Shown one piece after another: positions 1-64,000 of a stretch of 64,000 nt of DNA. How positions within the stretch are numbered: position 1 is the stretch's first letter; each line of letters starts with the position of its first letter. Under the pieces are notes generated by a model. The model ran no database searches. It saw only the letters and a list, made by a program, of their open reading frames with translations, and had not been told where the DNA came from. Origin of the DNA: Verrucomicrobiota bacterium. Its GTDB lineage: Bacteria; Verrucomicrobiota; Verrucomicrobiia; Verrucomicrobiales; V1-33. The stretch covers positions 31,558 through 95,557 of the forward strand of contig QQNF01000007.1 of the NCBI GenBank assembly GCA_003402705.1, given 5' to 3'. A program made the translations under genes and the position numbers.

Positions 1-3000
1 GCCTGGCTGAGACCGACGAGGACGTCGAGGGCGAGACAGCGCTGCGAGTTGACTGGGCCGGCGCAGGGGAGGAAGGTTTCGAGAGGCCGGACGATGGGGG
101 TACGGCGGAGGAAGGTGACGACCTTTTCAGCGGGCTGGCGGAAGAAAGCGGAGTCGGTGAGCTGGTTGCCGTAGTTGAAGAACTGGTCGTCGGTGGCGAC
201 GTCGCGGGCGGGGCGCTGGAAGTCGCGGATGTAGCATTCGGCGGCTGGGAAGACGAGTTCGGGTGACTGCCATGCGGTGCGCATGAGATTGAGCCACTGC
301 ATGATCATGGCGTTAGGAGAGCCACTGGAGTAGGAACGGGGGTTGTAGTGCCTGGCGAAGTGTTCCTGACGTTTTTCGGCGGGGCCGAGGAAGATGACGG
401 CGATTTCGCGGAAGAAGGCGTCGACGGCATCGGGGCCTTTGCGTTCGATGAGCCGTTTGGCGAACTGCATGATGTGCCAGAATTCCTGACCGCCGTAGTA
501 GTTGCCGTTGGAGTTTTTGAGGCTGGCGACGATGAGCGGGCCGAAGTCGGCGTCGAGTTTGCGGAGGTCGGCGACGTGGAAGACGGTCTGCCAGTGGAGC
601 TGGGGCTGGCCTGGCTGGACGGATTTCTGGCGTTTGGCGGCGAACTCGAGGGATTTGGCGGGGAATTCGTCAGCGGTGCAGAAGTAGAGCGGCATCATTT
701 CCTCGAGATCGCGGGCGGTGGTGGCGCGGGCGGCGCGGAGGCGCGGGAGGAGGTCGTCAGTGATCTTGGCAGGCAGGTTCTGTTTCCATGCGCGTTCGAG
801 GAGCCATTCTTCGGGGCCTGGTTGGCGGAGCGGGATGGCGTCGCCGCGGCTGCCCATGTTGTAGATCTGGCTGCCGATGGAGACGTTGGATTTGCGGGAG
901 GCGCGTTCGAGTTCGAGGACGGCGGCGGCGAGTTTGTCGAGTTCGTCGTTGGCGGATTCGTTGCCGTCTTTGAGGGCGACGGCGGCGAAGCGGGAGAAGG
1001 CGCGGCGGGCGGTGGAGGCGATCTCCATGAAGCGGCGGGCGAAGCGGTTGTGGAGGTCGAGTCGCTGGGCCTGGAGATCCTTGCGGCGGTTGTCGGCTTC
1101 TTCGCCGTCCGAGCCGTTGTAGGAGGTGGGGGTCTGCTGGTAGAGGGAGCCGATGTCGAGCTGATCGCGATTGGCCCAGCCCTGCTGCATGGCGTAGTCG
1201 AAGACCTGGTAGAGCGAGTCGAGATTGAGTTTGGCGAGGGCGGGTGCGTCGGACTTGGAGAGGGCGTCGAGGACGACTTCGAGGAGAGCGAAGCGAGCGG
1301 CGTGCGTCTCGATGGTGGAGATGACGTTGACGAGGTTAGGGGAGAGAGCGAGGAGCTGGTCTGGAGCTTCGGTTTTGAGGATCTCGACGGCCTTTTCGGG
1401 GTCGTCGGCGAGGGCGGACATGATGAGGCATTTGCGGAGCCCGGCGTCCTTGGGTTTCTTTTCGAGGGCCTTGCGGTAGAGGGCGAGGGCCTTGCGAGGT
1501 TCGCCCATGATGTCGAGGGCGGCGGCGAACTGGGCGGTGGCGTCTGGGGAGGGATTGTCGCCGGGGTTGAGGGCTGCGGTCAGTGCCTGGGCGAAACCGT
1601 GGCGGTTGACGGCTTCGACCCATTCGCGGGCCTGGTAACGGAGGGAATCGTTGCCGGCGAGCCATGCTTTGGACATGGATTTGAGTTCGCGGGTGAGGTC
1701 GCGGAGGGCGTCCTCGCGTTTTCCTTTGGCGACGAGTTGGTCGATGCGGCTGGTGCGGCCGCCGGAGTTGATCATGCGGAGGGAGACCGAGCCCATGGCG
1801 CCGAGGGAGACGCCTGAGGAGGGAGCGCCCTGAGGACCGGACTGGGCGGAGGCGGCCATGCGTTCGGATTCGTTATCCATGCCGAGTTCCTTCATGGCGT
1901 CGGCGAGTTCCTGACGCTGGCCGGCGTTGGAGGCCTCGCGGCGGAGACGGAGGAGGGCTTCGCGGCCGGCGGCGACGAGAGGGGAATCCTTGTCGGCGGA
2001 GGCGGCGGCGGCCTGGGAGGCGGCGATGGACCATGAGACGAGGGAACCGTCGACGAGACGACGGAATTCGCGGGCCATGGGCATGGGTTGGGCGCGACGG
2101 AGGAGAGCGCCGGCGGCTTCCCACTGATTCTCCTCGGCGGCGTGGCCGGCGGCGAGGAGGAGCGTGGCAAGGGGGGCGTCGGCGGGATCTGTCAGGGATT
2201 TGAGGAGAGCGGTGAGGGCGTCCGGGTCATCGGCGCGGATGGTGAGGAGGACCTTGAGGATGGGGTCCTTGATGGCGGGGAGAGCGGCTTTGAGTTTATC
2301 CTGGTCCCACTCCATGCGGTTGCCGTAGTAGTTTTCGGCGCGGGCATTGAGGAGCATGAGGGCGAGCGGGGAGAAGTCCGGGAGCCGCTGCGGGGGGAAG
2401 GTGAGGGCTTCGATGAGAGGCGGGCGGCCGCCCATCTGGGAGAGGAAGTTTTTGGGCGAGCGCTGCGGGTCGGCGGCGTGAGCGGCGACCTCGTCTTCGA
2501 TGAGCGCGACGAGCGGCTGGAGGTCTTCCTCGCGGGAGAGCATTCCGGCGAGCTGGATGAAGATGTAAGGGGCCTGATAGCCTTTGGGGTCGGACTTGCG
2601 GTACCAGCCTGGGAGTTTGGTGCGGAGACGGTTGAGGGAGGCGCGGTTGGCTTCGGGGATGGCGTCCGGGTTCTGGGCGTTCTGGAGGAGACCGGAGAGA
2701 TTATTGAGGAGGATGGGAGGCGGGACCTCGAGTTGTTCGAGGGCGGCGGCGGATTCCTGCCATGCTTTGGAAGCGGCCTCGTCTTCGTCGTCGATGAGAC
2801 GGAGGGCGGCGATCCATGCGAGTTCGCGGCGTTTTTCCTTGAGACTGGAGTAGACGCGGAGATCGACGGCGGGGTCGGAGTTCTGCTGATTGCCCCAGAG
2901 AGCGGCGAGGGCGAGGAGGGTTTCGTTAGTCGGGTCCTTTTCGAGACGTTCGGCGAAATTGATCTGGCGGTCGACGCGGGTGCCCTGGATGAGTTCGAGG

Positions 3001-6000
3001 AGGAGGTCGGCGGAGGGGATGCCGGCTGCGCGGATGCCGTCGGCGATGGTGGTGCGTGCGGGTTCCTCGCCCTCGTTGGCGAGGGAGGCGAGGTGGACGA
3101 GGGAGAAGGAACGGGATTCGTCGACCTTGGCGGGGAGATTGGGGGCATTTCCGCCGGTGGAGGCGCGGTTGACGCGGTTGTTTTTGTACTGGTAGGCCTG
3201 ATAGGAGGAATACGTCAGGGAGATGATGTCGAGGACATCGGCGGGGACGTAGGGGCGAAGGGCCTCGGTGTAGTCGCGGGCGGAGCCGGGCTGGACCGAG
3301 ACGGGCGCGCCCGGAGCGTTGCGGTTAGGGAGTTCGTCGCGGATGCCGAGCGCGTGGAGGAAGGCGTTGGTGGCGGGGGCTGGCTGATCGCTTTCTTCGA
3401 GGGCGCAGCCGTAGAGGTACCAGAGACGGTAGTCGCCGGGGAAGTCCTTCATGCGCGGGGCGAGGAAGGCGGCGGCCTGTTTCCAGAGATCCTGGTCGCA
3501 GAGGGCGTCGGCGAGGGACTCGAGCTGACGGGCGTCGAGGGCGACGGAGGAGGCGAGCTGTTCGAGGGCGGCCATGCCTTTGGCTTCATCGCCGCTGGCG
3601 AAGTGGACGCGGGCGATGCGCTGACGGACCTTGCCTGATTTGTCGAGAGGTTCGGCTTCGCGGAGCGTTTCGAGGGCGCGTTTGAAGTCGCCTTCGGCTT
3701 CGGCGATGCGGGCGATTTCGAGGAGGATGTCGAGGTCACCGGCTTTGAGGCGGGCGGCTTCGGCGAGCGCGGCGGCGCGGGCCTCGTAGTTTTCCGAGAC
3801 CCGGTGGATTTCTGCGAGGGCGAGGAGCGGGAGGAGGGACGTGCGGTTGGCTTTGCGGCGTTCTTCGAATTGTTCGACGAGTTCCGAGAGCTTGTCGGCG
3901 TCGCGGGCGTTTTCGGCTAGGGCACCAGCCCAGCGGATTTTGGCGCTGAGGTCTTTGCCTTCTTCGTAGAGGACTGTGTAGAGACGGGCGGCGTCGGCGA
4001 ATTTGCCATCGTCGCGATAGGCTTCGGCGAGCATGGCTTTGAGGTCCTCGTTGTCGTCGAATTCCTGGGACGCCTGGCGGAGTGCGCGGAGGGCTTCCTT
4101 GTTATTGCCTTGAGCGAGCTGGAGGGAGGCTTCCTTCTGCCATGGGAGATTGCTGCCTGGGGAGAGCTTTTTCCATTCGGGGATCCATGTCAGGGCGTCG
4201 GAGAGTTTACCGGCGCGTTCGAAGAGTTCGACGAGACGCTGGACGTGGACGCTTTTGCGGCCTGTTGGGGATTCGACGAGCCGTTTCATGGAAGCGGCGG
4301 CGCCGGCGATGTCACCGCGCTGGGACTGGAGACGGACGAGGATGGCGATGGCGAGTTCCGGGGCGGCGGCTTCGACTTCCTTGAGGGCGGCTTCCGAGCC
4401 TTTGGGGTCGCCGGTGCGGTCGAGGAGTTCGGCTAGGAGGCACTTGTCCTGAGGGGATTCGGCGTTGCCTTTGAGCTGAGCGAGGAGGGCTTCTGTCTGA
4501 CCGGCTTTTTCGGAGAGCCGGAGGAGGATGGTCATGGTGGCCTCGAGATCGACTGGGTCGGAGGCGAGGGAGACGAGCGTGCGGGCCCATGGGACGGCCT
4601 GGGCTTCGCGGTCGGTGCGTTCTGCCAGTTCGCAGAGCTGGAGGAGGTAGAGAGGGTCCTTGGAGAATTCGGGGAGCCGTTCGGTGAGGAGGTCTGCGGC
4701 GAAGGCGAGTTCGTCGCGAGCGGCGGCGGAGCGGGCGACGCCCATGACGCGGGATTTGTCAGGAGAGGCGGCGAGTTTGCGCCAGACGGCGAAGGCCTCG
4801 TCTTTGGCACCGCTCTTGTGGAGAACGGTGGCGAGCGCGTCCTGAACGCCCTCGCTGTCGGGGAAGGTGGCGGCTGCTTTCTTGTAGAGATCGAGGGATT
4901 CCGCGGGGAGTTGATAGCGTTCGAGGAGGCCGGCGGCGCGGAGGTGAGCGGCTTCGGACTTGTCGGATTTGGCGAGGAAGTCGGCGACGGCGGCGGATGC
5001 TTCGGGTTTTTTGCCGGCGGCGGCGCGGAGGTCGGCGAGTTTGACGATGAGTTCGAGGTCCTGGGGGTAGAGCCGGATGAGTTCGAGCATCTGGGTGGCT
5101 GCGTCGTCGGGGCGCTGGGCCTGGATGAGGAGATCGACGAAGGATTCGCGGACCTCGCGATTGCCTGGGGTTTTGGCGAGGATGTCGGAGTATTCGCGGA
5201 TGGCTTCGTCGGTGGCGGCGGTTTCGACGAGGAGGGCGGCGAAGCGGCGGCGGAGGGACGTGCGCTGGGGGAATTTGGCGACGAGGGCGCGGTATTGTTC
5301 CTTGAGGCCGTCGACGGCGTCGTCGCGGCGGAAGGTTTGCTCGAGCTGGGCGAGGATTTCCTTTTCGAGCCATGAGTCTGCGCCGGTGTCGTCGAGACAG
5401 GCGAGGTAGACGGCGACGGCTTTTTCGCGAGCACCGGCGCGCTGGTGGATATCGCCGATGCGGAGACGGCGCTGGACCTTTTTGTAAGGGTCGGCGGTGC
5501 GAGCGACGAGGGCTTCAGCGGTGGCGAGGGCTTCGTTGGTGAGGCCTTCGGAGATCTGGAGTTCGACGAGGTCTTCCTGGAGGTCTTCGTCGTCAGGGTT
5601 GGCGGCGACGAGTTCCTGCCAGACCTTGACGGCGTCGGGGACGCGGCCGGCGCGGGCGAGGAGACGGCCTTTGAGTTGCTTGAGTTTGGTGAGGGTGGCG
5701 GCGGGAGGGTTGGCGGCGGCGGCCTTGTCGAGGGAAGCGAGGGCGCTGTCGAAATCGAGCGTGCGGGATTCGGCGAGGGCCTGCTGGAGCCATGCCTCGG
5801 CGTTTTTGGGGTCGGCGGCGGTGGCGGTGCGGAAGGCGGCGATGGCTTTTTCGTTATCGCCCTGGCGGAGGAAGTGATAGGCGAGGAGGAGACGGGCGGC
5901 TGGCGGGGCGTCGGCGGCGTCGGCGCGTTCTTTGAGCCATGATTCGAGGTCGTCGAGCGTGCGGGATTCGAGCCATGCGGTGTAGAAGCGGTCGAAGACG

Positions 6001-6143
6001 GCACCTGGGACGGGGCGTTTGAGGAGACTGTCGTAGTAGCGCTGGGCTTTTTCGCTGACAGGTTCTTCGGCGTGGAGCGCGGGGAGGAGAGCGGCGAAGA
6101 GGACGGCTGGGAGGAGCTGGAGAGAGGGGAGGAAGCGCTTCAT
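1..6143 (-). CDS. Very large secreted TPR/helical-repeat protein; the 3' end runs off the window (>2047 codons)
   Basis: Absent from the ORF track because it has no stop inside the window. Reverse-complement reading from the ATG at 6143-6141 gives MKRFLPSLQLLPAVLFAALLPALHAEEPVSEKAQRYYDSLL (signal peptide). By my manual translation it stays open to position 1, with repeated A/L/E/K-rich TPR-like helices. All listed ORFs within 348-6004 have shadow-frame composition. Confidence 0.7.
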   Translation of the reverse strand, partial: MKRFLPSLQLLPAVLFAALLPALHAEEPVSEKAQRYYDSLLKRPVPGAVFDRFYTAWLESRTLDDLESWLKERADAADAPPAARLLLAYHFLRQGDNEKAIAAFRTATAADPKNAEAWLQQALAESRTLDFDSALASLDKAAAANPPAATLTKLKQLKGRLLARAGRVPDAVKVWQELVAANPDDEDLQEDLVELQISEGLTNEALATAEALVARTADPYKKVQRRLRIGDIHQRAGAREKAVAVYLACLDDTGADSWLEKEILAQLEQTFRRDDAVDGLKEQYRALVAKFPQRTSLRRRFAALLVETAATDEAIREYSDILAKTPGNREVRESFVDLLIQAQRPDDAATQMLELIRLYPQDLELIVKLADLRAAAGKKPEASAAVADFLAKSDKSEAAHLRAAGLLERYQLPAESLDLYKKAAATFPDSEGVQDALATVLHKSGAKDEAFAVWRKLAASPDKSRVMGVARSAAARDELAFAADLLTERLPEFSKDPLYLLQLCELAERTDREAQAVPWARTLVSLASDPVDLEATMTILLRLSEKAGQTEALLAQLKGNAESPQDKCLLAELLDRTGDPKGSEAALKEVEAAAPELAIAILVRLQSQRGDIAGAAASMKRLVESPTGRKSVHVQRLVELFERAGKLSDALTWIPEWKKLSPGSNLPWQKEASLQLAQGNNKEALRALRQASQEFDDNEDLKAMLAEAYRDDGKFADAARLYTVLYEEGKDLSAKIRWAGALAENARDADKLSELVEQFEERRKANRTSLLPLLALAEIHRVSENYEARAAALAEAARLKAGDLDILLEIARIAEAEGDFKRALETLREAEPLDKSGKVRQRIARVHFASGDEAKGMAALEQLASSVALDARQLESLADALCDQDLWKQAAAFLAPRMKDFPGDYRLWYLYGCALEESDQPAPATNAFLHALGIRDELPNRNAPGAPVSVQPGSARDYTEALRPYVPADVLDIISLTYSSYQAYQYKNNRVNRASTGGNAPNLPAKVDESRSFSLVHLASLANEGEEPARTTIADGIRAAGIPSADLLLELIQGTRVDRQINFAERLEKDPTNETLLALAALWGNQQNSDPAVDLRVYSSLKEKRRELAWIAALRLIDDEDEAASKAWQESAAALEQLEVPPPILLNNLSGLLQNAQNPDAIPEANRASLNRLRTKLPGWYRKSDPKGYQAPYIFIQLAGMLSREEDLQPLVALIEDEVAAHAADPQRSPKNFLSQMGGRPPLIEALTFPPQRLPDFSPLALMLLNARAENYYGNRMEWDQDKLKAALPAIKDPILKVLLTIRADDPDALTALLKSLTDPADAPLATLLLAAGHAAEENQWEAAGALLRRAQPMPMAREFRRLVDGSLVSWSIAASQAAAASADKDSPLVAAGREALLRLRREASNAGQRQELADAMKELGMDNESERMAASAQSGPQGAPSSGVSLGAMGSVSLRMINSGGRTSRIDQLVAKGKREDALRDLTRELKSMSKAWLAGNDSLRYQAREWVEAVNRHGFAQALTAALNPGDNPSPDATAQFAAALDIMGEPRKALALYRKALEKKPKDAGLRKCLIMSALADDPEKAVEILKTEAPDQLLALSPNLVNVISTIETHAARFALLEVVLDALSKSDAPALAKLNLDSLYQVFDYAMQQGWANRDQLDIGSLYQQTPTSYNGSDGEEADNRRKDLQAQRLDLHNRFARRFMEIASTARRAFSRFAAVALKDGNESANDELDKLAAAVLELERASRKSNVSIGSQIYNMGSRGDAIPLRQPGPEEWLLERAWKQNLPAKITDDLLPRLRAARATTARDLEEMMPLYFCTADEFPAKSLEFAAKRQKSVQPGQPQLHWQTVFHVADLRKLDADFGPLIVASLKNSNGNYYGGQEFWHIMQFAKRLIERKGPDAVDAFFREIAVIFLGPAEKRQEHFARHYNPRSYSSGSPNAMIMQWLNLMRTAWQSPELVFPAAECYIRDFQRPARDVATDDQFFNYGNQLTDSAFFRQPAEKVVTFLRRTPIVRPLETFLPCAGPVNSQRCLALDVLVGLSQ

Positions 6144-6356
6144 TTCGGCAAAGGGGGAAAGTGGAAAGGAGAGAGAGTGGGAAGGACGATTGGAAAGCGG
6201 ACGAAAGGCGAGGTACTGTCGGACAAAACGATGGGAAGTCGAGCGCGAGGAATGGTGGATCGCGCGGGTGGGAAACCCCTTGCTTCCAAGCGGTTTCGAG
6301 GTCCTCATGGGAGGCTTACCGGGGAGGTTGAGCCGACCCTTGATTTCCCCTGATCC

Positions 6357-7376
6357 ATGAGTCATTCACAGCCAGTCACCGTTCCATGTGTCATGAAAAT
6401 TGCGGGCACCGGCAGTTACGTGCCGGAGCGCGTGCTGACGAATGCGGATCTTGAGAAGCTGGTGGAGACGACGGATGAGTGGATCACGTCGCGGACGGGG
6501 ATCAAGGAGCGGCGGATTGCGGCGGAGGGTGAGGCGACGGGTGATCTGGCGACGAAGGCGGCGTTGCGGGCGATGGAGGCGGCCGGGGTGACGGCTGAGG
6601 AGATTGATCTGATTATTGTGGGGACGATTTCGCCGGACACATTTTTCCCGAGCACGGCGTGTCATGTGCAGCGGAATCTGGGGGCGGTGAAGGCGGTGGC
6701 ATTTGATGTGAGTGCGGCGTGCGCGGGGTTTCTGTATGCGATGCAGATTGCGCGGCAGTTCATCAATGGCGGGACGCGGAAGACGGCGCTGATCATCGGG
6801 GCGGACAAGTTGAGCGGGATGGTGAACTGGCAGGATCGGAATACGTGTGTGTTGTTCGGTGATGGGGCCGGGGCAGCGATTCTGACGGCGAAAGAGCCGA
6901 ATGACGGGGATCCGAGCGGGGTGTTGTCGTCGGTGATGGCGAGTGACGGGCGACTGACGGATATCTTGTCGGTGCCGGGTGGTGGATCGGCGATCCCGAT
7001 CACGCCGGAGAATGCGGACCAGCGGTTGAATACGATTCACATGCAGGGGCGCGAAGTGTTCAAGGCGGCGGTGAAGTACACGCTGGAGGCGTGCGAGCAG
7101 GTGATTGAGCGGGCTGGGTTGAAGGCTGAGGACATTGCGCTGATCATTCCGCATCAGGCGAATGTGCGGATTGTGGATGCGATCCGGGAGCGGTTGGGAT
7201 TGCCGCCGGAGCGGGCGTTTTTGAATCTGCAAAAGTATGGGAACACGTCCGGGGCGGCGGTGGCGATTGCGCTGGATGAGGCGGTGCGGAGCGGGGTGGT
7301 GAAGAAGGGGGACAATATTCTGCTGGTGGCGTTCGGGGCTGGGTTTGCGTGGTCGGCGTCGGTGATCCGGTGGTGA
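6357..7376 (+). CDS. fabH: 3-oxoacyl-ACP synthase III
   Basis: Full-length FabH-like sequence: GTGSYVPERVLTNADLEKLVETTDEWITSRTGIKERR, active-site context DVSAACAGFLYA, C-terminal GNTSGAAVAIALDEA. The start may be the internal Met at 6393 (MKIAGTG). Confidence 0.9.
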   Translation: MSHSQPVTVPCVMKIAGTGSYVPERVLTNADLEKLVETTDEWITSRTGIKERRIAAEGEATGDLATKAALRAMEAAGVTAEEIDLIIVGTISPDTFFPSTACHVQRNLGAVKAVAFDVSAACAGFLYAMQIARQFINGGTRKTALIIGADKLSGMVNWQDRNTCVLFGDGAGAAILTAKEPNDGDPSGVLSSVMASDGRLTDILSVPGGGSAIPITPENADQRLNTIHMQGREVFKAAVKYTLEACEQVIERAGLKAEDIALIIPHQANVRIVDAIRERLGLPPERAFLNLQKYGNTSGAAVAIALDEAVRSGVVKKGDNILLVAFGAGFAWSASVIRW

Positions 7377-7440
7377 GGCAGGGAAGTTAGGGTGCGGGAT
7401 TGAGTGGAGGATTCTGGGAGCAGGCAGCGGGCATGAAAAG

Positions 7441-7464
7441 GCCCCTGCGGTTTCCCGCAGGGGC
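7441..7464. terminator. Perfect 10-bp GC hairpin between convergent fabH and the oxidoreductase gene (bidirectional terminator candidate)
   Basis: gcccctgcgg-tttc-ccgcaggggc. It is flanked by aaaag on the left, which gives CUUUU after the stem on the minus strand. Confidence 0.5.
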
Positions 7465-7504
7465 TTGAGAGGAGGCGGGCGATGGTCGCCCTATGGAGTG
7501 GAGG

Positions 7505-8860
7505 TCAGGCGATTTTCCACGGGGCGCGGTATTCGCGGCCCATGAGTTTGGAGGCTTCCTCGTCGCCGATGATTTCTTCCTTGGCTGGGTCCCATTTGAT
7601 TTTGCGGCCGGTCATCATGGCGATGAGGGCGAGGTGGCCGGGGATGGCGCTGCGGTGAGCGGTGGTGACTGGGGTGAGGGTTTCGGCGCGGGAGCGGACG
7701 CAGTCGATGAAGTTGCCCTGGTGGCCGGTGGGGCTCTTCATGAGCTGGACCTTGCGGAGGTCGTCGGGGAGTTCCTGGTGGATGGCTTTTTCAGCGATCT
7801 GGTCGCCGCGGCGTTCCTTGATGATTTTCTTGTAGGCCGGGTTGGAGCAGTCGAAGAAACCGCGATCGACCTGGACCCAGCCTTCTTCGCCGATCCAGCG
7901 GGTACCGCCGCGGATGTCGCCGTGGCCGCCGGCGATGATCATTTTGACACCGGAGTCGTATTTGGCTTCGGCACGGTATTTGGTGGCGGTGTTCCACATG
8001 GCGGTTTTGGCTGGGAATTCGCCGGAGCCTTCGATTTCGACTGGGCCGCCGCCTTTGTCGCAGTCCATGCCCCAGTGGGCGATGTCGCAGTGGTGGCCGA
8101 TCCAGTCGAGGAGCTGGCCGCCGCCGGTGTTGTAGTTCCAGCGCCAGTTTTTGTGGACGCGGCCTTCGATGTAATCTTCCATGGTGGAGGGCCCGATCCA
8201 CATTTCCCAGTCGAGTTCTGCGGGTGGGGGAGTGACCTGGTTTTTGCTGGCGGTGCCTGCGAAGTCGGCGTGGCCGGAAGGGAGACCGACGTGGACTTCC
8301 TTGAGTTTGCCGATGAGGCCGTTGCGGACGATTTCAGCGCCGACGCGGAAGTTGTCGTTGCTGCGCTGCCATGAACCGGTTTGCCAGACGCGTTTGTTCT
8401 CGAGGACGGCGCGGACGATGGCTTGTTGTTCGCGGATGGTGCGGGCGAGGGGTTTTTCGCCGTAGATGTCCTTGCCGTTTTTGGCGGCTTCGATGGCGAT
8501 GAGGGCGTGCCAATGGTCGGGGACGGCGAGCATGACGGTGTCGACGTCTTTGCGGGCCATGAGTTCGCGGTAGTCCTTGATGGCGGCGCAGTCCTTGTTG
8601 CCGTTTTTGTTATCGATGGCGTTGACGGCTTGTTCGAGGTGGCGCTTGTCGAGGTCGCAGGCGGCGATGACCTGGCAACCGGGGACGTTCATGAAGGCTC
8701 CAATGTTGCCGGGGCCCTGCATGCCCCAGCCGACGGCACCCATGGTGATGCGGTTGGAGGGGGCGACGGTGCCGTCAGCGCCGATGGCGGAGGCGGGGAT
8801 GATGGTGGGGAAGGCGAGGGCCGAGGTGGCCTTGAGGAAGTTTCTGCGGCTGGTTTTCAT
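7505..8860 (-). CDS. Exported Gfo/Idh/MocA-family oxidoreductase with a Tat signal
   Basis: N-terminal MKTSRRNFLKATSALAFP twin-arginine signal. Rossmann segment ITMGAVGWGMQGPGN, and EKPLARTIRE, typical of the family. Confidence 0.85.
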   Translation of the reverse strand: MKTSRRNFLKATSALAFPTIIPASAIGADGTVAPSNRITMGAVGWGMQGPGNIGAFMNVPGCQVIAACDLDKRHLEQAVNAIDNKNGNKDCAAIKDYRELMARKDVDTVMLAVPDHWHALIAIEAAKNGKDIYGEKPLARTIREQQAIVRAVLENKRVWQTGSWQRSNDNFRVGAEIVRNGLIGKLKEVHVGLPSGHADFAGTASKNQVTPPPAELDWEMWIGPSTMEDYIEGRVHKNWRWNYNTGGGQLLDWIGHHCDIAHWGMDCDKGGGPVEIEGSGEFPAKTAMWNTATKYRAEAKYDSGVKMIIAGGHGDIRGGTRWIGEEGWVQVDRGFFDCSNPAYKKIIKERRGDQIAEKAIHQELPDDLRKVQLMKSPTGHQGNFIDCVRSRAETLTPVTTAHRSAIPGHLALIAMMTGRKIKWDPAKEEIIGDEEASKLMGREYRAPWKIA

Positions 8861-9146
8861 GGAAGGTGGTTGGGAATGGTTGGATGGGGGGTTGAGATAT
8901 GAAGGGGGTAGGAATCCGGGGAAAGGCCCCGGGGAGGGGATTGTGGCGACCGGGAAGGGGGACGGGAAGCAGAAAACGCGGTGGGGAGGTGTGATTTTGC
9001 GGCGGATTTCTGGGCGGGGGCGTCCGGGACGGGGACTGGGTTTCTGTCGGGTCTTGCGGGTGGGGAGCCGCCTGACGATATCGCGGATGTCGGCGAGGTG
9101 GCTGGCAGCAGTGCCTTGGTTGTCCTTGTTGGTGCCGCGGTCGTCA

Positions 9147-9692
9147 TCATGCGCGGCAAATCAAATGAAGGTCGCTTGATGAGGCGAGCACGAGGCTGCG
9201 GCCGGTGGGTGAGAAGCCAAATGCCCGTGTCGTGCTGTCTGATGGAAGGCGGTGGATAGCGGTCGGTCGGCCGAAGGTGGCATACTCTGAGGACTTGCCG
9301 GGCGGCGACAGAGTCACGATGATCTCGGGCCAATCAAAGACAAAGTGCTCGATACTCCAACCATCGTGGGTGGTGAGAGCCAGCCCACCTCCGTGAAGCC
9401 CTGCTGTGTGGACGGTATGCGTCGCGAAATCCGCAAACGCGGGAGCGGTCAGAGAAGATGTGTCGAATGGGTAGTCCTCGGCACGATCTCTGGCTACCCT
9501 CTCACCTGTAAGACAGTCGTAAATGCCTCTCCCCTGACTGGACAAAACAAGGAGGAAGTCGGTGCCGGGAATAAAGCCGACGTCCGTGAGTCCACCGACA
9601 TCCTGCGTCGCTGATGCTCTCCACGGGACTGGCAGGGTGCTCGGTGCGCGCAATACGGCTTCGACAACGGGCTTCAGATGAGGGCAGTGCAT
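9147..9692 (-). CDS. Hypothetical protein (possible beta-propeller-like repeats)
   Basis: 181-aa ORF with ordinary amino-acid composition in a lower-GC pocket. I recognise no motif with confidence. Confidence 0.45.
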   Translation of the reverse strand: MHCPHLKPVVEAVLRAPSTLPVPWRASATQDVGGLTDVGFIPGTDFLLVLSSQGRGIYDCLTGERVARDRAEDYPFDTSSLTAPAFADFATHTVHTAGLHGGGLALTTHDGWSIEHFVFDWPEIIVTLSPPGKSSEYATFGRPTAIHRLPSDSTTRAFGFSPTGRSLVLASSSDLHLICRA

Positions 9693-9773
9693 GATGTGGT
9701 GGTTGGGCGACGGCGAGCGGGAAGCTTCGATGACGCGACAGATGCCATACGAGCCCTGCCCGCATCTGTTGCG

Positions 9774-10145
9774 TTAGTCGGCGTTCGGTGTTGCATTGGA
9801 TGCGATGGCTCGAAGCGAAATCTGATACGCCGAATTCCGATACTCGTGAAACCAGAAGTGGGAGAAATGAACAGCGCCGCAGGTCGGGCATGACGAGCGA
9901 ACCACAGCGTCCATCCCATCGGCAATCGAACGGCGCGCTAAGTCGATATCGAAGGCAGCGGCAATCGTGGTGCGTTCCGGCTCGGCTGTCCGGTCCTGCC
10001 AGCCCCACGCTGCCTGAAGCATCTCAGAAAACGTCACTCGGATGTCGCTGCCGCACGCATCGCAGGCAAAACGATAAGTGGCCTTGTCGGTCTCCCAGCC
10101 TTCGAAGAAGGGAGGTCGCACTTGCGGTTGGACGATTAGCTTCAT
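9774..10145 (-). CDS. Hypothetical protein with two CxxC pairs (zinc-ribbon-like)
   Basis: ATG at 10145 gives MKLIVQPQVRPPFFEGW. It carries CDACGS and CPTCGA motifs. The track ORF extends to 10190 from an upstream start. Confidence 0.4.
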   Translation of the reverse strand: MKLIVQPQVRPPFFEGWETDKATYRFACDACGSDIRVTFSEMLQAAWGWQDRTAEPERTTIAAAFDIDLARRSIADGMDAVVRSSCPTCGAVHFSHFWFHEYRNSAYQISLRAIASNATPNAD

Positions 10146-10324
10146 TCTCGGGGGCGCGTGCGGAGTCGACTTACGTCGAAGCGCTGGCAACGCAGGGGTG
10201 GAGGTGAGTGTGGAGACGAGATGGCGGGTTAAATTTACGGAAAGGATGGCCGACAGGGAGGCCTCAGCGGTTGTCCAGCCACGCTCTGTTCGCCATTGTA
10301 ATTGGTTGTCGCCGCCACAGCAAT

Positions 10325-10942
10325 TTATCTAGCGGTTATTGTGCCATCATCATGGAAATCAAGAATGAAGTTTTTCACGTACTTGCCGCGCGGAGATTTC
10401 ATCCGAACGGTGATTTCCAAAGCGCGGGCTTGAATCCATCTGGCTGGCAACTGACCTGAGGCGGTGATTGTCGAGGAATCGATACCAAGCTTCGTGCTCG
10501 CGATTTTGAGGATGTCTGGGATGTCCAATGATGTCACACCTGTTTTTGTGACGCAAAAGACATTGAGTTTGCTGTGCTTGCTCAGCGAGTCATGCGTGGC
10601 CAGCAATGTAGAATCAGGATTCCAAAGGAATGTGAGAAATGACGGCACTTCCTTGTTTGTTGCCCACTTGGTTCTCGAACCAGTGTCGATAAGCAGCTTC
10701 GAGCGGTCAAGCGGCGCAAGTCCAATCCCCGAACTTGTCATCGCAGTATTCGGAGTGTCCCCATCCCAGTAGAAGAACTCAAATAGAGCAAGCTTACCGT
10801 CAGGAGACTGTGATTTCTCAATCAATGTTCCTGCGGTGATGCCCTTTTGACTTGCCCAACTGGGGTCCGGGTCCTTGCAGAAACCGACATTCGGGGTGCA
10901 GATCGCGGTAGCGACCAAGGTTGTGAGTAGAAGCTTCATCAT
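10325..10942 (-). CDS. Hypothetical secreted protein or lipoprotein
   Basis: MMKLLLTTLVATAICTPNVGFC signal peptide. GC and codon usage are clearly lower than in neighbouring genes. Confidence 0.6.
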   Translation of the reverse strand: MMKLLLTTLVATAICTPNVGFCKDPDPSWASQKGITAGTLIEKSQSPDGKLALFEFFYWDGDTPNTAMTSSGIGLAPLDRSKLLIDTGSRTKWATNKEVPSFLTFLWNPDSTLLATHDSLSKHSKLNVFCVTKTGVTSLDIPDILKIASTKLGIDSSTITASGQLPARWIQARALEITVRMKSPRGKYVKNFILDFHDDGTITAR

Positions 10943-11010
10943 TTAAGGCGGACAGTTTCTTTTTTCATGATAGCTTGTGTGATATCCATTTGCAATCGGC
11001 GCTTGGTTGT

Positions 11011-11570
11011 GGTGGCGACAAGGCCGGGAGGGCCTTGCTGCGGCGGGGGGCGAAGTGGGGTGGTGGGATTCGGGAAGGTGAATGGACCGGATTGACAGGA
11101 TTGACCGGATTGACGTAAATGATTTTGGGTGTGTTTGAAGAAGCTGGAGGGGTGGGGACAGGGTCGGGATGGCGTTGAGAACGGACGCCGGATGCGGGGC
11201 GGATGGTGCTTCGCTGCGGTGGCGACAAGGCCGGGACGGCCTTGCTACGGCTGGGGGCGAAGCGTGGCGGGTGGTGGGATTTGGCAAGGTGAATGGACCG
11301 TATTGACAGTATTGACCGTATTGACGTGAATGATTTTGGGTGTGTTTGAAGTAGCTGGCGGGGCGGGGACAGGGCTGGGAGGGCGTTGGGAACGGACGCC
11401 GGATGCGGGGCGGAGGGTGCTTTGGTTTGGGCGGCGACGACAAGGCCGGGACGGCCTTGCTGCGGCGGGGGGCGAAGAGGGGTGGTGGTAGGGATTGGGG
11501 ACCACGAATAAAGAGGAGGGGACTGGCTTGACAGGATTGACCGGATTGACGGGAAGGGTTTCTTGTGAGG
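11011..11570. repeat. Tandem array: two full units (208 and 212 bp) plus one diverged partial unit
   Basis: Unit starts at 11011, 11219 and about 11431. Each has a hairpin (CAAGGCC-GGGAN-GGCCTTG) and a triple 9-bp direct repeat containing TTGAC (11091-11116, 11302-11326, 11528-11552). In the two full units this is followed by a conserved aatgattttgggtgtgtttgaag. Confidence 0.85.
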
Positions 11571-11650
11571 GAGCTATCTGGGGCGTTGATCTGGGATGGC
11601 CGATGCTGGGGAGATGGTTGGGTTTTGGCGGGGGCGTGAGTAGCAAGTAG

Positions 11651-13687
11651 TTAGAACGCGAAGCCGAAGGTGAGGTGGAAGGCGCCGGTGGGGTCGCCGG
11701 GTTGGCGGTTTGGGTTGAAGCCGTAGTCGAGGCGGAGAGGGCCGACTGGGAGGGCGTAGCGGAGGCCGAGGCCGAGGGCGTAGCGGAGGTCTGAGGGGAA
11801 GGCGAGGAGGTGGTCGTGGTCGCTGGTGAGGGCGCCGGCGTCGGCGAAGGCGGCGAGTTCGAAGTTGGGGAGGAATTCCCATGAGGCTTCGAGGTTGGCG
11901 GCGTGCATGAGCGAGCCGCCGAGGGGAGTGCCGCCGTCGGAGCGAGGGCCGAGATCGCGTTCACCGAAGCTGCGGACGGTGCTGCTGCCGCCGTTGAAGA
12001 CCCGTTGGTCGATGGGGAGGGAGGAGATGCCGTCGGGGGTGGAGACGGCGGCGGCCTGCCAATTGGCGGCGATGCGGAAGTGGGAGGAGAGGGGCTGGTA
12101 CCATGAGACGCGGACGCGGGAGCGGAGGAAGGGGACGCTGGCGTTGCCGCCTTCGATTTCTGCGCTGGAGAACCAGCCCTTGCGGGGGATGACCGGGCTG
12201 TCGCGGAAGTCGAGACTGAGGGACGAGCCGAGGGAAGCGGTTTGATAGGATGAGGGGCCGAGTTCGAGCGGGGAGAGATTGCCGCCGGAGGCGTGGTCGG
12301 CGGAGAGGGAGGCGAAGGCGGAGGCGGCGACGTGGAGATTGAACTGGCGGGAGAGCGTGGAGCGGAGACGAGCGGCGTCGTGGGTGTAGTTCCATGCGGT
12401 GGTGTGGAGGACGGCGAGTTCCGAGTCGGAGGCCCATGCGGAGCCGAAGAGGGCTGGGTTGAGCCAGCGGAGACTGCCTTCGGGTCCACCGGCTTCCCAG
12501 CCGGCGCGGATCCGGAGCGTGTCGCCGGAGTCCATGATATTGACGTGCCGCCATTCGAGCCCGAGGATGGGGCCGCGGAGCGTTTCGTAGCCCCCATAGA
12601 GAGCGAGGGAGCGGCGCTGGGATTCGCGACCGGAGATGGACAGGGAGAGCCCTGAGGGGTCGCCGGGGATGAGGTTAGGGACGACATCGATACCCGCGAG
12701 GAGGCCTGCGTCCATGACCCGGCGCTGCATGCGTTCGAGGGCGGAGTTGGACCAGACGGCACCGGTGGCGGGACGGAAGCCTGCGGTGATGATGCGGCGG
12801 GCTCCTTTGGAGAACGAGTCGGAGATGTTAAGATTGCGGACCGTGAAGACCGGGCCTCGGGAGATGACGAAGGAGACGGGGACTGGCTGGCCTGCGGGAG
12901 GCGTGGTGGTGGTGGCGGTGACGGCGGCGGCGAAGTGGCCGGCGGCTTTGCAGAGAGAGAGGAGACGATTGCGGAGGTCCTCGACGCGGACCTCGCTGAA
13001 GGGCGTGCCGGAGAGGGCGGCGGCTTCGGATTTGAGGGCGTCGCTGCCTTGCGGGAGATCGCCGGAGAGCGAGACGGTGCCGAAGAGCGAGCGAGGGCCC
13101 TCGGTGATGGTGAGAGAGATGTCGGTGGCGGCGGTGCCGTGGGAGAACTCGGGTTCTCTAACAGAAGCGGAGAGGTAGCCGCGGGATTGGAGGAGACGCT
13201 GGACGAGGGCGGCGCCGTCGTTGATTTCGCTTTCGACGAGCGGGGCGTTGCGGGAGATTTTGCCGAGACGTTCGCGGGTGGGGCGGAGAAGGAGGGCGCG
13301 CATTTCGTCCTGGGTGGCGGCGGAGGTGCCGGAGAAGGACGTGGTGCCGATGCGCTGGCGGGTGCCGGTGGAGACGGTTAGGACGGTGATGCCCTGATCG
13401 ATGGACCATGAGACCTCGGCGGCGTGGTAGCCGAGGCGGAGGAGTTCCTTGCGGACGAAGAAGGCGAGGTCGTCGGCGAGCGGCGGGGTGGAGATGGAGT
13501 CGTCGACGAGCGTGAGCTGGAGGTCGACGACGGGGCGGAGTTCGTTCCAGACCTCGTCGACTGGGCCGTCGATGCGGACGGAGAGCCCGTGACGGGAGAT
13601 GGTGCGTTGCGGGGTTGGCGCGGCGGGCGGGGCGGCGGCGGCGAAGAGGGCGAGACAGGAGGCGAGGAGAAGGGCGCGGGCGATCAC
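11651..13687 (-). CDS. tamA: Omp85-family outer-membrane protein, TamA/TamL-like
   Basis: Signal peptide, POTRA-like N-terminal repeats, and a beta-barrel C-terminus ending LRLDYGFNPNRQPGDPTGAFHLTFGFAF (terminal Phe). GTG start overlaps the tamB stop. Confidence 0.8.
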   Translation of the reverse strand: MIARALLLASCLALFAAAAPPAAPTPQRTISRHGLSVRIDGPVDEVWNELRPVVDLQLTLVDDSISTPPLADDLAFFVRKELLRLGYHAAEVSWSIDQGITVLTVSTGTRQRIGTTSFSGTSAATQDEMRALLLRPTRERLGKISRNAPLVESEINDGAALVQRLLQSRGYLSASVREPEFSHGTAATDISLTITEGPRSLFGTVSLSGDLPQGSDALKSEAAALSGTPFSEVRVEDLRNRLLSLCKAAGHFAAAVTATTTTPPAGQPVPVSFVISRGPVFTVRNLNISDSFSKGARRIITAGFRPATGAVWSNSALERMQRRVMDAGLLAGIDVVPNLIPGDPSGLSLSISGRESQRRSLALYGGYETLRGPILGLEWRHVNIMDSGDTLRIRAGWEAGGPEGSLRWLNPALFGSAWASDSELAVLHTTAWNYTHDAARLRSTLSRQFNLHVAASAFASLSADHASGGNLSPLELGPSSYQTASLGSSLSLDFRDSPVIPRKGWFSSAEIEGGNASVPFLRSRVRVSWYQPLSSHFRIAANWQAAAVSTPDGISSLPIDQRVFNGGSSTVRSFGERDLGPRSDGGTPLGGSLMHAANLEASWEFLPNFELAAFADAGALTSDHDHLLAFPSDLRYALGLGLRYALPVGPLRLDYGFNPNRQPGDPTGAFHLTFGFAF

Positions 13688-16600
13688 CGGAAACGGATGA
13701 GGTAGTAGAGCAGTCCGCGGAAGGAACCGTTCTGGTTGACGGAGCCGACGGCTTCGAGACGGCGGTTGAGTTCGTAGACGGCGGAGATGCTGCGGCCGCC
13801 GGCGGTGTTGTTGAGAGGGGAGAAGCTGAAGGAGAGACGCGGGGCTTTATCGCTTTCGCGGGTGGCGAGCCCTTTTTTGAAGAGCTTGCGGTACATCTGG
13901 CTGATGACGAGGAAGGCGGCCCGGTTGGCGGCTTCGCCTTCAGCGCCGCGCATGTTTTCGCTAGTGCTGCCGGTGGCGAGGAGCGTGGCGATTTCGCCTT
14001 CCGAGAGGGGCGGACTGCTGCTGAAGCGGATCTTGGGGTGGAGGGCTTCGCCGTAGGCCTGGAGCTGGACCTCGTAGCCATTGACGAAGGAATCGCCGAC
14101 GACGTCGAGTTCCGGGTTGAAGGGTTTGTCGGCGGTGAAGATGAGGTCGCCGCGGGAGACATTGAGACGGCTGAAGGGGAGACGGACGCGGGCGTCGACG
14201 AGGGAGACCTTGCCTTCGAGGACGGGGCGTGCGCCGGAGCCGCTGAGACGGAGCTTGCTGACAGCTCCGCCGTTGAGGGCATTGCCGAGGAGACGGACGG
14301 GATCGCGCGTTAGGATCTGGACATTGAGCGACCACTGATCGAAGGGAGGCGGGAGTGAAGGAGGGGCGTTGCTGCCGATGGTGACGGCGGGGGGAGCGGG
14401 CGGGAGTTGATCGGGGAGCGAGAGCGGGAGGAATTCGATTTCCTTGAAGACCCGGCCGCGGCGGAGTTCGACTTTCCCGGTGACGTCGGCGCGGTTGTAG
14501 CGGCCCTTGGCGCGGATGTCGGCGTCGGCGCGGAGAGAGATGGAGTCGTCGCGGAGGACGAGGGCCTCGCGAGCGGTTAGGGTGGCGTCGATGGCGGGGT
14601 TGGCGAGGTCAGACCAATCGAGCGAGCCCTTGGCGGCGAGCGTGCCGCCGGCGAGCATGGCGGAGGCGTCTTCGATGAAGACCCGGGTGCCGGCGAAGCG
14701 GAGGCGGATCTTGGCGTCGCGAGCGCCGGGGACGTCGGCTTTGGCGAAAGTGATGGCGGGGGCGTCGGCGTTGAAGACCCCGGTGATGAGAGGATTGGCG
14801 ACGGAGCCGCCGACATCGGCGCGGAGGGAGGCGGTGCCGTCGATGCGGCGGAGGGCGGGGACGAGCGGGGCGAGACTGGCTAGGGAGGATTGGGGAAGAG
14901 AGGCGCGGAACGAGAGCGGGAGTTGCTGGAGGGCCTTTGGATTGCGGAGGATGGCGAGGAGATCGAAGGGAATGCTGCCGTCGAGGGCGAGAGGCTGGAG
15001 CGGGGACTGACGGACATCGGCGCGGAGCGAGGCGCGGCCGTTTTCGAGGGTTAGCGAAGTGGTGGCGGCGGCGGGTTTGAGGTGAATGGCGGCGGCCGCG
15101 TGGGAGATGTCAGGAGAGTTGAGGGAGAGAGTGGCGACGGGATTGGTGAGCGAGCCGGAGGCTTTGAGAGAGGCGGAGAGACGGCCGGAGAGGGAAGGTG
15201 GGAGCTTGGCGGCGCTGGAGGCCTTGGCGAGGTCGAGATTGGTGAGGGCGAGATTGATGGCGAGCGGACGGTTGGCGGGGACCGGGCCGGTTGGGCCGGG
15301 AGGGGCGGCGAAGTCGAGCGGGATGGAGAGATTGCCGGTGAGCGGGGCGAGCGAGCCGTAGGAAGCGGACAGGGCGGGGATGTCGAGAGACGTGCCGCTG
15401 AACGTGGCGGGAGCGGAGAGCCGGAATGGGCCGAGGGAAGCGGAGAGGATGGGGAAGGAAGCGGTTTGGCCCTCGTGGACGGCTTTGAGGTCGAGCGAGC
15501 CATTGTCGCCGAGGGCGTCCATGGAGAAGTCGCGGAGAGTGAGGCGGCCTCCGCCGGAGGTTTCGGGCGGTGAGACCGTGCCGCGGCCCTGCCATTGGAT
15601 GGTGGCGCGGCCGTTTTGGATAGGAGGAGCCTTGAAGGCGGCGAGCCACGCGTTGAGGTCCGGGAGTTTGGTGAGATCGCCGTCGAGCATGGCATCGAAG
15701 GCGAAGGGAGCGACGAGCGTGGAGTGGCCTGTTAGAGAGAGACGATTGCGGTCGTTGAGGATGATGCGGCCGAGGGAGAGATCGGCGGCATTGTCGGCGA
15801 CGGAGACGTTGGCCTCGATGGATTGGAGCGTGGCGGATTTCCAGCGGATGGCGGAGGCGTTGAGAAAGGCCTGGGCGGAGGACGAGGAGAAATCGCGGCG
15901 GGAGAGGTCGTCGAGATTGGAGGAGAGCGAACCGCGGGCGATGAGACTGCCGCCTTCCGGGCCGGGGAGGTCGGGGATTCCGGAGAACGCGCTGAGACGT
16001 TCGAGGTTAGGGAGAGAGGCGTTCCAGTTGGCGGAGATGGCGCGGTTGCCGGAGAGGGCCATGGTGCCGTCGAGGGCGATGGCGTTGCGGGCGTCGAGCT
16101 GGGCGCGGCAGGTTTTGATGGAGAGAGTGGTGCCGTCGGTGGTGGCGAGGAGGTCGAGAGTCTGGATGGGGATGCCGGCTGCTGAGAGCTGGCGGCCGGA
16201 GAGTGAGGATTCGATGGAACGGATCTGGCCGTTGGCGAGCGAGGCGGTGGCGGTGCCGGAGAGCGATCCGGTGAGAGGCGGCGTGGTGGGGAACCACGCG
16301 GCGAGATCGGGTGAATCGATACTGATGTTAGCGGTGAGCGGGGATTTTGCGACGTCGGGCCATGCGGGCGGGAGCTGGCCGGTGGCGGCGCCGGTGATAT
16401 TGTTAGTCCCGGTGCCGAGGTCGGTGAGTTTCAGGTCCCAGAGGCCTGCAGCGAGATTGGCGGAGGCGGCGAGACGGGCGACGGTGAATTTGTCATGGTG
16501 GAGACTGCCGCCGGATAGGGTGAGTGAGCTGTTGAGGGCTTGCGGTGAGGTGGGCGGGCCGGATAGCGAGACGGTGAGGGCGTCGGCTTGCCATGCGAGC

Positions 16601-17505
16601 CCCTTGGTTGGCGGGAGCCATGGGGCGAGGGCGAGATTGGAGAGACGGGTGGCGGAGAGATTGGCGTCGAGTGAGAGTTGAGAGCCGAGGCCATTGAGTT
16701 TTCCGGAGAGTGAGGCTGAGGCGTCGTGGGGGAGAGCGAGTTGTGAGGAAAAGCCGAGCGAGCGGGAGGCGAGGGCGGAGGCGTCGAGATTGAGCGAGGC
16801 CTGATTGATGCCGGGGAGACCGCGGAGGTTGTCGAGCGCGAGGGAATTGGAGGAAGCGCTGACGTTCGCGGAGAGTGCGGAGAGTTTCGGGATGGCGGGG
16901 AACGGGAGGTCGAGGGAATCGAGGGAGAGCTGGCCGTTGGTGCCGGGGGTGAGGTTCAGATTGAAGTTGCGGAGGACGACGTCGCCTTGGGGGAGATGGA
17001 TGGTGCCGGAGACATTGCGGCAGATGAGCGAAGGGATGCGGATGGCGGGGGGTGCGGCGGGCGAGGAGGGGGAGGGCGCGGGTTTGGCGGGGGAAGGCGA
17101 GCGGAGGTCGAGATCGAGGGTGACGTTGTCGAGGATGAGTTCGTCGACAGCCTGGGCGGGGCCGAGGGAGAGGGCTTTGCGGAGATTGTAGCGAGCGGAG
17201 ACTGACTTGGCTTGGAGCGAGCGCAGGGGAGAGGCGGAGTTGCCGGTGGCGGAGATGGAGTCGAGGGCGAGATTGCCGAAGAGATTGCCGGCGACGTTGA
17301 GTTGGAGGTCGATGCCCTGGGCGGCGGCGGCCTTGCGGGCGGAGAAGCGGATGAGGCTCTGGAGGATGGGGCGGTGGGCGAGGGCGATGACGAGGGTGAG
17401 CAGGGCGGCGATTTTGAGGGCGCGTTTGAGCTTCCGCCGCGGTGGGGTCGGGGCAGGGTTCGGATGGGGAGCAGCCTGCGGAGCGGACGCCATGGGAACG
17501 TGCAT
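13684..17505 (-). CDS. tamB: Translocation and assembly module protein TamB (AsmA-like, DUF490 C-terminus)
   Basis: 1273 aa with an N-terminal membrane anchor (ALKIAALLTLVIALA) and long repetitive beta-rich LS/LD tracts. The C-terminus GRSISAVYELNRRLEAVGSVNQNGSFRGLLYYLIRFR is typical of DUF490. It is adjacent to an Omp85 gene. Confidence 0.8.
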   Translation of the reverse strand: MHVPMASAPQAAPHPNPAPTPPRRKLKRALKIAALLTLVIALAHRPILQSLIRFSARKAAAAQGIDLQLNVAGNLFGNLALDSISATGNSASPLRSLQAKSVSARYNLRKALSLGPAQAVDELILDNVTLDLDLRSPSPAKPAPSPSSPAAPPAIRIPSLICRNVSGTIHLPQGDVVLRNFNLNLTPGTNGQLSLDSLDLPFPAIPKLSALSANVSASSNSLALDNLRGLPGINQASLNLDASALASRSLGFSSQLALPHDASASLSGKLNGLGSQLSLDANLSATRLSNLALAPWLPPTKGLAWQADALTVSLSGPPTSPQALNSSLTLSGGSLHHDKFTVARLAASANLAAGLWDLKLTDLGTGTNNITGAATGQLPPAWPDVAKSPLTANISIDSPDLAAWFPTTPPLTGSLSGTATASLANGQIRSIESSLSGRQLSAAGIPIQTLDLLATTDGTTLSIKTCRAQLDARNAIALDGTMALSGNRAISANWNASLPNLERLSAFSGIPDLPGPEGGSLIARGSLSSNLDDLSRRDFSSSSAQAFLNASAIRWKSATLQSIEANVSVADNAADLSLGRIILNDRNRLSLTGHSTLVAPFAFDAMLDGDLTKLPDLNAWLAAFKAPPIQNGRATIQWQGRGTVSPPETSGGGRLTLRDFSMDALGDNGSLDLKAVHEGQTASFPILSASLGPFRLSAPATFSGTSLDIPALSASYGSLAPLTGNLSIPLDFAAPPGPTGPVPANRPLAINLALTNLDLAKASSAAKLPPSLSGRLSASLKASGSLTNPVATLSLNSPDISHAAAAIHLKPAAATTSLTLENGRASLRADVRQSPLQPLALDGSIPFDLLAILRNPKALQQLPLSFRASLPQSSLASLAPLVPALRRIDGTASLRADVGGSVANPLITGVFNADAPAITFAKADVPGARDAKIRLRFAGTRVFIEDASAMLAGGTLAAKGSLDWSDLANPAIDATLTAREALVLRDDSISLRADADIRAKGRYNRADVTGKVELRRGRVFKEIEFLPLSLPDQLPPAPPAVTIGSNAPPSLPPPFDQWSLNVQILTRDPVRLLGNALNGGAVSKLRLSGSGARPVLEGKVSLVDARVRLPFSRLNVSRGDLIFTADKPFNPELDVVGDSFVNGYEVQLQAYGEALHPKIRFSSSPPLSEGEIATLLATGSTSENMRGAEGEAANRAAFLVISQMYRKLFKKGLATRESDKAPRLSFSFSPLNNTAGGRSISAVYELNRRLEAVGSVNQNGSFRGLLYYLIRFR

Positions 17506-17616
17506 GATGCCGGAGCCTGCGGGGGCCGCAAGGGGAGCCCCGGGTGATTGAGTCGGGGTGTGGGAGGAAAAATGTGTGACGGAGTAGGGCGAGACGCTTG
17601 ATTTCCGGCGAGCGTC

Positions 17617-19428
17617 TTGTTATGGGGAGGCCCCCAGATTTTTCCTGTGAAACTATCCCGCACACTGCTTTGCCTTCCGTTGCTGGCGCTTCCGGCGCTG
17701 GCGATGGTTTTGTCCGGGTCGCGTGGAGGGGAGCGGGTGACGCCGGGTGAGTTGCTGCAGCGGCGCGGAGTGGTGGTGGGAGTGGAGGCGGCGCTGAAGT
17801 CGGCGGCGGCGGGTGATGGAGAGGTTTTGAGATTGCTGGGGGAAGCGGGCGTGGATTTTGCAGGTGGGGAAGCGGAGGGTGGGTCGCCGGTGTTGTGGAA
17901 GGCGGTGGAGGCGGATCGATGGGAGAGCGTGCCGGTGGTGGCGTCGCGGGTGCCGGTGAAGCAGTTGAATGCGCGGGATGCGGGTGGAAGGACGGTGCTG
18001 GTGCATGCTTTGGAGCGGAGCACGGCGGAAGCGGTGGGGGCGCTGCTGAAACGGGGCGCGGATCCGAGATTGGTGCCGGCGGCGACGGTTCGGGCGCTGG
18101 GTGAAGGAAAGGGCAGTGCGGGGGTGGCGGGGTTGCTGAGGGTGCTGGGGCATTTGCCGCAGGGACATGAGTTACTGGATGAGATGCTGGCGGTGGCGTG
18201 TGCTGGTGCTGATGGCGGGTTGGCGGCGGCGGCGTTGCAGAATGGGGCGCGGCCGGATGGGGTGGCGAGGGATGGCGGGCCGCTGACGGTGGCGGCGGAC
18301 AAGGGTGATGGGGCGATGGTGGGGCGGTTGCTGCGGTATGGGGCGGATCCGGCGAAGGCACCTCGTGCGCTGGTGCATGCGGTGCGTCACGGGCAGGAAG
18401 CGATGATCACGGCGTTGCTGGAGAGCGGGGCGGACCCGAATGTGGCGGGTGAGGGCGAGCGGTCGGCGCTGCAGGCGGCGTTTGCGGATGGGAAGAAGGA
18501 ACTGGTGGCGCTGATGTTCCGTTTTGGCGGGCGGCCTGAGGATTTTGTGGATGCGGCGATTGGGGCGGAGGACACGGCGATGCTGGAGTTGCTGCTGGCG
18601 TCGGGGTTGTCGCCGGACCGTGCGGACGGGGGCGGGAATCCGATGCTGGTGCGTGCGGTGCTGGAGCGGAAGGGGGAGGCGGTGAAATTGCTGCTGGAGA
18701 AGGGAGCGGATCCGAAGAAGGCGGGCAGCATCGGGCAGAGTGCGTTTCATGTGGCGGTGGCGGACGGGGATCGTGCGCTGATCGAGCAATTGCTGGAGAG
18801 CGGGGCGGAGGTGAATGCGCCGTTCGGGCCTTTGCGTCCGGAGTTTGCGGAGCGGCTGAGGAGCGAGCATTTCTGCAAGTGGCTGGGGCGGGACAAGGGA
18901 CTGACGCCGCTGATGCATGCGGCGGCGACGGGGGATTTCGGGCTGGTGCAGTTTTTGATAGGGAAGGGAGCGAAGCGCGGGATTACGACACGGAGCTGGA
19001 AGCGGTATCCTGTGCAGTTTGCGTGCGACACGGAGAATCTGAAGGCGGCGCAGGTGTTGTTAGGTAGGAAGCCGGAGGAAGCGGAGAAGGAAGGCGTGCG
19101 GGTGGTGATTTCGCTGGGGGACCAGCGGGCGCGGCTTTACAAAGGGGGCAAAGTGGTGAGGACGTCGCGGGTATCGACGGGGCGGAGAGGGCATGCGACG
19201 CCGAAGGGGAGTTATGTGATTACGGACAAGCAGGTGAGTTGGGTGTCGTCGATTTATAACGTGGCGATGCCGTACTTCATGCGATTGAGTTGCCGCGAGA
19301 TCGGGATGCATGCGGGGAATTGTCCGGGTTATCCTGCGTCGCACGGGTGCATCCGGATGCCTTCGGGGGAAGTGCGGGCGTTTTTCGCGGTACTGAAGAT
19401 CGGGGATCCGGTGACGATCACCGAGTGA
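17617..19428 (+). CDS. Exported ankyrin-repeat protein fused to a YkuD L,D-transpeptidase domain
   Basis: Signal peptide, then multiple ankyrin-type units (GADPNVAGEGERSALQAA, GLSPDRADGGGNPMLVRAV, GADPKKAGSIGQSAFHVAV, TPLMHAAATGDFGLVQFLIGKGA). C-terminal YkuD motif HAGNCPGYPASHGCIRM. Confidence 0.85.
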   Translation: MLWGGPQIFPVKLSRTLLCLPLLALPALAMVLSGSRGGERVTPGELLQRRGVVVGVEAALKSAAAGDGEVLRLLGEAGVDFAGGEAEGGSPVLWKAVEADRWESVPVVASRVPVKQLNARDAGGRTVLVHALERSTAEAVGALLKRGADPRLVPAATVRALGEGKGSAGVAGLLRVLGHLPQGHELLDEMLAVACAGADGGLAAAALQNGARPDGVARDGGPLTVAADKGDGAMVGRLLRYGADPAKAPRALVHAVRHGQEAMITALLESGADPNVAGEGERSALQAAFADGKKELVALMFRFGGRPEDFVDAAIGAEDTAMLELLLASGLSPDRADGGGNPMLVRAVLERKGEAVKLLLEKGADPKKAGSIGQSAFHVAVADGDRALIEQLLESGAEVNAPFGPLRPEFAERLRSEHFCKWLGRDKGLTPLMHAAATGDFGLVQFLIGKGAKRGITTRSWKRYPVQFACDTENLKAAQVLLGRKPEEAEKEGVRVVISLGDQRARLYKGGKVVRTSRVSTGRRGHATPKGSYVITDKQVSWVSSIYNVAMPYFMRLSCREIGMHAGNCPGYPASHGCIRMPSGEVRAFFAVLKIGDPVTITE

Positions 19429-19441
19429 GTGGGGAGATGCG

Positions 19442-21370
19442 TTAGGCGTCGGGGCCTTTGCCGTCGATGAAGGCGCGGTGCCAGAGTTCGAGGATGACGA
19501 GGGACATGACCTGTTTGAGGTAGAGGAATTCGCGGGATTCCATGCGGGTGAGGAGGGCGCGGACGGCGGCGGGGTCGAAGTAGCCGCGGGCTTTGATCTG
19601 GGAATCGCTGAGCGTGTCGGCGACGAGGTTTTTGAATGCCGGGTGTTCGAAGAAGAATTCGAGCGGGAGGAAGAAAGGGATTTTGGGGCGATGGCCTGGA
19701 GGGTTGGAGGGCATGCCTGCGAAGGCCTTGTCGGCGAGGCGGCGTTCGATCCATTTGTCGGTGCGGCCGCGGAGTTTGAGGTGCGGCGGCATGCGGAAGG
19801 CGAGTTCGATGAGCCTGTGGTCGAGGAAGGGGAGCCTGTACTCGAGGCTGTGGGCCATGGTGTTTTTGTCCTGACGGATGAGGGCCCAGTCCTGGAGCCA
19901 TTCATCGAACTGAAGCCTGAGGAGACGGTCGAGCATGGGTGCCTGCTGGAGCGAGCGTGCGGTGCCGGGTGGGAGCGGGCGTTCGTGCGGGATCCATGAT
20001 TCGCCGGCGAAGTCCTTCATGGACGGGGCGTAGAGCGAGCGGCGTTCTTCTTCCGACCAGAGCGTGCGAAGGGCGTAGAAGTTAGCCATGAGGTGGCGGC
20101 GGCGGTAGTTCAGGAGAAAGTCGACGCCGCGTTTTTTTCCCTGGCTGCCGAGGTCGGCGGGGAAGTGGAAGAAGTGATTGAGGACCTGGTGGGGAATGGC
20201 CTTGAGGATGTTGCCGGCGAGAGGAGCGGCGGGGCCGAGACGGTTGGCGGTGAGGAGTTTTTTGAGGAAGTCGTAGCCTGCGAAGCATTCGTCGGCTCCC
20301 TCGCCGCCGAGGACGACCTTGAGGTCTTTGGCGGCACCCTCGGCGAGTTGATAGAAGGCGATGATGAGGGCGTCGCCGACGGGGCGGTCCATGTGCCAGA
20401 CGATTTTGGGTAGGAGATTGAAGTCGGCGGGCTGGACGTGGATCGTGTGGTGGTTAGTGCCGAGGAAGCGTGCGGTGGCTTCGGCGTCTTTGGTTTCGTC
20501 GATGGGGGAATTGAAGCCGATGCTGTAGGTGCTGATGCCGGAGGTGACCTTGGTCATTCCAGCGACGACGAGGGAGGAATCGACACCGCCGGAGAGGTAG
20601 GCACCGACGGGGACATCGCTGCGCATGTGGAGGCGGATGGCGTCGTCCCAGAGGGCTTCGAATTCTTCGAAGCAGGCTTCGTCGGAGGCGTAGTTGCCGT
20701 CGGTTAGGGGGACTTCCCAGTAGCGTTGGATGGAGAGCGAGCCGGAGCGGGAGAGTTTGAGGAAGTGAGCGGCCGGGAGCATGTCAATGCCTTCGAACAT
20801 GGTGGCTGGTTCCGGGACATTGCGGAGACAGAGGTAGGCGTCGATGGCGCTGGTGCGGCAGCGTGCGGGGACGTGGCGGCTCTGGAGGATGCTTTTGGCT
20901 TCGCTAGCGAAGAGGAAGCGGCCGCTGGCGTGGTGATAGTAGAGCGGTTTCTGGCCGGTGCGGTCGCGGGCGATGAAAGTGTCGCCGGAGCGTTCGTCGC
21001 GGAGACAGAAGGCGAACATGCCATTGAGGCGGGAGAGGAGCCCTTCGAGGCCCCATTGTTCGTAGCCGTGGACGAGGGTTTCGGTGTCGCTGAGGGAAGC
21101 GAAGGAGTGGCCGAGGCCTTCGAGTTGGGAGCGGAGTTCGCGGTAGTTGTAGATTTCGCCATTGAGGACGACGGCGCAGGTGCGGTCTTCGTTAAAGACC
21201 GGTTGCCAGCCGCCGGCGAGGTCGATGATGCTGAGACGGCGCATGCCCATCTGGAAGCCAGGGCGTTCGTAGCGGCCTTCGCCGTCGGGGCCGCGGTGGA
21301 TCTGGACGCGAGCCATGCGGTCGAGCAGACCGTCTTCATCAAACCCGGAAAAGCCGTAGATACCGCACAT
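19442..21370 (-). CDS. asnB: Asparagine synthase (glutamine-hydrolysing) family amidotransferase
   Basis: N-terminal MCGIYG Ntn nucleophile, and SGGVDSS PP-loop motif (YLSGGVDSSLV). Confidence 0.9.
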   Translation of the reverse strand: MCGIYGFSGFDEDGLLDRMARVQIHRGPDGEGRYERPGFQMGMRRLSIIDLAGGWQPVFNEDRTCAVVLNGEIYNYRELRSQLEGLGHSFASLSDTETLVHGYEQWGLEGLLSRLNGMFAFCLRDERSGDTFIARDRTGQKPLYYHHASGRFLFASEAKSILQSRHVPARCRTSAIDAYLCLRNVPEPATMFEGIDMLPAAHFLKLSRSGSLSIQRYWEVPLTDGNYASDEACFEEFEALWDDAIRLHMRSDVPVGAYLSGGVDSSLVVAGMTKVTSGISTYSIGFNSPIDETKDAEATARFLGTNHHTIHVQPADFNLLPKIVWHMDRPVGDALIIAFYQLAEGAAKDLKVVLGGEGADECFAGYDFLKKLLTANRLGPAAPLAGNILKAIPHQVLNHFFHFPADLGSQGKKRGVDFLLNYRRRHLMANFYALRTLWSEEERRSLYAPSMKDFAGESWIPHERPLPPGTARSLQQAPMLDRLLRLQFDEWLQDWALIRQDKNTMAHSLEYRLPFLDHRLIELAFRMPPHLKLRGRTDKWIERRLADKAFAGMPSNPPGHRPKIPFFLPLEFFFEHPAFKNLVADTLSDSQIKARGYFDPAAVRALLTRMESREFLYLKQVMSLVILELWHRAFIDGKGPDA

Positions 21371-21444
21371 GAGAACAGGGAAAACTGTTCATGCAGCGGT
21401 GCGCGGGTGAATTCAACCCGCGGGAGAAGGAATTGCGGAGATGA

Positions 21445-21816
21445 TCAGGTGCCGGCGGATGAGTTCTGCTGCTGTGCCACGATGGCGGCGATGGTGCCGG
21501 AGTCTGGGGCGGAGGAACCGGCGATGGCGAGGCTGGCGAGGTTATAGCCGCAGCCTGGGAGGTTGTTGGACCAGATGATCTGGCCGGAGGCGAGGTCGAG
21601 GCAGTGGATTTCGCCGCGGGCGTGGGCGAAGGCGTGCGGAGGGTCGACGAGGAGCGTGACGAAGTAGGCCATGCCGGGGAGGCGGGTGCGCCACAGTTCG
21701 ATGCCGTCAGATTTGCGGAGGGCGACGACGAGGCCCTGGGTGGCGACGAGGATGAGATCGGGTGCGGGGAGTGCCGGTGGCACGGGAGGGAGGAACGGGT
21801 AGGGTGAGGAGGCCAT
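21445..21816 (-). CDS. Small PQQ-like/BamB-like beta-propeller repeat protein
   Basis: Two repeat signatures: VVALRKSDGIELWRTRL and IHCLDLASGQIIWSNNL. The coding strand has the C3 bias expected for a native minus-strand gene here. Confidence 0.5.
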   Translation of the reverse strand: MASSPYPFLPPVPPALPAPDLILVATQGLVVALRKSDGIELWRTRLPGMAYFVTLLVDPPHAFAHARGEIHCLDLASGQIIWSNNLPGCGYNLASLAIAGSSAPDSGTIAAIVAQQQNSSAGT

Positions 21817-22078
21817 GTGGCAATGGAGATCGGGCGGGGCGGACGGGACGAGGGAACTGGTACGTGAAGCGGTTCAAATTCGTCCCTTGCCAGCGAGGGA
21901 AACGGGGTTACTGGTCCCGTCCCCTGCGTCCCGGAACTTCTGGACGGGCAAACTGTCCCGCGGAAGCAGCTACCAACAAACCAACTGCGCCATGTCCGGC
22001 CCGAAGATCATAGCATTTCCATCCAATGGGGTGAGTGCTGCGACTCCGGAACCGGGTGTAGCCGTCCCCTTTCGAGAT

Positions 22079-22303
22079 ATGAAGACTGACCTCATTGAAA
22101 AAGCCGCCAAAGTGATTCCGAATCCTCCGGTGCTGGTGAATCTTGTGTCGCGCCGGGTGCGCCAACTGAATCAAGGCCGTGCGCCGCTGATCAATCCGGC
22201 TTCGTACGGGATGCGGCTTGGGCAGGGTGACATTGCGCTGCTGGAGATTATTGAGGGGAAGATTTCGGCTGAGTTTTCCGACGTGGTGCCTGAAGAAGTT
22301 TGA
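22079..22303 (+). CDS. rpoZ: DNA-directed RNA polymerase omega subunit
   Basis: MKTDLIEKAAKVIPNPPVLVNLVSRRVRQLNQG matches the omega N-terminal helix pattern. The track ORF starts at 21815 and an alternative ATG lies at 21992. Confidence 0.6.
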   Translation: MKTDLIEKAAKVIPNPPVLVNLVSRRVRQLNQGRAPLINPASYGMRLGQGDIALLEIIEGKISAEFSDVVPEEV

Positions 22304-22328
22304 TTCCGGCGAGGCTGGAGTCGGCTGA

Positions 22329-22853
22329 GTGACGACTGTATTCTGGAGTTGCCTGATTGGCTGCTGCGGGGGCGGTCCAATTGAAACTGCTGTTGTGAAC
22401 GCGGAAATTGCTTCGAACCGCAAGGCCCTGCACGAGTATCACATCCTTGAGAAGTTCGAGGCTGGGATCGAGTTGAAAGGGACGGAGGTGAAGTCGGCGC
22501 GCGAGGGGAAGATCAACCTTCGCGATGCGTTTGCGCGGGTGGATGATGGGCAGTGCCTGCTGTACGGTTGCGACATTCAGCCGTATCAGAACGCGAGCTG
22601 GGAGAAGCCTGATCCGAGACGGGTGCGGCGGTTGCTGCTGCACAAGAAGGAGATCATGCGGCTGTACGGGATTTGTCAGGTGAAGGGTCATGCGCTGGTG
22701 GCGTTGCGGGCGTACTGGAAAGGGCCACGGGTGAAGATTGAGATTGCGGTGGCGCGGGGCAAGGACGCCGGGGACAAGCGCGAGGCGCTGAAGGGGAAAG
22801 AGGCGAAGCGGGAGATGGACCGCGAGCTGGCGCATTTCAACCGGCGCAAGTGA
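22329..22853 (+). CDS. smpB: SsrA-binding protein
   Basis: NRKALHEYHILEKFEAGIELKGTEVKS, RRVRRLLLHKKEI, and a basic C-terminal tail. The true start is probably about 60 nt downstream of the track start. Confidence 0.9.
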   Translation: MTTVFWSCLIGCCGGGPIETAVVNAEIASNRKALHEYHILEKFEAGIELKGTEVKSAREGKINLRDAFARVDDGQCLLYGCDIQPYQNASWEKPDPRRVRRLLLHKKEIMRLYGICQVKGHALVALRAYWKGPRVKIEIAVARGKDAGDKREALKGKEAKREMDRELAHFNRRK

Positions 22854-22902
22854 CGGGCAAAATGAGGTTTGAAAACGTGTCGGGCAGCGGCCATGGGAGG
22901 AG

Positions 22903-25257
22903 ATGAGCGTTTCCCGACGTCAGGTGCTGGCATCCGTGCTGGCTGCGGTTCCCGCGGTTTTGCTGCCTGAGGGATTGCGTGGGCAGACGCCGCTGACGGC
23001 AGGGCAGGGCGAGCGGTTGAAGAAGCTGATACCGAGGACGTTTGCGAAGCTGCAGCGGCGGGAGACGATTTATGCGGCGGTGTTCGGGGATGATCTGAGC
23101 ACGTTTTTTCAGCAGCGTCCGGACGAGAGTTCCTATGACGCGGTGTTTGCGTGGCATGGGCGACTGCTGGACCGGCTTGGCGGGGATTTTTACTATCATG
23201 GTGGGGTGATTGACCTTGAGCCGCACAGTGCGATGAAGCGGGAGGAAGCTGGGATTGAGAAGCAGTGGAAGGAATATGTGGTGCAGGCGGCGCAGTGGGA
23301 GAAGCTGAAGAAGGGGCCGGTTCCGGTGCTGCCTGGTCCGATCGGGCGGCAGAAGGAAGCGCCGATGGCGGTGTTTTCGGTGAATGATCTGCTGCGCAGG
23401 GGTTTGCCGGCGTCGCGGCGGCCGGTGAGCCGGTCGCAGATTTACCTGAGGAATTTTGCGAGGGACGGGGCAGTGGCGATTCAGGCACTGGAGCCGCTGA
23501 CTAGCGAAGTATTTCTGAATGATACGGGTGCGGAGACGGACCTTGTGCTGATTGGCTGCGGGGGGCGCGACGCGCTGAACGGGGTATCGCTGGCGTCGTT
23601 CCGGGCGGCGCTGGAGAAGTCGGTGGCATTGTGCCGGGAGAAGGGCGCGGACGTGATTCTAGCGGCAATGCCACCGTCGCTGGAGGGCGGAGATGCGCGG
23701 ACGAGCCTTGGGAGAGCGCGACCTTATGCGGGGGTGATGAGGGCGGTAGCGGAGGCGTCGGGCGTGTTTTTTGCGGATCTTGGGAATGCGTTGCTGAGGC
23801 AGCCGTCGGACCTGATCAACCTGAATGCGGAGCAGGGGTTCAATGCGATGCTGGAGACGACGCGGCGGCATTATGATCATCCGGGAGCGCCTGAGGCCGG
23901 GGTTTCGTGGCATCCGAATGCGGCCGCGCACAGGAGGATGGGGGAGACTGCGGCGCGGTGGCTGATCGAAGGGGAACCGGAGCCGCAGCTGGCGGTTTCT
24001 GCGTCGCTGGACATGGCGGCGGGGGCGGCGGATGAAGCGGTTCTAACGGTGAGGCTGGCGAATCGTTCCGAGCAGCCGGTTGGGTGTGTCGTGTGTCCGC
24101 TGGCGCTGACGGGTTACGTGGTGAAGCCGGGAACTCCTGATACGGCGATGGTGGTGAGCCCTGGGAAGGCGCGCCGTGTGCTGCTGCCGGTGGTGCGGGC
24201 GGCGGTTGGCGGGAATCCGCAGAGTCGCGGTGATCTTCCGCCGGGTGACGAGGGATTGGTCCGCGGGGCGCTGCTGGTGAGTGACGATGGCTGGCAGCAG
24301 CTGGTTGATTTTGCGGCACCGGTACAGCCGGTGGGTTTGCTTTGGCCTGAGGAGCGCGAAGATGGAGTGGCTGGAGATTATCTGCTGGAGGCGACGGTGG
24401 TGAATGGCGGCAGTGTTCCGCTGGAAGTGGTAGCGACGGTGCGCTGGCGGGGCACGGTGAGCGAGGTGCCTATCAAGCTTGCTCCGGGCGCGAAGATGCC
24501 GCTGCCGCTGCGCCTCGCGCTGCCGGATCCTGCGGCGGCGTTCCGTTTCAAGGAATCGGTCCGGGTGGAGATTCCAGTAGCGGGGAAATTGATAGGATTC
24601 GAGCGCAGCATTGAAGGTGTCCGGCATGGCGGATTGAATCAGCTGCTGCCGCTGGTTCCGCTGGCGGCGTGGGGTGCGCGGCCTGCGGCAGACCCGGGGG
24701 TTTTCGGAACGGCGAGTGTGCAGGCTGATCTCGAGGGGATCTACTTCATTGTCGAGGTGCCGCCTGAGACGGTTTCTGACGATGTGGCTGGGAAGCCGTG
24801 GGCGGCGCTGGAGGTGCAGATGGACGGGCGCGGGGAGGCTGCGAACGGGACGTTCGGGTGCATCGGGAAGATTGCGATGGATGTTCCGCGCGAGGACGGG
24901 CCGGTGAAGGTGAAGGCGGTGCGACCGGCGGCGTTCGGCGAAGGGTATGCCTATCAATATCATCCTGACAGCTTCCGGGCGAGGGTGGAGACCCGGCCGG
25001 ATGGGACGAGGAGGATAGAGTTCACGATGAAGCGAGGCAATCTGGTGCATCACGAGTGGTCGCTGGATGGATCCGGTCAGAGCGATCTCGGGATCAACGT
25101 GAGGATTTTTCTGTGTGAAGCGGCGGCAGGAGGACTGTCGGCGGGTCGGGCGGGTGCGCTGGCGGCGAGCGGGTTTTCGCCATATGACGGGCGGAGCCTG
25201 ACGGCGTTTGAACTGAGGGCGAATCCGGCGGTGCGGTGGTCGCTGCGCGTTTTCTGA
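22903..25257 (+). CDS. Large exported protein with an SGNH/GDSL-hydrolase-like N-terminal region
   Basis: Tat-like signal MSVSRRQVLASVLAAVPA. GDSL-like blocks AAVFGDDLS and LIGCGGRDALNG. The remainder is unassigned. Confidence 0.5.
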   Translation: MSVSRRQVLASVLAAVPAVLLPEGLRGQTPLTAGQGERLKKLIPRTFAKLQRRETIYAAVFGDDLSTFFQQRPDESSYDAVFAWHGRLLDRLGGDFYYHGGVIDLEPHSAMKREEAGIEKQWKEYVVQAAQWEKLKKGPVPVLPGPIGRQKEAPMAVFSVNDLLRRGLPASRRPVSRSQIYLRNFARDGAVAIQALEPLTSEVFLNDTGAETDLVLIGCGGRDALNGVSLASFRAALEKSVALCREKGADVILAAMPPSLEGGDARTSLGRARPYAGVMRAVAEASGVFFADLGNALLRQPSDLINLNAEQGFNAMLETTRRHYDHPGAPEAGVSWHPNAAAHRRMGETAARWLIEGEPEPQLAVSASLDMAAGAADEAVLTVRLANRSEQPVGCVVCPLALTGYVVKPGTPDTAMVVSPGKARRVLLPVVRAAVGGNPQSRGDLPPGDEGLVRGALLVSDDGWQQLVDFAAPVQPVGLLWPEEREDGVAGDYLLEATVVNGGSVPLEVVATVRWRGTVSEVPIKLAPGAKMPLPLRLALPDPAAAFRFKESVRVEIPVAGKLIGFERSIEGVRHGGLNQLLPLVPLAAWGARPAADPGVFGTASVQADLEGIYFIVEVPPETVSDDVAGKPWAALEVQMDGRGEAANGTFGCIGKIAMDVPREDGPVKVKAVRPAAFGEGYAYQYHPDSFRARVETRPDGTRRIEFTMKRGNLVHHEWSLDGSGQSDLGINVRIFLCEAAAGGLSAGRAGALAASGFSPYDGRSLTAFELRANPAVRWSLRVF

Positions 25258-25277
25258 ACTGAGCCGGACTGAAGGAA

Positions 25278-25763
25278 ATGCGCGCTGAGGTATCGATTCG
25301 GGATCAATGTCTGCGGCTGATGGACGGGCGCGGGCGCATGGTGGCGTGGTATCCGGTGTCGACGGCGGCGAATGGCCCTGGATTTGTGCCCGGGAGCAAC
25401 TGCACGCCGACGGGGAGGTTCCGGGTCTGGAAGAAGATTGGCCGCGGGGCGAGGATGGGGACGATTTTCAGGAGCAGGGAAGCGGTGGGGCATTGGAGGG
25501 GCGAGACCTGCGAGGAGGACCTGATCCTTTCAAGGATTCTGTGGCTTGACGGAGTGGATGGGGCGAACGGGAACACGAGGGAGCGCTACATTTACATTCA
25601 CGGCACGAATCAGGAGGAGCGCATTGGACATCCGGCGAGCCATGGGTGTGTGCGGATGACGAATCGGGACGTGATTGATCTTTTCCGGCGTCTCCCTGAG
25701 GGTGCGGAGGTCGTTATTGAGGAGACGGCACCGGGTGTATTCCTGCCGCCGCTGCTGCTGTGA
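25278..25763 (+). CDS. L,D-transpeptidase (YkuD domain)
   Basis: YIYIHGTNQEERIGHPASHGCVRMTNRDVIDLF. Confidence 0.85.
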   Translation: MRAEVSIRDQCLRLMDGRGRMVAWYPVSTAANGPGFVPGSNCTPTGRFRVWKKIGRGARMGTIFRSREAVGHWRGETCEEDLILSRILWLDGVDGANGNTRERYIYIHGTNQEERIGHPASHGCVRMTNRDVIDLFRRLPEGAEVVIEETAPGVFLPPLLL

Positions 25764-26434
25764 TTGAACTCCGCCATGTTTACCGCCAGTACCGCGCCGA
25801 GGGAAGACCTGTGGCTGCGCTGGACGGAGTGAGCCTGACTCTCGCGGAGGGGACCTTTACGGCGATCACGGGGCCGAGTGGGTGCGGCAAGAGCACCCTG
25901 CTGCATCTTCTTGCGGCGCTCGACAAGCCGACGTCAGGCGAGATTGAAGTTGCGGGAGTCCGGTTGGACACGGCCGGGGAGAAGGAGCGGACGCTGTACC
26001 GGCGGCGGACAGCGGGCATTGTGTTTCAGTTCTTTCACCTGCTGCCGGGAATGACACTGGAGGAGAATGTTAGCCTTCCGCTGATTCTTGCAGGGCAGGG
26101 TGCGGGTCCGGCATCTGAGCGGGCTAGAGAATTGCTGGTGATGGCCGGATTGGATGGAAAGTTCAACCGGTTGCCGCATGAGGTGAGCGGAGGTGAGATG
26201 CAGCGCACGGCGGTGGCGCGGGCACTGGTGCATCGGCCGCGGCTGCTGCTGGCGGACGAGCCGACGGGGAATCTTGATTCGGAGGGTGCGGGACTGGTGA
26301 TGGATCTCCTGCACCGGATTCATCAAGAGCGGCACGCGACGATCGTGATGGTGACGCACAGTGAAGCGATTGCTGCGTCGCTTCCGGCCCGGCTGTACAT
26401 GCGCGACGGGCGCGTGGTGCGTCAGGAATCCTGA
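25760..26434 (+). CDS. ABC transporter ATP-binding protein (LolD/MacB/FtsE-like)
   Basis: Walker A GPSGCGKST, signature SGGEMQR, Walker B LLLADEPT, H-loop VTHS. GTG start overlaps the preceding stop (GTGA). Confidence 0.9.
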   Translation: MIELRHVYRQYRAEGRPVAALDGVSLTLAEGTFTAITGPSGCGKSTLLHLLAALDKPTSGEIEVAGVRLDTAGEKERTLYRRRTAGIVFQFFHLLPGMTLEENVSLPLILAGQGAGPASERARELLVMAGLDGKFNRLPHEVSGGEMQRTAVARALVHRPRLLLADEPTGNLDSEGAGLVMDLLHRIHQERHATIVMVTHSEAIAASLPARLYMRDGRVVRQES

Positions 26435-27237
26435 TGGTCGGCGAGGTTGATGCCGAAGAGAGCCGAGAGGTCGGCACCGTCTACGCAAGGTGGGGAGATG
26501 TCGCCGGTGAGGGCGGAGACGACATCGCCAAGGTTTGAGGTTTGAAGCGAGGCTGGGTCGATGCCGCGGAGGAGGAAGAGTTCAGCGGGATGGTCATCAA
26601 AGCGGCAACCAGTGGCGTAGAGGGCGGCGGCGACGTGTTCGCAGAGACTGGCATCGTCTGGGCAGGAACAGGCGAAGCGGATGTCCGACGGTGAAGGAAA
26701 CAAGCCGGTGTCCGGGGCGGCGACGATGGTCATGACCTCAGCGCTGAGGTCGCCGGAGAGTAGTTCCACGATGCTGCCGATTCTGCCACGGAGTCGCTGG
26801 ACGAGTGCGGCTGCAGCGTCGTCGTCGGGTGGTCTGATGGTGATAGTGACGTCGAAGAGACGTTGTCCGGCGACGACGGCGCGGATGCTGCCGGTTTCCA
26901 GGGTCAAGCGAAGCACGCGGCCGGCGCGGAGGGCGGTGCGGCCGCGAGGGAGGCGGCTGGCGTAGTCGGCGCATTCCATGAGGTAACGGTTCCATGCCAT
27001 GCCCCAGAAAGTGGTGGCGAGATTGCGCGCATGGCCGGGAAGGATGGGTTCGAGGATTTCACCGGCGTCGCGGCGGGACTCAAGTTCACGGGTGGCGCGG
27101 GCGGGGAGAGCGCCACCGTTAGGACGTTCCGAATCGTCGTCGGGGTCGTGTTCAGCGGAGCGCCGACTGAATTTGCGGCGTTGCGGCCCCTCGTCGTCAT
27201 AGACGATATCGTCGCGGAATGGAGGTCGACCGCTCAT
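26422..27237 (-). CDS. SWIM zinc-finger family protein
   Basis: CxCx(n)CxH signature: FACSCPDDASLCEHVAAALY. Confidence 0.7.
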   Translation of the reverse strand: MSGRPPFRDDIVYDDEGPQRRKFSRRSAEHDPDDDSERPNGGALPARATRELESRRDAGEILEPILPGHARNLATTFWGMAWNRYLMECADYASRLPRGRTALRAGRVLRLTLETGSIRAVVAGQRLFDVTITIRPPDDDAAAALVQRLRGRIGSIVELLSGDLSAEVMTIVAAPDTGLFPSPSDIRFACSCPDDASLCEHVAAALYATGCRFDDHPAELFLLRGIDPASLQTSNLGDVVSALTGDISPPCVDGADLSALFGINLADHQDS

Positions 27238-27240
27238 GGA

Positions 27241-28089
27241 TCAGGGCTTGGATTCGATGACTGCGTGGATGGGAAAGTGGTCAGACGGCCAACCATCGGC
27301 AGACGGTGTGCGGATGATCGCGGCATTGATGATTTTCCAGCCTTGGGGTGCGAAGATATAGTCGATTTTCGAGCCCTTAGCGGATCCGGTGAAGTTGTGA
27401 AACGTGCTGCTGTCGGCGGCGGGGACATCCGGGTGGAAGGCGCGCCATGTGTCGATGAAGCCGGCGGATTTGAAGGCCGTTACGGCCGGGTTATCCTCTC
27501 CGGCGTTGAGATCGCCCGTGATGAAGACAGGGTGTTTTCGAGACTTGATCCGCTCGAGCAGTGCGGTGGTGGATTTTTCCCGAGAGGGCTGAGACTGGTG
27601 ATCGAAGTGTGCGTTGAAGAAGTCGAAGCTCAGTCCATCACTTTTCCTCCTGAATGAGGCCCATGTGCAGATGCGCGGGATGTTGTTGCCCCATGATTTG
27701 CTGCCTGGCTGATCTGGAGTGTCGGAGAACCAGAACGTGCCGCTGGCGGTGACGTCGAGGAGGTCCTTCCGGTAGAGAATGGCCGAGTACTCGCCGGCGG
27801 ATTTTCCGTCGTCTCGCCCGACACCGATCTCTGCGTACTGGGGAAGACAGGTGGCAAGATCGTCGAGCATGCCACGGAGGCCTTCCTGGAGACCGGCAAC
27901 CTCTGCCTGATGGCCCTTGATGATGGCGGCGGCGGCATCTCGGCGGTTTGTCCAGTTCCTAGATTCCTTGTCGCCATTGTTGGCGTAGCGGAGGTTGAAG
28001 GACATGAGGTGGAGTGGTTCGGCGGCGGCTAATTCATTAGCAGACATAGCGATGAGGATGGAGAGGCAAATCCAGCTGGATGACTTCAT
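27241..28089 (-). CDS. Secreted endonuclease/exonuclease/phosphatase (EEP) family protein
   Basis: Start at ATG 28089 (MKSSSWICLSILIAMSANELAAA signal). It has LMSFNLRY near the N-terminus and SDHFPI at the C-terminus. The track ORF extends to 28275. Confidence 0.8.
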   Translation of the reverse strand: MKSSSWICLSILIAMSANELAAAEPLHLMSFNLRYANNGDKESRNWTNRRDAAAAIIKGHQAEVAGLQEGLRGMLDDLATCLPQYAEIGVGRDDGKSAGEYSAILYRKDLLDVTASGTFWFSDTPDQPGSKSWGNNIPRICTWASFRRKSDGLSFDFFNAHFDHQSQPSREKSTTALLERIKSRKHPVFITGDLNAGEDNPAVTAFKSAGFIDTWRAFHPDVPAADSSTFHNFTGSAKGSKIDYIFAPQGWKIINAAIIRTPSADGWPSDHFPIHAVIESKP

Positions 28090-28274
28090 TTTACGATCAT
28101 GGGGGAAAGTGAGGCGTGTGTCAAAGACGTGAAGTATTTCAAGTTCACGATTATCTGATAAAGTAACGCATGAATGATATTGGCGCTTGATCGGAAGGTG
28201 GCGTGGCTCAGGAGTTACGTTCAGCAATCGATCGCCCGGAAGGGTGTGTGCTGCGCCGGAGTTTCCGGCAATCA

Positions 28275-29348
28275 ATGAACCCGCACGGCTTTATCTACGA
28301 CGACGAAGACCCGCTGCTCGGACCGCTGGTGCGGTATCTGAGGCGGCATCCGAAACGCGTGGTCTTTCCGGACGGACAAGATCTCCGGGTTCTGCGCGCT
28401 GCTGCGGAACTTGCCAGGCTCGAAGCCGTTGCGCCGGTCCTGCTGGGAAACCGGGTAGCAATCCAGTCACTCGCACGAGAACATGGGATCAAACTCGACT
28501 TTGTGGGTATCATCGATCCGGAAGCGAGCCATGATTTCGAGCGATTCTGCGAGCTTTACCGCAAGGTCAGCCGTTATCGGAAAGCTGGGGCGGTCGATCC
28601 CCGCGAAGTAATGTCTCAGCCTGGATATTTTGCCGCCATGATGCTGCAGTACGGATACGCCGATGGCGCGGTGGGAGGGAACCAGATGATTCCGGCAGCA
28701 TGGTTTCGAGCACTGCAGCATCTTATCCGCAAGCTGCCCGGAATTGATGCAGTGTCCAGTTGTGCTCCGCTTCGCCTTCCTGACCGCCCAGAGATTGGGT
28801 GTGGTGGCACGCTGGTGCTCGCAGACTGCGCTGTCATCCCCTCGCCGACCGTTCCGCAACTGGCCATGATCGCTGTTGAGTCGGCTAAAGTGGCGGCGGC
28901 ACTGCTTCAGGAACGGCCGCGGGTGGCAATGGTGAGCTTTTCCACTCGAGGCAGCGCCACCCACGCTGCTGTGCAAAAGGTGGCGGCTGCCACTGGACTC
29001 GCGAGGGAACACCTGCGCAGTCAGCGGATTGATGCGGAGATCGACGGGGAACTCGAGATCGACGCCGCACTGGATCCCGAAACAGCCCGGATCAAGGCTC
29101 CCGGAAGTCCTCTTGGCGGACGTGCCAATGTCCTTGTCTTTCCGGATCTCGACGCAGCGCATTCGGCCTTCAAACTGCTTGAATGCACCGCGCGAGCACA
29201 GTCGGCCGGTCAGCAGATTCTCGGGCTTGCCCGTCCAGCGGCACAGGTTTCGCGGGGTGCCTCATGGGGCGCTGTTTTTGCTGCCGCGCTAGCAACCGCC
29301 ATGCGGGCAGTTTCCTTCCGTTCGCTCATCGAGAACGAACGGGGCTGA
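28275..29348 (+). CDS. Phosphate acetyl/butyryl-transferase (PTA_PTB family)
   Basis: RVVFPDGQDLRVLRAA, YADGAVGG, VSFSTRGSA, ANVLVFPDLDAAHSAFKLL. ATG at 28275; the track start is 28203. Confidence 0.7.
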   Translation: MNPHGFIYDDEDPLLGPLVRYLRRHPKRVVFPDGQDLRVLRAAAELARLEAVAPVLLGNRVAIQSLAREHGIKLDFVGIIDPEASHDFERFCELYRKVSRYRKAGAVDPREVMSQPGYFAAMMLQYGYADGAVGGNQMIPAAWFRALQHLIRKLPGIDAVSSCAPLRLPDRPEIGCGGTLVLADCAVIPSPTVPQLAMIAVESAKVAAALLQERPRVAMVSFSTRGSATHAAVQKVAAATGLAREHLRSQRIDAEIDGELEIDAALDPETARIKAPGSPLGGRANVLVFPDLDAAHSAFKLLECTARAQSAGQQILGLARPAAQVSRGASWGAVFAAALATAMRAVSFRSLIENERG

Positions 29349-29368
29349 AGCCATTGAAAACCGTATGA

Positions 29369-30382
29369 TTAACCGCCAATGGCAATCATTCTGCGGCCCG
29401 GCAGGTAGGTCGTCCGGAAGTCGTGTTCCTTCGGCTTGCGGTCCACTGTATCAGCGATGAGTCGGGTGATTTCATCATCGCTGGCTCCGGCCCGCAGCGG
29501 AGTGATGAGGTCAGTCTCCATGTGGCTGCCAAGACACGGCCTGAGTTTTCCGTCGGCCGTCAGGCGGAGCTTGTTGCAGCTCTCACAGAAATGCAGGTTG
29601 GTCATAGCCCCGATGAAACCCACGAGTTGGTTCCGATCGGGGATTCGCCAGTAGGACGCCGGACCGTTCGTGCGGACCTCGGGGCAGGGGATCATTGGCC
29701 CGTAGTGTGCCGCCAGGATCTGCTGAACGGTACCGCAGGACAGGAAATTGTCAGCAGTGAGCACTTCGGTCGTCGACACCGGCATCAATTCGATGAAACG
29801 CAGCAGGCACCCATGAGCGTGCGCGAATTCGACAAGGTCCGAAACTTCGCATTCCGTCCGGCCCTTCATGAGCACACAATTCAGTTTGACGCTTTCGAAT
29901 CCCGCCACACAAGCCGCTTCGATTCCAGCAAGGGCACGCGCATGAAAGTCGCGATTGGTAATCGCGGCATAGGCTGCTTGGTCTAGCGTATCCAGTGAAA
30001 TGTTGACTGTGCGGACGCCAGCCTCAACGAGACGACGGGCCATGGTGATGCCGTCACCCGATTCTTCCGCCGGAACATCGGCAAGCAACGTGCCATTCGT
30101 GGAAATCCCGATGTCCTCAACTCCAGGAACGGCGGCGACACTTCGAATCAGCGCGAGGACATTCCGTCGGGTCAATGGTTCGCCACCCGTGATGCGGACC
30201 TTGCGGATCCCCATGCCCGCGCCAATTCTCAGAACTCTCAGGATTTCCTCGTAGCTCAGGATTCCTTCGCGCGGCAGCCATTCCTGGCGTTCCTCCGGCA
30301 GGCAGTAACGGCAGCGCTCATTGCAGCGATCGGTGATGCTGATGCGGAGGTACGAAATGCGATGGCCGAACCGGTCTTCCAC
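29369..30382 (-). CDS. moaA: GTP 3',8-cyclase (molybdenum cofactor biosynthesis protein A)
   Basis: YLRISITDRCNERCRYC radical-SAM CxxxCxxC motif, with a C-terminal Cys cluster CESCNKLRLTADGKLRPCL. Confidence 0.9.
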   Translation of the reverse strand: MEDRFGHRISYLRISITDRCNERCRYCLPEERQEWLPREGILSYEEILRVLRIGAGMGIRKVRITGGEPLTRRNVLALIRSVAAVPGVEDIGISTNGTLLADVPAEESGDGITMARRLVEAGVRTVNISLDTLDQAAYAAITNRDFHARALAGIEAACVAGFESVKLNCVLMKGRTECEVSDLVEFAHAHGCLLRFIELMPVSTTEVLTADNFLSCGTVQQILAAHYGPMIPCPEVRTNGPASYWRIPDRNQLVGFIGAMTNLHFCESCNKLRLTADGKLRPCLGSHMETDLITPLRAGASDDEITRLIADTVDRKPKEHDFRTTYLPGRRMIAIGG

Positions 30383-30481
30383 GGGGTTTTGTTTGACATT
30401 TGTCCTGCTCCCGCCTTGTCATCAGCGCAACACGAATGTCCTTGCGTTTCGCATGGCCAAGAAGAAACTGGCAAAGTGAAC

Positions 30482-30931
30482 ATGCTCAGATTCAGCCTCG
30501 CCGGAATCGCCGCAGCGGCGCTCGTTGCCTGTGCGTCATCGACCCCGCAGCGGCGCCTCGCTGCCAATCCCCAGATGGTCCAGTCTCTGTCACAGAGCGA
30601 TCTCGCAGCCGTTCAGTCTGGACGGATCGCAGAGGGCATGTCGCGCGATGCTGTCTATCTCGCACTCGGGGCTCCTAACAACGTGATGAAGGGCAGCCGG
30701 GCGGGAAAAGAGACCGAGATGTGGCGCTACACGTCACTCCAGCCCGTTGTCTCCAACAGTTTCTTCATGGGTGCCGGCGCAGGATATTTCGGACCGTATG
30801 GCAACCGCTACTGGGGACCCGGGTTCGGACCCGGCATGATGACCACCACCGGCACTGATTTCATACCAGTGACCTCCGCAGTCATTCAATTCGAAAACGC
30901 CAAAGTCACCGGCTGGGAACGGGCTCAGTAA
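30482..30931 (+). CDS. Small lipoprotein (SmpA/OmlA/BamE-like)
   Basis: MLRFSLAGIAAAALVACASS lipobox, and GMSRDAVYLALGAP typical of the SmpA_OmlA fold. ATG at 30482. Confidence 0.5.
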   Translation: MLRFSLAGIAAAALVACASSTPQRRLAANPQMVQSLSQSDLAAVQSGRIAEGMSRDAVYLALGAPNNVMKGSRAGKETEMWRYTSLQPVVSNSFFMGAGAGYFGPYGNRYWGPGFGPGMMTTTGTDFIPVTSAVIQFENAKVTGWERAQ

Positions 30932-30955
30932 TCCTCGCCACCGCGCCCGGTAGCC

Positions 30956-31666
30956 TCAAACACCACCTCGGCGGAACCCCACAGCCAGTCCCATCTCCCG
31001 TCTCGCTCGCGATTCGAGATGTTCTTTCACGCGCTGATAAACGAAGAGCATCGTGGTCAGGACAAAGAAAGCCCCGGCAATGCCGGCTAGACTGCTGCCA
31101 CGGTGCACTGGATTCGATATCACCCCGTGAGGCGGGTGCCCGCCCAGAGCCCGAAGCGCGGCCCGAACCCCCGCGGCCGCATCCGTCGCCGCCAACTCAT
31201 CGAACGCCACCTTCGCCGCGACCGCGTTCTCGGTCCACGTTCCGCTGAACCCAAACACCGGTCGCTCACCATCGGCGGAAAACTCCAGCACCATGACCGC
31301 GCCCCGCGGTGCCATCGGTCCAACAGGTATCCACGCCTTCGCAAGGTGTGACGCGTAGTCGCTCGCACCAATCGCCGCCGCTGCCTCCATCGTCACCACA
31401 TAAACAATCTGCGGCACCGCCGCGGCCTCCGCCTCGATCGCTCTCCGGTCATCCGGTCCAAAGACTCTCGCCGCATCCACCACTCGCGACGCCGGCGGCG
31501 GCGGCAGCATCCTCCGCTCCTCGTCATGCCCCATGTCCTGCGCCACAATGGAACTCCAAAACCCGGCTACCTGAGCCAGGACCAGCTTCCATCCCGAAAT
31601 CCTTCTCGCGCTCGGCCAATTCACAGCCTGCAATTCCAAGCTTCCAGCCACTCCGGCAAGCGCCAA
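30956..31666 (-). CDS. TPM-domain-like membrane protein
   Basis: VVDAARVFGPDDRRAIEAE resembles the TPM domain N-terminus. C-terminal TM helix LAGIAGAFFVLTTMLFV. TTG start in the track. Confidence 0.45.
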   Translation of the reverse strand: MALAGVAGSLELQAVNWPSARRISGWKLVLAQVAGFWSSIVAQDMGHDEERRMLPPPPASRVVDAARVFGPDDRRAIEAEAAAVPQIVYVVTMEAAAAIGASDYASHLAKAWIPVGPMAPRGAVMVLEFSADGERPVFGFSGTWTENAVAAKVAFDELAATDAAAGVRAALRALGGHPPHGVISNPVHRGSSLAGIAGAFFVLTTMLFVYQRVKEHLESRARREMGLAVGFRRGGV

Positions 31667-31702
31667 TAAAGGGTACGTGCCTCTCTTTCGCCAGTATCAA
31701 TA

Positions 31703-31730
31703 ACTACATACAATATATGTCATGTAAAAT
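31703..31730. other. Candidate dif (XerC/D recombination) site
   Basis: ACTACATACAA-TATATG-TCATGTAAAAT. It is 22/28 identical to B. subtilis dif (ACTTCCTAGAATATATATTATGTAAACT, recalled from memory) and 18/28 to E. coli dif. It is the only strongly AT-rich intergenic patch near the strand-composition switch. Confidence 0.4.
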
Positions 31731-31829
31731 CAATAAGAATGAACCCATCCGCACAAGCCCATCCCCATCCGTACCTTGGAAGCACACACCATCCCACCAG
31801 AGCCTCATGCCAACCCGTGCCCTCGATCT

Positions 31830-32813
31830 TCAGCGCCGCCCAAAGGTCGTCTCAAGCAACTCTGCATCGCTCCCGGCGGAAAGGCTCCGAGCAACATCGG
31901 ACAGAGCCGCCGGCACCATCGCAAAATCCCCGGGCTTCAGTGCCTCGCCAGCAAACACCACCTCACCACTGACAACTGCCACGATGGAAAACTCTCCTGC
32001 TTTCCCCCATGACACCGATTGTCCCGCGGCAACCCGGTGGCGGCGCACCTCGAAATGCTCGCACGACGCCAGCACCGGCGCGTCTGGAGGCGTCAACTCC
32101 GGTGTGGTGTCCGTAAAATCGATGCAGCGAAGTGACTCTTCGACGTGCAGCGGTCGCGGTTTGCCGTCGAGCCCGACTCGGTTCCAATCAAAAACACGGT
32201 ACGTCGTGTCACTGTTCTGCTGAATCTCGAAAATCACGAGCCCGGCCCCGATCGCATGAAGCCTGCCGCTCGGAATAAAGATGGCATCGCCAGACCGGAC
32301 CGGAAGTCGAGGCACACAATCAGCCGCGGTTCCCGCAGCCAGTGCGGCGGCAAATTCCTCGCGCCCGACCCCTTCCTTGACGCCGCAATACAACGCAGCC
32401 CCGGGCTCCGCGTCGACCACCACCCACATCTCCGTTTTCGGCTCCCCACCCAACTCCGCCGCACACGAATCAGGCGGATGCACCTGAAGACTGAGCGTAT
32501 CCCGGGCGTCCAGAATCTTCACCAGCAGCGGAAAATCCGGGGTCTTAGGTGCCGATAATCCGAAAACCTCATCCCGGTGGTCCTGCCACAAGGTGTGCAG
32601 GCTCGTCCCATCCCACGGTCCTCCACGCACAACACTTTGCGCCTCGGGCCGATCGACAATTTCCCAGCTTTCGCCAATCGGACCACCATCCGGCAGCTCT
32701 CGCCCGAACCGCCGCGCCAGCTCCAGCCCACCCCAAACACGTTCATGATAAAGGGGTTGGAACCAAAGAATTCCCGCGCGGAACGCCGGGCGATCACCAG
32801 AAATGGAAGCCAT
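31830..32813 (-). CDS. manA: Class I mannose-6-phosphate isomerase
   Basis: LYHERVWGG, GESWEI, LSLQVHP and cupin-type C-terminal segments. Confidence 0.8.
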   Translation of the reverse strand: MASISGDRPAFRAGILWFQPLYHERVWGGLELARRFGRELPDGGPIGESWEIVDRPEAQSVVRGGPWDGTSLHTLWQDHRDEVFGLSAPKTPDFPLLVKILDARDTLSLQVHPPDSCAAELGGEPKTEMWVVVDAEPGAALYCGVKEGVGREEFAAALAAGTAADCVPRLPVRSGDAIFIPSGRLHAIGAGLVIFEIQQNSDTTYRVFDWNRVGLDGKPRPLHVEESLRCIDFTDTTPELTPPDAPVLASCEHFEVRRHRVAAGQSVSWGKAGEFSIVAVVSGEVVFAGEALKPGDFAMVPAALSDVARSLSAGSDAELLETTFGRR

Positions 32814-32963
32814 GAATCTATTAAAAAGCTTAAGTTTGCCGTAAATTCAAGATTGAATCGACCCGCGGCCACATTAGCATGAACCATAAGGCATCCTGCG
32901 TCCAGCCAATCCGCGCAGGCGGGATTGCCACTTATCCTTCACCTTCGCCTCCCTGCTCAGCAC

Positions 32964-35774
32964 ATGTCCCCCAGCCGCCCCAGCCGCCGTCAGGACGACG
33001 CCTCGTTCTCAGGAGATGAATCGGGAGTCGGCGTCGGTTCGGTACTCCTGATTGCCACCGGGGCAGCCCTGTTCCTCGCCTTGGCAAGCTATACGCCCGA
33101 CGATTTGCGGCCTTGGGTCGCATTCGCAACGAGAAATCCGCCAAACGACCCCGCGATGAACATCATCGGGCCAATGGGCGCAACCATTGCCGGATATGCC
33201 ATGTTTCTGTTTGGTGCGGCGGCCTTCCTCATCCCGGTGTCGTTCGTCTGGTTAGGCGTGGCCCGCATGTTCATGGGCATGCGCCTCCTGCGTGAAGGAC
33301 TGCTCCCAGCGCGACCTGTCGCTGGAGCCATGCTGTTCGTGGTCTCCGGCGCTTTGTTCCTTGGCCTCCAGAGCTTTTTCTTCACCACATGGGACCGCGA
33401 ATACAACATTCTCGGCCCGGGTGGCGGCTTCGGATTCATCGGCCGACGCATGGCCGAGGGCACCATCGGCACCGCGGGCCTCGTCATCCTTTCCGTCATC
33501 GGATACGGCTTCGGTCTGGTCTTCATGACGGGTATCCGCCCCGCCGCAGTCTCCGCCACCGTGCGCCGTGCATGGATTCAACTCACCGACCGCCTCAGCG
33601 GGCGTCACATCTCCCAGCCCGCCATCGCAGGCAGCGGAACCCGGGACCTCGCACGCGAAGCGGCCGCACTGGAAGCTGAACACCGCAAAACTGAACGGGA
33701 ACGGCGTCGGATCGAAAAAGAACTCAAACGCGCCGAACGAGCCGCAGCCGCATCCGGCGCACCACACACTCCTCTCGATCCTGACGGCGCGCTCGACATC
33801 GACCTCCTCGACGAGTCCGACCCCGTTGATGACGGCAGCATGGAAGCCGATGACGCCACTGATTCGGTCTCCCCGGATGCCACTCTCCCGGAACCAGAAC
33901 CTCCCATCATCAATGGCTCCCGCCGCAACACTCCATCTGGCGACCGCAAGCCTTCGCTAGCCGAATGGCGCGAAAAGCAGAAACCCCAGGCGGATGGCCT
34001 CTCCGGCACCATGAAGGTCGCCAAGGGTGCTCAGGACTTCTCCGCCTATCAACTGCCTCCTCTCGATCTCCTCCACTGGGACGAAACCGCCAGCGATGTC
34101 AAAATCGACGAGCGCGCCCTGCGCGAAACTCAGAAGATCATCATCAACACACTATCCAGCTTCGGCATCCAGGTCGGCCCCGGCCCGATCACCCGCGGCC
34201 CCACCATCTCGCGCTACGAAATCTACCCCAGCGACGGATTGCGCGTCAACAGGATCACCGCTCTCGAAGCCGACCTCGCCCGCGCCACCCGCGCCGAACG
34301 CATCAACATTCTCGCACCGATCCCCGGCAAAGACACCGTCGGCATCGAAATCGCCAACAACGACAAGGTCGCCGTCCCTCTCCGCGAACTGCTCGAAGAC
34401 GATACCTTCGCCAGCACCAAAGCCAAACTCCCGCTCGCCCTCGGCAAGGACGTTTACGGCAACACCATCGTCGCTGACCTAGCCGCCATGCCGCACCTGC
34501 TCGTGGCGGGTGCCACCGGCTCGGGCAAATCCGTCTGCATCAACTCCATCATCGGTTCCCTGCTCTTCCAGTTCACCCCGGAACAACTGCGCTTCATCAT
34601 GGTCGATCCCAAGGTCGTCGAAATGCAGACCTACAACGACCTCCCTCACCTCGTCGTTCCAGTCGTCACCGACCCCAAGAAAGTCATCATGGCCCTCCGC
34701 TGGGTCGTCAACGAAATGGAACACCGGTACCGCATGTTCGCCACTGAAGGCGTCCGCAACTTCGAATCCTTCAACAACCGCCGCCACAAAGCCGCCGCCG
34801 CCGCCGCCGCCGCTCCACCAAAATCCCGCAACGCCCGCCGCAGCAAAGTCGACGAAAACACCCCGCTCCTGCCGCTCTTCGATCCTTCGTCCGGCACCAT
34901 CCCCGAAGACCCCGAAGACACGGTCTTCATTCCGCCCGACCTCTCGGGCCCTGACCTCGCCGGCGACGAATCCGATGCCGCCCTAACCACTCATCAGGTT
35001 GCCTTCGCCGCGAGCGATTCAGAATCCGTCTGGGACGACAGCGATCTCGTGGCGGAAGACAATGCCGAGTTCGAAGAAGCCATCGCCGACGAACCCACGA
35101 TCCCGGACACCATTCCCTACATCGTCGTCATCATCGACGAGCTCGCTGACCTCATGCAGACCGCCCCGGCGGACATGGAACAACTCATCCAGCGGATCGC
35201 CCAGAAGGCCCGCGCCGCCGGCATCCACATGATCCTCGCCACCCAGACCCCGCGCGCCGAGGTCATCACCGGCAACATCAAGGCCAACATCCCCTGCCGC
35301 ATCGCCTTCCAGGTCAGCAGCGCCCTCGATTCCCGCGTCATCCTCGACAACAAAGGCGCAGAAAAACTCGTCGGCAAAGGCGACATGCTCTACCTCCCGC
35401 CCGGCACCTCCAAACTCAATCGCGCCCAGGGCGCGTTCGTCACCGATGACGAGATCCACGACCTCGTCGAACATTGCAAAAAACAGGCCGGCCCAACCTA
35501 CGACAAGGAAGTCCAGCGCACCCTCGGAGACGGCCCCGGCGACGGTCCCGCCGAAGAACTCACCGAGGAAGACGAAGAAACCCTCGAGCGCTGCATCGAT
35601 GTCATCGTCACCGAACGCAAAGCCAGCACTTCCCTGCTCCAGCGCCGGCTCCGCCTCGGCTACGGCCGCGCCGCCCGCATGATCGATCTCATGGAACAAC
35701 GCGGCATCATCGGCCCCGGAGACGGTGCCAAACCACGCGAAGTCCTCATCGCTCCCGACGACGAAGACATGTGA
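32964..35774 (+). CDS. ftsK: DNA translocase FtsK/SpoIIIE
   Basis: N-terminal TM helices and a long low-complexity linker. Motor domain with HLLVAGATGSGKS (Walker A) and IVVIIDELADLM (Walker B). C-terminal winged-helix gamma domain (ASTSLLQRRLRLGYGRAARMIDLME). ATG at 32964; the track TTG start is 32925. Confidence 0.9.
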   Translation: MSPSRPSRRQDDASFSGDESGVGVGSVLLIATGAALFLALASYTPDDLRPWVAFATRNPPNDPAMNIIGPMGATIAGYAMFLFGAAAFLIPVSFVWLGVARMFMGMRLLREGLLPARPVAGAMLFVVSGALFLGLQSFFFTTWDREYNILGPGGGFGFIGRRMAEGTIGTAGLVILSVIGYGFGLVFMTGIRPAAVSATVRRAWIQLTDRLSGRHISQPAIAGSGTRDLAREAAALEAEHRKTERERRRIEKELKRAERAAAASGAPHTPLDPDGALDIDLLDESDPVDDGSMEADDATDSVSPDATLPEPEPPIINGSRRNTPSGDRKPSLAEWREKQKPQADGLSGTMKVAKGAQDFSAYQLPPLDLLHWDETASDVKIDERALRETQKIIINTLSSFGIQVGPGPITRGPTISRYEIYPSDGLRVNRITALEADLARATRAERINILAPIPGKDTVGIEIANNDKVAVPLRELLEDDTFASTKAKLPLALGKDVYGNTIVADLAAMPHLLVAGATGSGKSVCINSIIGSLLFQFTPEQLRFIMVDPKVVEMQTYNDLPHLVVPVVTDPKKVIMALRWVVNEMEHRYRMFATEGVRNFESFNNRRHKAAAAAAAAPPKSRNARRSKVDENTPLLPLFDPSSGTIPEDPEDTVFIPPDLSGPDLAGDESDAALTTHQVAFAASDSESVWDDSDLVAEDNAEFEEAIADEPTIPDTIPYIVVIIDELADLMQTAPADMEQLIQRIAQKARAAGIHMILATQTPRAEVITGNIKANIPCRIAFQVSSALDSRVILDNKGAEKLVGKGDMLYLPPGTSKLNRAQGAFVTDDEIHDLVEHCKKQAGPTYDKEVQRTLGDGPGDGPAEELTEEDEETLERCIDVIVTERKASTSLLQRRLRLGYGRAARMIDLMEQRGIIGPGDGAKPREVLIAPDDEDM

Positions 35775-35798
35775 ACAAGGGCCGCTCGCCCCGCCCCG

Positions 35799-36815
35799 TC
35801 ACCGGGATCCCGACGCCACAAGGCGCTCGATGAACAGCAACCCCACCCGACCCGCGATCTCAATGCTCTCCGGCGACAGCTTATCGAGGGTGTCCTTGTC
35901 AGTGTGCCAGTAACCAGCACGCCGATAACTGCTGAAATCAATAAAGTCGATCACCCCAAGCCCCACCCAGGAAAACGGCACATGGTCGTCCGTCATCTCC
36001 TCCCTTCCTCTGCCGAAATGCTTCGCGAATCCTAACGCCTTGGCCGCATCAAGCGCCTGATCTATCAGCACCAGTGAGGAATTCGGGGGGAACTCCACCT
36101 CCAGCTCACGGTCCCCGATCATATCGAACAGCACAAACCATCGCGGCCGCTGCTCGACTGGCTGCGCCCGCAGCATCAACGCATAATGCCGGCTCCCGAA
36201 CAACCCGTCGAACCCTCTGTCCTCAAAGCCGATCGGCTGCGTGAAATCGACAAACGCTTCCTCACCATCCAGAAACACTAACTCCACTTGCCCCGCGGTC
36301 TGCGGCACCGCCGCCAGCGCCCGCGCACACTCCAGCAGCAATCCTGTACTCGACCCACCGTCGTTCGCCCCGCTGAACAGAAAATCTGTCACCCACTTCG
36401 TGTCGTAATGCGACCCCACTAACGTGGAAACCCGCCGCTGCCATGGATCATCACCACCCACCGGCAGCCGGGCACGCACATTCACAAACACCACCGGCCC
36501 GCGCACCGGAGCCGTCGCCGTGAATTCCTGTCTCTGTGTCACCCATCCCGCCGCCTTGAGCTGCTTCTCAAGATGCTGCCGCGCCTTCTCAATCCGCTCG
36601 CTGCCAGACGGCCGCGGCCCGATCCCAACCAGCGCCTTCACATCCTCCATCGCCCGCGCCCCGGAAAAATTCGTCCACGCCCCGGAACTCACCGCCACGC
36701 CGCCAGCCGCAGGCCCCGCACCCTCAGGCCGGCTCCCGCAACCCGCCAATCCCGCCACAGCAACCGCGGCCAGCAGCGGCCTCACAGCACCAATGGAACG
36801 CCGCCGCCGTTTCAT
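35799..36815 (-). CDS. M28-family peptidase / glutaminyl-cyclase-like
   Basis: GSHYDT, GANDGGSSTG, FLDGEEAF, HTDKDT metal-ligand blocks. ATG overlaps the parB stop (ATGA). Confidence 0.75.
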   Translation of the reverse strand: MKRRRRSIGAVRPLLAAVAVAGLAGCGSRPEGAGPAAGGVAVSSGAWTNFSGARAMEDVKALVGIGPRPSGSERIEKARQHLEKQLKAAGWVTQRQEFTATAPVRGPVVFVNVRARLPVGGDDPWQRRVSTLVGSHYDTKWVTDFLFSGANDGGSSTGLLLECARALAAVPQTAGQVELVFLDGEEAFVDFTQPIGFEDRGFDGLFGSRHYALMLRAQPVEQRPRWFVLFDMIGDRELEVEFPPNSSLVLIDQALDAAKALGFAKHFGRGREEMTDDHVPFSWVGLGVIDFIDFSSYRRAGYWHTDKDTLDKLSPESIEIAGRVGLLFIERLVASGSR

Positions 36816-37780
36816 TCCGCCTCGATGCCTAGCAGTTCAAGAATCCGCCCGAGATCGTCGTCGCCATAATACTCAATCTCGATCCTCCCCTTCTTCGGTG
36901 TGTGCTGCAGCGTCACCTGAGTCGCAAAGTGCTGCCGCAGATTGCTCTGAATCCGATGCAGGTGCGCCCCAAGATCAGGGCCCTTCGGCTTCCCCGCCTT
37001 CGCCGCAGCCGGCGCGGACCCCGTACCCGCCAGCTCCTTCTGCACCTGCTGCTCAGTCTGCCGCACCGTCATTCCGTTGCGCACCACCATGTCAGCCACC
37101 ATCGCCTGCAGCGACGCATCGCGCAACCCTAACAACGCTTTCGCGTGCCCGGTCGTGATCAACCCCTGCGCCAGCAGCCCGCGCACCGGAGCCGCAAGAT
37201 CCAGCAACCGCATTGCATTCGCCACCGTCGCCCGGTTCTTTCCAACCCGCTGCGCAATGTCCTCCTGCCTGAGCCCGAATTCCTTCGCCAGCCGCGTGTA
37301 CGCCTCCGCCTCTTCAACCGGATTCAAATCCTCCCGCTGAAGGTTCTCAATCAGCGCCATCTCCAGCACCTCGCGGTCCCCCGCCTCCCGCTCGATCACC
37401 GGCACTTCTCCCAATCCCAGCTTCTGACACGCCCGGAACCTCCGCTCGCCCGCAATCAACTCAAGCCGTCCATTCACTTTCCGCACCACCAGCGGCTGAA
37501 TCAACCCATGCTCCCGGATCGATTCCATCAACTCCGTCAGTTGTTCATCACGGAACGTCTTCCGCGGCTGCATCGGGCTCGGTACAATACTCGTGATCGC
37601 CACCTGATTCACCCCCGCCGATCCCACAGACACTCCCTCACCAGCCTCACTTCCCATCCCCACCACCCCGCCCGCAACGCCTTCCATTCCCGGCACGGCC
37701 TCGGCCATGCCCGGTCCGCCGCGTTTGGCCGCACCGCTGATCAGTGCTCCCAGTCCTCTGCCGAGTGCGTTCTTCTGCAT
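36812..37780 (-). CDS. parB: Chromosome partitioning protein ParB/Spo0J
   Basis: ALGRGLGALI N-terminus, LIQPLVVRK, GERRFRA box, HTH segment QEDIAQRVGKNRATVANAMRLL. Confidence 0.9.
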   Translation of the reverse strand: MQKNALGRGLGALISGAAKRGGPGMAEAVPGMEGVAGGVVGMGSEAGEGVSVGSAGVNQVAITSIVPSPMQPRKTFRDEQLTELMESIREHGLIQPLVVRKVNGRLELIAGERRFRACQKLGLGEVPVIEREAGDREVLEMALIENLQREDLNPVEEAEAYTRLAKEFGLRQEDIAQRVGKNRATVANAMRLLDLAAPVRGLLAQGLITTGHAKALLGLRDASLQAMVADMVVRNGMTVRQTEQQVQKELAGTGSAPAAAKAGKPKGPDLGAHLHRIQSNLRQHFATQVTLQHTPKKGRIEIEYYGDDDLGRILELLGIEAE

Positions 37781-37851
37781 AAGCCGAAATCCTGACGGCG
37801 CGCCAGGATGAAGTCAACCATGGACTGCATCCACCCCGCTCCCGCTACACC

Positions 37852-39399
37852 TCAGTAAACGCCCGTCTTCAGCCCCGGCAGCGCAAACCGGCACGCATAC
37901 TCCCGCACCAATGACGCCGTCAGCGACGCCTCGGCTCCAGCATGCCGCCGCAACCACGTCTCAGCACCGACTCCAATCAGCCACGACCCCAGACACGCCG
38001 CCCGGAATGGCTCCATGCCGCCCGCCATGAACGCCGCCGCCAACCCCGTCAGCACATCTCCCATCCCTCCCCGCGCCATCGCCGGATGTCCGCTCCCGTT
38101 GTACGCCACCCGGCCATCCGCAGTCGCCACACACGTCCGCGATCCCTTCAGCAGCACCACCGCACCGCTCACCTTTGCCAGCCCGACCGCCTGATCCCGG
38201 CGGCTCTTTCCTGACAATTCCGGCGCAGACCGCTTCAGCAGCCGTTCCATCTCCCCCGGATGCGGCGTCAGCAGTCGCGGCCCCGCAGCCGGCCACACGG
38301 GCACACCGGAAGGCAGTGCAGCCAACGCGTTCAAGGCATCCGCATCCACTACCATCGGCCGCGGATCGTCGCGCAACAATGTCAGCAGATCCGGCGGCGG
38401 CGTCCCTCCCAACCCGGGCCCCACCGCAATCGCATCAAACTTCATCCCCATCACTTCCCGGCACGAATCCACCGGCCGCACCATGATCTCCGGCGGACAC
38501 GCCGCCGCCATCACCGCCCACGCGCGCCGCTCCGTAAACAATGTCACCAATCCCGCCCCAGCCTGCCCCGCCGCCACCGCCGTCAACTGCCCCGCCCCGG
38601 TAAACCCAACACTCCCGGCCACCACACCAACCCGCCCGGCCGCCCCCTTGTGCATCCCGAAAGTCCGCGGCCCCGGCAGCCACGTCCGCAGCCACTCCGG
38701 CGTCAGCACCCGCGGCCGCATCCCTCCGTCCGCAGGCCCCGCCAACCCGCTCAGCGAAACGACAGCAAGCCGTCCGCACCAGTTCTCAGCACCATCCACA
38801 CAATGCCCCGTCTTCGGAAACCCGAACGCGATCGTCAAATCCGCCCTAACCGCCCCCTCTGCCGCATCTCCAGTCTCCGCATCCAGTCCCGTCGGCACAT
38901 CCAGCGCCGCCACCATCGCTCCCGTCAACTCACGAAACCGATTCATCTCGTCGCAAGCCGCTAGCACACCCCCACGCAACGCTCCGGCCGACCCCGTCCC
39001 TAACACCCCATCCGCGATCAGCGTCAGTCCTCGCGGCGGATCATCCCCCACCGCCCCGCGGGTCACCCGGCCGCCCAACGCCGCCAGGTCCTCCACCGCC
39101 AGCGGCCGCATCACCTCCTCCGGAAACACCATGCGCACCTCCACACGCCACCCCTCATCCAGTAAATGCCCCGCCAGCACAAAGGCATCGCCCGCATTGT
39201 GACCTTTCCCGGCATACACCAGCGCCACCCCCGCTCCCGGACAAAACTGCCGCACCACCGCCGCCGCGCCCGCGCCCGCCTCTTCCATCAGCACCGCTTC
39301 CGCAATGCCGCCAGCAACCGCCGTCGCCTCCATCGCCCGCATCTCCGCAACACTCACCACCATCCCGGCCATCGTTTCCCCGCCCCGATCCGCCCTCAT
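37852..39399 (-). CDS. nnr: Bifunctional NAD(P)H-hydrate repair enzyme (epimerase + ADP-dependent dehydratase)
   Basis: YjeF_N segment VALVYAGKGHNAGDAF. C-terminal kinase-fold segments HKGAAGRVGVVAGS and GGMGDVLTG. ATG at 39399 overlaps the ppk stop; the track ORF extends into ppk as far as 39696. Confidence 0.85.
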   Translation of the reverse strand: MRADRGGETMAGMVVSVAEMRAMEATAVAGGIAEAVLMEEAGAGAAAVVRQFCPGAGVALVYAGKGHNAGDAFVLAGHLLDEGWRVEVRMVFPEEVMRPLAVEDLAALGGRVTRGAVGDDPPRGLTLIADGVLGTGSAGALRGGVLAACDEMNRFRELTGAMVAALDVPTGLDAETGDAAEGAVRADLTIAFGFPKTGHCVDGAENWCGRLAVVSLSGLAGPADGGMRPRVLTPEWLRTWLPGPRTFGMHKGAAGRVGVVAGSVGFTGAGQLTAVAAGQAGAGLVTLFTERRAWAVMAAACPPEIMVRPVDSCREVMGMKFDAIAVGPGLGGTPPPDLLTLLRDDPRPMVVDADALNALAALPSGVPVWPAAGPRLLTPHPGEMERLLKRSAPELSGKSRRDQAVGLAKVSGAVVLLKGSRTCVATADGRVAYNGSGHPAMARGGMGDVLTGLAAAFMAGGMEPFRAACLGSWLIGVGAETWLRRHAGAEASLTASLVREYACRFALPGLKTGVY

Positions 39400-41516
39400 G
39401 ACTCCACCAGTCTGCCTGTTAGCCACTCGGGAATCGATTCCTGACAACGCTGCGCCTTGTCCCCGCCTCTCGCAATCGCATTCGTCAGCGCGGCATCCAG
39501 CACCCGGGCCTTCACGTTGTCCGCCCACTGCAACTCCAGATAATGCACCAGTTCGTCCCTCAGTTCCTCGTCCAGCACCGGCACAATGATCTCGAACCGG
39601 CTGTCGAAATTCCGCGGCAGAAAATCCGCAGATGACAGAAACACTCTCGGATTCCCGCTGTTCCCAAACACAAACAGCCGACTGTGCTCCAGACATCCAT
39701 CCACAATCGATCTCCCCTCAATGCTCCCGCTCACACTCGGATGCCCTGCCGCCACAGAGAACATGCTCCGCACCATCAACCGCACCTCCACCCCCGCCGC
39801 CGCCGCATCATAAAGCAGCGCCGTCATCTCCGGATCCGCCAGATTGTTCAGCTTCAGAAACACCGACGCCTTCCCACCCGCTTTCGCCACCGCCGTCTCA
39901 TGCCGGATCATCGAACCAATCACTGTCCTCAGCTGGAACGGTGCCGCCACCAGATGATTCAGCACCGGCGGCAGCCAGTTTGTCTCGAAAAACCGGAAGC
40001 TCTCCACAATGTCCACCCCGATCCCGTGATGCGCCGTCAGCAGCAGATGGTCCGTGTAGAACCTCGCCGTGTCCTCGTTGAAGTTCCCTGTCCCTAACGC
40101 ACTGTAATGCCGCGGCTCTCCATGCTCGTTCCGCGTCACCACACACATCTTGGCGTGCACTTTCAACCCAGGAACTCCCAGAATCACCCGGATCCCCGCA
40201 TCCTGATACCGCTGCGCCCAGCTGATGTTCTGCTGCTCGTCAAACCTCGCCTGCGGCTCCACCAGCACTGTCACTTCCTTGCCGTTCTGCGCCGCCGTGA
40301 TCAGCGCACTCGCCACACTCGAATGCCTCGCCAGCCGGTACTGCGTCAGCCGGATGCTGTCCACAAACGGATCCAGACTCGCTTCCCTCAGGAAATCCAG
40401 AAACAGACTGCACGAATGCCACGGCAGATGCAGCAGCACGTCGCCTTCCTGCAGGGTCCGGAAGATACTCTCGCGGTCGCCACTCAACACCCGGTGCGGC
40501 AACCGCCGCGGCGGCTCGGCCTTCATCGCAGCCGGCACCGGAAACTGCACAAGGTCACGCCGGTTATGATAGCGCCCGCCCGGCAGCAGCGTCGGCTCGT
40601 CACCTAGCCGCAACTTGTCCGTCAGCAGCTCCAGAAACGGCTTCGGAATCCCCCCGTCGTAATTCATCCGCACCGGTGCCCCCGTCCGCCGCGCCTTCAA
40701 TCCCTCCGCAATCCTATCATACAGGCTTGCCGTGAAATCATCGTCAAACTCCAGCTCCGCATCCCGCGTGAACTTGATCGCCCACGCATCAAACTGCGTG
40801 TACGGCAACCCCGTAAACAGGCTCGGCATCCCAAACCGGATGATGTCGTCCAGACACATCACAATCCGCTCCCCTCTGTGCTCCGGCAACGTCACATACC
40901 GCGGCAGCTCAGGCACCGGAATCCGGATCAGCGCATGCGCCTCACGCCCCTTCCGATCATGCCGCCCCAACTCCACCGCCAGATACATCGACGTGTCCGC
41001 CAGTGTCTCAAACCGACTGTACGAACGCACCATCACCGGCATGATGTGCGGCCTCACCGACTCGAAAAAATACTCGTAGAGCCAGTCCCACAACGGCCGC
41101 GGCACATCCTTCTCGTTCACCAGCCGCACCCCAGCCTTCGCCATCGCCCTCAGAATATCCCGGTACACCGCATCAAACTGCAATCCATCCCGCCGGATCA
41201 ACCGCCGCGCTTCCCTCAGGGTCTCCCGAGGATCCGGCAGCCGCAGCTTCCCGTAATCCTTCCCCAGCAGCACCAACCGCCTCAAGGTCGCCATCCGCAC
41301 CCGGAAAAACTCATCCAGATTCGACGAATAAATCCCCAGAAACTTCAACCGCTCCCCAAGCGGCAGCCTCCCATCCGCCGCCTCCTGCAGCACCCGCGAA
41401 TTGAACGCAAGCCAACTCATCTCCTTGCTGCGGAATGGAATGCCGTCGACGACCGGAAATTTCATGAGTTGGTTGGGAATCAGCACCCTCCATACCCAGC
41501 CCCCCACCGATGACAA
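39396..41516 (-). CDS. ppk: Polyphosphate kinase 1
   Basis: EMSWLAFNSRVLQEA, LKFLGIYSSNLDEFFRVR, two HKD-like C-terminal domains (KVHAKMCVV). A more likely ATG is at 41465. Confidence 0.9.
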   Translation of the reverse strand: MSSVGGWVWRVLIPNQLMKFPVVDGIPFRSKEMSWLAFNSRVLQEAADGRLPLGERLKFLGIYSSNLDEFFRVRMATLRRLVLLGKDYGKLRLPDPRETLREARRLIRRDGLQFDAVYRDILRAMAKAGVRLVNEKDVPRPLWDWLYEYFFESVRPHIMPVMVRSYSRFETLADTSMYLAVELGRHDRKGREAHALIRIPVPELPRYVTLPEHRGERIVMCLDDIIRFGMPSLFTGLPYTQFDAWAIKFTRDAELEFDDDFTASLYDRIAEGLKARRTGAPVRMNYDGGIPKPFLELLTDKLRLGDEPTLLPGGRYHNRRDLVQFPVPAAMKAEPPRRLPHRVLSGDRESIFRTLQEGDVLLHLPWHSCSLFLDFLREASLDPFVDSIRLTQYRLARHSSVASALITAAQNGKEVTVLVEPQARFDEQQNISWAQRYQDAGIRVILGVPGLKVHAKMCVVTRNEHGEPRHYSALGTGNFNEDTARFYTDHLLLTAHHGIGVDIVESFRFFETNWLPPVLNHLVAAPFQLRTVIGSMIRHETAVAKAGGKASVFLKLNNLADPEMTALLYDAAAAGVEVRLMVRSMFSVAAGHPSVSGSIEGRSIVDGCLEHSRLFVFGNSGNPRVFLSSADFLPRNFDSRFEIIVPVLDEELRDELVHYLELQWADNVKARVLDAALTNAIARGGDKAQRCQESIPEWLTGRLVES

Positions 41517-41553
41517 ACCGCGTACTGTGACAATTTCACCCGTCCCTCAACCC

Positions 41554-41877
41554 ATGTCCACCCCGCCCCTCAGCATCCTCCTCACCTCGTTCCCCGACTC
41601 TGCCTCCGCCCAATTCGCCGCCACCTCGCTCGTCACCGAACACCTCGCCGCCTGCGTCCAGATCCTCCCAGGCATCACCTCCGTCTACTCATGGCAGGGA
41701 TCCCTCGAATCCTCCTCCGAGGTCCTCGTCATCATCAAAACCTCCGCCTCTTCCGCCACCGCCGCTCTCGACCGACTCCGCGCTCTCCACCCCTACGAGG
41801 TCCCCGAACTCGTCACCCTCGACGCCTCCGCCGCCGAACCCTACCTCCAATGGGTCACCTCCCACTGCTCTCCGTAA
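41554..41877 (+). CDS. cutA: Divalent-cation tolerance protein CutA
   Basis: LAACVQILPGITSVYSWQGSLESSSEVLVIIKT and HPYEVPELV are CutA1 signatures. ATG at 41554. Confidence 0.8.
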   Translation: MSTPPLSILLTSFPDSASAQFAATSLVTEHLAACVQILPGITSVYSWQGSLESSSEVLVIIKTSASSATAALDRLRALHPYEVPELVTLDASAAEPYLQWVTSHCSP

Positions 41878-41905
41878 GGTTCCCGCCTCCCACTCCGTTT
41901 CTCCC

Positions 41906-44900
41906 ATGATGCCCACGCCTCCGCGCCTCATTCTCATCCTCGTCTCCGCCGCCGCCGCCACGGCCGCAGAACCCGCTCCGGACTTCGCCAAGGACGTCCG
42001 CCCCATCCTTTCCAACCACTGCTTCAAATGCCACGGCCCCGACGAGGAAGGCCGCAAAGGCGAGCTCCGGCTCGACGTCCGTTCCGCCGCCCTCGAACCC
42101 GCCAAAAGCGGCGCCCGCGCCATCGTCCCCTCCAACCCCGACGCCAGCGAGGCCATCACCCGCATCCTCTCCGACGACCCGGACGAGGTCATGCCGCCAC
42201 CCGCCACCAAACACCCGCTCACCGCTCCCCAGAAAGAAACCCTCCGCCGCTGGATCGCCTCCGGTGCCGCCTACTCGGAACACTGGGCCTTCTCCGCCCC
42301 TCAGCGTCCCACCCCGCCCGCCTCTCTCCCCAACCCCATCGACGCCTTCGTCCTCGCCCGCCTCAAAGCCGAGAATCTCTCCCCTTCTCCGCCCGCCGAC
42401 CCCGCCACGCTCCTCCGCAGGGTCTCCCTCGACCTCATCGGTCTCCCACCATCCCCGGAAGAAACCGCCGCCTTCGTCGAGTCCGGCGGCAAGGACTACG
42501 AGGCCGCCGTCGACCGTCTCCTCGCCTCACCTCAATATGGCGAACGCTGGGCCCGCAAATGGCTCGACCTCGCCCGCTACGCCGACACCAACGGCTACGA
42601 AAAAGACCGCGGCCGCACCATCTGGCCATACCGCGACTGGGTCGTCCGTTCCCTCAACACCGACATGCCGTTCGATCAATTCACCGTCGAACAACTTGCC
42701 GGCGATCTCCTCCCCAACCCCACCCCGGACCAGATCGTCGCCACCGGGTTCCACCGGAATACCATGCTCAATGAGGAAGGCGGCATCGACCCGCTCGAAT
42801 TCCGCTTCCGCGCCATGACCGACCGCGTCTCCACCACCGGAGCCGCATGGCTAGGCCTGACTCTTCAGTGCGCCCAGTGCCACACTCACAAATACGACCC
42901 CATCCAGCACCGCGAATACTATCAGATCATGGCGTTCCTCAACAACACCGAGGAACCCGACTACCTCATCCGCCCGCCAGACGCTGAATCCGAACTCACC
43001 AAACGCGCCGCCCGCCGCGCCGCGCTCATCGCCGCCCTCCCCGACCAGTGGCCCGCCGGCAACGTCTCATGGAAAGCCTCTCCTATCAATTCCTTCACCG
43101 GCACCGGTGAAACCGGCACCATCCAGCCCGACGGCAGTGTCCTCTTCAAATCCCCAGGCCCGGACCGCTCGGACGTCACCTTCGAAGTGACCACCGGCAC
43201 CGAACCATTCTCCCACCTGCGCCTCGAAACGCTCGCCGATCCTTCCCTCCCCGCCAACGGCCCCGGCCGCACCCCGCACGGCAACTTCGTCCTCAGCGAA
43301 CTCACCCTCACCATCGACGGCAAACCGGTCGCCTTCTCCGCCGCCGAAGCCTCCGCTCAGCAAAAGGGCTATCCCATTTCCCACGCCATCGACGGCGATT
43401 TCAACAACGGCTGGGCCGTCCACGAAGAAGGCAAAACCCTCAATCAGCACCAGTGGGCCTCCTTCCGTCTCGCCTCGCCCATCGCCAGCCCCTCCGGCAA
43501 AGTCACGGTACGTCTCAGTTCCAATCACGGCGGCCATCACTCCCCCGGCCGCATCCGCTTCAGCACCGGCACTTCCACCCCCGGAGCCAGCCCGCGCGAC
43601 GCCGCAGAAAAGGCCTTCCTCTCATGGCTCGGCAACACGCGCCCGCGCACCACACCATGGTCACCCGCAAAACCAGTTAGCGCCACTTCCAATTCCCCGC
43701 TCCTCACCATCCTCCCGGACCAATCCATCCTCGCCAGCGGCGACATCACCAAGGCCGACACCTACGAGGTCACGGTCTCCTCGCCTCTCAAAAACATCAC
43801 CGCCGTCAGGCTCGAAGCTCTCCCCGACGACTCCCTCCCTAGCAACGGCCCGGGCATGGCCTACTACGAGGGCCCCAAGGGCGACTTCTTCATGGGCGAA
43901 TTCCGACTCATGCTAGGCGGTCAGCCTGTCCGCTTCGCCTCCGCCTCCGAGAGCTACGGCAAAAACAACTTCGGCGGTTCCGCCTCCGCCGCCCTCGCCA
44001 TCGACGGCGACGCCCAGACCGGATGGAGCACCGCCGGAGCAGAGGGCCGCCCTCACGAAGCCGTCTTCGTCCTCGAAAAACCCATCACCCCCACCGACGG
44101 CCAACTCTCTCTTCAACTCGTCTTCGGTCGCCACTACGCCTGCTCGCTCGGTCGCTTCCGCATCTCCTTCACTTCCGCAGAAGGTGCCACCGCCTCCCAG
44201 CTCGACGGCGAAACTCAGGCGCTCCTCAGCATCCCGCACCCGGAACTCTCCGACGCCAACCGCGCCAAGCTCCGCCAAGCCTTCCTCCTCAATGCCCCGG
44301 AACTCGCCGCCGCGCGCAACGAAATCAACGCCCTCGCCAATCTCCCCGCATGGCAACCCACGCTCGCCATGCGCGAACGCCCTGCCTCCAACCCGCGCCC
44401 GACGTTCATCCACCACCGCGGCGAATACACTCAGCCGAAAGACAAGGTCGAGGCAGGCGTCCCTGCCTTCCTCCCCGCTCTCCCGCCCGACGCCCCCGCT
44501 AACCGTCTCTCCTTCGCCCGCTGGCTCGTCAGCCGCAATCACCCGCTAACCGCCCGCGTCGTCGTCAACCGCCACTGGGCTTCCTTCTTCGGTCGCGGTC
44601 TCGTCAAAACCGAAGAAGACTTTGGCTACCAAGGCGACCTCCCCACCCACCCCGACCTCCTCGACTGGCTCGCCGTCGAATTCATGGAATCCGGCTGGTC
44701 TCTCAAAAAACTCCACCGGCTCATCGCCACCAGCGCCACCTACCGCCAATCCTCACGCGTCACCGGCCCCGCCGCCTCGCGCGACGCCGAAAACCTTCTC
44801 CTCTGGCGCGGCCCTCGCCACCGTCTCGAAGCCGAACAAATCCGCGACAGCGCCCTCAAGGTCACCGGGCTCCTCTCCCTCAAAGCCGGCGGCCCCGGCG

Positions 44901-45412
44901 TCTTCCCACCCCAACCCGCAGGCGTCACCACCGAAGGCACCTACGGTGCCATGTCATGGGCCACCAGCTCCGGCGAAGACCGCTACCGCCGCAGTCTCTA
45001 CACGTTCGTCAAACGCACCGCCCCCTTCGCCATGGGCGCCACCTTCGACGCCCCCAGCGGCGAAGCCTGCGTCGCCCGACGCGATGTCTCCAACACTCCC
45101 CTCCAGTCCCTCACGCTTCTCAACGACGTCATGTTCATGGAAGCCGCTCAGGCCATGGCCGCCAACGTCGCCCCAACCCGCGAATCCCCCGACGCCAAAC
45201 TCCACAAGGTTTTCCTCCGAATCTTCTCACGCCCACCCACCACCGAGGAACTCACCGCCGCCTCACAATTCCTCGCCACCCAGCACGAACGCCTCACCTC
45301 CGGCAAACTCGACCCCGCCCAACTCTCGGGCACCAACGACCCCGCCCGCGCCGCATGGACCCTCCTCATCCGCGCCCTCCTCAACACCGACGAGTTCGTC
45401 ACCAATCACTGA
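41906..45412 (+). CDS. PSCyt1/PSCyt2(DUF1549)/PSD1(DUF1553) family protein (planctomycete-type cytochrome-c-like)
   Basis: CFKCHGPDEEGRKGELRLD (CxxCH), RRVSLDLIGLPPSPEE, CAQCHTHKYDPI, C-terminal RRSLYTFVKRTAPFAMGATFDAP. Confidence 0.85.
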   Translation: MMPTPPRLILILVSAAAATAAEPAPDFAKDVRPILSNHCFKCHGPDEEGRKGELRLDVRSAALEPAKSGARAIVPSNPDASEAITRILSDDPDEVMPPPATKHPLTAPQKETLRRWIASGAAYSEHWAFSAPQRPTPPASLPNPIDAFVLARLKAENLSPSPPADPATLLRRVSLDLIGLPPSPEETAAFVESGGKDYEAAVDRLLASPQYGERWARKWLDLARYADTNGYEKDRGRTIWPYRDWVVRSLNTDMPFDQFTVEQLAGDLLPNPTPDQIVATGFHRNTMLNEEGGIDPLEFRFRAMTDRVSTTGAAWLGLTLQCAQCHTHKYDPIQHREYYQIMAFLNNTEEPDYLIRPPDAESELTKRAARRAALIAALPDQWPAGNVSWKASPINSFTGTGETGTIQPDGSVLFKSPGPDRSDVTFEVTTGTEPFSHLRLETLADPSLPANGPGRTPHGNFVLSELTLTIDGKPVAFSAAEASAQQKGYPISHAIDGDFNNGWAVHEEGKTLNQHQWASFRLASPIASPSGKVTVRLSSNHGGHHSPGRIRFSTGTSTPGASPRDAAEKAFLSWLGNTRPRTTPWSPAKPVSATSNSPLLTILPDQSILASGDITKADTYEVTVSSPLKNITAVRLEALPDDSLPSNGPGMAYYEGPKGDFFMGEFRLMLGGQPVRFASASESYGKNNFGGSASAALAIDGDAQTGWSTAGAEGRPHEAVFVLEKPITPTDGQLSLQLVFGRHYACSLGRFRISFTSAEGATASQLDGETQALLSIPHPELSDANRAKLRQAFLLNAPELAAARNEINALANLPAWQPTLAMRERPASNPRPTFIHHRGEYTQPKDKVEAGVPAFLPALPPDAPANRLSFARWLVSRNHPLTARVVVNRHWASFFGRGLVKTEEDFGYQGDLPTHPDLLDWLAVEFMESGWSLKKLHRLIATSATYRQSSRVTGPAASRDAENLLLWRGPRHRLEAEQIRDSALKVTGLLSLKAGGPGVFPPQPAGVTTEGTYGAMSWATSSGEDRYRRSLYTFVKRTAPFAMGATFDAPSGEACVARRDVSNTPLQSLTLLNDVMFMEAAQAMAANVAPTRESPDAKLHKVFLRIFSRPPTTEELTAASQFLATQHERLTSGKLDPAQLSGTNDPARAAWTLLIRALLNTDEFVTNH

Positions 45413-45455
45413 TATCCCCACCGCACCGCTGAACCGTCGGAATCGCCCCTCTTTG

Positions 45456-45474
45456 CAAGGGCGTCTCGCCCTTG
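45456..45474 (+). terminator. 8-bp GC hairpin after the PSCyt/DUF1553 gene
   Basis: caagggcg-tct-cgcccttg, followed by only a weak T tract. Confidence 0.3.
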
Positions 45475-45548
45475 TCTCCACCCAAGCCAGCCACCCGCCG
45501 ATCCCACCTGTTGCCATCCAGCGAAAGACTGAGCACAGTCTACCCATA

Positions 45549-46931
45549 ATGCTCACCTCCCTGCACATCAAGAACTTCAAAGCTTGGAAGGACACCGGCG
45601 AGGTCCCGCTGGCACCGCTGACGGTGATTTTTGGAGCCAACAGTGCCGGGAAGTCCAGCCTCGGGCATCTCCTCCTTGCTCTGAAACAAACCGCCCTCTC
45701 CTCCGACCGCAGAAGGGCTCTGCACTTGGGCGATCAAAACACGCTCATTGACTTGGGAACGTTTGAAGACTGTTTGCACGCCCATGATCTCAGCCAGGCG
45801 CTGGCATTTGACCTGAAATGGGCTCTGCCTGAAGATATTGTGGTGAAGAATCCACTGACGGGTGACAAATTCAACGGCAGCAAGATGTCTCTGTCTGTGA
45901 AGCTATCCGCCAATAAATCAGGGCAGCCCGAAGCCACGGCCATTCGCTACGTACTGGGCGAAGACGGCGAATCCTCATTGGATACTGAGTTTTCCCGTGA
46001 CAGCAAAGGATCCTACAGCCTGAAATCGTCCAGATACGGATTTACCCGGACCCAAGGGCGCATCTGGCCCCTTGATGCTCCCGAAAAGTTTTACCGAATT
46101 TCCGATACCACCCGGGCGAGATTTCAGAATGCCGGCTTTCTCGCCGATTTCGCGCTGTCGACGGAGCAAATGCTCACCGGGCTCTATTTTCTGGGACCGC
46201 TCCGAGATCACCCCCGACGAACCTATCAGTGGTCAGGTGACACCCCTGAAGACGTTGGTTCACGCGGCGAATTCACCATCCCGGCCATCCTTGCGGCCGA
46301 TGCCCAGAACCGAAAACTGAACCGCGGAGTGAAGCAACGCCTTCAATCATTCCCGGAATTCATTGCAAGATGGCTGAAGGACCTTGGAATCATTGACAGC
46401 TTTAAGGTTAGGGCGGTCGCGGCTGGCCGCAAGGAGTACGAGGTCCTCATCAAGACAGGCCCCAAGTCGCCTGAGGTCAAGATTACCGACGTCGGCTTTG
46501 GGGTTTCCCAGGTTCTCCCGGCGCTGGTGCTTCCGTTCTATTGCCCCGCAAACTCCGTCGTCTGGATGGAACAGCCGGAAATCCATCTCCATCCCCAGGT
46601 GCAGGCTCAACTGGCCGATGTGTTCATCTCAGCAGTGCAGGCCCGTGAAGGGAATTTTGCCCGCAATGTTCAATTGATAGTTGAAAGCCATTCCGAGCAT
46701 TTCCTGAACAGGCTTCAGAGAAGGATTGCGGAAGGAAGCATCAAAACGGAGGAGGTGGCCATCTATTTTTGCAGGAAAACGGAGGGCGGCACGGAATTGG
46801 AGCCGCTAACGGTCAATATGTTCGGTGATATCGAGAACTGGCCGGAAAACTTCTTTGGAGATGAGATGGCTGATTTGACGGCGCGCACCGTGGCCGCCGC
46901 CGAGCAACGCAAAAGCCTTTCAGCCAAATGA
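45549..46931 (+). CDS. ABC/SMC-type AAA ATPase (AAA_15/AAA_21-like with a DUF3696-like C-terminal tail)
   Basis: Starts MLTSLHIKNFKAWKD. Walker A GANSAGKSS, Walker B/D-loop region VWMEQPEIHLHP, H-loop IVESHSEHF, tail DIENWPENFFGDE. The first 927 nt of the 769-aa track ORF (44622-45548) are an out-of-frame overlap with the upstream gene. Confidence 0.8.
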   Translation: MLTSLHIKNFKAWKDTGEVPLAPLTVIFGANSAGKSSLGHLLLALKQTALSSDRRRALHLGDQNTLIDLGTFEDCLHAHDLSQALAFDLKWALPEDIVVKNPLTGDKFNGSKMSLSVKLSANKSGQPEATAIRYVLGEDGESSLDTEFSRDSKGSYSLKSSRYGFTRTQGRIWPLDAPEKFYRISDTTRARFQNAGFLADFALSTEQMLTGLYFLGPLRDHPRRTYQWSGDTPEDVGSRGEFTIPAILAADAQNRKLNRGVKQRLQSFPEFIARWLKDLGIIDSFKVRAVAAGRKEYEVLIKTGPKSPEVKITDVGFGVSQVLPALVLPFYCPANSVVWMEQPEIHLHPQVQAQLADVFISAVQAREGNFARNVQLIVESHSEHFLNRLQRRIAEGSIKTEEVAIYFCRKTEGGTELEPLTVNMFGDIENWPENFFGDEMADLTARTVAAAEQRKSLSAK

Positions 46932-47434
46932 CCAGCATCGTCGACACCAATGTTATCCTGGTAGCGAACGGGCAGCATTCTGACGTGGACCCGGAATGCG
47001 TTGCTGAATGCGCGCTTCGGCTGCAGAACCTGATGACCAATGGCAGGATCGCATTGGACGATGCCTATGAGATCCTGCTCGAATATCAGAACAAAACCCT
47101 ACCAAAATCCGGAAACAGGCCCGGCGACGCCTTCGTGAAGTGGGCCCTCCAAAACAACCGGACCGTCTCCAAGTGTGACTTGGTGCCACTGGAAGTCCAC
47201 CCGGAGCGTGGTTATGTCAGTTTTCCCGATGATCCACAGCTGAAGGCCTTCGATCCCCCGGACAGGAAGTTCGTCGCGGTCTCGGCTGCGCACCCGGATC
47301 ATCCGCCGATCCTGCAGGCGGCAGACTCCAAATGGCTGGCATGGGAACCATCGTTGAAACAACATGGCGTCGAGGTTCAGTTTCTTTGCCCTGACGACAT
47401 TAGACGCTTCCGCGACAACAAAGCAGGCAAATGA
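46928..47434 (+). CDS. PIN-domain nuclease
   Basis: N-terminal IVDTNVILVA, with later acidic positions in PPDRKFVAVSAA and QAADSKW, matching the PIN four-acidic-residue pattern. ATGA overlap with the ATPase stop. Confidence 0.6.
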   Translation: MTSIVDTNVILVANGQHSDVDPECVAECALRLQNLMTNGRIALDDAYEILLEYQNKTLPKSGNRPGDAFVKWALQNNRTVSKCDLVPLEVHPERGYVSFPDDPQLKAFDPPDRKFVAVSAAHPDHPPILQAADSKWLAWEPSLKQHGVEVQFLCPDDIRRFRDNKAGK

Positions 47435-48165
47435 ATGAGTTCTACCGCTTCCCTCACACGCCGCACCTCGCATGGCTGGGTGAAGGAAGCCCGAGGGACG
47501 ACAAGGTGCTTTCCTCCCCCGAAAGGGAAGAACTTCTGAATGGTGACGTCTTGGTCGAGGAGAAACTCGATGGCGCAAATCTTGGGATCACCATCAATTC
47601 CCTGGGCTCGATCTGCGTTCAAAACCGCGGCCAATATCTTGAGCCTCCGTTCTCCGGACAGTTCGCCCGTCTGTCTTCGTGGCTGCCGCCTCGGGAAGAA
47701 ATAATGACGCGCGTACTCGGACCCAACCTCATCCTGTTTGGGGAATGGTGCGCCGCCCGCCACTCTCTCGACTACTTCACCCTGCCGGACTGGTTTCTCG
47801 CCTTCGATGTCTACGACAGGTCTGCCGGCCGATTCTGGAGCACCGCCAGACGGAATGAATTGGTCTCCAGACTTTCCATTCCGTTTGTCCCTGCCGTTTT
47901 CACTGGGAAGACGAGCATGCAGGAATTGCAGGCACTGCTTCTTCACACCAACAGCCAGTTCCGTCCGGGGCCACTTGAGGGTTTGGTCATCCGAAAGGAG
48001 AACGCCGATTGGCTGGAGGGCCGCGCCAAGTTGGTTCAGCCAAACTTCACCCAAGCCATCACTCAGCATTGGAGCCGCCGGGGCTTTGTGTGGAATCGGC
48101 TATCCACCCCTGAGCCGGTTTGTGGAGGCTCGCCCGCAGGCTCCGAGGCCGGAAAGTCCTCCTGA
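47431..48165 (+). CDS. ATP-dependent RNA ligase family protein (nucleotidyltransferase superfamily)
   Basis: Motif I EEKLDGANLG (KxDG), motif III LILFGEW, IIIa FLAFDVYD, IV EGLVIRKE, V GRAKLVQPNF. ATGA overlap with the PIN stop. Confidence 0.75.
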   Translation: MNEFYRFPHTPHLAWLGEGSPRDDKVLSSPEREELLNGDVLVEEKLDGANLGITINSLGSICVQNRGQYLEPPFSGQFARLSSWLPPREEIMTRVLGPNLILFGEWCAARHSLDYFTLPDWFLAFDVYDRSAGRFWSTARRNELVSRLSIPFVPAVFTGKTSMQELQALLLHTNSQFRPGPLEGLVIRKENADWLEGRAKLVQPNFTQAITQHWSRRGFVWNRLSTPEPVCGGSPAGSEAGKSS

Positions 48166-49106
48166 CGCCTCCGTCTGAAGCACAGCAGCAACCCAGCGAT
48201 GGTGAGCGATGCAGTATGCGGCTCGGGGATGACGCCATGGATCCATCCCTGCAGGGACGATGTCCGCATCAGGTATCCAGTGTCTCCGTACCCGCTGCCG
48301 TAAAGGTTTCCGGGTTCAGTGGGATTCACGCCCCATGAGACGATGCCAACCAGTTCCGGGCCGTTGCCGAAGTCTGCAAAGGCCGGGCCGCCGCTGTCCC
48401 CCGGTGCGGAGGTTCCTTCCACGCCTGTAGGCAAGCTGGAACTCCCACTGCCCGCGATGCTGCTGTTTCCAGCCACCGGCACTCCGAACGCATCGAAGGC
48501 TGCCACCACCGCGAGGCTGTTTCTGGCAGTCTGGCCGTTGTCGAAGTCGTACACGAGGAGACCACCAGGGCCGTCGGGACCGTTCAGCGAGATCACGCGA
48601 TCGATGGTGTTCGTGAAGCCGAAGACCGTTGCACTGCCGTTGAGATCCGAGACTCCGCCTGCGGCCCCCGCCAGTCCGGTTCCGAGAACGGTGACGGTGA
48701 GGCCGTACTCAGCGTTTCCGGCATACAGCCTTGTGGAACCAAATCCTGCCACGGGCTGCGCCAGCCTCACCAAGTCCGCGTCCCAGCCCTGCTGCGCCGA
48801 AAAGCTGCCGTCCCAGCCCGGGTGCTGAACCCACGACTCAGCCTCATGCCGCTGGCCGTTGATGGAGAAGGAAAGGCGTGTCACCGCGTCGGCATCCCAG
48901 TTGTGCGCCGCCGTCAACACCCAGCGGTCACTGAGGAGCACGCCGGTGCCGCGATAGCTGCCGCTGGTTTCCACGATCTCCAACGTGCCCACTCCCCCGA
49001 ATGTCTGCCCGAGCAGTCGCGATGCCTCGAGATCCGGCAAACCGATAACCACGGCACCGGCCGTCGATGGCCAGAGGAGCGCCAGAAAGGCAGCGAAAGT
49101 CACCAT
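48063..49106 (-). CDS. Secreted trypsin-like (S1) serine protease with a PEP-CTERM anchor
   Basis: Internal ATG at 49106 gives the signal peptide MVTFAAFLALLWPSTAGA. Catalytic-triad contexts WVLTAAHNW and GDSGGPAF. C-terminal VIPEPHTASLTIAGLLLCFRRRR. It is in the same frame as the RT, with no stop between them. Confidence 0.7.
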   Translation of the reverse strand: MVTFAAFLALLWPSTAGAVVIGLPDLEASRLLGQTFGGVGTLEIVETSGSYRGTGVLLSDRWVLTAAHNWDADAVTRLSFSINGQRHEAESWVQHPGWDGSFSAQQGWDADLVRLAQPVAGFGSTRLYAGNAEYGLTVTVLGTGLAGAAGGVSDLNGSATVFGFTNTIDRVISLNGPDGPGGLLVYDFDNGQTARNSLAVVAAFDAFGVPVAGNSSIAGSGSSSLPTGVEGTSAPGDSGGPAFADFGNGPELVGIVSWGVNPTEPGNLYGSGYGDTGYLMRTSSLQGWIHGVIPEPHTASLTIAGLLLCFRRRRQEDFPASEPAGEPPQTGSGVDSRFHTKPRRLQC

Positions 49107-50393
49107 CCACCCGCCCGGAGCCTTCGACCCCGGATCCACGGGACTACCAGCGCCGGACGGGCGCGTTGTGGTTTTGTCGCCTCCGGAAACCGGAGACGAG
49201 CGGGACGGCGGCCGGTTCAGTCCCATGCTCATCGCGGGAGCATCCACCCCCGTTGGTCTGAGCTGCGAGCCAGACGGAACCCGATGTTGTTGTTCGTGTT
49301 CGCCGGGGTGTTGTTGTTGCGGTTCGCGGCGCGGCAGTTGTTCGCGTTGTTGTTCCAACTGCCGCCCCGGTTCACCCGGTTCGTGCCCGATGGCCGCCGA
49401 CCGGAGTTTCTCCATCACGCCCCGCCGGAAGCCGTGCGAGCGCACCGGCAGGACGAAGGCCGTGAACGCGGTGAGACGCTCTTGCAGGGCCTTTGCGGAA
49501 ATCATGTCGTCCTCGTACAGGGCATCCAGTAGACGCAGCTTGCGCCAATAGCGGACCTTGCTGCGGCGGTTGAGTTCCGCATGGTTGGGAAAAATCCGGT
49601 AGCCGAGGAAATCCATGCCGCGCCCGGTGGGTTGCGGGCATGGCGGGTGCTTGAGCGCGAGACCCAGTTCCTGTTCCACGAAGGTTTGGATTTCCTTGCC
49701 CAGCATGGTCATTGCCGCCTTGTCGTCTCCCCAGCAGACAAAGTCGTCCATGTAACGGCAATACGCCTTCACCACCGGGTGTTTCTGGCAAAATCGATCC
49801 AGCGGACCAAGGTAGAAATTCGCCAGATGCTGGCTGGTCAGGCTGCCGATGGGCAGGCCCTTGCCCTCCTCCGGACGATGACCACGCAGGATTTTCTCCA
49901 GCCAATGAAGAATCTCCGGGTCTTTGAACAACCGGTGCAGCCTCGAAATCAGGCGTTCCTGCGGGATCGACTCGAAATATTTCCGGATGTCCAGCTTGAG
50001 GTGCCACGCCCGGCCACGCGCCGCCTTTTGCGCGGCATCAATGGCTCTGAGCCGTCCCTTGCCCTTGCGGCAGGCATAACTGTGAAAAACCGCCTGCCGC
50101 TCCAGCACCGGTTCACACAAATTCATCAGCGCATGATGGAAGACCCGTTCCACAAAACGAGCCGCGTGGATCGTCCGCTCCTTGGGATCATACACCATGA
50201 ATACGTTGAACTGCCCAGTCTCGAAGCGGCGCCCGATCACTTCCTCGCGCAGGCGATCCAGGCTCCCGTCCAGATCTTCTGCGAAGCGACGCACCTCCTG
50301 CTTGTGCCGCTTGCCGCGTGCCGCCTGATGGAACGCCCGCAGCAGATTCCCCCGCTCGATCACGGCCGGCCACAGGTTGCCGATGCGTTTCAT
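49107..50393 (-). CDS. DGR reverse transcriptase (the reading frame continues without a stop to 48063)
   Basis: [30 protein letters not shown]-terminus, [25 protein letters not shown] (the DGR-type I/LGxxxSQ motif), and the YMDD box in [11 protein letters not shown]. The lower coordinate is arbitrary: it is the codon before the protease Met. Confidence 0.85.
49258..49391 (-). repeat. DGR template repeat (TR)
   Basis: 134-bp match to 51032-51165. In the target frame it reads [41 protein letters not shown] (15 AAC codons). Confidence 0.9.
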
Positions 50394-50857
50394 TTCGCCG
50401 CCTCCTTGCCCGTCAGGCTGGCGAGAAACGCGGCACCGTATTTCTCGATGCGCGCGGCACCCACGCCCGGAATAGATCCCATCGCCGTAAGCGAATCCAC
50501 CTTCCCCGTCACCATTGCTGCGAGTTGCTCGTTGGTGAAAATCGAATAAGCCGGAATAGCCGCTTTCTCCGAGACGGTCTTCCGCAAATCCCGCAGACGC
50601 GCGAATACGGCAAAATCTGCCTCAGTGAGCAGCTCCTTGTAGTCGATCTTGGGTCCGCTGGTGCCGCTCCGCCCTTTGTCCATGACGCCTACAGAGCCAT
50701 CCAGGAACTCGATGCAAAACGCCCAGAACGAGTCCTCACCATTGGCGACGAACTCTTTGCGCACGGACGCAATGCGGCCGCCCCGGAGCAGCTTGTTCAG
50801 CTCCTCCTTGGCATTGCCCTGCCCGTTCGCCGGGATCTGGATGAACTCAAATGGCAT
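50390..50857 (-). CDS. DGR accessory protein with a C-terminal HRDC domain
   Basis: DFAVFARLRDLRKTVSEKAAIPAYSIFTNEQLAAMVTGKVDSLTAMGSIPGVGAARIEKYGAAFLASL fits the HRDC helix pattern. The stop overlaps the RT start (ATGA). Confidence 0.7.
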   Translation of the reverse strand: MPFEFIQIPANGQGNAKEELNKLLRGGRIASVRKEFVANGEDSFWAFCIEFLDGSVGVMDKGRSGTSGPKIDYKELLTEADFAVFARLRDLRKTVSEKAAIPAYSIFTNEQLAAMVTGKVDSLTAMGSIPGVGAARIEKYGAAFLASLTGKEAAK

Positions 50858-50879
50858 AACACATGTTAAAATTTTTCCT

Positions 50880-50892
50880 GGGGCTTCGCCCC
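50880..50892 (-). other. Short GC hairpin between the DGR target and the accessory gene
   Basis: ggggc-ttc-gcccc. It lies 131 nt downstream of the target stop codon and 22 nt upstream of the accessory ATG. Confidence 0.3.
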
Positions 50893-51023
50893 TTTGCTCC
50901 TTTTGCTAATGGGTGTCTTTCGTAGCACCTTCCTGGAGTTGCCGCTCCACTCCCGTCACTTCGTTGCCTGCGGTCGTCCCTCCCTTGGCTACTCCGTTCC
51001 GTTCGCTCCGCCACCGGCTGTTC

Positions 51024-52229
51024 CTAGGGGACTGAACTGCGAGCCAGACGGAACCCGAAGTTGATGTACGTGAACGCCGGGGAGTCGTAGGAGCGGATCG
51101 CGGCGCGGCAGTTGCCCGCGTAGTTGAACCAACTGCCGCCCCGGAGCACCCGGTCCGTGCCCGAGGCAGCACCCCGTGGATCGATAGCTCCGCTCACATA
51201 CGTCGATGCTCCATACCAATCCCAGCACCACTCCCAGACATTCCCCGCCATGTCATACAAGCCATACCCGTTGGCCGCAAAACTTCCCACGGGTGATGTG
51301 TAAGGGAATTCTCCCACCCTGTAGCTGGGGTGGTAACCGTTCACCGCCCCACTTGAATCGTAGCTCCAGCCGCTATAAGCACGATAGTTGGCCTGACTAT
51401 GGCTGATCGTGTCCAAGCCCGAGGGGAATCGTTTCCCGCTCACTCCGCCGCGCGCTGCTTTTTCCCACTCGGCCTCCGTCGGCAGCCGATAGCCATTCGC
51501 ACTCCAGTTCGCCGTCGGCACCGAAGTCCCCGTCCTCATCACAGCGGCGCTAACCGTGTAAACCGGAGTCAGCCCGTCTCTCTGGCTGCGCGCATTGCAC
51601 CACTTCACCATGTCAAACCAACGGATCTCCTGCACCGGGTGATTGCTCGCCTTGCCGCCTCCTTCCGCGAGATCCGTGTAGCCATTGGCGGCACCCCAAG
51701 TCCGCACCTCATCCCACAGGGCTTTCGTCACTTCGTATTGCCCCATGAAAAAGGCGCTCACCGTCACCGTCACAGGTGGAGCATTGCTATCCGTGTCGCC
51801 GCTGGTGCGTCCCATCATGAAGGCGCCCGCGGGGATGAACGAAAAGCCTTCGGGGACTCCTGTCGGTGTATCGAGCGCAAGCCGATAGAACCGCCGGGGC
51901 ACTCCGGCGGCGTGAGGGGTGGTGATCACAAGGTTGTTCCCGTCCCCAATGACTACGCTGCCAACATCCTGCCACGTTCCACCCTCCAACGTGTCTGCAT
52001 ACTGGAGCAGGTAGCTGCGGCCCACGACCGATGGCTGGACCGTGAAATTCAGGTTCCCACCAACAATTTCAAGTTTCGGCGCAACCAACTCCCCCGGCGC
52101 GATCGGCTCCGCACCCGTCGCAAAAACCGTCAGCGCCGCAAAAAGGGAAACCACCAGCGGACCGAGCCGGCGACGACCAGGCTCTAGGAGGCTTCTGAGT
52201 TGGGCGTAAGGTTTCGGATGCGCTCTCAT
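51024..52229 (-). CDS. DGR variable protein: signal peptide + beta-sandwich region + FGE-sulfatase/C-type-lectin-fold domain
   Basis: FIPAGAFMMGR, YRLPTEAEWEKAARGG, DMAGNVWEWCWDWY, and the C-terminal variable segment RVLRGGSWFNYAGNCRAAIRSYDSPAFTYINFGFRLARS. ATG at 52229; the track TTG start is 52250. Confidence 0.9.
   Translation of the reverse strand: MRAHPKPYAQLRSLLEPGRRRLGPLVVSLFAALTVFATGAEPIAPGELVAPKLEIVGGNLNFTVQPSVVGRSYLLQYADTLEGGTWQDVGSVVIGDGNNLVITTPHAAGVPRRFYRLALDTPTGVPEGFSFIPAGAFMMGRTSGDTDSNAPPVTVTVSAFFMGQYEVTKALWDEVRTWGAANGYTDLAEGGGKASNHPVQEIRWFDMVKWCNARSQRDGLTPVYTVSAAVMRTGTSVPTANWSANGYRLPTEAEWEKAARGGVSGKRFPSGLDTISHSQANYRAYSGWSYDSSGAVNGYHPSYRVGEFPYTSPVGSFAANGYGLYDMAGNVWEWCWDWYGASTYVSGAIDPRGAASGTDRVLRGGSWFNYAGNCRAAIRSYDSPAFTYINFGFRLARSSVP
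51032..51165 (-). repeat. DGR variable repeat (VR) at the 3' end of the target gene
   Basis: Differs from the TR at 19 positions, all of them adenines in the TR coding strand (plus-strand T in the TR versus A/C/G in the VR). One further C/T mismatch sits at the 3' boundary. Confidence 0.9.
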
Positions 52230-52369
52230 GGGTCGGGGGTTCGCAGTCAAATAGCAGGAAGTGAGGAAACCGTTATCGGAAATTTCCCATTTCTTCGTGC
52301 CTTTGGCAGGCGGATTTCGAAAATCCCTTCCCTGAAGCTCTCGTCAATGCAGCCGATTGCCCGCCCCCC

Positions 52370-54070
52370 TCACTTCCCGCCCTTCCCCTTCCACGCCCCC
52401 AGCGGCAGCACATCGCACCGCGCCGCATATTCATCCCACTGCGCCGCCATCGCCTTCACCTTCTCCGGTTGCTCCGCTGCCAGATCCCGCCGCTCGCTGC
52501 GGTCCTTGGCAATATCATACAATTCCCATGGCTTGCCAGCCTTCGCCACTAGCTTCCAGTCGCCATCGCGCACCGCCCGGTTCCCCTCGTGCTCCCAGCA
52601 CAACGGCCGCGCCCGCACTAACATTCCCCCCTTCAGCGCCGGACGGAGGCTGATCCCCTCAAGCGGCTTCAACTCCTGCCCGCCCGCTTTTGCCGGATAA
52701 CTCGTCCCCGCCACATCAAGACACGTTGCCATGATGTCCACAAGATGCCCAGGCGCATGCACCAGCTTGCCCTCCATCTCCCTCGGAATCCCGCTCGGCC
52801 AGTGCACCACTAGCGGCGTACTGATCCCTCCCTCGTGCGTCCAGTGCTTGTACTCGCGAAACGGCGTATTCGAAACCGCCGCCCAAGCCTCGCCATACGC
52901 CACATAAGTGTCCGGCCCGCCCGCCATCACACCCTTCCCCTGCCGCACCGGATAACCATCCCGCGTCTGCTTCGGCGTCAGCTCATCCCGCATCATCGAC
53001 GCACTCTGCACCGGCAGGCTCGGCATCGCCGCCCGCGCTTCCCCTCGCCCCCCGCGCCCGATCCCCTCCGCACATCCTCCATTGTCCTGAAGATAACAAA
53101 TCAGCGTGTTCTCCAGCACCCCCGTCTCCCGCAACGCCTCTACCAATCGCCCGATCCCCCGGTCCATCGCCGCAATCATCGCCGCGTACACCTCCATGTT
53201 CCGCCGGTCCCACGCCTCGAACTCCGTCCCCGTCTCCCCGCGCGGTAGCGGCATCAATCCCGTCGATTCCCGACTCACCACCCCCAATTCCACCATCCTC
53301 TCGTAACGCGCCCGCCGCACCGCCTCATACCCGCCGTCATACTTCCCCCGCATCGCAGCAATGTCCGCCTCCCGCGCGTGCATCGGCCAGTGCGCCGCGG
53401 TGAACGCAGCATACAGAAAAAACGGCTGCTCAGCGTGCGCCGCATGGTGCTCCCGCACATACCGCACCGCATGGTCCGCAATCGCATCCGTATAATAATA
53501 AGGTTCCGCCGGCTCATACCCCGGATCCGCAAACGCCGAGACCCGCTCGTCATCCCGCACCAGATACGCCGGATCCCAGAAGCTCCCCGCGCCAATGATC
53601 GTCCCGTAAAACCGGTCAAACCCCCGCTGCCGCGGCCAATTCCCCCGATCCGCCTCAACACCCGCCGCCGGCAGCTTCGTCACATGCCACTTCCCCGCCA
53701 TATAAGTCCGGTAACCTCCCGGCCTCAACGCCTCCGCAATCGTCACACACCGCCGACCCAACTCCCCACGATACCCGTCGTGCCCCCGATCATCCGTCAT
53801 GTGCCCCACTCCCGCTTGGTGCGGATACAACCCAGTCAGCAGGCTCGCCCGAGTCGGGCAACACCGCGCCCCATTGTAAAACTGCGTGAACCTCACCCCC
53901 TTCGCCGCCAACCCGTCCAGCACCGGCGTCCCCACCTCTCCCCCGTAGCACCCCAGATCCGAGAAACCCATGTCGTCACTCAGCACGACCACAATGTTCG
54001 GCCTCCCTCCCGCTCCCTCCACCGAATCACTCATCAAAATCACCGCCGCCAGCATCGCAATCATCTTCAT
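52370..54070 (-). CDS. Arylsulfatase (Cys-type, formylglycine-dependent)
   Basis: PNIVVVLSDDMGFSDLGCYGG and the CxPxR maturation motif in ARCCPTRASLLTG. Signal peptide from ATG 54070; the track start is 54127. Confidence 0.9.
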   Translation of the reverse strand: MKMIAMLAAVILMSDSVEGAGGRPNIVVVLSDDMGFSDLGCYGGEVGTPVLDGLAAKGVRFTQFYNGARCCPTRASLLTGLYPHQAGVGHMTDDRGHDGYRGELGRRCVTIAEALRPGGYRTYMAGKWHVTKLPAAGVEADRGNWPRQRGFDRFYGTIIGAGSFWDPAYLVRDDERVSAFADPGYEPAEPYYYTDAIADHAVRYVREHHAAHAEQPFFLYAAFTAAHWPMHAREADIAAMRGKYDGGYEAVRRARYERMVELGVVSRESTGLMPLPRGETGTEFEAWDRRNMEVYAAMIAAMDRGIGRLVEALRETGVLENTLICYLQDNGGCAEGIGRGGRGEARAAMPSLPVQSASMMRDELTPKQTRDGYPVRQGKGVMAGGPDTYVAYGEAWAAVSNTPFREYKHWTHEGGISTPLVVHWPSGIPREMEGKLVHAPGHLVDIMATCLDVAGTSYPAKAGGQELKPLEGISLRPALKGGMLVRARPLCWEHEGNRAVRDGDWKLVAKAGKPWELYDIAKDRSERRDLAAEQPEKVKAMAAQWDEYAARCDVLPLGAWKGKGGK

Positions 54071-54637
54071 GCCGCCCACCTTGCCCGCCCCATCCCTCCC
54101 CGCAAACTGCGGATTTGCGGATCCCAATCCCCCTCATCGAACATTCAGCCACCGCCACAAACAAGACAGCACCCCCACCCATCCCCTCATGGTGAATAAC
54201 TTTGGGAACACACCCCATTTTCCCGCTCCCAACCCCGAAGCGCTCCCGGGAAAACCTTCTCTTCACCACCCACCCTTCCACCCCATGGTGAATAACTCGC
54301 ACCGCCCGTCACCCCTCCTCATTCCCCCTCCGTCAACCCGAATCACGCTCGGATTTTCCCGGATCTCCCCTTTAGTTCAGTTTTCTTAGATATATTCCCG
54401 GCCTCCCCAACCTCTCCCTCCCGCTCCCCTCCACTCCTTCCCTACCCCACTCCACTTCATGAACAATCCATGAATTCCTCCGGAAACCACGCATCCCTTC
54501 CCCGCATCCTGACCAATTGTGAATAAGCTGGGGAAAACCCGCGAATCAACTAGCCTCCACCCCCGCCGCACGCATGTTCCACGGGCGTTCCCCGGCTTTG
54601 CCCTTGCCGCTCTCCCCCGCACCGCTCAGGAGCCTCC

Positions 54638-55783
54638 ATGTTCACTCTCCTCCAGACCGATCCGCACAGCCGCGCCCGACGCGGGCGGCTCCAGTTGCCG
54701 CACGGGGTGGTGGAAACCCCGGTCTTCATGCCCGTCGGCACCCAGGGAGCCGTCAAAGCCGTCTCCCCCGACGAACTCGAATCCCTCGGTGCCCAGATCA
54801 TCCTCGGCAACACCTACCACCTCAACCTCCGCCCAGGCTGCGACGTCCTCCGCAACTTCGGCGGTCTCCACGCCTTCGCCGCATGGAACCGCCCGCTCCT
54901 CACCGACAGCGGCGGCTTCCAGGTCTTCTCTCTCGCCAAACTCCGCAAAATCACCGAAGCCGGCGTCCACTTCCAAAGCCACCTCGACGGCTCCAAACGC
55001 TTCCTCGGCCCCGAAGAAAGCATGGAAATCCAGGCCGTCCTCGGCTCCGACATCGCCATGCTCTTCGACGACTGCCCGCCATGGCCAGTCTCCGAACCCG
55101 ACGCCTCCAAAAGCCTCGACCTCACCCTCCGCTGGGCCCTCCGCTGCCGCGACTGGGTCGAAAAACACCAACCCCAGGCCGGCGGCAACACCGGTCGCCA
55201 ACTCCACTTCGGCATCGTCCAGGGCAGCGTCTACCCCCAACTCCGCGAACGCGCCGCCAAATCCCTCGCCGCCATGGAATGGGACGGCTACGCCATCGGC
55301 GGCGTCAGCGTCGGCGAACCCGAACCCGAAATGATGTCCGCCATCGATCACGCCGAACCCCACCTCCCCGCCCACAAACCCCGCTACGCCATGGGCCTCG
55401 GCACGCCCCCACAGATCCTCCACCTCATCGCCCGCGGAGTCGACATGTTCGACTGCGTCATCCCCACCCGCCTCGCCCGCCACGGCTCCGCCTTCACCCG
55501 CCACGGCCAGATCAATCTCAAAAACCAGAAGTACACTCTCGACCACCGACCCATCGAAGAAGGCTGCACCTGCCCCGCTTGCTCCCGATTCAGCCGCGCT
55601 TACGTCCGCCACCTCTTCCGCTCCGGGGAAATCCTGGGTTTAAGGTTGATTTGTCTGCACAATCTGCATTTCTACCTGTCCCTCGCGCGCCGCGCCCAGG
55701 AGGAAATCGAAGCGGGTACGTTTTCGGACTTCCGCGCGGCCTTCGTCGCGGAATACCTTTCTCCTCCTCCAGATTCTCTCTAG
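54638..55783 (+). CDS. tgt: Queuine tRNA-ribosyltransferase
   Basis: ETPVFMPVGTQGAVK, ILGNTYHL, LTDSGGFQVFSL, and the zinc site CTCPACSRFSRAYVRHL. Confidence 0.95.
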   Translation: MFTLLQTDPHSRARRGRLQLPHGVVETPVFMPVGTQGAVKAVSPDELESLGAQIILGNTYHLNLRPGCDVLRNFGGLHAFAAWNRPLLTDSGGFQVFSLAKLRKITEAGVHFQSHLDGSKRFLGPEESMEIQAVLGSDIAMLFDDCPPWPVSEPDASKSLDLTLRWALRCRDWVEKHQPQAGGNTGRQLHFGIVQGSVYPQLRERAAKSLAAMEWDGYAIGGVSVGEPEPEMMSAIDHAEPHLPAHKPRYAMGLGTPPQILHLIARGVDMFDCVIPTRLARHGSAFTRHGQINLKNQKYTLDHRPIEEGCTCPACSRFSRAYVRHLFRSGEILGLRLICLHNLHFYLSLARRAQEEIEAGTFSDFRAAFVAEYLSPPPDSL

Positions 55784-55789
55784 TCCTCC

Positions 55790-56152
55790 ATGATTTCCTC
55801 ATCTTCTCTCGCCGCCCACCTCTTCTTCGCTCAGCAGGACGCCGCCCAAGGCGGCGGCATCGCCCAGATGGCCATGCCCGTCCTCCTCATCGTCCTCTTC
55901 TACTTCATGCTCATCAGGCCCCAGCGCCGTCAGCAGAAGGAACATCAGGCCAAACTCGCCGCCCTCAAAAGCGGTGACGAAGTCATCGCCGCCGGCGGCA
56001 TCTACGGGCTCGTCACCAATATCAATGACCGGGTCGTCACCCTCAAAATCGCCGACGGGGTCAAAATCCGCGTCGACAAAAACTCGGTCCTCTCCGTCCT
56101 CAAAGCCTCCGACGAACCAGCCGACGCCGCAAAATCAGACGCAGCCGCCTGA
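55790..56152 (+). CDS. yajC: Preprotein translocase subunit YajC
   Basis: LIVLFYFMLIRPQRRQQKEHQAKLAALKSGDEVIAAGGIYGLV. Confidence 0.85.
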   Translation: MISSSSLAAHLFFAQQDAAQGGGIAQMAMPVLLIVLFYFMLIRPQRRQQKEHQAKLAALKSGDEVIAAGGIYGLVTNINDRVVTLKIADGVKIRVDKNSVLSVLKASDEPADAAKSDAAA

Positions 56153-56255
56153 TCTTCATTGCCTTCAGTCCTGATTAAAAGGACAATTCCGCCCCCGCTG
56201 GCCGCTCTCATCGACCGCCCCGCACCTTTCCTTTACCCCCTCACGATCCGCTCTC

Positions 56256-58769
56256 ATGCTCGCTGCCGCTGAAAACCTGTCGCAGATGGAAAAATACCTG
56301 CCCTACCTCGTCCTCGGCATCGGGGTCGTCGCCGCCGGTCTCTTCGTCGCCTACTTCGCCTCCGAAACCGATCGCCGCAAACGCATCGTCGGCTCCATCC
56401 TCTCTCTCGTCCTCACCGCCTTCAGCATCTTCTGTATCACCGAAGGCAAGGGCGTCAAAAAAGGCATCGACCTCCAAGGCGGCGCTTCCTTCCTCGTCCG
56501 CGTCCAACCCGCCGGCGAACGCCCCGTCACCCCGGACGTCCTCGCCACCGCCCAGGCCATCATCGAATCCCGCCTCAACCCCACCGGCGGCAAAGACGTC
56601 GTCGTCACCCCTCAAGGCACCGACCGTCTCTACGTCGAAGTCCCCGGCCTCAGCGACGAAGAAATCGCCAACTCCAAGTCCGTCATCGAACGGGTCGCGA
56701 AACTCGAATTCCGCCTCCTCGGCGCAGACGGCTTCAACTTCACCAACGAAGCCGACCAAACCCTCAAGCCGGACGCCACCAAAATGCGCTACCTCGGCGA
56801 CCGCGGCGACGACAAAGCCAAGGAAGCCCGCGAGCCAGGCAAACCCCGCCCGAAACCTGACACGTTCATCTGGGTCAAAAAGAAGGTCGAAATGCAGGGC
56901 AAAAGCGTCAAGTTCGCCTACGCCGCCCTCAACCCTGGCTCGGTCAACTACCACATCGTCGTCGAACTCCACTCGGAATTCGGTGACCAGATGCGCAAGC
57001 TCACCAGCACCAACAAGGGCCGCCCCATGGCCATCATCATGGACAACGAGGTCCTCTCGGCCCCGTCCATCAACGGCGAATTCGGCGCCAACTTCGAAAT
57101 CACCGGCGGCTTCGACGAAACCGAAGCCCGCGACCTCTCCAGCGCTCTCATGAACCCGCTGGAAAACCCGCTCCTCGTCGAGCAGTCCAGCACCATCTCC
57201 CCCACCTACGGGAAGGAAACCGTCCAGCAGGGCATCTACGCCTGTCTCGTCGGCCTCGGGCTCACGCTCTTCTTCATGATGCTCTACTACCGACTCTCCG
57301 GCATCATCGCCGTCGTCGGCCTCATCGTAAACCTCCTCCTCCTCCTCGGTGCCATGCGCGTCTTCGACCAGACGCTCACCATGCCCGGCATCGCCGGGAT
57401 CATCCTCACCCTCGGGATGGCCATCGACGCCAACGTCCTCATCTACGAGCGTCTCCGCGAGGAACTCAAAGCCGGCCGCTCCCTCGGGCCCGCCATCAAC
57501 GCCGCCTACAGCAAGGCCTTCAGCGCCATTTTCGACTCGAACATCACCACGCTCATCACCTCGGTCATCATGATCGTCATCGCCACCGGCGCTGTGAAGG
57601 GCTTCGGTCTCTCCCTCACCATCGGCCTCATCGCCTCGATGTTCTCAGCCCTCCTCATCACCCGCGTCTGCTTCCTCTGGCTCAGCGGCGCAGGCCTCGA
57701 AAAGGTCTCCTTCATGGAACTCATCCAGAACCGGCTCTACGACTTCATGGGCAAACGCAAACTCTGGCTCACCATCTCCGCCATCGTCTGCACCATCATG
57801 CTCGTCATCGTCGGCATCAAAGGGACCAAGGTCCTCGGCTACGAACTCCGCGGCGGCGATGTCGTCAGTCTCAATAACGTCCCCTCCGCCACCGAAGACT
57901 CGGTCCGCACCGCCCTCCAGGGCTGGAAGGTCACCACCAAAGACGGTTCCTCCCTCGACGCCAACAACGTCAACGTCACCACCGTCAAACCGCTCACCGG
58001 CGACGCCTACACCATCCTCCGCAGCCCACCCGCCACCGCCGACTCCCTCAAGGCTCACCTCGCCTCCGCCCTCGGCGGCTCCGACGCCGCCCTCAAACAG
58101 AAATTCTCCGAAGCCTCCGCCGAATCCATGGGCTCCGCAGTCGGCGGCGAAATGCTCACCAAATCCCTCTGGGCGCTCGGTCTCGGCCTCCTCGGCATCT
58201 TCATCTACCTCACGTTCCGCTTCGAAATGCCCTTCGCCATCGGCGGGATCGTCGCCATTCTCCACGACGTCATCATCGCCGTCGGAGCCTGCGCCATCGC
58301 TGGCAAGGAAATCGGCCTCATCCTCATCGGTGCCTTCCTCACCATCGCAGGTTACTCCATCAACGACACCATCGTCATCTTCGACCGCGTCCGCGATGAC
58401 CTCCGCACCATGAAGGGCGACCTCAAAGACGTCCTCAACCACGCCATCAGCGCCACGCTCAGCCGGACCATCATCACCTCCGGCGTCACCTCCCTCGCCG
58501 TCCTCGCCATGTGGCTCTTCGGCGGCAAATCCATGGCCGACTTCTCCTTCGCCATGCTCATCGGCATGCTCTCAGGAGTCTACTCCACCATCTTCATCGC
58601 CAGCCCAGTCGTCCTCTGGTGGGCCGATCGCCGGAAACTCAACCTCCGTCAGCAAATCCTCGACGCCGACGCCATCGCCCTCGAAGCCCTCAGCGGCCTC
58701 GAACGCGAAGCCCCGGACAAGAAGGGCAAATCCGCTGAAGGCGACCAGGCCGCCCTCCCCAGTTCCTAA
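56256..58769 (+). CDS. secDF: Fused protein-export membrane protein SecDF
   Basis: 837 aa. SecD periplasmic domain plus TM bundle (GIAGIILTLGMAIDANVLIYERLREE), followed by a SecF half (AGYSINDTIVIFDRVRDD). Sits in the conserved tgt-yajC-secDF context. Confidence 0.9.
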   Translation: MLAAAENLSQMEKYLPYLVLGIGVVAAGLFVAYFASETDRRKRIVGSILSLVLTAFSIFCITEGKGVKKGIDLQGGASFLVRVQPAGERPVTPDVLATAQAIIESRLNPTGGKDVVVTPQGTDRLYVEVPGLSDEEIANSKSVIERVAKLEFRLLGADGFNFTNEADQTLKPDATKMRYLGDRGDDKAKEAREPGKPRPKPDTFIWVKKKVEMQGKSVKFAYAALNPGSVNYHIVVELHSEFGDQMRKLTSTNKGRPMAIIMDNEVLSAPSINGEFGANFEITGGFDETEARDLSSALMNPLENPLLVEQSSTISPTYGKETVQQGIYACLVGLGLTLFFMMLYYRLSGIIAVVGLIVNLLLLLGAMRVFDQTLTMPGIAGIILTLGMAIDANVLIYERLREELKAGRSLGPAINAAYSKAFSAIFDSNITTLITSVIMIVIATGAVKGFGLSLTIGLIASMFSALLITRVCFLWLSGAGLEKVSFMELIQNRLYDFMGKRKLWLTISAIVCTIMLVIVGIKGTKVLGYELRGGDVVSLNNVPSATEDSVRTALQGWKVTTKDGSSLDANNVNVTTVKPLTGDAYTILRSPPATADSLKAHLASALGGSDAALKQKFSEASAESMGSAVGGEMLTKSLWALGLGLLGIFIYLTFRFEMPFAIGGIVAILHDVIIAVGACAIAGKEIGLILIGAFLTIAGYSINDTIVIFDRVRDDLRTMKGDLKDVLNHAISATLSRTIITSGVTSLAVLAMWLFGGKSMADFSFAMLIGMLSGVYSTIFIASPVVLWWADRRKLNLRQQILDADAIALEALSGLEREAPDKKGKSAEGDQAALPSS

Positions 58770-58796
58770 CGGTCAACCCCGGCCCGCCCCGCACCC

Positions 58797-59789
58797 ATGA
58801 TCACGGTGCCGCTCCACCTCCGCGGCCCGGTCGATATGCACGTGCACCTCGTCGGCAACGGGCTCTCAGGCTCCGGTTGCTGGCTCAAACCCCCATTCCT
58901 CCACCGCTTCCTCGCCGACTGGATGCTCCGCCAGCTCGGCCTCAAGGTCTCGTGGCGCGCCCCCGAATTCGACGACGCCTACGTCGACCTCCTCACCCGC
59001 TGGCTCCGCGACAGCCCGGTCTCCCACGCCGTCCTCCTCGCCCACGAGGAGGTCTATGACCACTCAGGCCAGAAACTCAACTTCGGCTCGCTCCACGTCC
59101 CCAACGACTACGTCTTCGCCGTCTGCCGCCGCCACCCGGAACTCCTCCCCGCCGTCTCCATCCACCCAGCCCGACCCGACGCCCTCGACGAACTCGACCG
59201 CTGTCTCGATCTCGGTGCCGTCATGCTCAAGTTCCTCCCGAACTGCCAGAACATCGACACGCGTCTCCCACGCTACCGCCCGTTCTGGAACCGCATGGCC
59301 GCCGCCAGGCTCCCCCTCCTCGCCCACTCCGGCGGCGAACACACCGTCCCCCAAATCGATCCCTCCCTCGCCGACCCTCGCTCCCTCACCGGTGCCCTCG
59401 AAGCCGGAGTCACCGTCATCGCCGCTCACGCCGCCACCCGCAGCGGTCTCCGCGACCCCGATTACCTCGACCACCTCCTCGAAATGATGCGCCGCTGGCC
59501 CAATCTCTTCGCAGACATCAGCGCCCTCAACCTCCCCATCCGCAGCGCCGGCCTCGCCCGGCTCCTCAAACTCCCGGAATGGCACCACCGGCTCTTCCAC
59601 GGCAGCGACTTCCCGGTCCCCATCCAGCCCTCATGGGCCAGATTCCGCGGCATCCTCCCAGCCCACGCCGCCCGCCACTGGGCCTCCATTCCCAACTTCC
59701 TCCACCGCGACTTCGGCCTGAAATCCGCCCTCGGCTTCCCCGACCACGTCTTCACCGGCATCTGGCAGCACCTCCGCGTCTCCGCCTGA
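58797..59789 (+). CDS. Amidohydrolase-2 family metal-dependent hydrolase
   Basis: VDMHVHLVGNG N-terminal HxH motif, LLAHSGGEH, and a C-terminal HGSDFPVP. Confidence 0.7.
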   Translation: MITVPLHLRGPVDMHVHLVGNGLSGSGCWLKPPFLHRFLADWMLRQLGLKVSWRAPEFDDAYVDLLTRWLRDSPVSHAVLLAHEEVYDHSGQKLNFGSLHVPNDYVFAVCRRHPELLPAVSIHPARPDALDELDRCLDLGAVMLKFLPNCQNIDTRLPRYRPFWNRMAAARLPLLAHSGGEHTVPQIDPSLADPRSLTGALEAGVTVIAAHAATRSGLRDPDYLDHLLEMMRRWPNLFADISALNLPIRSAGLARLLKLPEWHHRLFHGSDFPVPIQPSWARFRGILPAHAARHWASIPNFLHRDFGLKSALGFPDHVFTGIWQHLRVSA

Positions 59790-59912
59790 TCCATCGCTCC
59801 CATCTCCCCTTCAAGGGAAACGGTCCCTTGACGCGCCCCCGTTCCCACCGGATGAAACCCTCCCGCCCGGCCGCACACAGCCCGGGCTTTTCTGTTTAGT
59901 CAGTCAATTACT

Positions 59913-61418
59913 ATGCCCTGGGACTGGAAAACCACGCTCTGGTTTGTTTGCTATCTGCCGGTAGTCGTCGGCCTCACGCTGTTCGGACTCCACCGGTTCT
60001 ACATCGTTTGGCTCTTTTGGAAACATTATCGTAACCCACCAAAGCCAGCCGGCCACTTCGAATCCCTCCCGCTCGTCACCGTCCAGCTCCCCGTCTTCAA
60101 CGAAATGCACGTCGTCAGGCGTCTCGTCGAAGCCGTCGCCCGCCTCGACTACCCGCAACACCTCCTTCAGATCCAGATCCTCGACGACTCCACAGACGAA
60201 ACCGTCGCCATCTGCGCCGACGAAGCCTCCCGCCTCTCCGCCCTCGGCTTCGACGTCTCCCACATCCACCGCACCAACCGCGAGGGCTTCAAAGCCGGTG
60301 CCATGGAACACGGTCTCCTCACCGCCCGCGGCGACTTCGTCTTCATCCTCGACGCCGACTTCATCCCCCAGCCCGGCGTCCTCAAGGACATGATCGACTA
60401 CTTCACCGACCCCAAAATCGCGCTCGTCCAAAGCCGTTGGGGCCACCTCAACCGCGACTACTCGCTCCTCACCCAAGTCCAAGCCATGTTCCTCGACGGC
60501 CACCTCGTCGTCGAACAGGTCGCCCGCAGCCGCGCCGGCCGCTTCTTCAACTTCAACGGCACCGCAGGCATCTGGCGCAAAGCCGCCATCATCGACGCCG
60601 GCGGCTGGGAACACGACACGCTCACCGAAGACCTCGACCTCTCCTACCGCGCCCAGATGAAGGGCTGGCGCTTCATCTTCCTCTGCGACCTCGTCACCCC
60701 CGCTGAACTCCCCGTCGACGTCAACGGCTTCAAAACCCAGCAGCACCGCTGGACCAAGGGCTCCATCCAGACCTGCAAAAAAATGCTCGGCCCAGTCTGG
60801 CGCTCCAAACAACCCCTCGCCATCAAACTCGAAGCCACCGTCCACCTCGCCATCAACTTCATGAACCTCCTCCTCCTCTGCCAGTGCGTCGTCGCATGGC
60901 CAGGCATGGGCGGTCAGTTCAATATGGGAGGCTACCGTCTCTGGCTCCTCGACCTCCCAGTCTTCTTCTTCAGCACCGTCTCCGTCGCCACGTTCTACCT
61001 CTCCAGTCAGATCGCCGCTTACCCGAAACACTGGCTCAAGCACATGCTCTACTACCCCATGCTCGTCGCCGTCCTCGTCGGCATGGCAGTCAATAACGGC
61101 CGCGCCGTCCTCGAAGCCCTCTTCAACCAGGAATCCCCCTTCGTCCGTACCCCAAAATACGGCATCCAAGGCCGCGAAAAAGCTCCCGCCGCTAAAAAGA
61201 ATTACAAGTCCCTCAAATCCATCGCCTTAGGCGCAGAAATCACCTGCGCTTTATATTTCACAGCTGCCCTTATTTCAGCTTTCTTAAAAAATTACTGGAG
61301 TTCCGTCCCGTTTTTGTTACTTTTCGCCGCGGGTTTCTGGTACGTCGCTTGTGGCTCTCTGCCCCAGCTCTTCCCAGCAGCCCGAAATGAGGACGAAAAC
61401 GGCCCGATCGCTGCTTAA
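59913..61418 (+). CDS. Family-2 processive glycosyltransferase (cellulose-synthase-like)
   Basis: [33 protein letters not shown] (QxxRW), plus N- and C-terminal TM helices. Confidence 0.85.
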
Positions 61419-61442
61419 GTTCTCTCCAACGGGAACTCTCGA

Positions 61443-62129
61443 ATGAATCACCCTTCCACCTCTCTCGCCACCACCAGCCGCACCCGCGCCGCGTGGCCAG
61501 CCGCCCTCATCGCTCTCGCCGCAGCCCTCCTCTGCAGCAACTGCGCCTCCCACTCCAAGGCCGCTAAAGAAATCAGAGTCTCCGTCCGCGACCAGAAAGC
61601 CGTCCTCTACGAACGCGGCGAACCCGTTCGCGTCTACGGCATCTCCACCTCCAAATTCGGCCTCGGCGACTCCATGAATAGTTGCCGCACCCCCATCGGC
61701 AAACTCCGCGTCGTCCGCAAAATCGGCCACGGCATGCCCCCAGGCATGGTCTTCAAACACCGCCACGCCACCGGCGAAATCCTCGCACCAGACGCCCCCG
61801 GCCGCGACCCCGTCGTCACCCGCATCCTCTGGCTCGCAGGCGCAGACTCCAATACCCGCAACACCCAGCGCCGCTGCATCTACATCCACGGCACCCCCGA
61901 AGAACGCAACATCGGCCGCCCAGCCAGCTACGGCTGCGTCCGCATGCGCAGCATGGACGTCATCGACCTCTTCAACCGCACCCCCGTCGGCACCCCCGTC
62001 ATCATCGAGAAAAATGGCCTCCCACTCGAAGCCAAACTCATGCGCGCGTACGCTTACAAGGCCCCCTCCCGCCCAGACCGCTCCCCAGGCACTCCCATCA
62101 AGGCCGATACCGCCGTCGCCACCCGCTGA
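61443..62129 (+). CDS. L,D-transpeptidase (YkuD domain), probable lipoprotein
   Basis: CIYIHGTPEERNIGRPASYGCVRMRSMDVIDLF. Clear paralogue of 25278-25763. Confidence 0.8.
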   Translation: MNHPSTSLATTSRTRAAWPAALIALAAALLCSNCASHSKAAKEIRVSVRDQKAVLYERGEPVRVYGISTSKFGLGDSMNSCRTPIGKLRVVRKIGHGMPPGMVFKHRHATGEILAPDAPGRDPVVTRILWLAGADSNTRNTQRRCIYIHGTPEERNIGRPASYGCVRMRSMDVIDLFNRTPVGTPVIIEKNGLPLEAKLMRAYAYKAPSRPDRSPGTPIKADTAVATR

Positions 62130-62204
62130 TTCCCCTCAGCTCTTTCGCCTCCCGGCGCTCTTTTCCCTGGCCTAGGCACGCCCCCTGCACCATGACCTCA
62201 CGTC

Positions 62205-63860
62205 ATGCGTCGCTTCCTCGCCGCCCTCCTCGCCGGTTGGCTCACCCTCCTCTTCTCCGCTTGCTCCGGCGAATCCATCAACGCCACCGAAGGCGCCCGC
62301 CGGAAAATCCTCCTCGTCAATAACAAGGACGACCCGCGCTGGCTCGACCTCCACCGCACCAACAGCGTCGTCGAGAACAATATCATGCTCGCCCTCCACG
62401 AGGGCCTCGTCGTCGAAGGTGCCACCAACGAACGCGACCCCGACCCCGGCATCGCCGCCTCATGGCAGTCCAACCCGGAAAAATCCGTCTGGTCCTTCCA
62501 ACTCAGACCCGACGCCCGCTGGTCCGACGGCAACCCCATCACCCCGGACGACTTCATCTGGTCATGGCAGCGGCTCCTCAACCCAAAGCTCGCCGCCGAA
62601 TACTCCGGCATGCTCTTCATCGTCAAAAACGGCCGCGAAATCTTCGAAGGCAAACTCCCCGCTGACCAGCTCGGCGCCAGAAAAACCGGCCCCCATTCCC
62701 TCGAAATCACCCTAACCGGCCCCACCCCTCACTTCCCCCAGGTCCTCTGCCACTCCATCTGGTGCCCCCTCGCCCGCCACTGTCTCGAAAAATACGGCGA
62801 CCCCCTCAGCGCTCTCAACCCATGGACCGATGACGGCAAAATGATCACTAGCGGCCCGTTCCGACTCAAAACCTATCTCTTCCGCCGCTACCTCGAAGTC
62901 GAAAAAAATCCCCACTACTGGGACGCCGCCACTGTCAAACTCGACGGCATCCGCTTCTACCCCATCACCAGCGAACAAACCGAAGACCGGCTCTTCCGCC
63001 GCGGCCAGCTCCACATCACCTACAACGTCCCGCTCGATAAAGCCCCCACCTATCTCCACGACCACCCGGACGTCATCGTCAATGACCCTAACCTCGCCGT
63101 CCGCTTCTACCGCGTCAATACCAAGCGCAAACCCTTCGACGACGCCCGCGTCCGCCGCGCCCTCGGCCTCGCCATCGACCGCCAGTCGCTCGTCGACAAT
63201 GTCCTCCGCGAAAACCAGCGCCCCGCCTTCGGCGTCGTCCCTCCCATGGACGGCTACGACGAGGTCAAAGGCTTCTCCTTCGACATCGCCGAAGCCCAGC
63301 GTCTCCTCGCCGAAGCTGGCTTCCCTAACGGCCAAGGCTGGCCCTCCAATGTCAAACTCCACATCGCCGACTCCGAACGCGCCATCCAGGTCGCCGAAGC
63401 CATGCAGGCCATGTGGCAGAAAAACCTCGGCATCCGCATCCCCATCCGCATGGAAGATTACAATTCATATCTCTCTTCCCAGCAGCACATGGACTACGAC
63501 ATCTCCGACGCCGGCTGGAACGCGGACTACTACGACCCCGCCACCTTCATCGACATGTGGCTCACCGACGGCGGCAACAACCGCACCGGTTGGTCCAACC
63601 CCGCCTTCGACAAGCTCCTCGAAGAATCCGGCCAGTGCACCGACGCCGCTTCACGCCTCGCCACGCTCCGCAAAGCCGAAGCCCTCCTCCTCTCGGAAGC
63701 CCCCGTCCTCCCCTACTACTACTACACCCGCACCCGCATGATCCACCCTGCAGTCGTCGGCTGGACCAAACGTCTCCTCGACGACCGCATGTGGAAATAC
63801 TTCGACCTCCGCTACCCGCCTCCCCCTAGCTCCATGGATGGCGAACTCCGCAGGGAATAA
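62205..63860 (+). CDS. ABC transporter substrate-binding protein, family 5 (peptide/nickel)
   Basis: Lipobox LLFSACSG. WSDGNPITPDDFIWSWQRLLNP is typical of the OppA/DppA family. Confidence 0.85.
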   Translation: MRRFLAALLAGWLTLLFSACSGESINATEGARRKILLVNNKDDPRWLDLHRTNSVVENNIMLALHEGLVVEGATNERDPDPGIAASWQSNPEKSVWSFQLRPDARWSDGNPITPDDFIWSWQRLLNPKLAAEYSGMLFIVKNGREIFEGKLPADQLGARKTGPHSLEITLTGPTPHFPQVLCHSIWCPLARHCLEKYGDPLSALNPWTDDGKMITSGPFRLKTYLFRRYLEVEKNPHYWDAATVKLDGIRFYPITSEQTEDRLFRRGQLHITYNVPLDKAPTYLHDHPDVIVNDPNLAVRFYRVNTKRKPFDDARVRRALGLAIDRQSLVDNVLRENQRPAFGVVPPMDGYDEVKGFSFDIAEAQRLLAEAGFPNGQGWPSNVKLHIADSERAIQVAEAMQAMWQKNLGIRIPIRMEDYNSYLSSQQHMDYDISDAGWNADYYDPATFIDMWLTDGGNNRTGWSNPAFDKLLEESGQCTDAASRLATLRKAEALLLSEAPVLPYYYYTRTRMIHPAVVGWTKRLLDDRMWKYFDLRYPPPPSSMDGELRRE

Positions 63861-63885
63861 CCCACCCGCCCATCTTTCCCCATCC

Positions 63886-64000
63886 ATGCTCCGCTTCATC
63901 GCCAGTCGTCTCCTCCAGTCCGCGGCCGTCCTCCTCGCGGTCTTCACCATGACGTTCTTCATGATCCGTCTCGCCCCAGGCGATCCCTTCGCCTCCGAGA
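63886..64000 (+). CDS. ABC peptide transporter permease (OppB/DppB-like), 5' fragment
   Basis: The ATG at 63886 gives MLRFIASRLLQSAAVLLAVFTMTFFMIRLAPGDPFASE, the canonical N-terminus of this permease family. It runs off the window, so it is not in the track. Confidence 0.7.
   Translation, partial: MLRFIASRLLQSAAVLLAVFTMTFFMIRLAPGDPFASE

Follow-up and report, generated by a model that had tools for sequence, protein, structure and literature searches.

The window (the whole 64,000-nucleotide stretch of DNA that was analysed) carries three open reading frames in a row on the forward strand, encoding a predicted ABC-type ATPase, a predicted PIN-like nuclease and a predicted ATP-dependent RNA ligase (Table 1). 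An earlier note made from the sequence had described three co-oriented frames coupled by ATGA overlaps, and both the coordinates and the overlaps were confirmed, as the stop codon and the following start codon share four bases at each of the two gene junctions. The mechanically called frame of gene 1 extends back to 44622, and the ATG at 45549 gives the 460-residue protein, which aligns end to end with its homologues. The cassette is flanked by a PSCyt/DUF1553 gene, which ends at 45412, and by a convergent gene for a trypsin-like protease, whose 3' end is overlapped by the last ~100 bp of gene 3. No sigma-70 consensus was found in the intergenic region upstream of gene 1, and terminator-like matches occurred at chance level only.

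Table 1. Coordinates of the cassette genes and of the intergenic region preceding them, as positions in the window.
Feature	Position	Strand	Basis or remark
Upstream intergenic region, 136 bp	45413..45548	+	Presumed promoter site of the cassette
Gene 1, ABC-type ATPase with C-terminal DUF3696 tail, 460 aa	45549..46931	+	Pfam, PADLOC HEC-03B
Gene 2, PIN-like nuclease (predicted), 168 aa	46928..47434	+	PADLOC HEC-03A, PIN fold
Gene 3, ATP-dependent RNA ligase (predicted), NTase domain only, 244 aa	47431..48165	+	Pfam PF09414, folds

The composition of the cassette had been read earlier as foreign, and this proved to be real, since the three genes lack the extreme strand skew of the host. The native gene on the + strand has a third-position C content (C3) of 0.69 and native genes on the - strand a corresponding G3 of 0.61-0.63, whereas cassette genes 1-3 display C3 values of 0.35-0.40, G3 values of 0.29-0.30 and a GC content of 0.55-0.585. 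Along the window, the GC skew changes from approximately -0.4 to approximately 0 at about 45.5 kb, so that the native skew stops within the upstream intergenic region, and the native value is back at ~52.4 kb. The neighbouring DGR claimed in the same note is equally genuine, with a template repeat (TR, 49255-49390) and a variable repeat (VR, 51029-51164) that differ at TR adenines only, and with RVT_1, HRDC and FGE-sulfatase genes. The tRNA search found none, and the Rfam search yielded a single match, which was sub-threshold and spurious. Flanking direct repeats marking an insertion site were not found, nor was any methylase relic, HNH gene or restriction-modification (RM) gene near the cassette.

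The gene 1 product matched the Pfam models AAA_15 (4e-24), AAA_21 (1e-14) and DUF3696 (1.6e-10). Among the PADLOC profiles, the HEC-03B ATPase (PDLC04148) gave by far the strongest match (E = 1.2e-135, residues 1-455 of 460), followed by NsnB of Menshen (5e-58), while weak matches to the ATPase domains of AriA (1e-25) and GajA (~1e-11) were also obtained. The protein contains the motifs GANSAGKSS, EQPEIHLHP and ESHSEHF as well as the stretch DIENWPENFFGDE, and the Walker A (GxNSxGKSS), the Walker B (hhhhEQPE) and the H-loop were invariant in an alignment of 49 sequences. Because the Walker B reads EQ, instead of the DE normally found in ABC ATPases, ATP hydrolysis may be atypical. Gene 1 is the ATPase component of HEC-03, and it presumably acts as sensor and gatekeeper.

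For gene 2, no match was found in Pfam, NCBIfam or PHROGs, nor in a sequence search of the PDB, and among its relatives only a sub-threshold signal for the Pfam family PIN_3 was seen (E = 0.11 in 3 of 26), with no Pfam PIN model reaching significance. The PADLOC HEC-03A PIN profile (PDLC04147) was however matched over residues 1-157 with E = 3.4e-20, and the experimentally tested HEC-03 PIN WP_025259137 aligned with E = 6e-16. An AlphaFold2 model with a pLDDT of 93.8 contained no extra domain, and its top fold matches in the PDB were PIN domains (3ix7, PAE0151, SMG6, Mtb VapC and HARP), of the VapC, SMG6 and RNase P types and not of the FEN type, although the matches were moderate (Foldseek probability 0.82-0.98, E 0.01-0.2, TM 0.4-0.56). 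The motifs IVDTNVILVA, DRKFVAVSAA and AADSKW are present, and 26 close members show no variation at the acidic residues D6, E52, D112 and D133, nor at D109. The four acidic positions are retained in 9 divergent members, in which the first is either D or E; this position 6 is D in the clade of the window and E in the tested HEC-03 PIN. On the model and the residue pattern, gene 2 is a predicted protein of the PIN fold whose acidic active site is complete; by its profile match it is the PIN component of HEC-03, and it is the presumed RNase effector. A VapBC identity was considered and rejected, since the gene upstream encodes the 460-residue ATPase and no small VapB-like ORF lies between. Among 50,697 phage records, no homologue of the PIN protein was found.

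Gene 3 matched the Pfam RNA_ligase family PF09414 with 5e-29 and 102 bits (cut-off 27), and carries the motifs KLDG, FGEW, FDVYD, EGLVIRKE and AKLV. The corresponding catalytic positions of motifs I (K45), III (E105), IIIa (F125, D126), IV (E183, G184) and V (K200) were invariant in 27 sequences. In fold comparisons, RNA ligases, namely Pab1020 (2vug, 5.9e-8), NgrRnl (5cou, 9.9e-8), REL1 (1xdn), MthRnl (5d1o) and T4 Rnl2 (2hvr), all scored ahead of DNA ligases (6e-8 to 1e-6 compared to ~1e-4), and no OB or DNA-binding domain was detected. Members of the family are 225-244 residues long and consist of an NTase domain and nothing else, with low confidence for the last 35 residues at the C-terminus. 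The C-domain of Rnl2, the dimerisation and C-domains of Rnl3 and the N-terminal OB domain of Rnl5 are absent, and gene 3 consequently fits none of the named Rnl classes, as the family-specific accessory domain is missing. As far as can be judged from sequence and predicted fold, gene 3 is a minimal RNA ligase with intact catalytic motifs. Homologues are named 'ATP-dependent RNA circularization protein' by JGI and 'DNA ligase' by some other sources. The motifs that the earlier note had listed are all present in the three proteins and correspond to invariant columns of each family; its domain assignments also hold, through Pfam for gene 1 (AAA/DUF3696) and gene 3 (PF09414), and for gene 2 through HEC-03A together with the PIN fold.

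HEC-03 (Hma-embedded candidate 03) is a two-gene ATPase and PIN system included in PADLOC-DB v2, which protected Escherichia coli from phages, required both genes for this and was toxic when induced; its PIN was classed as VapC-like, and a ligase is nowhere mentioned (Payne et al. 2024, bioRxiv 10.1101/2024.01.29.577857). The window cassette resembles it in its gene order, a DUF3696-tailed ABC ATPase preceding a small VapC-like PIN protein, with both genes co-oriented and overlapping, in the unusual EQPE Walker B common to both, and in that its relatives are likewise embedded in RM-type systems. By homology, genes 1 and 2 are counterparts of this experimentally validated defence pair, and the earlier view of an uncharacterised and unnamed system could not be upheld, given that phage defence has already been shown for HEC-03. 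The tested system from Pseudomonas cichorii differs in consisting of two genes without a ligase, and identity between its proteins and those of the window reaches only 40% for the ATPase and 29% for the PIN. The copy in the window is moreover free-standing and includes a third, translationally coupled gene for a putative RNA ligase, which PADLOC does not model. The new part is the conserved ligase, the ATPase and PIN pair being already known.

The conservation of the trio was assessed in two scans of 80 loci each, anchored on the PIN clade of the window and its sister clade. The ligase gene was found directly 3' of the PIN gene, 0-50 bp away, at 75 of the 80 genome loci and 73 of the 80 metagenome loci, spanning more than 10 phyla. 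Across both scans, the three-gene form occurred in 148 of 160 loci, several of them on plasmids, with the same position and the same overlaps or spacing. Look-ups anchored on the ligase returned the same trio in 3 of 3 cases, and a Rhodococcus plasmid PIN with 32% identity was also accompanied by a ligase. The check proposed in the earlier note, whether the neighbourhood is conserved across unrelated genomes, was thereby passed, and the surroundings are RM and other defence genes. Across many phyla, the PIN clade of the window almost always comes with this ligase. The distribution of the trio across phyla is patchy and its neighbours are not conserved. No conserved gene for an end-healing kinase or phosphatase adjoins it.

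The exceptions are informative as to which gene the ligase belongs with. In approximately 24 syntenic loci of the Aquabacterium group, an intact PIN and a ligase are found without the ATPase, whereas two loci (L016 and L048) have the ATPase and PIN without the ligase, which is also absent from the sister (A. soli) clade. No locus was seen to lack both an intact ATPase and an intact ligase other than the decayed L066, whose PIN stands alone in this respect. This suggests that the ligase partners the PIN rather than the ATPase. Since the A. soli clade, L016, L048 and the HEC-03 that was tested work or persist without it, the ligase is not essential for restraining the PIN when the ATPase is present. 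Replacement of gene 1 by another ATPase in Aquabacterium was considered and rejected, as the divergent ExeA-like gene upstream belongs to a housekeeping synteny that is itself conserved, and shows no link to the pair.

Relatives of the cassette are repeatedly embedded in restriction-modification frames. The trio often lies nested, with a type IIG methylase on one side and an HNH_2 gene on the other, and Eco57I/MmeI methylases, Mrr, JetA and further ABC ATPases are found among its neighbours; on conjugative Aeromonas plasmids it adjoins AbiEii and Hok (Hok/Gef) modules. An HNH gene flanks 31 of the 160 related loci but is absent from the window cassette. An A. soli plasmid prompted the idea that HNH might be an alternative third gene replacing the ligase, but in many trios HNH_2 comes after the ligase as well, and in L091 inserted genes separate it from the PIN. 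The idea was therefore rejected, and the HNH gene belongs to the enclosing methylase/HNH frame.

PARIS (AriA/AriB), Septu (PtuA/PtuB), Gabija and P2 OLD likewise combine an ABC ATPase sensor of the AAA_15/AAA_21 type with an effector nuclease that depends on metal. [quoted passage not shown] Their effectors are Toprim or HNH nucleases, in contrast to the predicted PIN found here, where no Toprim or HNH gene forms part of the cassette; furthermore, none of them encodes a ligase of its own, repair being a phage counter-measure. The NsnB ATPase of Menshen (NsnABC) has a DUF3696 tail like that of gene 1, and these tails are predicted to clamp the PIN-like domains of NsnC (PMC12065111). The window cassette however lacks a gene for NsnA (ParB/DUF262), and the PIN of NsnC is catalytically dead and linked to a C-terminal toxin, whereas gene 2 stands alone and retains its acidic residues. 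RNA ligases that undo nuclease damage to essential RNA are otherwise found in T4 Pnkp/Rnl1 (against PrrC), bacterial Pnkp-Hen1 and Pnkp1-Rnl-Hen1, and RtcB, but these mend breaks with 2',3'-cyclic phosphate and 5'-hydroxyl ends, depend on enzymes that heal the ends and are not encoded together with the nuclease, their source usually being its opponent, while here nuclease and ligase share one operon that has no healing enzyme.

Among the papers searched, no description of the trio turned up, nor any text naming DUF3696 and RNA ligase together. The idea of the ligase as an antidote, put forward in the earlier note, is retained below but is apparently not new, as a one-sentence summary (PMC5499597) credits Burroughs & Aravind 2016 (NAR 44:8525) with proposing that the ligase neutralises the nuclease in PIN/ligase/ATPase/HNH operons. 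As far as that summary goes, their purely computational proposal follows the same logic and concerns the same components, a PIN, an ATP-dependent ('ATP-grasp') ligase and an ATPase, with HNH genes such as flank many of our relatives. The PIN in that summary is however filed under PIN_3/COG1569, for which gene 2 relatives are sub-threshold, and HNH is missing from the window cassette.

The best explanation overall, to which we would give an even chance, is that of an ATPase-gated PIN RNase whose cuts are resealed by the ligase, within an anti-phage cassette of the HEC-03 family; the same even chance applies jointly to this mechanism and to the window cassette being a horizontally acquired, free-standing copy of the three-gene form. 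In the resting cell, the ATPase would keep hold of the PIN nuclease via its DUF3696 tails, as we propose by analogy with NsnB-NsnC of Menshen, where this is predicted, and with AriA-AriB of PARIS, where an ATPase holding a nuclease at rest has already been shown. A phage cue would free or activate the PIN, which would then stop translation by cleaving an essential RNA; tRNA or rRNA, the substrates of VapC-type PINs, are the probable targets. Two-metal-ion nucleases produce 5'-phosphate and 3'-hydroxyl ends (PMC12409363), and a metal-dependent PIN should do the same. Either T4 Rnl1 or Rnl2 directly reseals a single nick left in tRNA by an OLD nuclease coupled to an ABC ATPase (PMC12445682), and the co-encoded ligase could similarly reseal PIN cuts directly, with no need for a kinase or phosphatase, which would make it an enzymatic antidote. 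It would clear leaky cleavage before infection and allow recovery afterwards, leading to a reversible growth arrest and not to suicide. It is possible, though we rate it somewhat below an even chance, that the cassette is an immune module able to reset itself, which would make it the first defence system with its own RNA-repair enzyme, and that infected cells recover once the ligase has rejoined the PIN breaks; the PIN and ligase alone, as in Aquabacterium, would then be a toxin-antitoxin pair with a catalytic repair antitoxin.

Other readings of the ligase have to be weighed against this. That it is an unrelated passenger beside the HEC-03 pair in the source genome might be suggested by the two-gene composition of the tested HEC-03 and the missing ligase model in PADLOC, but is effectively refuted, and hardly credible, in view of the invariant catalytic motifs and the constant position and spacing of the gene in the scanned loci, across phyla and plasmids. 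It is also very unlikely that the system acts on DNA, with the PIN as a FEN/flap-type nuclease and the ligase sealing nicks in DNA or RNA-DNA hybrids, so that the cassette would serve, in alliance with the flanking methylase and HNH genes, as a restriction device of the nick-and-repair kind. Such a role would suit the frequent placement between DNA methylase and HNH nuclease, the 'DNA ligase' name of some homologues and the presence of DNA flap nucleases in the PIN-like superfamily (PMC5499597), but the folds of gene 3 rank RNA ligases over DNA ligases without any OB or DNA-binding domain, those of gene 2 are not FEN-like, and the HEC-03 PIN was assigned to the VapC-like type by Payne et al.

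The ligase could instead be part of the attack: a short stretch of RNA would be cut out by the PIN, after which the ligase would seal the two flanking ends together or turn fragments into circles, giving sealed defective RNA beyond repair by the phage. T4 ligases acting on doubly cut tRNA do yield a circular fragment along with a tRNA that is shortened and aberrant (PMC12445682), the closest solved relatives of gene 3 include the RNA-circularising Rnl3 enzymes Pab1020 and MthRnl, and the JGI name points the same way. We nevertheless regard this as distinctly unlikely, because ligase-less versions still defend and because Aquabacterium keeps a PIN with an intact active site together with the ligase, without the ATPase gate, at a conserved chromosomal site, which is hard to square with joint RNA destruction. 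Fairly unlikely is also that the cassette is mainly an addiction module, in which PIN and ligase as toxin and enzymatic antitoxin stabilise plasmids and islands, or a housekeeping pair processing a specific cellular RNA. The co-occurrence of archaeal PIN_5 with TIGR01209 RNA ligases and tRNA enzymes (PMC5499597), the vertical inheritance of PIN and ligase at one syntenic core-genome site across Aquabacterium and the location of the trio beside Hok/Gef and AbiEii on conjugative plasmids would all fit. Against it stand the phage defence conferred by the homologous ATPase and PIN pair, the repeated occurrence of the trio inside RM-type frames adjoining other defence genes, and its patchy distribution across phyla without conserved neighbours.

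Killing through tRNA cleavage is established for many ABC-ATPase defence systems, among them PARIS, Septu, OLD and retron Eco7, with RNA ligases viewed so far as the phage's answer to this. Here it is the host, and not the phage, that couples a predicted ligase to the nuclease, in a three-gene form that predominates at the PIN-anchored loci. If the ligase reverses the damage, the cassette would provide a concrete case of abortive infection that is reversible and not suicidal, as well as a new toxin-antitoxin logic in which the antitoxin is enzymatic repair. As regards annotation, PADLOC reports the locus as HEC-03 without taking the third gene into account, while the PIN is covered by neither a Pfam nor an NCBIfam model.

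The three co-oriented ORFs of the trio, described in the earlier note as an ABC-type ATPase, a PIN nuclease and an RNA ligase, were found at the same positions on the plus strand, with an ATGA stop/start overlap at both gene junctions, and all motifs quoted for their proteins were recovered as invariant columns in the family alignments. Gene 1 has Pfam matches to AAA_15, AAA_21 and DUF3696, and in PADLOC-DB it matches over its full length (1.2e-135) HEC-03B, the ATPase profile of the two-gene ATPase and PIN defence system HEC-03. Gene 2, a 168-aa PIN-like protein, gave no sequence match in Pfam, NCBIfam, PHROG or PDB, and in PADLOC-DB it matched the PIN profile of the same system, HEC-03A, at 3.4e-20. 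Its structure was predicted with confidence (pLDDT 93.8), and the best fold matches, with high probabilities and modest E-values, were PIN domains (3ix7, PAE0151, SMG6, M. tuberculosis VapC and the HARP RNase P); the acidic D-E-D-D set is kept in relatives near and far. Gene 3 scored 102 bits against Pfam RNA_ligase PF09414, returned zero matches in PADLOC-DB and carries five nucleotidyltransferase motifs, all invariant in the family alignment. Its AlphaFold2 model (pLDDT 80), which comprises the NTase domain alone, without an OB or C-terminal domain, matched RNA ligases of known structure (E-values of 6e-8 to 1e-6 for Pab1020, Naegleria NgrRnl, T. brucei REL1, MthRnl and T4 Rnl2) and DNA ligases more weakly, at about 1e-4.

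Features of the trio and the adjoining diversity-generating retroelement (DGR) in the window, and relatives that lack the ATPase
Feature	Position	Strand	Remarks
Gene 1	45549-46931	+	ORF
Gene 1 Walker B	46560-46583		VWMEQPE, residues 338-345
Gene 2	46928-47434	+	ORF
Gene 3	47431-48165	+	ORF
DGR template repeat (TR)	49255-49390	-	136 nt
DGR variable repeat (VR)	51029-51164	-	136 nt; at 3' end of FGE-sulfatase-fold target gene
DGR genes (HRDC-domain accessory gene, FGE-sulfatase-fold target gene)	50390-50857; 51024-52250
PIN + ligase loci without ATPase	L069 6001-7230 (example)		L038, L041-L043, L045-L047, L049, L050, L053, L055, L057-L060, L063, L065, L067-L072, L075, L077-L079

HEC-03 was described by Payne et al. 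as a 'Hma-embedded candidate' from Pseudomonas cichorii, consisting of an ABC ATPase and a VapC-like PIN; in E. coli it lowered plaquing of several phages, required both genes for defence and was toxic upon induction, and a ligase is nowhere mentioned (bioRxiv 10.1101/2024.01.29.577857). The ATPase and PIN of the window are 40% and 29% identical to the tested proteins, respectively, but the window cassette differs from tested HEC-03 in having the ligase as a third gene. Given the PADLOC matches and these tests, two thirds of the trio belong to a type of defence system that is already known and validated, and the match to a named system by which the earlier note said its idea would be refuted has half come about.

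The linkage of the ligase to this pair was assessed by searching a PIN alignment against one genome per species, which yielded 177 confirmed loci, of which 80 were kept. A ligase homologue (48-78% identical) begins 0-50 bp after the PIN gene in 75 of these, the exceptions including L051, where the contig ends, L016 and L048, which truly have only two genes, and L066, a decayed locus. Similarly, when metagenomes were scanned with more distant PINs as anchors, ATPase, PIN and ligase were recovered together in 72 of 78 informative loci, and in all three ligase-anchored look-ups a DUF3696 ATPase and a Pfam-less protein of 175-178 aa lay upstream. The co-localisation in unrelated genomes on which the earlier note had made its idea depend was thus observed, with ligase-bearing loci in Alpha-, Beta- and Gammaproteobacteria, Verrucomicrobiota, Planctomycetota, Myxococcota, Nitrospirota, Desulfobacterota, Gemmatimonadota, Bacteroidota, Acidobacteriota, Spirochaetota and Chloroflexota. 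Conjugative Aeromonas plasmids also carry the trio, one copy being WP_182936410-12, next to AbiEii, Hok/Gef and a GTPase-associated system, as do plasmids of Azotobacter, Tistrella and Rhodococcus, the PIN of the last being only 32% identical. Since no further gene is conserved around the ATPase-containing loci, the three genes form a self-contained cassette. The trio is a real, conserved biological unit and a member of the known and validated HEC-03 family; what is new is that the ligase-bearing form is prevalent, that the ligase appears to track the PIN, and that the chemistry would permit direct resealing.

Either partner of the PIN can be missing. The ligase is absent from tested HEC-03, from the A. 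soli-type sister clade and from L016 and L048, and about 24 Aquabacterium/Burkholderiales loci encode PIN and ligase, with all catalytic residues kept, without the ATPase. This ATPase-less pair occupies one syntenic chromosomal site, adjoined by genes for cyanophycin synthetase, an ExeA-like ATPase, an M20 amidohydrolase and an ABC transporter; its apparent vertical inheritance across Aquabacterium is unusual for a defence module. A PIN lacking both the ATPase and the ligase was seen in no locus except the decayed L066. On the simplest reading of these gene patterns, the PIN would be the dangerous component, kept tolerable by either the ATPase or the ligase, and the ligase would therefore be a partner of the PIN rather than of the ATPase. 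In L066 (4605-6504, Aminicenantes), the ATPase is split into three ORFs and the ligase is missing next to an intact PIN, which resembles a decaying copy.

The Walker B motif of gene 1 belongs to a family pattern, hhhhEQPE, in which E341 and Q342 are invariant across 49 sequences, tested HEC-03 included. The E-Q pair stands in place of the canonical D-E and puts a glutamine at the catalytic-glutamate position of ABC ATPases, which may point to a switch that binds ATP and hydrolyses it slowly. The ATPases of the ligase-less A. soli-type sister clade, only about 35% identical, have the canonical EEPE.

PIN nucleases are metal-dependent, and 5'-phosphate/3'-hydroxyl ends are the exact substrate of ATP-dependent ligases. 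Two-metal-ion cleavage produces such ends (PMC12409363), and a single tRNA nick made by an ABC-ATPase-coupled OLD nuclease was 'seamlessly repaired' by T4 Rnl1 or Rnl2, end healing being unneeded (PMC12445682). Cuts by the PIN would leave ends that the ligase rejoins directly, which would explain a ligase in a cassette without kinase or phosphatase. For Menshen, an NsnB-NsnC complex has been predicted in which a PIN-like domain is held between paired DUF3696 tails (PMC12065111); by analogy with Menshen and PARIS, the PIN is probably kept sequestered or gated by the ATPase until a phage cue frees it.

In view of the ligatable ends and the OLD nick repair, our preferred role for the ligase is that of an enzymatic antidote that resets the system, which we consider about as likely as not. 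The ligase might instead act offensively by 'cut-and-seal', to which aberrant products of ligation in the OLD experiments and its Rnl3-like relatives point. The plasmid setting of the trio and the Aquabacterium synteny of PIN and ligase suggest an addiction or housekeeping role, and the methylase/HNH frame described below suggests an activity directed at DNA. That the ligase is just a passenger is excluded by its conserved linkage to the PIN.

Among the genes immediately adjacent to the trio at 44 loci are those for Eco57I, MmeI and N6 methylases, type I S subunits, Mrr, ResIII, further AAA_15/21/23 ATPases, JetA (DUF3375), DUF4276 and HipA. Many trios are flanked by a 1200-1480-aa MmeI/Eco57I-like methylase and an HNH_2 gene of roughly 255 aa; a methylase was found in 34 metagenome loci, HNH in 28 and both in 22, and among the genome loci a methylase in seven and HNH in three. 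HEC-03 was itself found by this 'guilt by embedding' signature. Some free-standing trios carry a relic of 30-50 codons of the methylase C-terminus directly upstream of the ATPase (L019 4419-4568; L082, on an Aeromonas plasmid, 6510-6605; L101, L102, L106 and others), which suggests that the cassette moved out of such frames along with a stub of the methylase; relic, methylase and HNH are all absent from the window copy. The same frame sometimes holds other cargo, DUF2513 with a Schlafen/AlbA_2-HATPase protein in L167 (4724-7632) and an 893-aa helicase-like with a 409-aa protein in L091 (5586-9504), possibly further embedded defence candidates. The embedding also agrees with a one-line summary in Matelska et al. 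2017 (PMC5499597), which attributes to Burroughs & Aravind 2016 the idea that the ligase neutralises the nuclease in PIN/ligase/ATPase/HNH operons. The PIN of the trio matches PIN_3 at only E = 0.11 and in three of 26 family members. An earlier computational description of the operon is probable, and the idea of a repair arm has probably been voiced before.

The foreign composition of the trio proved sharper than the earlier note had stated, the native strand bias being absent. The third positions of nearby native genes are very strongly biased according to strand (C3 0.69 in one plus-strand gene, G3 0.61-0.63 in minus-strand genes), compared with C3 0.35-0.40 and G3 0.29-0.30 in the trio, whose genes have a GC content of 0.55-0.585. 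At 45.5 kb the GC skew jumps from about -0.4 to about 0, and it regains the native value only at about 52.4 kb, the intervening block comprising the trio, a trypsin-like protease gene and the DGR. Compared with the protease/DGR part, at 0.60-0.66, the trio has a lower GC content (0.53-0.58), and separate acquisition of the two is therefore probable. Across the window (1-64000) the skew amounts to |0.3-0.45|, an unusual strength, and switches sign near 29-30 kb at the cumulative-skew peak, consistent with a replication terminus or origin; right of the switch, third codon positions track the DNA strand rather than the gene.

The DGR is genuine and complete, with RVT_1, an HRDC accessory gene, an FGE-sulfatase target, TR and VR, and every TR/VR mismatch lies at TR adenines (AAC codons). 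Its reverse-transcriptase frame (RVT_1, YMDD; 48063-50393, minus strand) has no stop and runs as a 776-aa ORF through TR into the trypsin-like protease, which begins with a signal-peptide-like stretch of its own and ends in a PEP-CTERM-like tail; the two may be fused, or the protease may start internally. The 3' ends of the ligase gene and the convergent protease gene overlap by about 100 bp (48063-48165). At 244 aa the window ligase exceeds most homologues (225-233 aa) by 10-15 residues, and a non-conserved tail is therefore involved in the overlap.

Follow-up and report, generated by a model that had tools for sequence, protein, structure and literature searches.

Does a repeat pair lying on either side of a reverse transcriptase gene in a freshwater verrucomicrobial genome belong to a complete diversity-generating retroelement (DGR), and how would such an element choose the gene that it rewrites? 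To our knowledge, no prokaryotic system other than DGRs targets proteins for hypervariation, and nearly all that we know of their mechanism comes from one Avd-dependent phage element. The window, i.e. the whole 64-kb stretch of DNA analysed here, had been read from its letters alone as containing a complete DGR. That reading is borne out: an adenine-specific TR/VR pair, a DGR-clade reverse transcriptase (RT), a TvpA-like target, an accessory gene and chromosomal flanks are all present. The cassette is encoded on the minus strand, as are all features described below, in the order target(VR)-HRDC-RT-TR. Taken together with the RNA mechanism proposed for it, the locus is very probably an HRDC-type DGR (Architecture C) on the chromosome of a freshwater bacterium belonging to the Akkermansiaceae (Verrucomicrobiota).

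The adenine-specific repeat pair

The TR (49258–49391) lies directly after the RT gene, a placement kept in relatives, and aligns without gaps over 134 bp with the VR (51032–51165), the minus strand being the coding strand. Independent repeat detection returned 49255–49390 and 51029–51164, with an offset of 1774, 0 gaps and 85% identity, and together with a base-by-base comparison it reproduced the alignment of the sequence-only reading. All 19 internal mismatches, which span 49285–49381 of the TR and 51059–51155 of the VR, occur at TR adenines, as had been claimed; opposite them the VR has T (13 positions), G (4) or C (2). Two more TR adenines are mismatched at the edges, at 49257 and 49391. 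The lone mismatch at another base, also seen in the sequence-only reading, is a TR C that is replaced by T in the VR near the 3' end (49262/51036). Apart from this exception, VR and TR are the same at the non-A positions of the TR (95 of 96). For an A fraction of 0.28, the binomial probability of at least 19 of 20 mismatches falling on A is ~6e-10. At the level of sequence, then, the TR differs from the VR at TR adenines only, the 3' end excepted.

The TR contains 38 adenines and, in the target frame, 15 AAC codons. Twelve of the 15 are altered in the VR, as are two further codons at A positions (ACC>TCC and ATC>TTC), in agreement with the earlier count. The VR encodes the peptide SGTDRVLRGGSWFNYAGNCRAAIRSYDSPAFTYINFGFRLA and the TR a peptide of 41 letters, both identical to those first read. 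The VR constitutes the final 45 codons of the target and ends 8 nt ahead of the stop codon of the open reading frame (ORF) at 51024–52250. DGR variable repeats are usually found at the C-terminus of a C-type-lectin or Ig fold, and the adenines of their TRs cluster in AAC codons. No third copy of the repeat and no remote target were found in the 64-kb window, even when A positions were ignored.

Reverse transcriptase and accessory protein

The RT gene (49392–50393), located between VR and TR as the sequence-only reading had it, encodes a catalytic part of ~330 aa that matches Pfam RVT_1 (6e-18) and PHROG 1423 (reverse transcriptase; 9e-96). Both DGR-clade motifs are present, [ILV]GxxxSQ in motif 4 as IGSLTSQ and YxDD as YMDD. 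The nearest solved structure is the Bordetella phage DGR RT (PDB 8UB7), with 1.4e-45 over residues 2–288, whereas the next-best solved class, group II or retron-type RTs, reaches only 1.9e-16. By these sequence comparisons the RT belongs to the DGR clade.

The same comparisons bear on a different account of the repeats, namely an ordinary duplication or gene-conversion tract between paralogues beside an unrelated RT (a retron, group II intron or defence RT). FGE-sulfatase paralogues are indeed plentiful in these genomes and the RT gives weak matches to defence RT models. However, the mismatch pattern is adenine-specific, the TR copy lies outside any lectin-fold gene, the RT is far nearer to the Bordetella phage enzyme than to any other class, and dozens of relatives repeat the arrangement, each with its own A-specific TR/VR pair. 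An ordinary duplication is thereby refuted, with virtually no probability left to it.

The accessory gene (50390–50857, 155 aa) is located between VR and RT, where it had been placed before, and its stop codon overlaps the RT start (ATGA). Its identity is HRDC (Pfam, 6e-15) and not Avd. No avd gene adjoins the TR or RT: 166 nt separate the target stop from the HRDC start, and the HRDC protein is encoded by the sole ORF intervening between VR and RT. The protein comprises a predicted beta-alpha-beta-beta domain (residues 1–52), a disordered linker and the HRDC domain (residues 73–149). In the AF2 model (pLDDT 81.5) the HRDC part superposes on the RecQ HRDC domain (PDB 1wud) with a TM score of 0.85 and an rmsd of 1.2 Å; a PDB search with the N-terminal domain gave no confident match. 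In 14 related loci the protein is conserved full-length and encoded immediately before the RT.

The RT ORF has no stop codon of its own and reads through the TR, in frame with the next gene. The loss was traced to an extra G within a G-run and might impair expression. A genuine 776-aa RT-TR-protease protein was considered and rejected, as the protease carries a signal peptide of its own, and the closest relative lacks the fusion.

The diversified protein

The target gene (51024–52250) encodes a signal-peptide-like N-terminus, assessed by eye only, followed by ~70 aa that form a beta-rich N-terminal domain and then by an FGE-sulfatase/C-type-lectin domain (Pfam FGE-sulfatase, 4e-51), the assignment that the sequence-only reading had given to the protein ending in the VR. 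The start codon is ambiguous and may be TTG at 52250, ATG at 52229, or a GTG that yields the 376-aa product found in a public protein collection. The best PDB match by sequence is TvpA, a DGR variable protein (2Y3C, 4e-29). The same entry is the top Foldseek match (E 4.5e-16) of an AF2 model of the target (pLDDT 66.9), a structure prediction that had been suggested along with the sequence-only reading. The catalytic Cys pair of FGE is not aligned in the target. Across 36 homologous proteins, the entropy at the 15 TR-Asn positions is 3.08 bits versus 0.91 bits in the remaining domain. Judged by sequence and modelled fold, the diversified protein is a TvpA-like secreted or surface lectin-fold protein.

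Cassette class and genomic setting

The position of the TR downstream of the RT had been called unusual. This does not hold for the present class: all 17 TR-downstream loci, every close one included, are arranged target-HRDC-RT-TR, the 17 being the nearer relatives that have a detectable TR/VR pair. This order recurs among relatives in Verrucomicrobia, Planctomycetes, Magnetococcales and Treponema. Cassettes with an HRDC gene and orders with the RT before the TR have already been catalogued as Architectures A2/B2/C (PMC5758913, Wu et al. 2018). Architecture C is the HRDC-containing, Treponema clade, and the HRDC class made up 4% of that 2018 DGR catalogue (PMC5758913). The locus is an ordinary member of this known, little-studied DGR subtype, which uses an HRDC protein in place of Avd.

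The flanking genes (sulfatase, tgt, PSCyt/PSD1) are chromosomal, and the earlier description of the element as chromosomal and free of phage genes stands in that respect. It needs qualification, since the cassette lies inside a 6.8-kb compositional island and beside a candidate defence pair (HEC-03), and because of these two features the element was probably acquired horizontally. A scan for promoters and terminators gave nothing exceeding chance.

A conserved RNA downstream of the TR

Alignment A1, analysed with RNAalifold, delineates a conserved structured RNA of ~150 nt on the 3' side of the TR (49107–49257), the probable counterpart of the Bordetella phage spacer. Its predicted elements are, in order, the P1 hairpin (49251–49236), a primer-like strand, a duplex strand, the P2 stem-loop (49201–49177), the A-rich segment GACAAAAC and the P3 domain (49161–49110), which encloses an inner hairpin and in which GUAG and GAA are invariant. 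Compensatory changes are found in 22 of the 30 pairs of the helices. Of the cells counted, 86% are paired, versus 33–48% when slid, and the observed values were reached by none of 500 shuffles. Covariance model R1 matches downstream of the RT at four or five further loci and gave no detection at the Treponema loci. No Rfam family matches anywhere in the window.

The TR is bracketed by a predicted 11-bp duplex. Its 5' strand, GGUCGGCGGCC (49392–49402), is located in the last RT codons and its 3' strand, GGCCGCCGUCC (49203–49213), lies 1 nt past the primer-like strand. Compensatory changes in this duplex occur in related loci L006, L008, L009, L010 and L025. In the Bordetella phage, a TR:Sp primer duplex of 7 canonical and 3 non-standard pairs is separated by 2 nt from an 11-bp avd:Sp duplex, beyond which lie a stem-loop and adenosines that are unpaired (bioRxiv 10.1101/2023.10.23.563531, Handa et al. 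preprint). The order and spacing of the RNA elements in the window appear to reproduce this cis-priming scaffold, a structural reading of aligned sequences.

The 3' ends of TR and VR and the choice of target

The VR-specific 3' end is the IMH core, GTTCAGTCCC (51028–51037), which differs from the TR by C-to-T (51036) and A-to-T (51031). The TR version of this end, IMH*, is GCUCAGACC (49263–49255), and the two differ as CAGTTCAGTCCCC in the VR and CAGCUCAGACCAA in the TR. The difference is kept in L004, L006, L007 and L008; it is common to five Akkermansiaceae elements, and an analogous C-to-T or C-to-G is present in most relatives. The primer-like RNA strand GGGACUGAAC (49215–49224) is the perfect reverse complement of the VR end at 51028–51037 (shuffle p = 0.002 at this locus). 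This perfect antisense match of the primer-like 10-mer to the VR-specific end may explain the single non-A (C to T) mismatch between TR and VR. In its predicted fold-back on the 3' end of the TR, the strand forms 7 standard pairs; of its 3 mismatches, one adjoins the 3' terminal pair. The register is ambiguous, as UGAGC could pair with GCUCA instead. A compensatory change is seen in L006, in which the primer GGAACUGAAC accompanies the VR sequence GTTCAGTTCC. A primer complementary to the VR end rather than the TR end is a relation proposed for the phage element (PMC5703328).

The complementarity was assessed over 17 lineages by an anchored test; an unanchored longest match chose wrong sites in some loci. 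Four of the 17 lineages are individually significant and 13 are not, with a combined Fisher p of 6.5e-4, and in the anchored test the complementarity is absent from L010, L024 and others among the 17. We do not claim it as a universal rule from these sequences. The GC-rich inverted repeat reported downstream of the IMH in 34% of DGRs, and hence not universal (PMC5758913), has no significant hairpin counterpart after the VR (51045–50858, z +0.46).

These features suggest the following mechanism. The whole cassette would be transcribed as a single RNA, the segment 49402–49107 of which would fold so that the 11-bp duplex (49402–49392 with 49213–49203) brackets the TR. The strand at 49224–49215 would then fold onto the TR 3' end and serve as a cis primer for the cDNA, like its counterpart in the Bordetella phage. 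The RT would copy the TR faithfully save at adenines, such that each of the 15 AAC (Asn) codons could come to encode any of up to 15 amino acids. The hybrid of RNA primer and cDNA would locate the VR, and transfer would be one-way because the primer matches the VR end perfectly but mismatches the TR's own end at three positions. Replacement of the VR by the cDNA would alter ~17 predicted surface residues on the ligand-binding face of the lectin fold of the secreted or surface protein. The HRDC protein presumably fills the nucleic-acid-handling role of Avd. Both cis-priming and this role of the HRDC protein we infer by analogy.

In general terms, we propose that HRDC-type DGRs that lack Avd and have their TR downstream of the RT share the Bordetella cis-priming scaffold, that their IMH is set by perfect pairing to a primer ~35 nt downstream of the TR, and that the conserved C-to-T (or C-to-G) mismatch marks an RNA-guided, one-way choice of target. 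We give this proposal an even chance of being correct. If it is, it would bring comparative (covariation) support to a model hitherto proposed for one phage only, and would provide a rule for predicting DGR targets from RNA and for redirecting DGRs in laboratory strains; the ~150-nt RNA would represent a new family of RNAs that Rfam does not contain.

A competing view is that the DGR is active and its cDNA is primed by nicked target DNA, i.e. by target-primed reverse transcription, with the conserved RNA only binding the RT and the HRDC protein. Related group II intron RTs use target-primed synthesis, and both the mismatches in the pairing to the TR and the lineages in which the complementarity test fails agree with this view. 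However, the sole DGR characterised by biochemistry makes its cDNA independently of the target and primes it in cis (PMC5703328), and the RNA of the window reproduces the order found in that phage element (primer strand, bracketing duplex, stem-loop and adenosines). We regard target priming as improbable.

Comparison with known DGRs

The Bordetella phage BPP-1 DGR (mtd-avd-TR-brt) shares with the window the adenine-specific transfer from TR to VR and the RT clade. After the TR, both RNAs, that of the window by prediction, have a primer strand, 1–2 nt, an 11-bp duplex with a segment upstream of the TR, a stem-loop and adenosines, and in both the VR end is a better pairing partner for the primer strand than the TR end is. 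The window differs from BPP-1 in having an HRDC protein in place of Avd and its TR after the RT, so that the 5' strand of the duplex falls within the coding sequence of the RT and not within avd. Its target is a predicted cellular secreted protein whereas that of BPP-1 is a phage tail fibre, and it lacks a GC-rich hairpin after the VR. The comparison suggests, at the level of sequence, that the RNA machinery (primer strand, template-bracketing duplex and 3' domain) survives the replacement of Avd by HRDC and the relocation of the TR.

The DGR of Treponema denticola (TvpA, 2Y3C) and that of the window are both chromosomal and have an HRDC accessory gene, a target of the FGE-sulfatase-type C-type-lectin fold and a C-terminal VR. 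The window element differs in its host, a freshwater verrucomicrobium, and in the lack of remote targets within the 64 kb. Three loci from Treponema metagenome-assembled genomes (L013, L017, L018) show the same target-HRDC-RT-TR order, the C-to-T difference at the TR/VR 3' ends and an antisense primer-like strand. Their RTs, 36–39% identical to that of the window, are among its nearest relatives outside PVC bacteria. The Legionella pneumophila DGR (lipoprotein LdtA) is likewise chromosomal or island-borne and diversifies the cell's own exported C-type-lectin-fold protein; as described, it differs from the window in having Avd together with an MSL accessory gene, and in its order avd-TR-RT (PMC5758913). 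The rare HRDC class is cleanly represented in nature by the locus and its relatives, which make two questions testable: how the cDNA finds the VR, and what the accessory protein does.

Diversification between lineages and decay in natural populations

Diversification between lineages is evident: the window and related loci L004 and L057 have a near-identical TR 3' end and VRs that differ at A sites, and 23 of the 29 differences between the VR of the window and that of a related strain are on A sites. One JGI contig has exactly the VR of the window, and Logan contigs from two other runs have it too. When JGI metagenome contigs were scanned with the TR pattern, each A being replaced by N, only the contig identical to the window was returned. 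Among the nine runs whose Logan contigs were compared with the VR and TR, X2 and X4 carry the window's VR only, X1 is uninformative, with an assembly gap that covers parts of both repeats, and the other runs contain diverged relatives. No VR variants within samples were seen in the assembled contigs, which drop rare variants.

These data bear on whether the DGR was recently inactivated or is dormant, the VR being a frozen record of past homing in a decaying cassette. The identical VR in three independent data sets, the lost RT stop codon and the deletion and cassette-free alleles of relatives are in line with dormancy. Against it, the RT retains its full length and its catalytic motifs; the HRDC gene and the TR are likewise intact, as are every RNA helix and the complementarity of primer and VR end; and the TR retains all 15 AAC codons. 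The TR and VR show no drift at non-A positions, and this near-complete identity therefore argues for recent homing. Dormancy is thus unlikely, though a more serious contender than target priming. The element would diversify a lectin-fold protein, secreted or on the cell surface, of a verrucomicrobium that is abundant in lakes.

Decay is common in this population, because closely related strains (L057/L058, P0231–P0237) have lost the RT and most of the TR through a 1.24-kb deletion, and other related strains carry a cassette-free allele. In nature, intact alleles occur alongside decayed and empty ones. The 'RNA' run X25 yields no evidence of expression and contains only fragments of a related strain, the deletion allele included.

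The repeat pair and its adenine-specific mismatches

An unbiased repeat search of the region returned one long direct repeat, 49255–49390 and 51029–51164, with an offset of 1774 nt, no gaps and 85% identity; no third copy was found within the 64-kb window, also when A positions were ignored. Read on the minus strand, 19 of 19 mismatches between 49285 and 49381 are adenines in the lower copy, the template repeat (TR, 49258–49391), and the opposing bases in the upper copy, the variable repeat (VR, 51032–51165), are T (13), G (4) and C (2). The edge positions 49257 and 49391 are TR adenines too. The probability of at least 19 of 20 mismatches falling on A by chance is ~6e-10. The search and the base comparison independently reproduced the gapless alignment and the 19 internal TR-adenine mismatches of the sequence-only reading, as well as both peptides, the 15 AAC codons (12 altered) and the two extra altered A positions (ACC>TCC and ATC>TTC). 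With respect to non-adenine TR mismatches beyond the boundary, 95 of the 96 non-A positions are identical in TR and VR, the lone exception being a C-to-T difference close to the 3' end (49262/51036). The interpretation of the locus as a diversity-generating retroelement (DGR) is right and the finding is real.

Cassette genes

The target, accessory and RT genes all lie on the minus strand. The target (51024–52250) contains an FGE-sulfatase domain (Pfam 4e-51), and its closest solved structure is TvpA, the variable protein of the Treponema denticola DGR (2Y3C; 4e-29 by sequence). An AF2 model with a pLDDT of 66.9 also ranks 2y3c first in Foldseek (E 4.5e-16), so that the proposed FGE-sulfatase/C-type-lectin fold holds by both sequence and fold. 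The Cys pair of true formylglycine-generating enzymes is absent from the alignment of the target to them, and the target is therefore predicted to be a binding scaffold rather than such an enzyme.

The product of the accessory gene noticed between VR and TR (50390–50857) is 155 aa long and has an HRDC domain at its C-terminus (Pfam 6e-15; TM 0.85 to the RecQ HRDC). Its N-terminal β-α-β-β domain (residues 1–52, 50702–50857, minus strand) is modeled confidently (pLDDT 80–90) and is strongly conserved over ~50 residues, many of them invariant; comparison with solved structures gave no confident match. The start of the RT gene (50393–49392) overlaps the accessory-gene stop. The RT carries both the IGSLTSQ and YMDD motifs, as first read, and among solved structures it is closest to the Bordetella phage DGR RT (8UB7, 1.4e-45), with retron-type and group II RTs far behind at 1e-16. 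The cassette leaves no room for an avd gene.

Relatives and gene order

The sequence derives from freshwater lake metagenomes. Among species-representative genomes, the closest RTs belong to Akkermansiaceae and Luteolibacter MAGs (91–72% identity), followed by another verrucomicrobium (51%) and by Pirellulales, Planctomycetota, Magnetococcales, Treponema and cyanobacteria (36–43%). Comparison of each fetched locus with itself identified A-specific TR/VR pairs in 27 loci. The TR directly follows the RT in 17 of these 27, every close relative included, and 14 related loci have a gene for the full-length HRDC protein immediately before the RT gene. RT-then-TR orders were already catalogued by Wu et al. 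2018 (PMC5758913), who described an HRDC-containing Architecture C in 14 of 372 DGRs, limited to the clade of the Treponema DGR. The element is an Architecture C DGR and thus of a known kind. A TR downstream of the RT had been called unusual; because it is common to the close relatives and catalogued, this order is instead the rule for the clade.

A conserved RNA follows the TR

The TR end plus 200 nt was aligned for the window and eight relatives. Conservation extends ~150 nt past the TR and ends 1–4 nt before the ATG of the next gene at 49106. RNAalifold predicted three helical elements; for 22 of their 30 pairs, both partners change across the alignment while pairing is preserved. With a fold-back duplex added, 86% of cells are paired, versus 33–48% when the partners are slid, and compensatory-change pairs number 23 versus 8–11; none of 500 shuffles reaches the observed values. 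A covariance model found additional copies, each on the same strand as the RT. Those in the related loci L044, L025, L021 and L023 lie within ~300 nt after the RT; the match in L040 is partial and that in L028 weak (E 0.19) and ~1.6 kb away. The model detected no Treponema locus, and no Rfam family matches the RNA.

The predicted plan of this RNA is the same as that of the Bordetella phage DGR RNA. In the phage, a primer strand in the spacer RNA (Sp47–56) pairs with TR117–129 at the TR 3' end through 7 canonical and 3 non-standard pairs; in the window, GGGACUGAAC (49224–49215) would pair with the TR 3' end GCUCAGACCA through 7 standard pairs with 3 mismatches, in a tentative register, since UGAGC could instead pair with GCUCA. 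Two nucleotides then separate the primer strand from the TR-bracketing duplex in the phage, and one in the window. The phage duplex consists of 11 bp between Sp59–70 and the sequence immediately preceding the TR ('cPRT Stop'), and its window counterpart of GGCCGCCGUCC (49213–49203) with GGUCGGCGGCC (49402–49392), the latter directly upstream of the TR. A short stem-loop and unpaired adenosines follow in the phage, and the P2 stem-loop (49201–49177) and GACAAAAC in the window. The bracketing duplex covaries across relatives, being GGAUGCCGGCC with GGCCGUCAUCC in L006, GGGCGGUGGCC with GGUCACCGUCC in L009, GGUCGAUGGCC with GGCCAUCGUUCC in L010 and GGAGAACGGUC with GACCGUUCUCC in L025.

The primer-like strand is antisense to the VR 3' end

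Reverse-complemented, the primer-like 10-mer equals the VR-specific end GTTCAGTCCC (51037–51028) at every position. Within that end lie the two sites at which the VR departs from the TR at the 3' side, 51036 (C to T) and 51031 (A to T). This perfect antisense match accounts for the single non-A mismatch between TR and VR. A compensatory pair occurs in L006 (VR GTTCAGTTCC with RNA GGAACUGAAC), and corresponding VR ends and RNA segments are GTTCTGC(GG) with (CC)GCAGAAC in Treponema relatives, GGTCGTC with GACGACC in L009, and GGACTCTT with AAGAGUCC in L027. An anchored test that covered 17 lineages, with dinucleotide shuffles as the control, found complementarity individually significant for the window (p=0.002), L017 (0.004), L009 (0.024) and L030 (0.046) and non-significant in the other 13, with a Fisher's combined p of 6.5e-4. 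According to the proposal of Naorem et al. for the phage, the RNA primer pairs more with the IMH, the VR-specific 3' end, than with its TR counterpart IMH*, giving directionality (PMC5703328). The window exhibits the same relation, which as a well-supported inference holds for the Akkermansiaceae and Treponema lineages and not as a universal rule.

A preprint survey of such RNA elements was restricted to DGRs having Avd, the accessory protein of Bordetella-type DGRs (bioRxiv 10.1101/2023.10.23.563531), whereas the window element is Avd-less and HRDC-type and has its TR on the opposite side of the RT. The RNA findings add a covariation-supported scaffold and a primer/IMH relation in an Avd-less lineage; they extend the phage model in a way that can be tested and do not define a new system.

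By analogy, these observed and conserved parts could act together as follows. The cassette would be co-transcribed, and the RNA would fold around the RT along with the HRDC protein. Synthesis of cDNA would be primed in cis near C49215, and the adenine-mutagenised cDNA would stop at the bracketing duplex. The RNA–cDNA hybrid would then anneal to the VR, guided by the primer strand at the 3' boundary and by TR/VR homology on the 5' side, and the VR would be replaced. No GC-rich hairpin was found after the VR; it is likewise missing in about two thirds of DGRs (PMC5758913).

Traces of diversification

When the target was aligned with 35 homologues (58–86% identity), the sites corresponding to the 15 AAC codons of the TR had a mean entropy of 3.08 bits, compared with 0.91 bits in the rest of the FGE domain and 1.01 bits at non-Asn VR positions. 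The 3' portion of the TR is nearly alike in the window, its closest relative L004 and the related contig L057, and their VRs differ at A-templated sites. The VR of a related strain (sequencing runs X3 and X6) exhibits 29 differences from that of the window, 23 of them on TR-A sites. Such patterns are evidence, at the level of sequence, that the element has worked in the past. Among assembled contigs, which drop rare variants, one sample's JGI contig matches the window throughout, the window's VR recurs unchanged in Logan contigs of two other runs, and a scan of JGI metagenome contigs with the TR pattern, A replaced by N, matched solely the window-identical contig.

A related genome carries three target paralogues (P0001, P0002 and P0021) on one 107.5-kb JGI contig; two are ~670 aa, roughly twice the length, with 81–84% identity over the whole query. 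Possibly these are DGR targets of a multi-target or tandem-domain kind.

Decayed alleles and a lost RT stop

Related strains contain a decayed allele in which a 1.24-kb deletion, with joints at window positions 50536/49292, leaves HRDC codons 1 to ~108 fused to the final ~35 nt of the TR. The allele lacks the RT and still has the 3' RNA and the protease gene, along with a different VR. This allele occurs in two ENA contigs (L057 1–1163 and L058), protein clusters P0231, P0233, P0235 and P0237, and runs X3 and X25. In a cassette-free allele (X3, X6), 17 nt (GCTCTCACTTCGCTTGA) replace the whole HRDC–RT–TR–RNA module at joint 50993/49093, and the target gene adjoins the protease gene. The module is bounded on one side by the end of the conserved RNA and on the other by a site 31 nt beyond the target's stop.

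The RT coding sequence overlaps the entire TR, in another frame, in all Akkermansiaceae relatives. In L004 a TGA 25 nt beyond the TR ends the RT ORF. Relative to L004, the run 49241–49245 in the window is one G longer, as independent contigs also show, and this shifts the frame; the RT ORF therefore lacks a stop and reads through the T-poor TR and 3' RNA into the trypsin-like gene as a mechanical 776-aa ORF (48063–50393, minus strand).

Genomic setting

The flanks consist of ordinary chromosomal genes (sulfatase, tgt, yajC and PSCyt/PSD1), in agreement with the chromosomal setting first proposed. GC skew is extreme, about 0.3–0.4, independent of gene strand. The stretch at 45.5–52.3 kb has near-zero skew (−0.03 to −0.17 versus −0.35 in both flanks), and GC content is reduced to 0.55–0.58 at 45.6–48 kb. 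Because this surrounding stretch deviates in composition, the DGR probably lies in an acquired island, and recent horizontal acquisition is suggested.

The stretch comprises the DGR, a candidate anti-phage pair, HEC-03B (45537–46931, plus strand; PADLOC 1e-135; AAA_15/DUF3696 ATPase) and HEC-03A (46928–47434, plus; PADLOC 3e-20), an RNA ligase gene overlapping HEC-03A (47431–48165, plus; Pfam 5e-29) and, directly after the DGR, a trypsin-like serine protease with its own signal peptide (48063–49106, minus; Pfam 7e-13) and a PEP-CTERM-like tail. The HEC-03B, HEC-03A and RNA ligase genes are translationally coupled. The C-terminal tail of the protease reads PEP...hydrophobic...RRRR, typical of PEP-CTERM sorting, and L004 has the same protease neighbour (72% identity).

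Over the window as a whole, skew is +0.2 to +0.45 at 1–28 kb and −0.3 to −0.5 at 31–64 kb. The switch (~28200–31000) comprises ~3 kb near zero with pta-like and moaA-like genes, and its polarity, from plus to minus, is that expected of a replication terminus.
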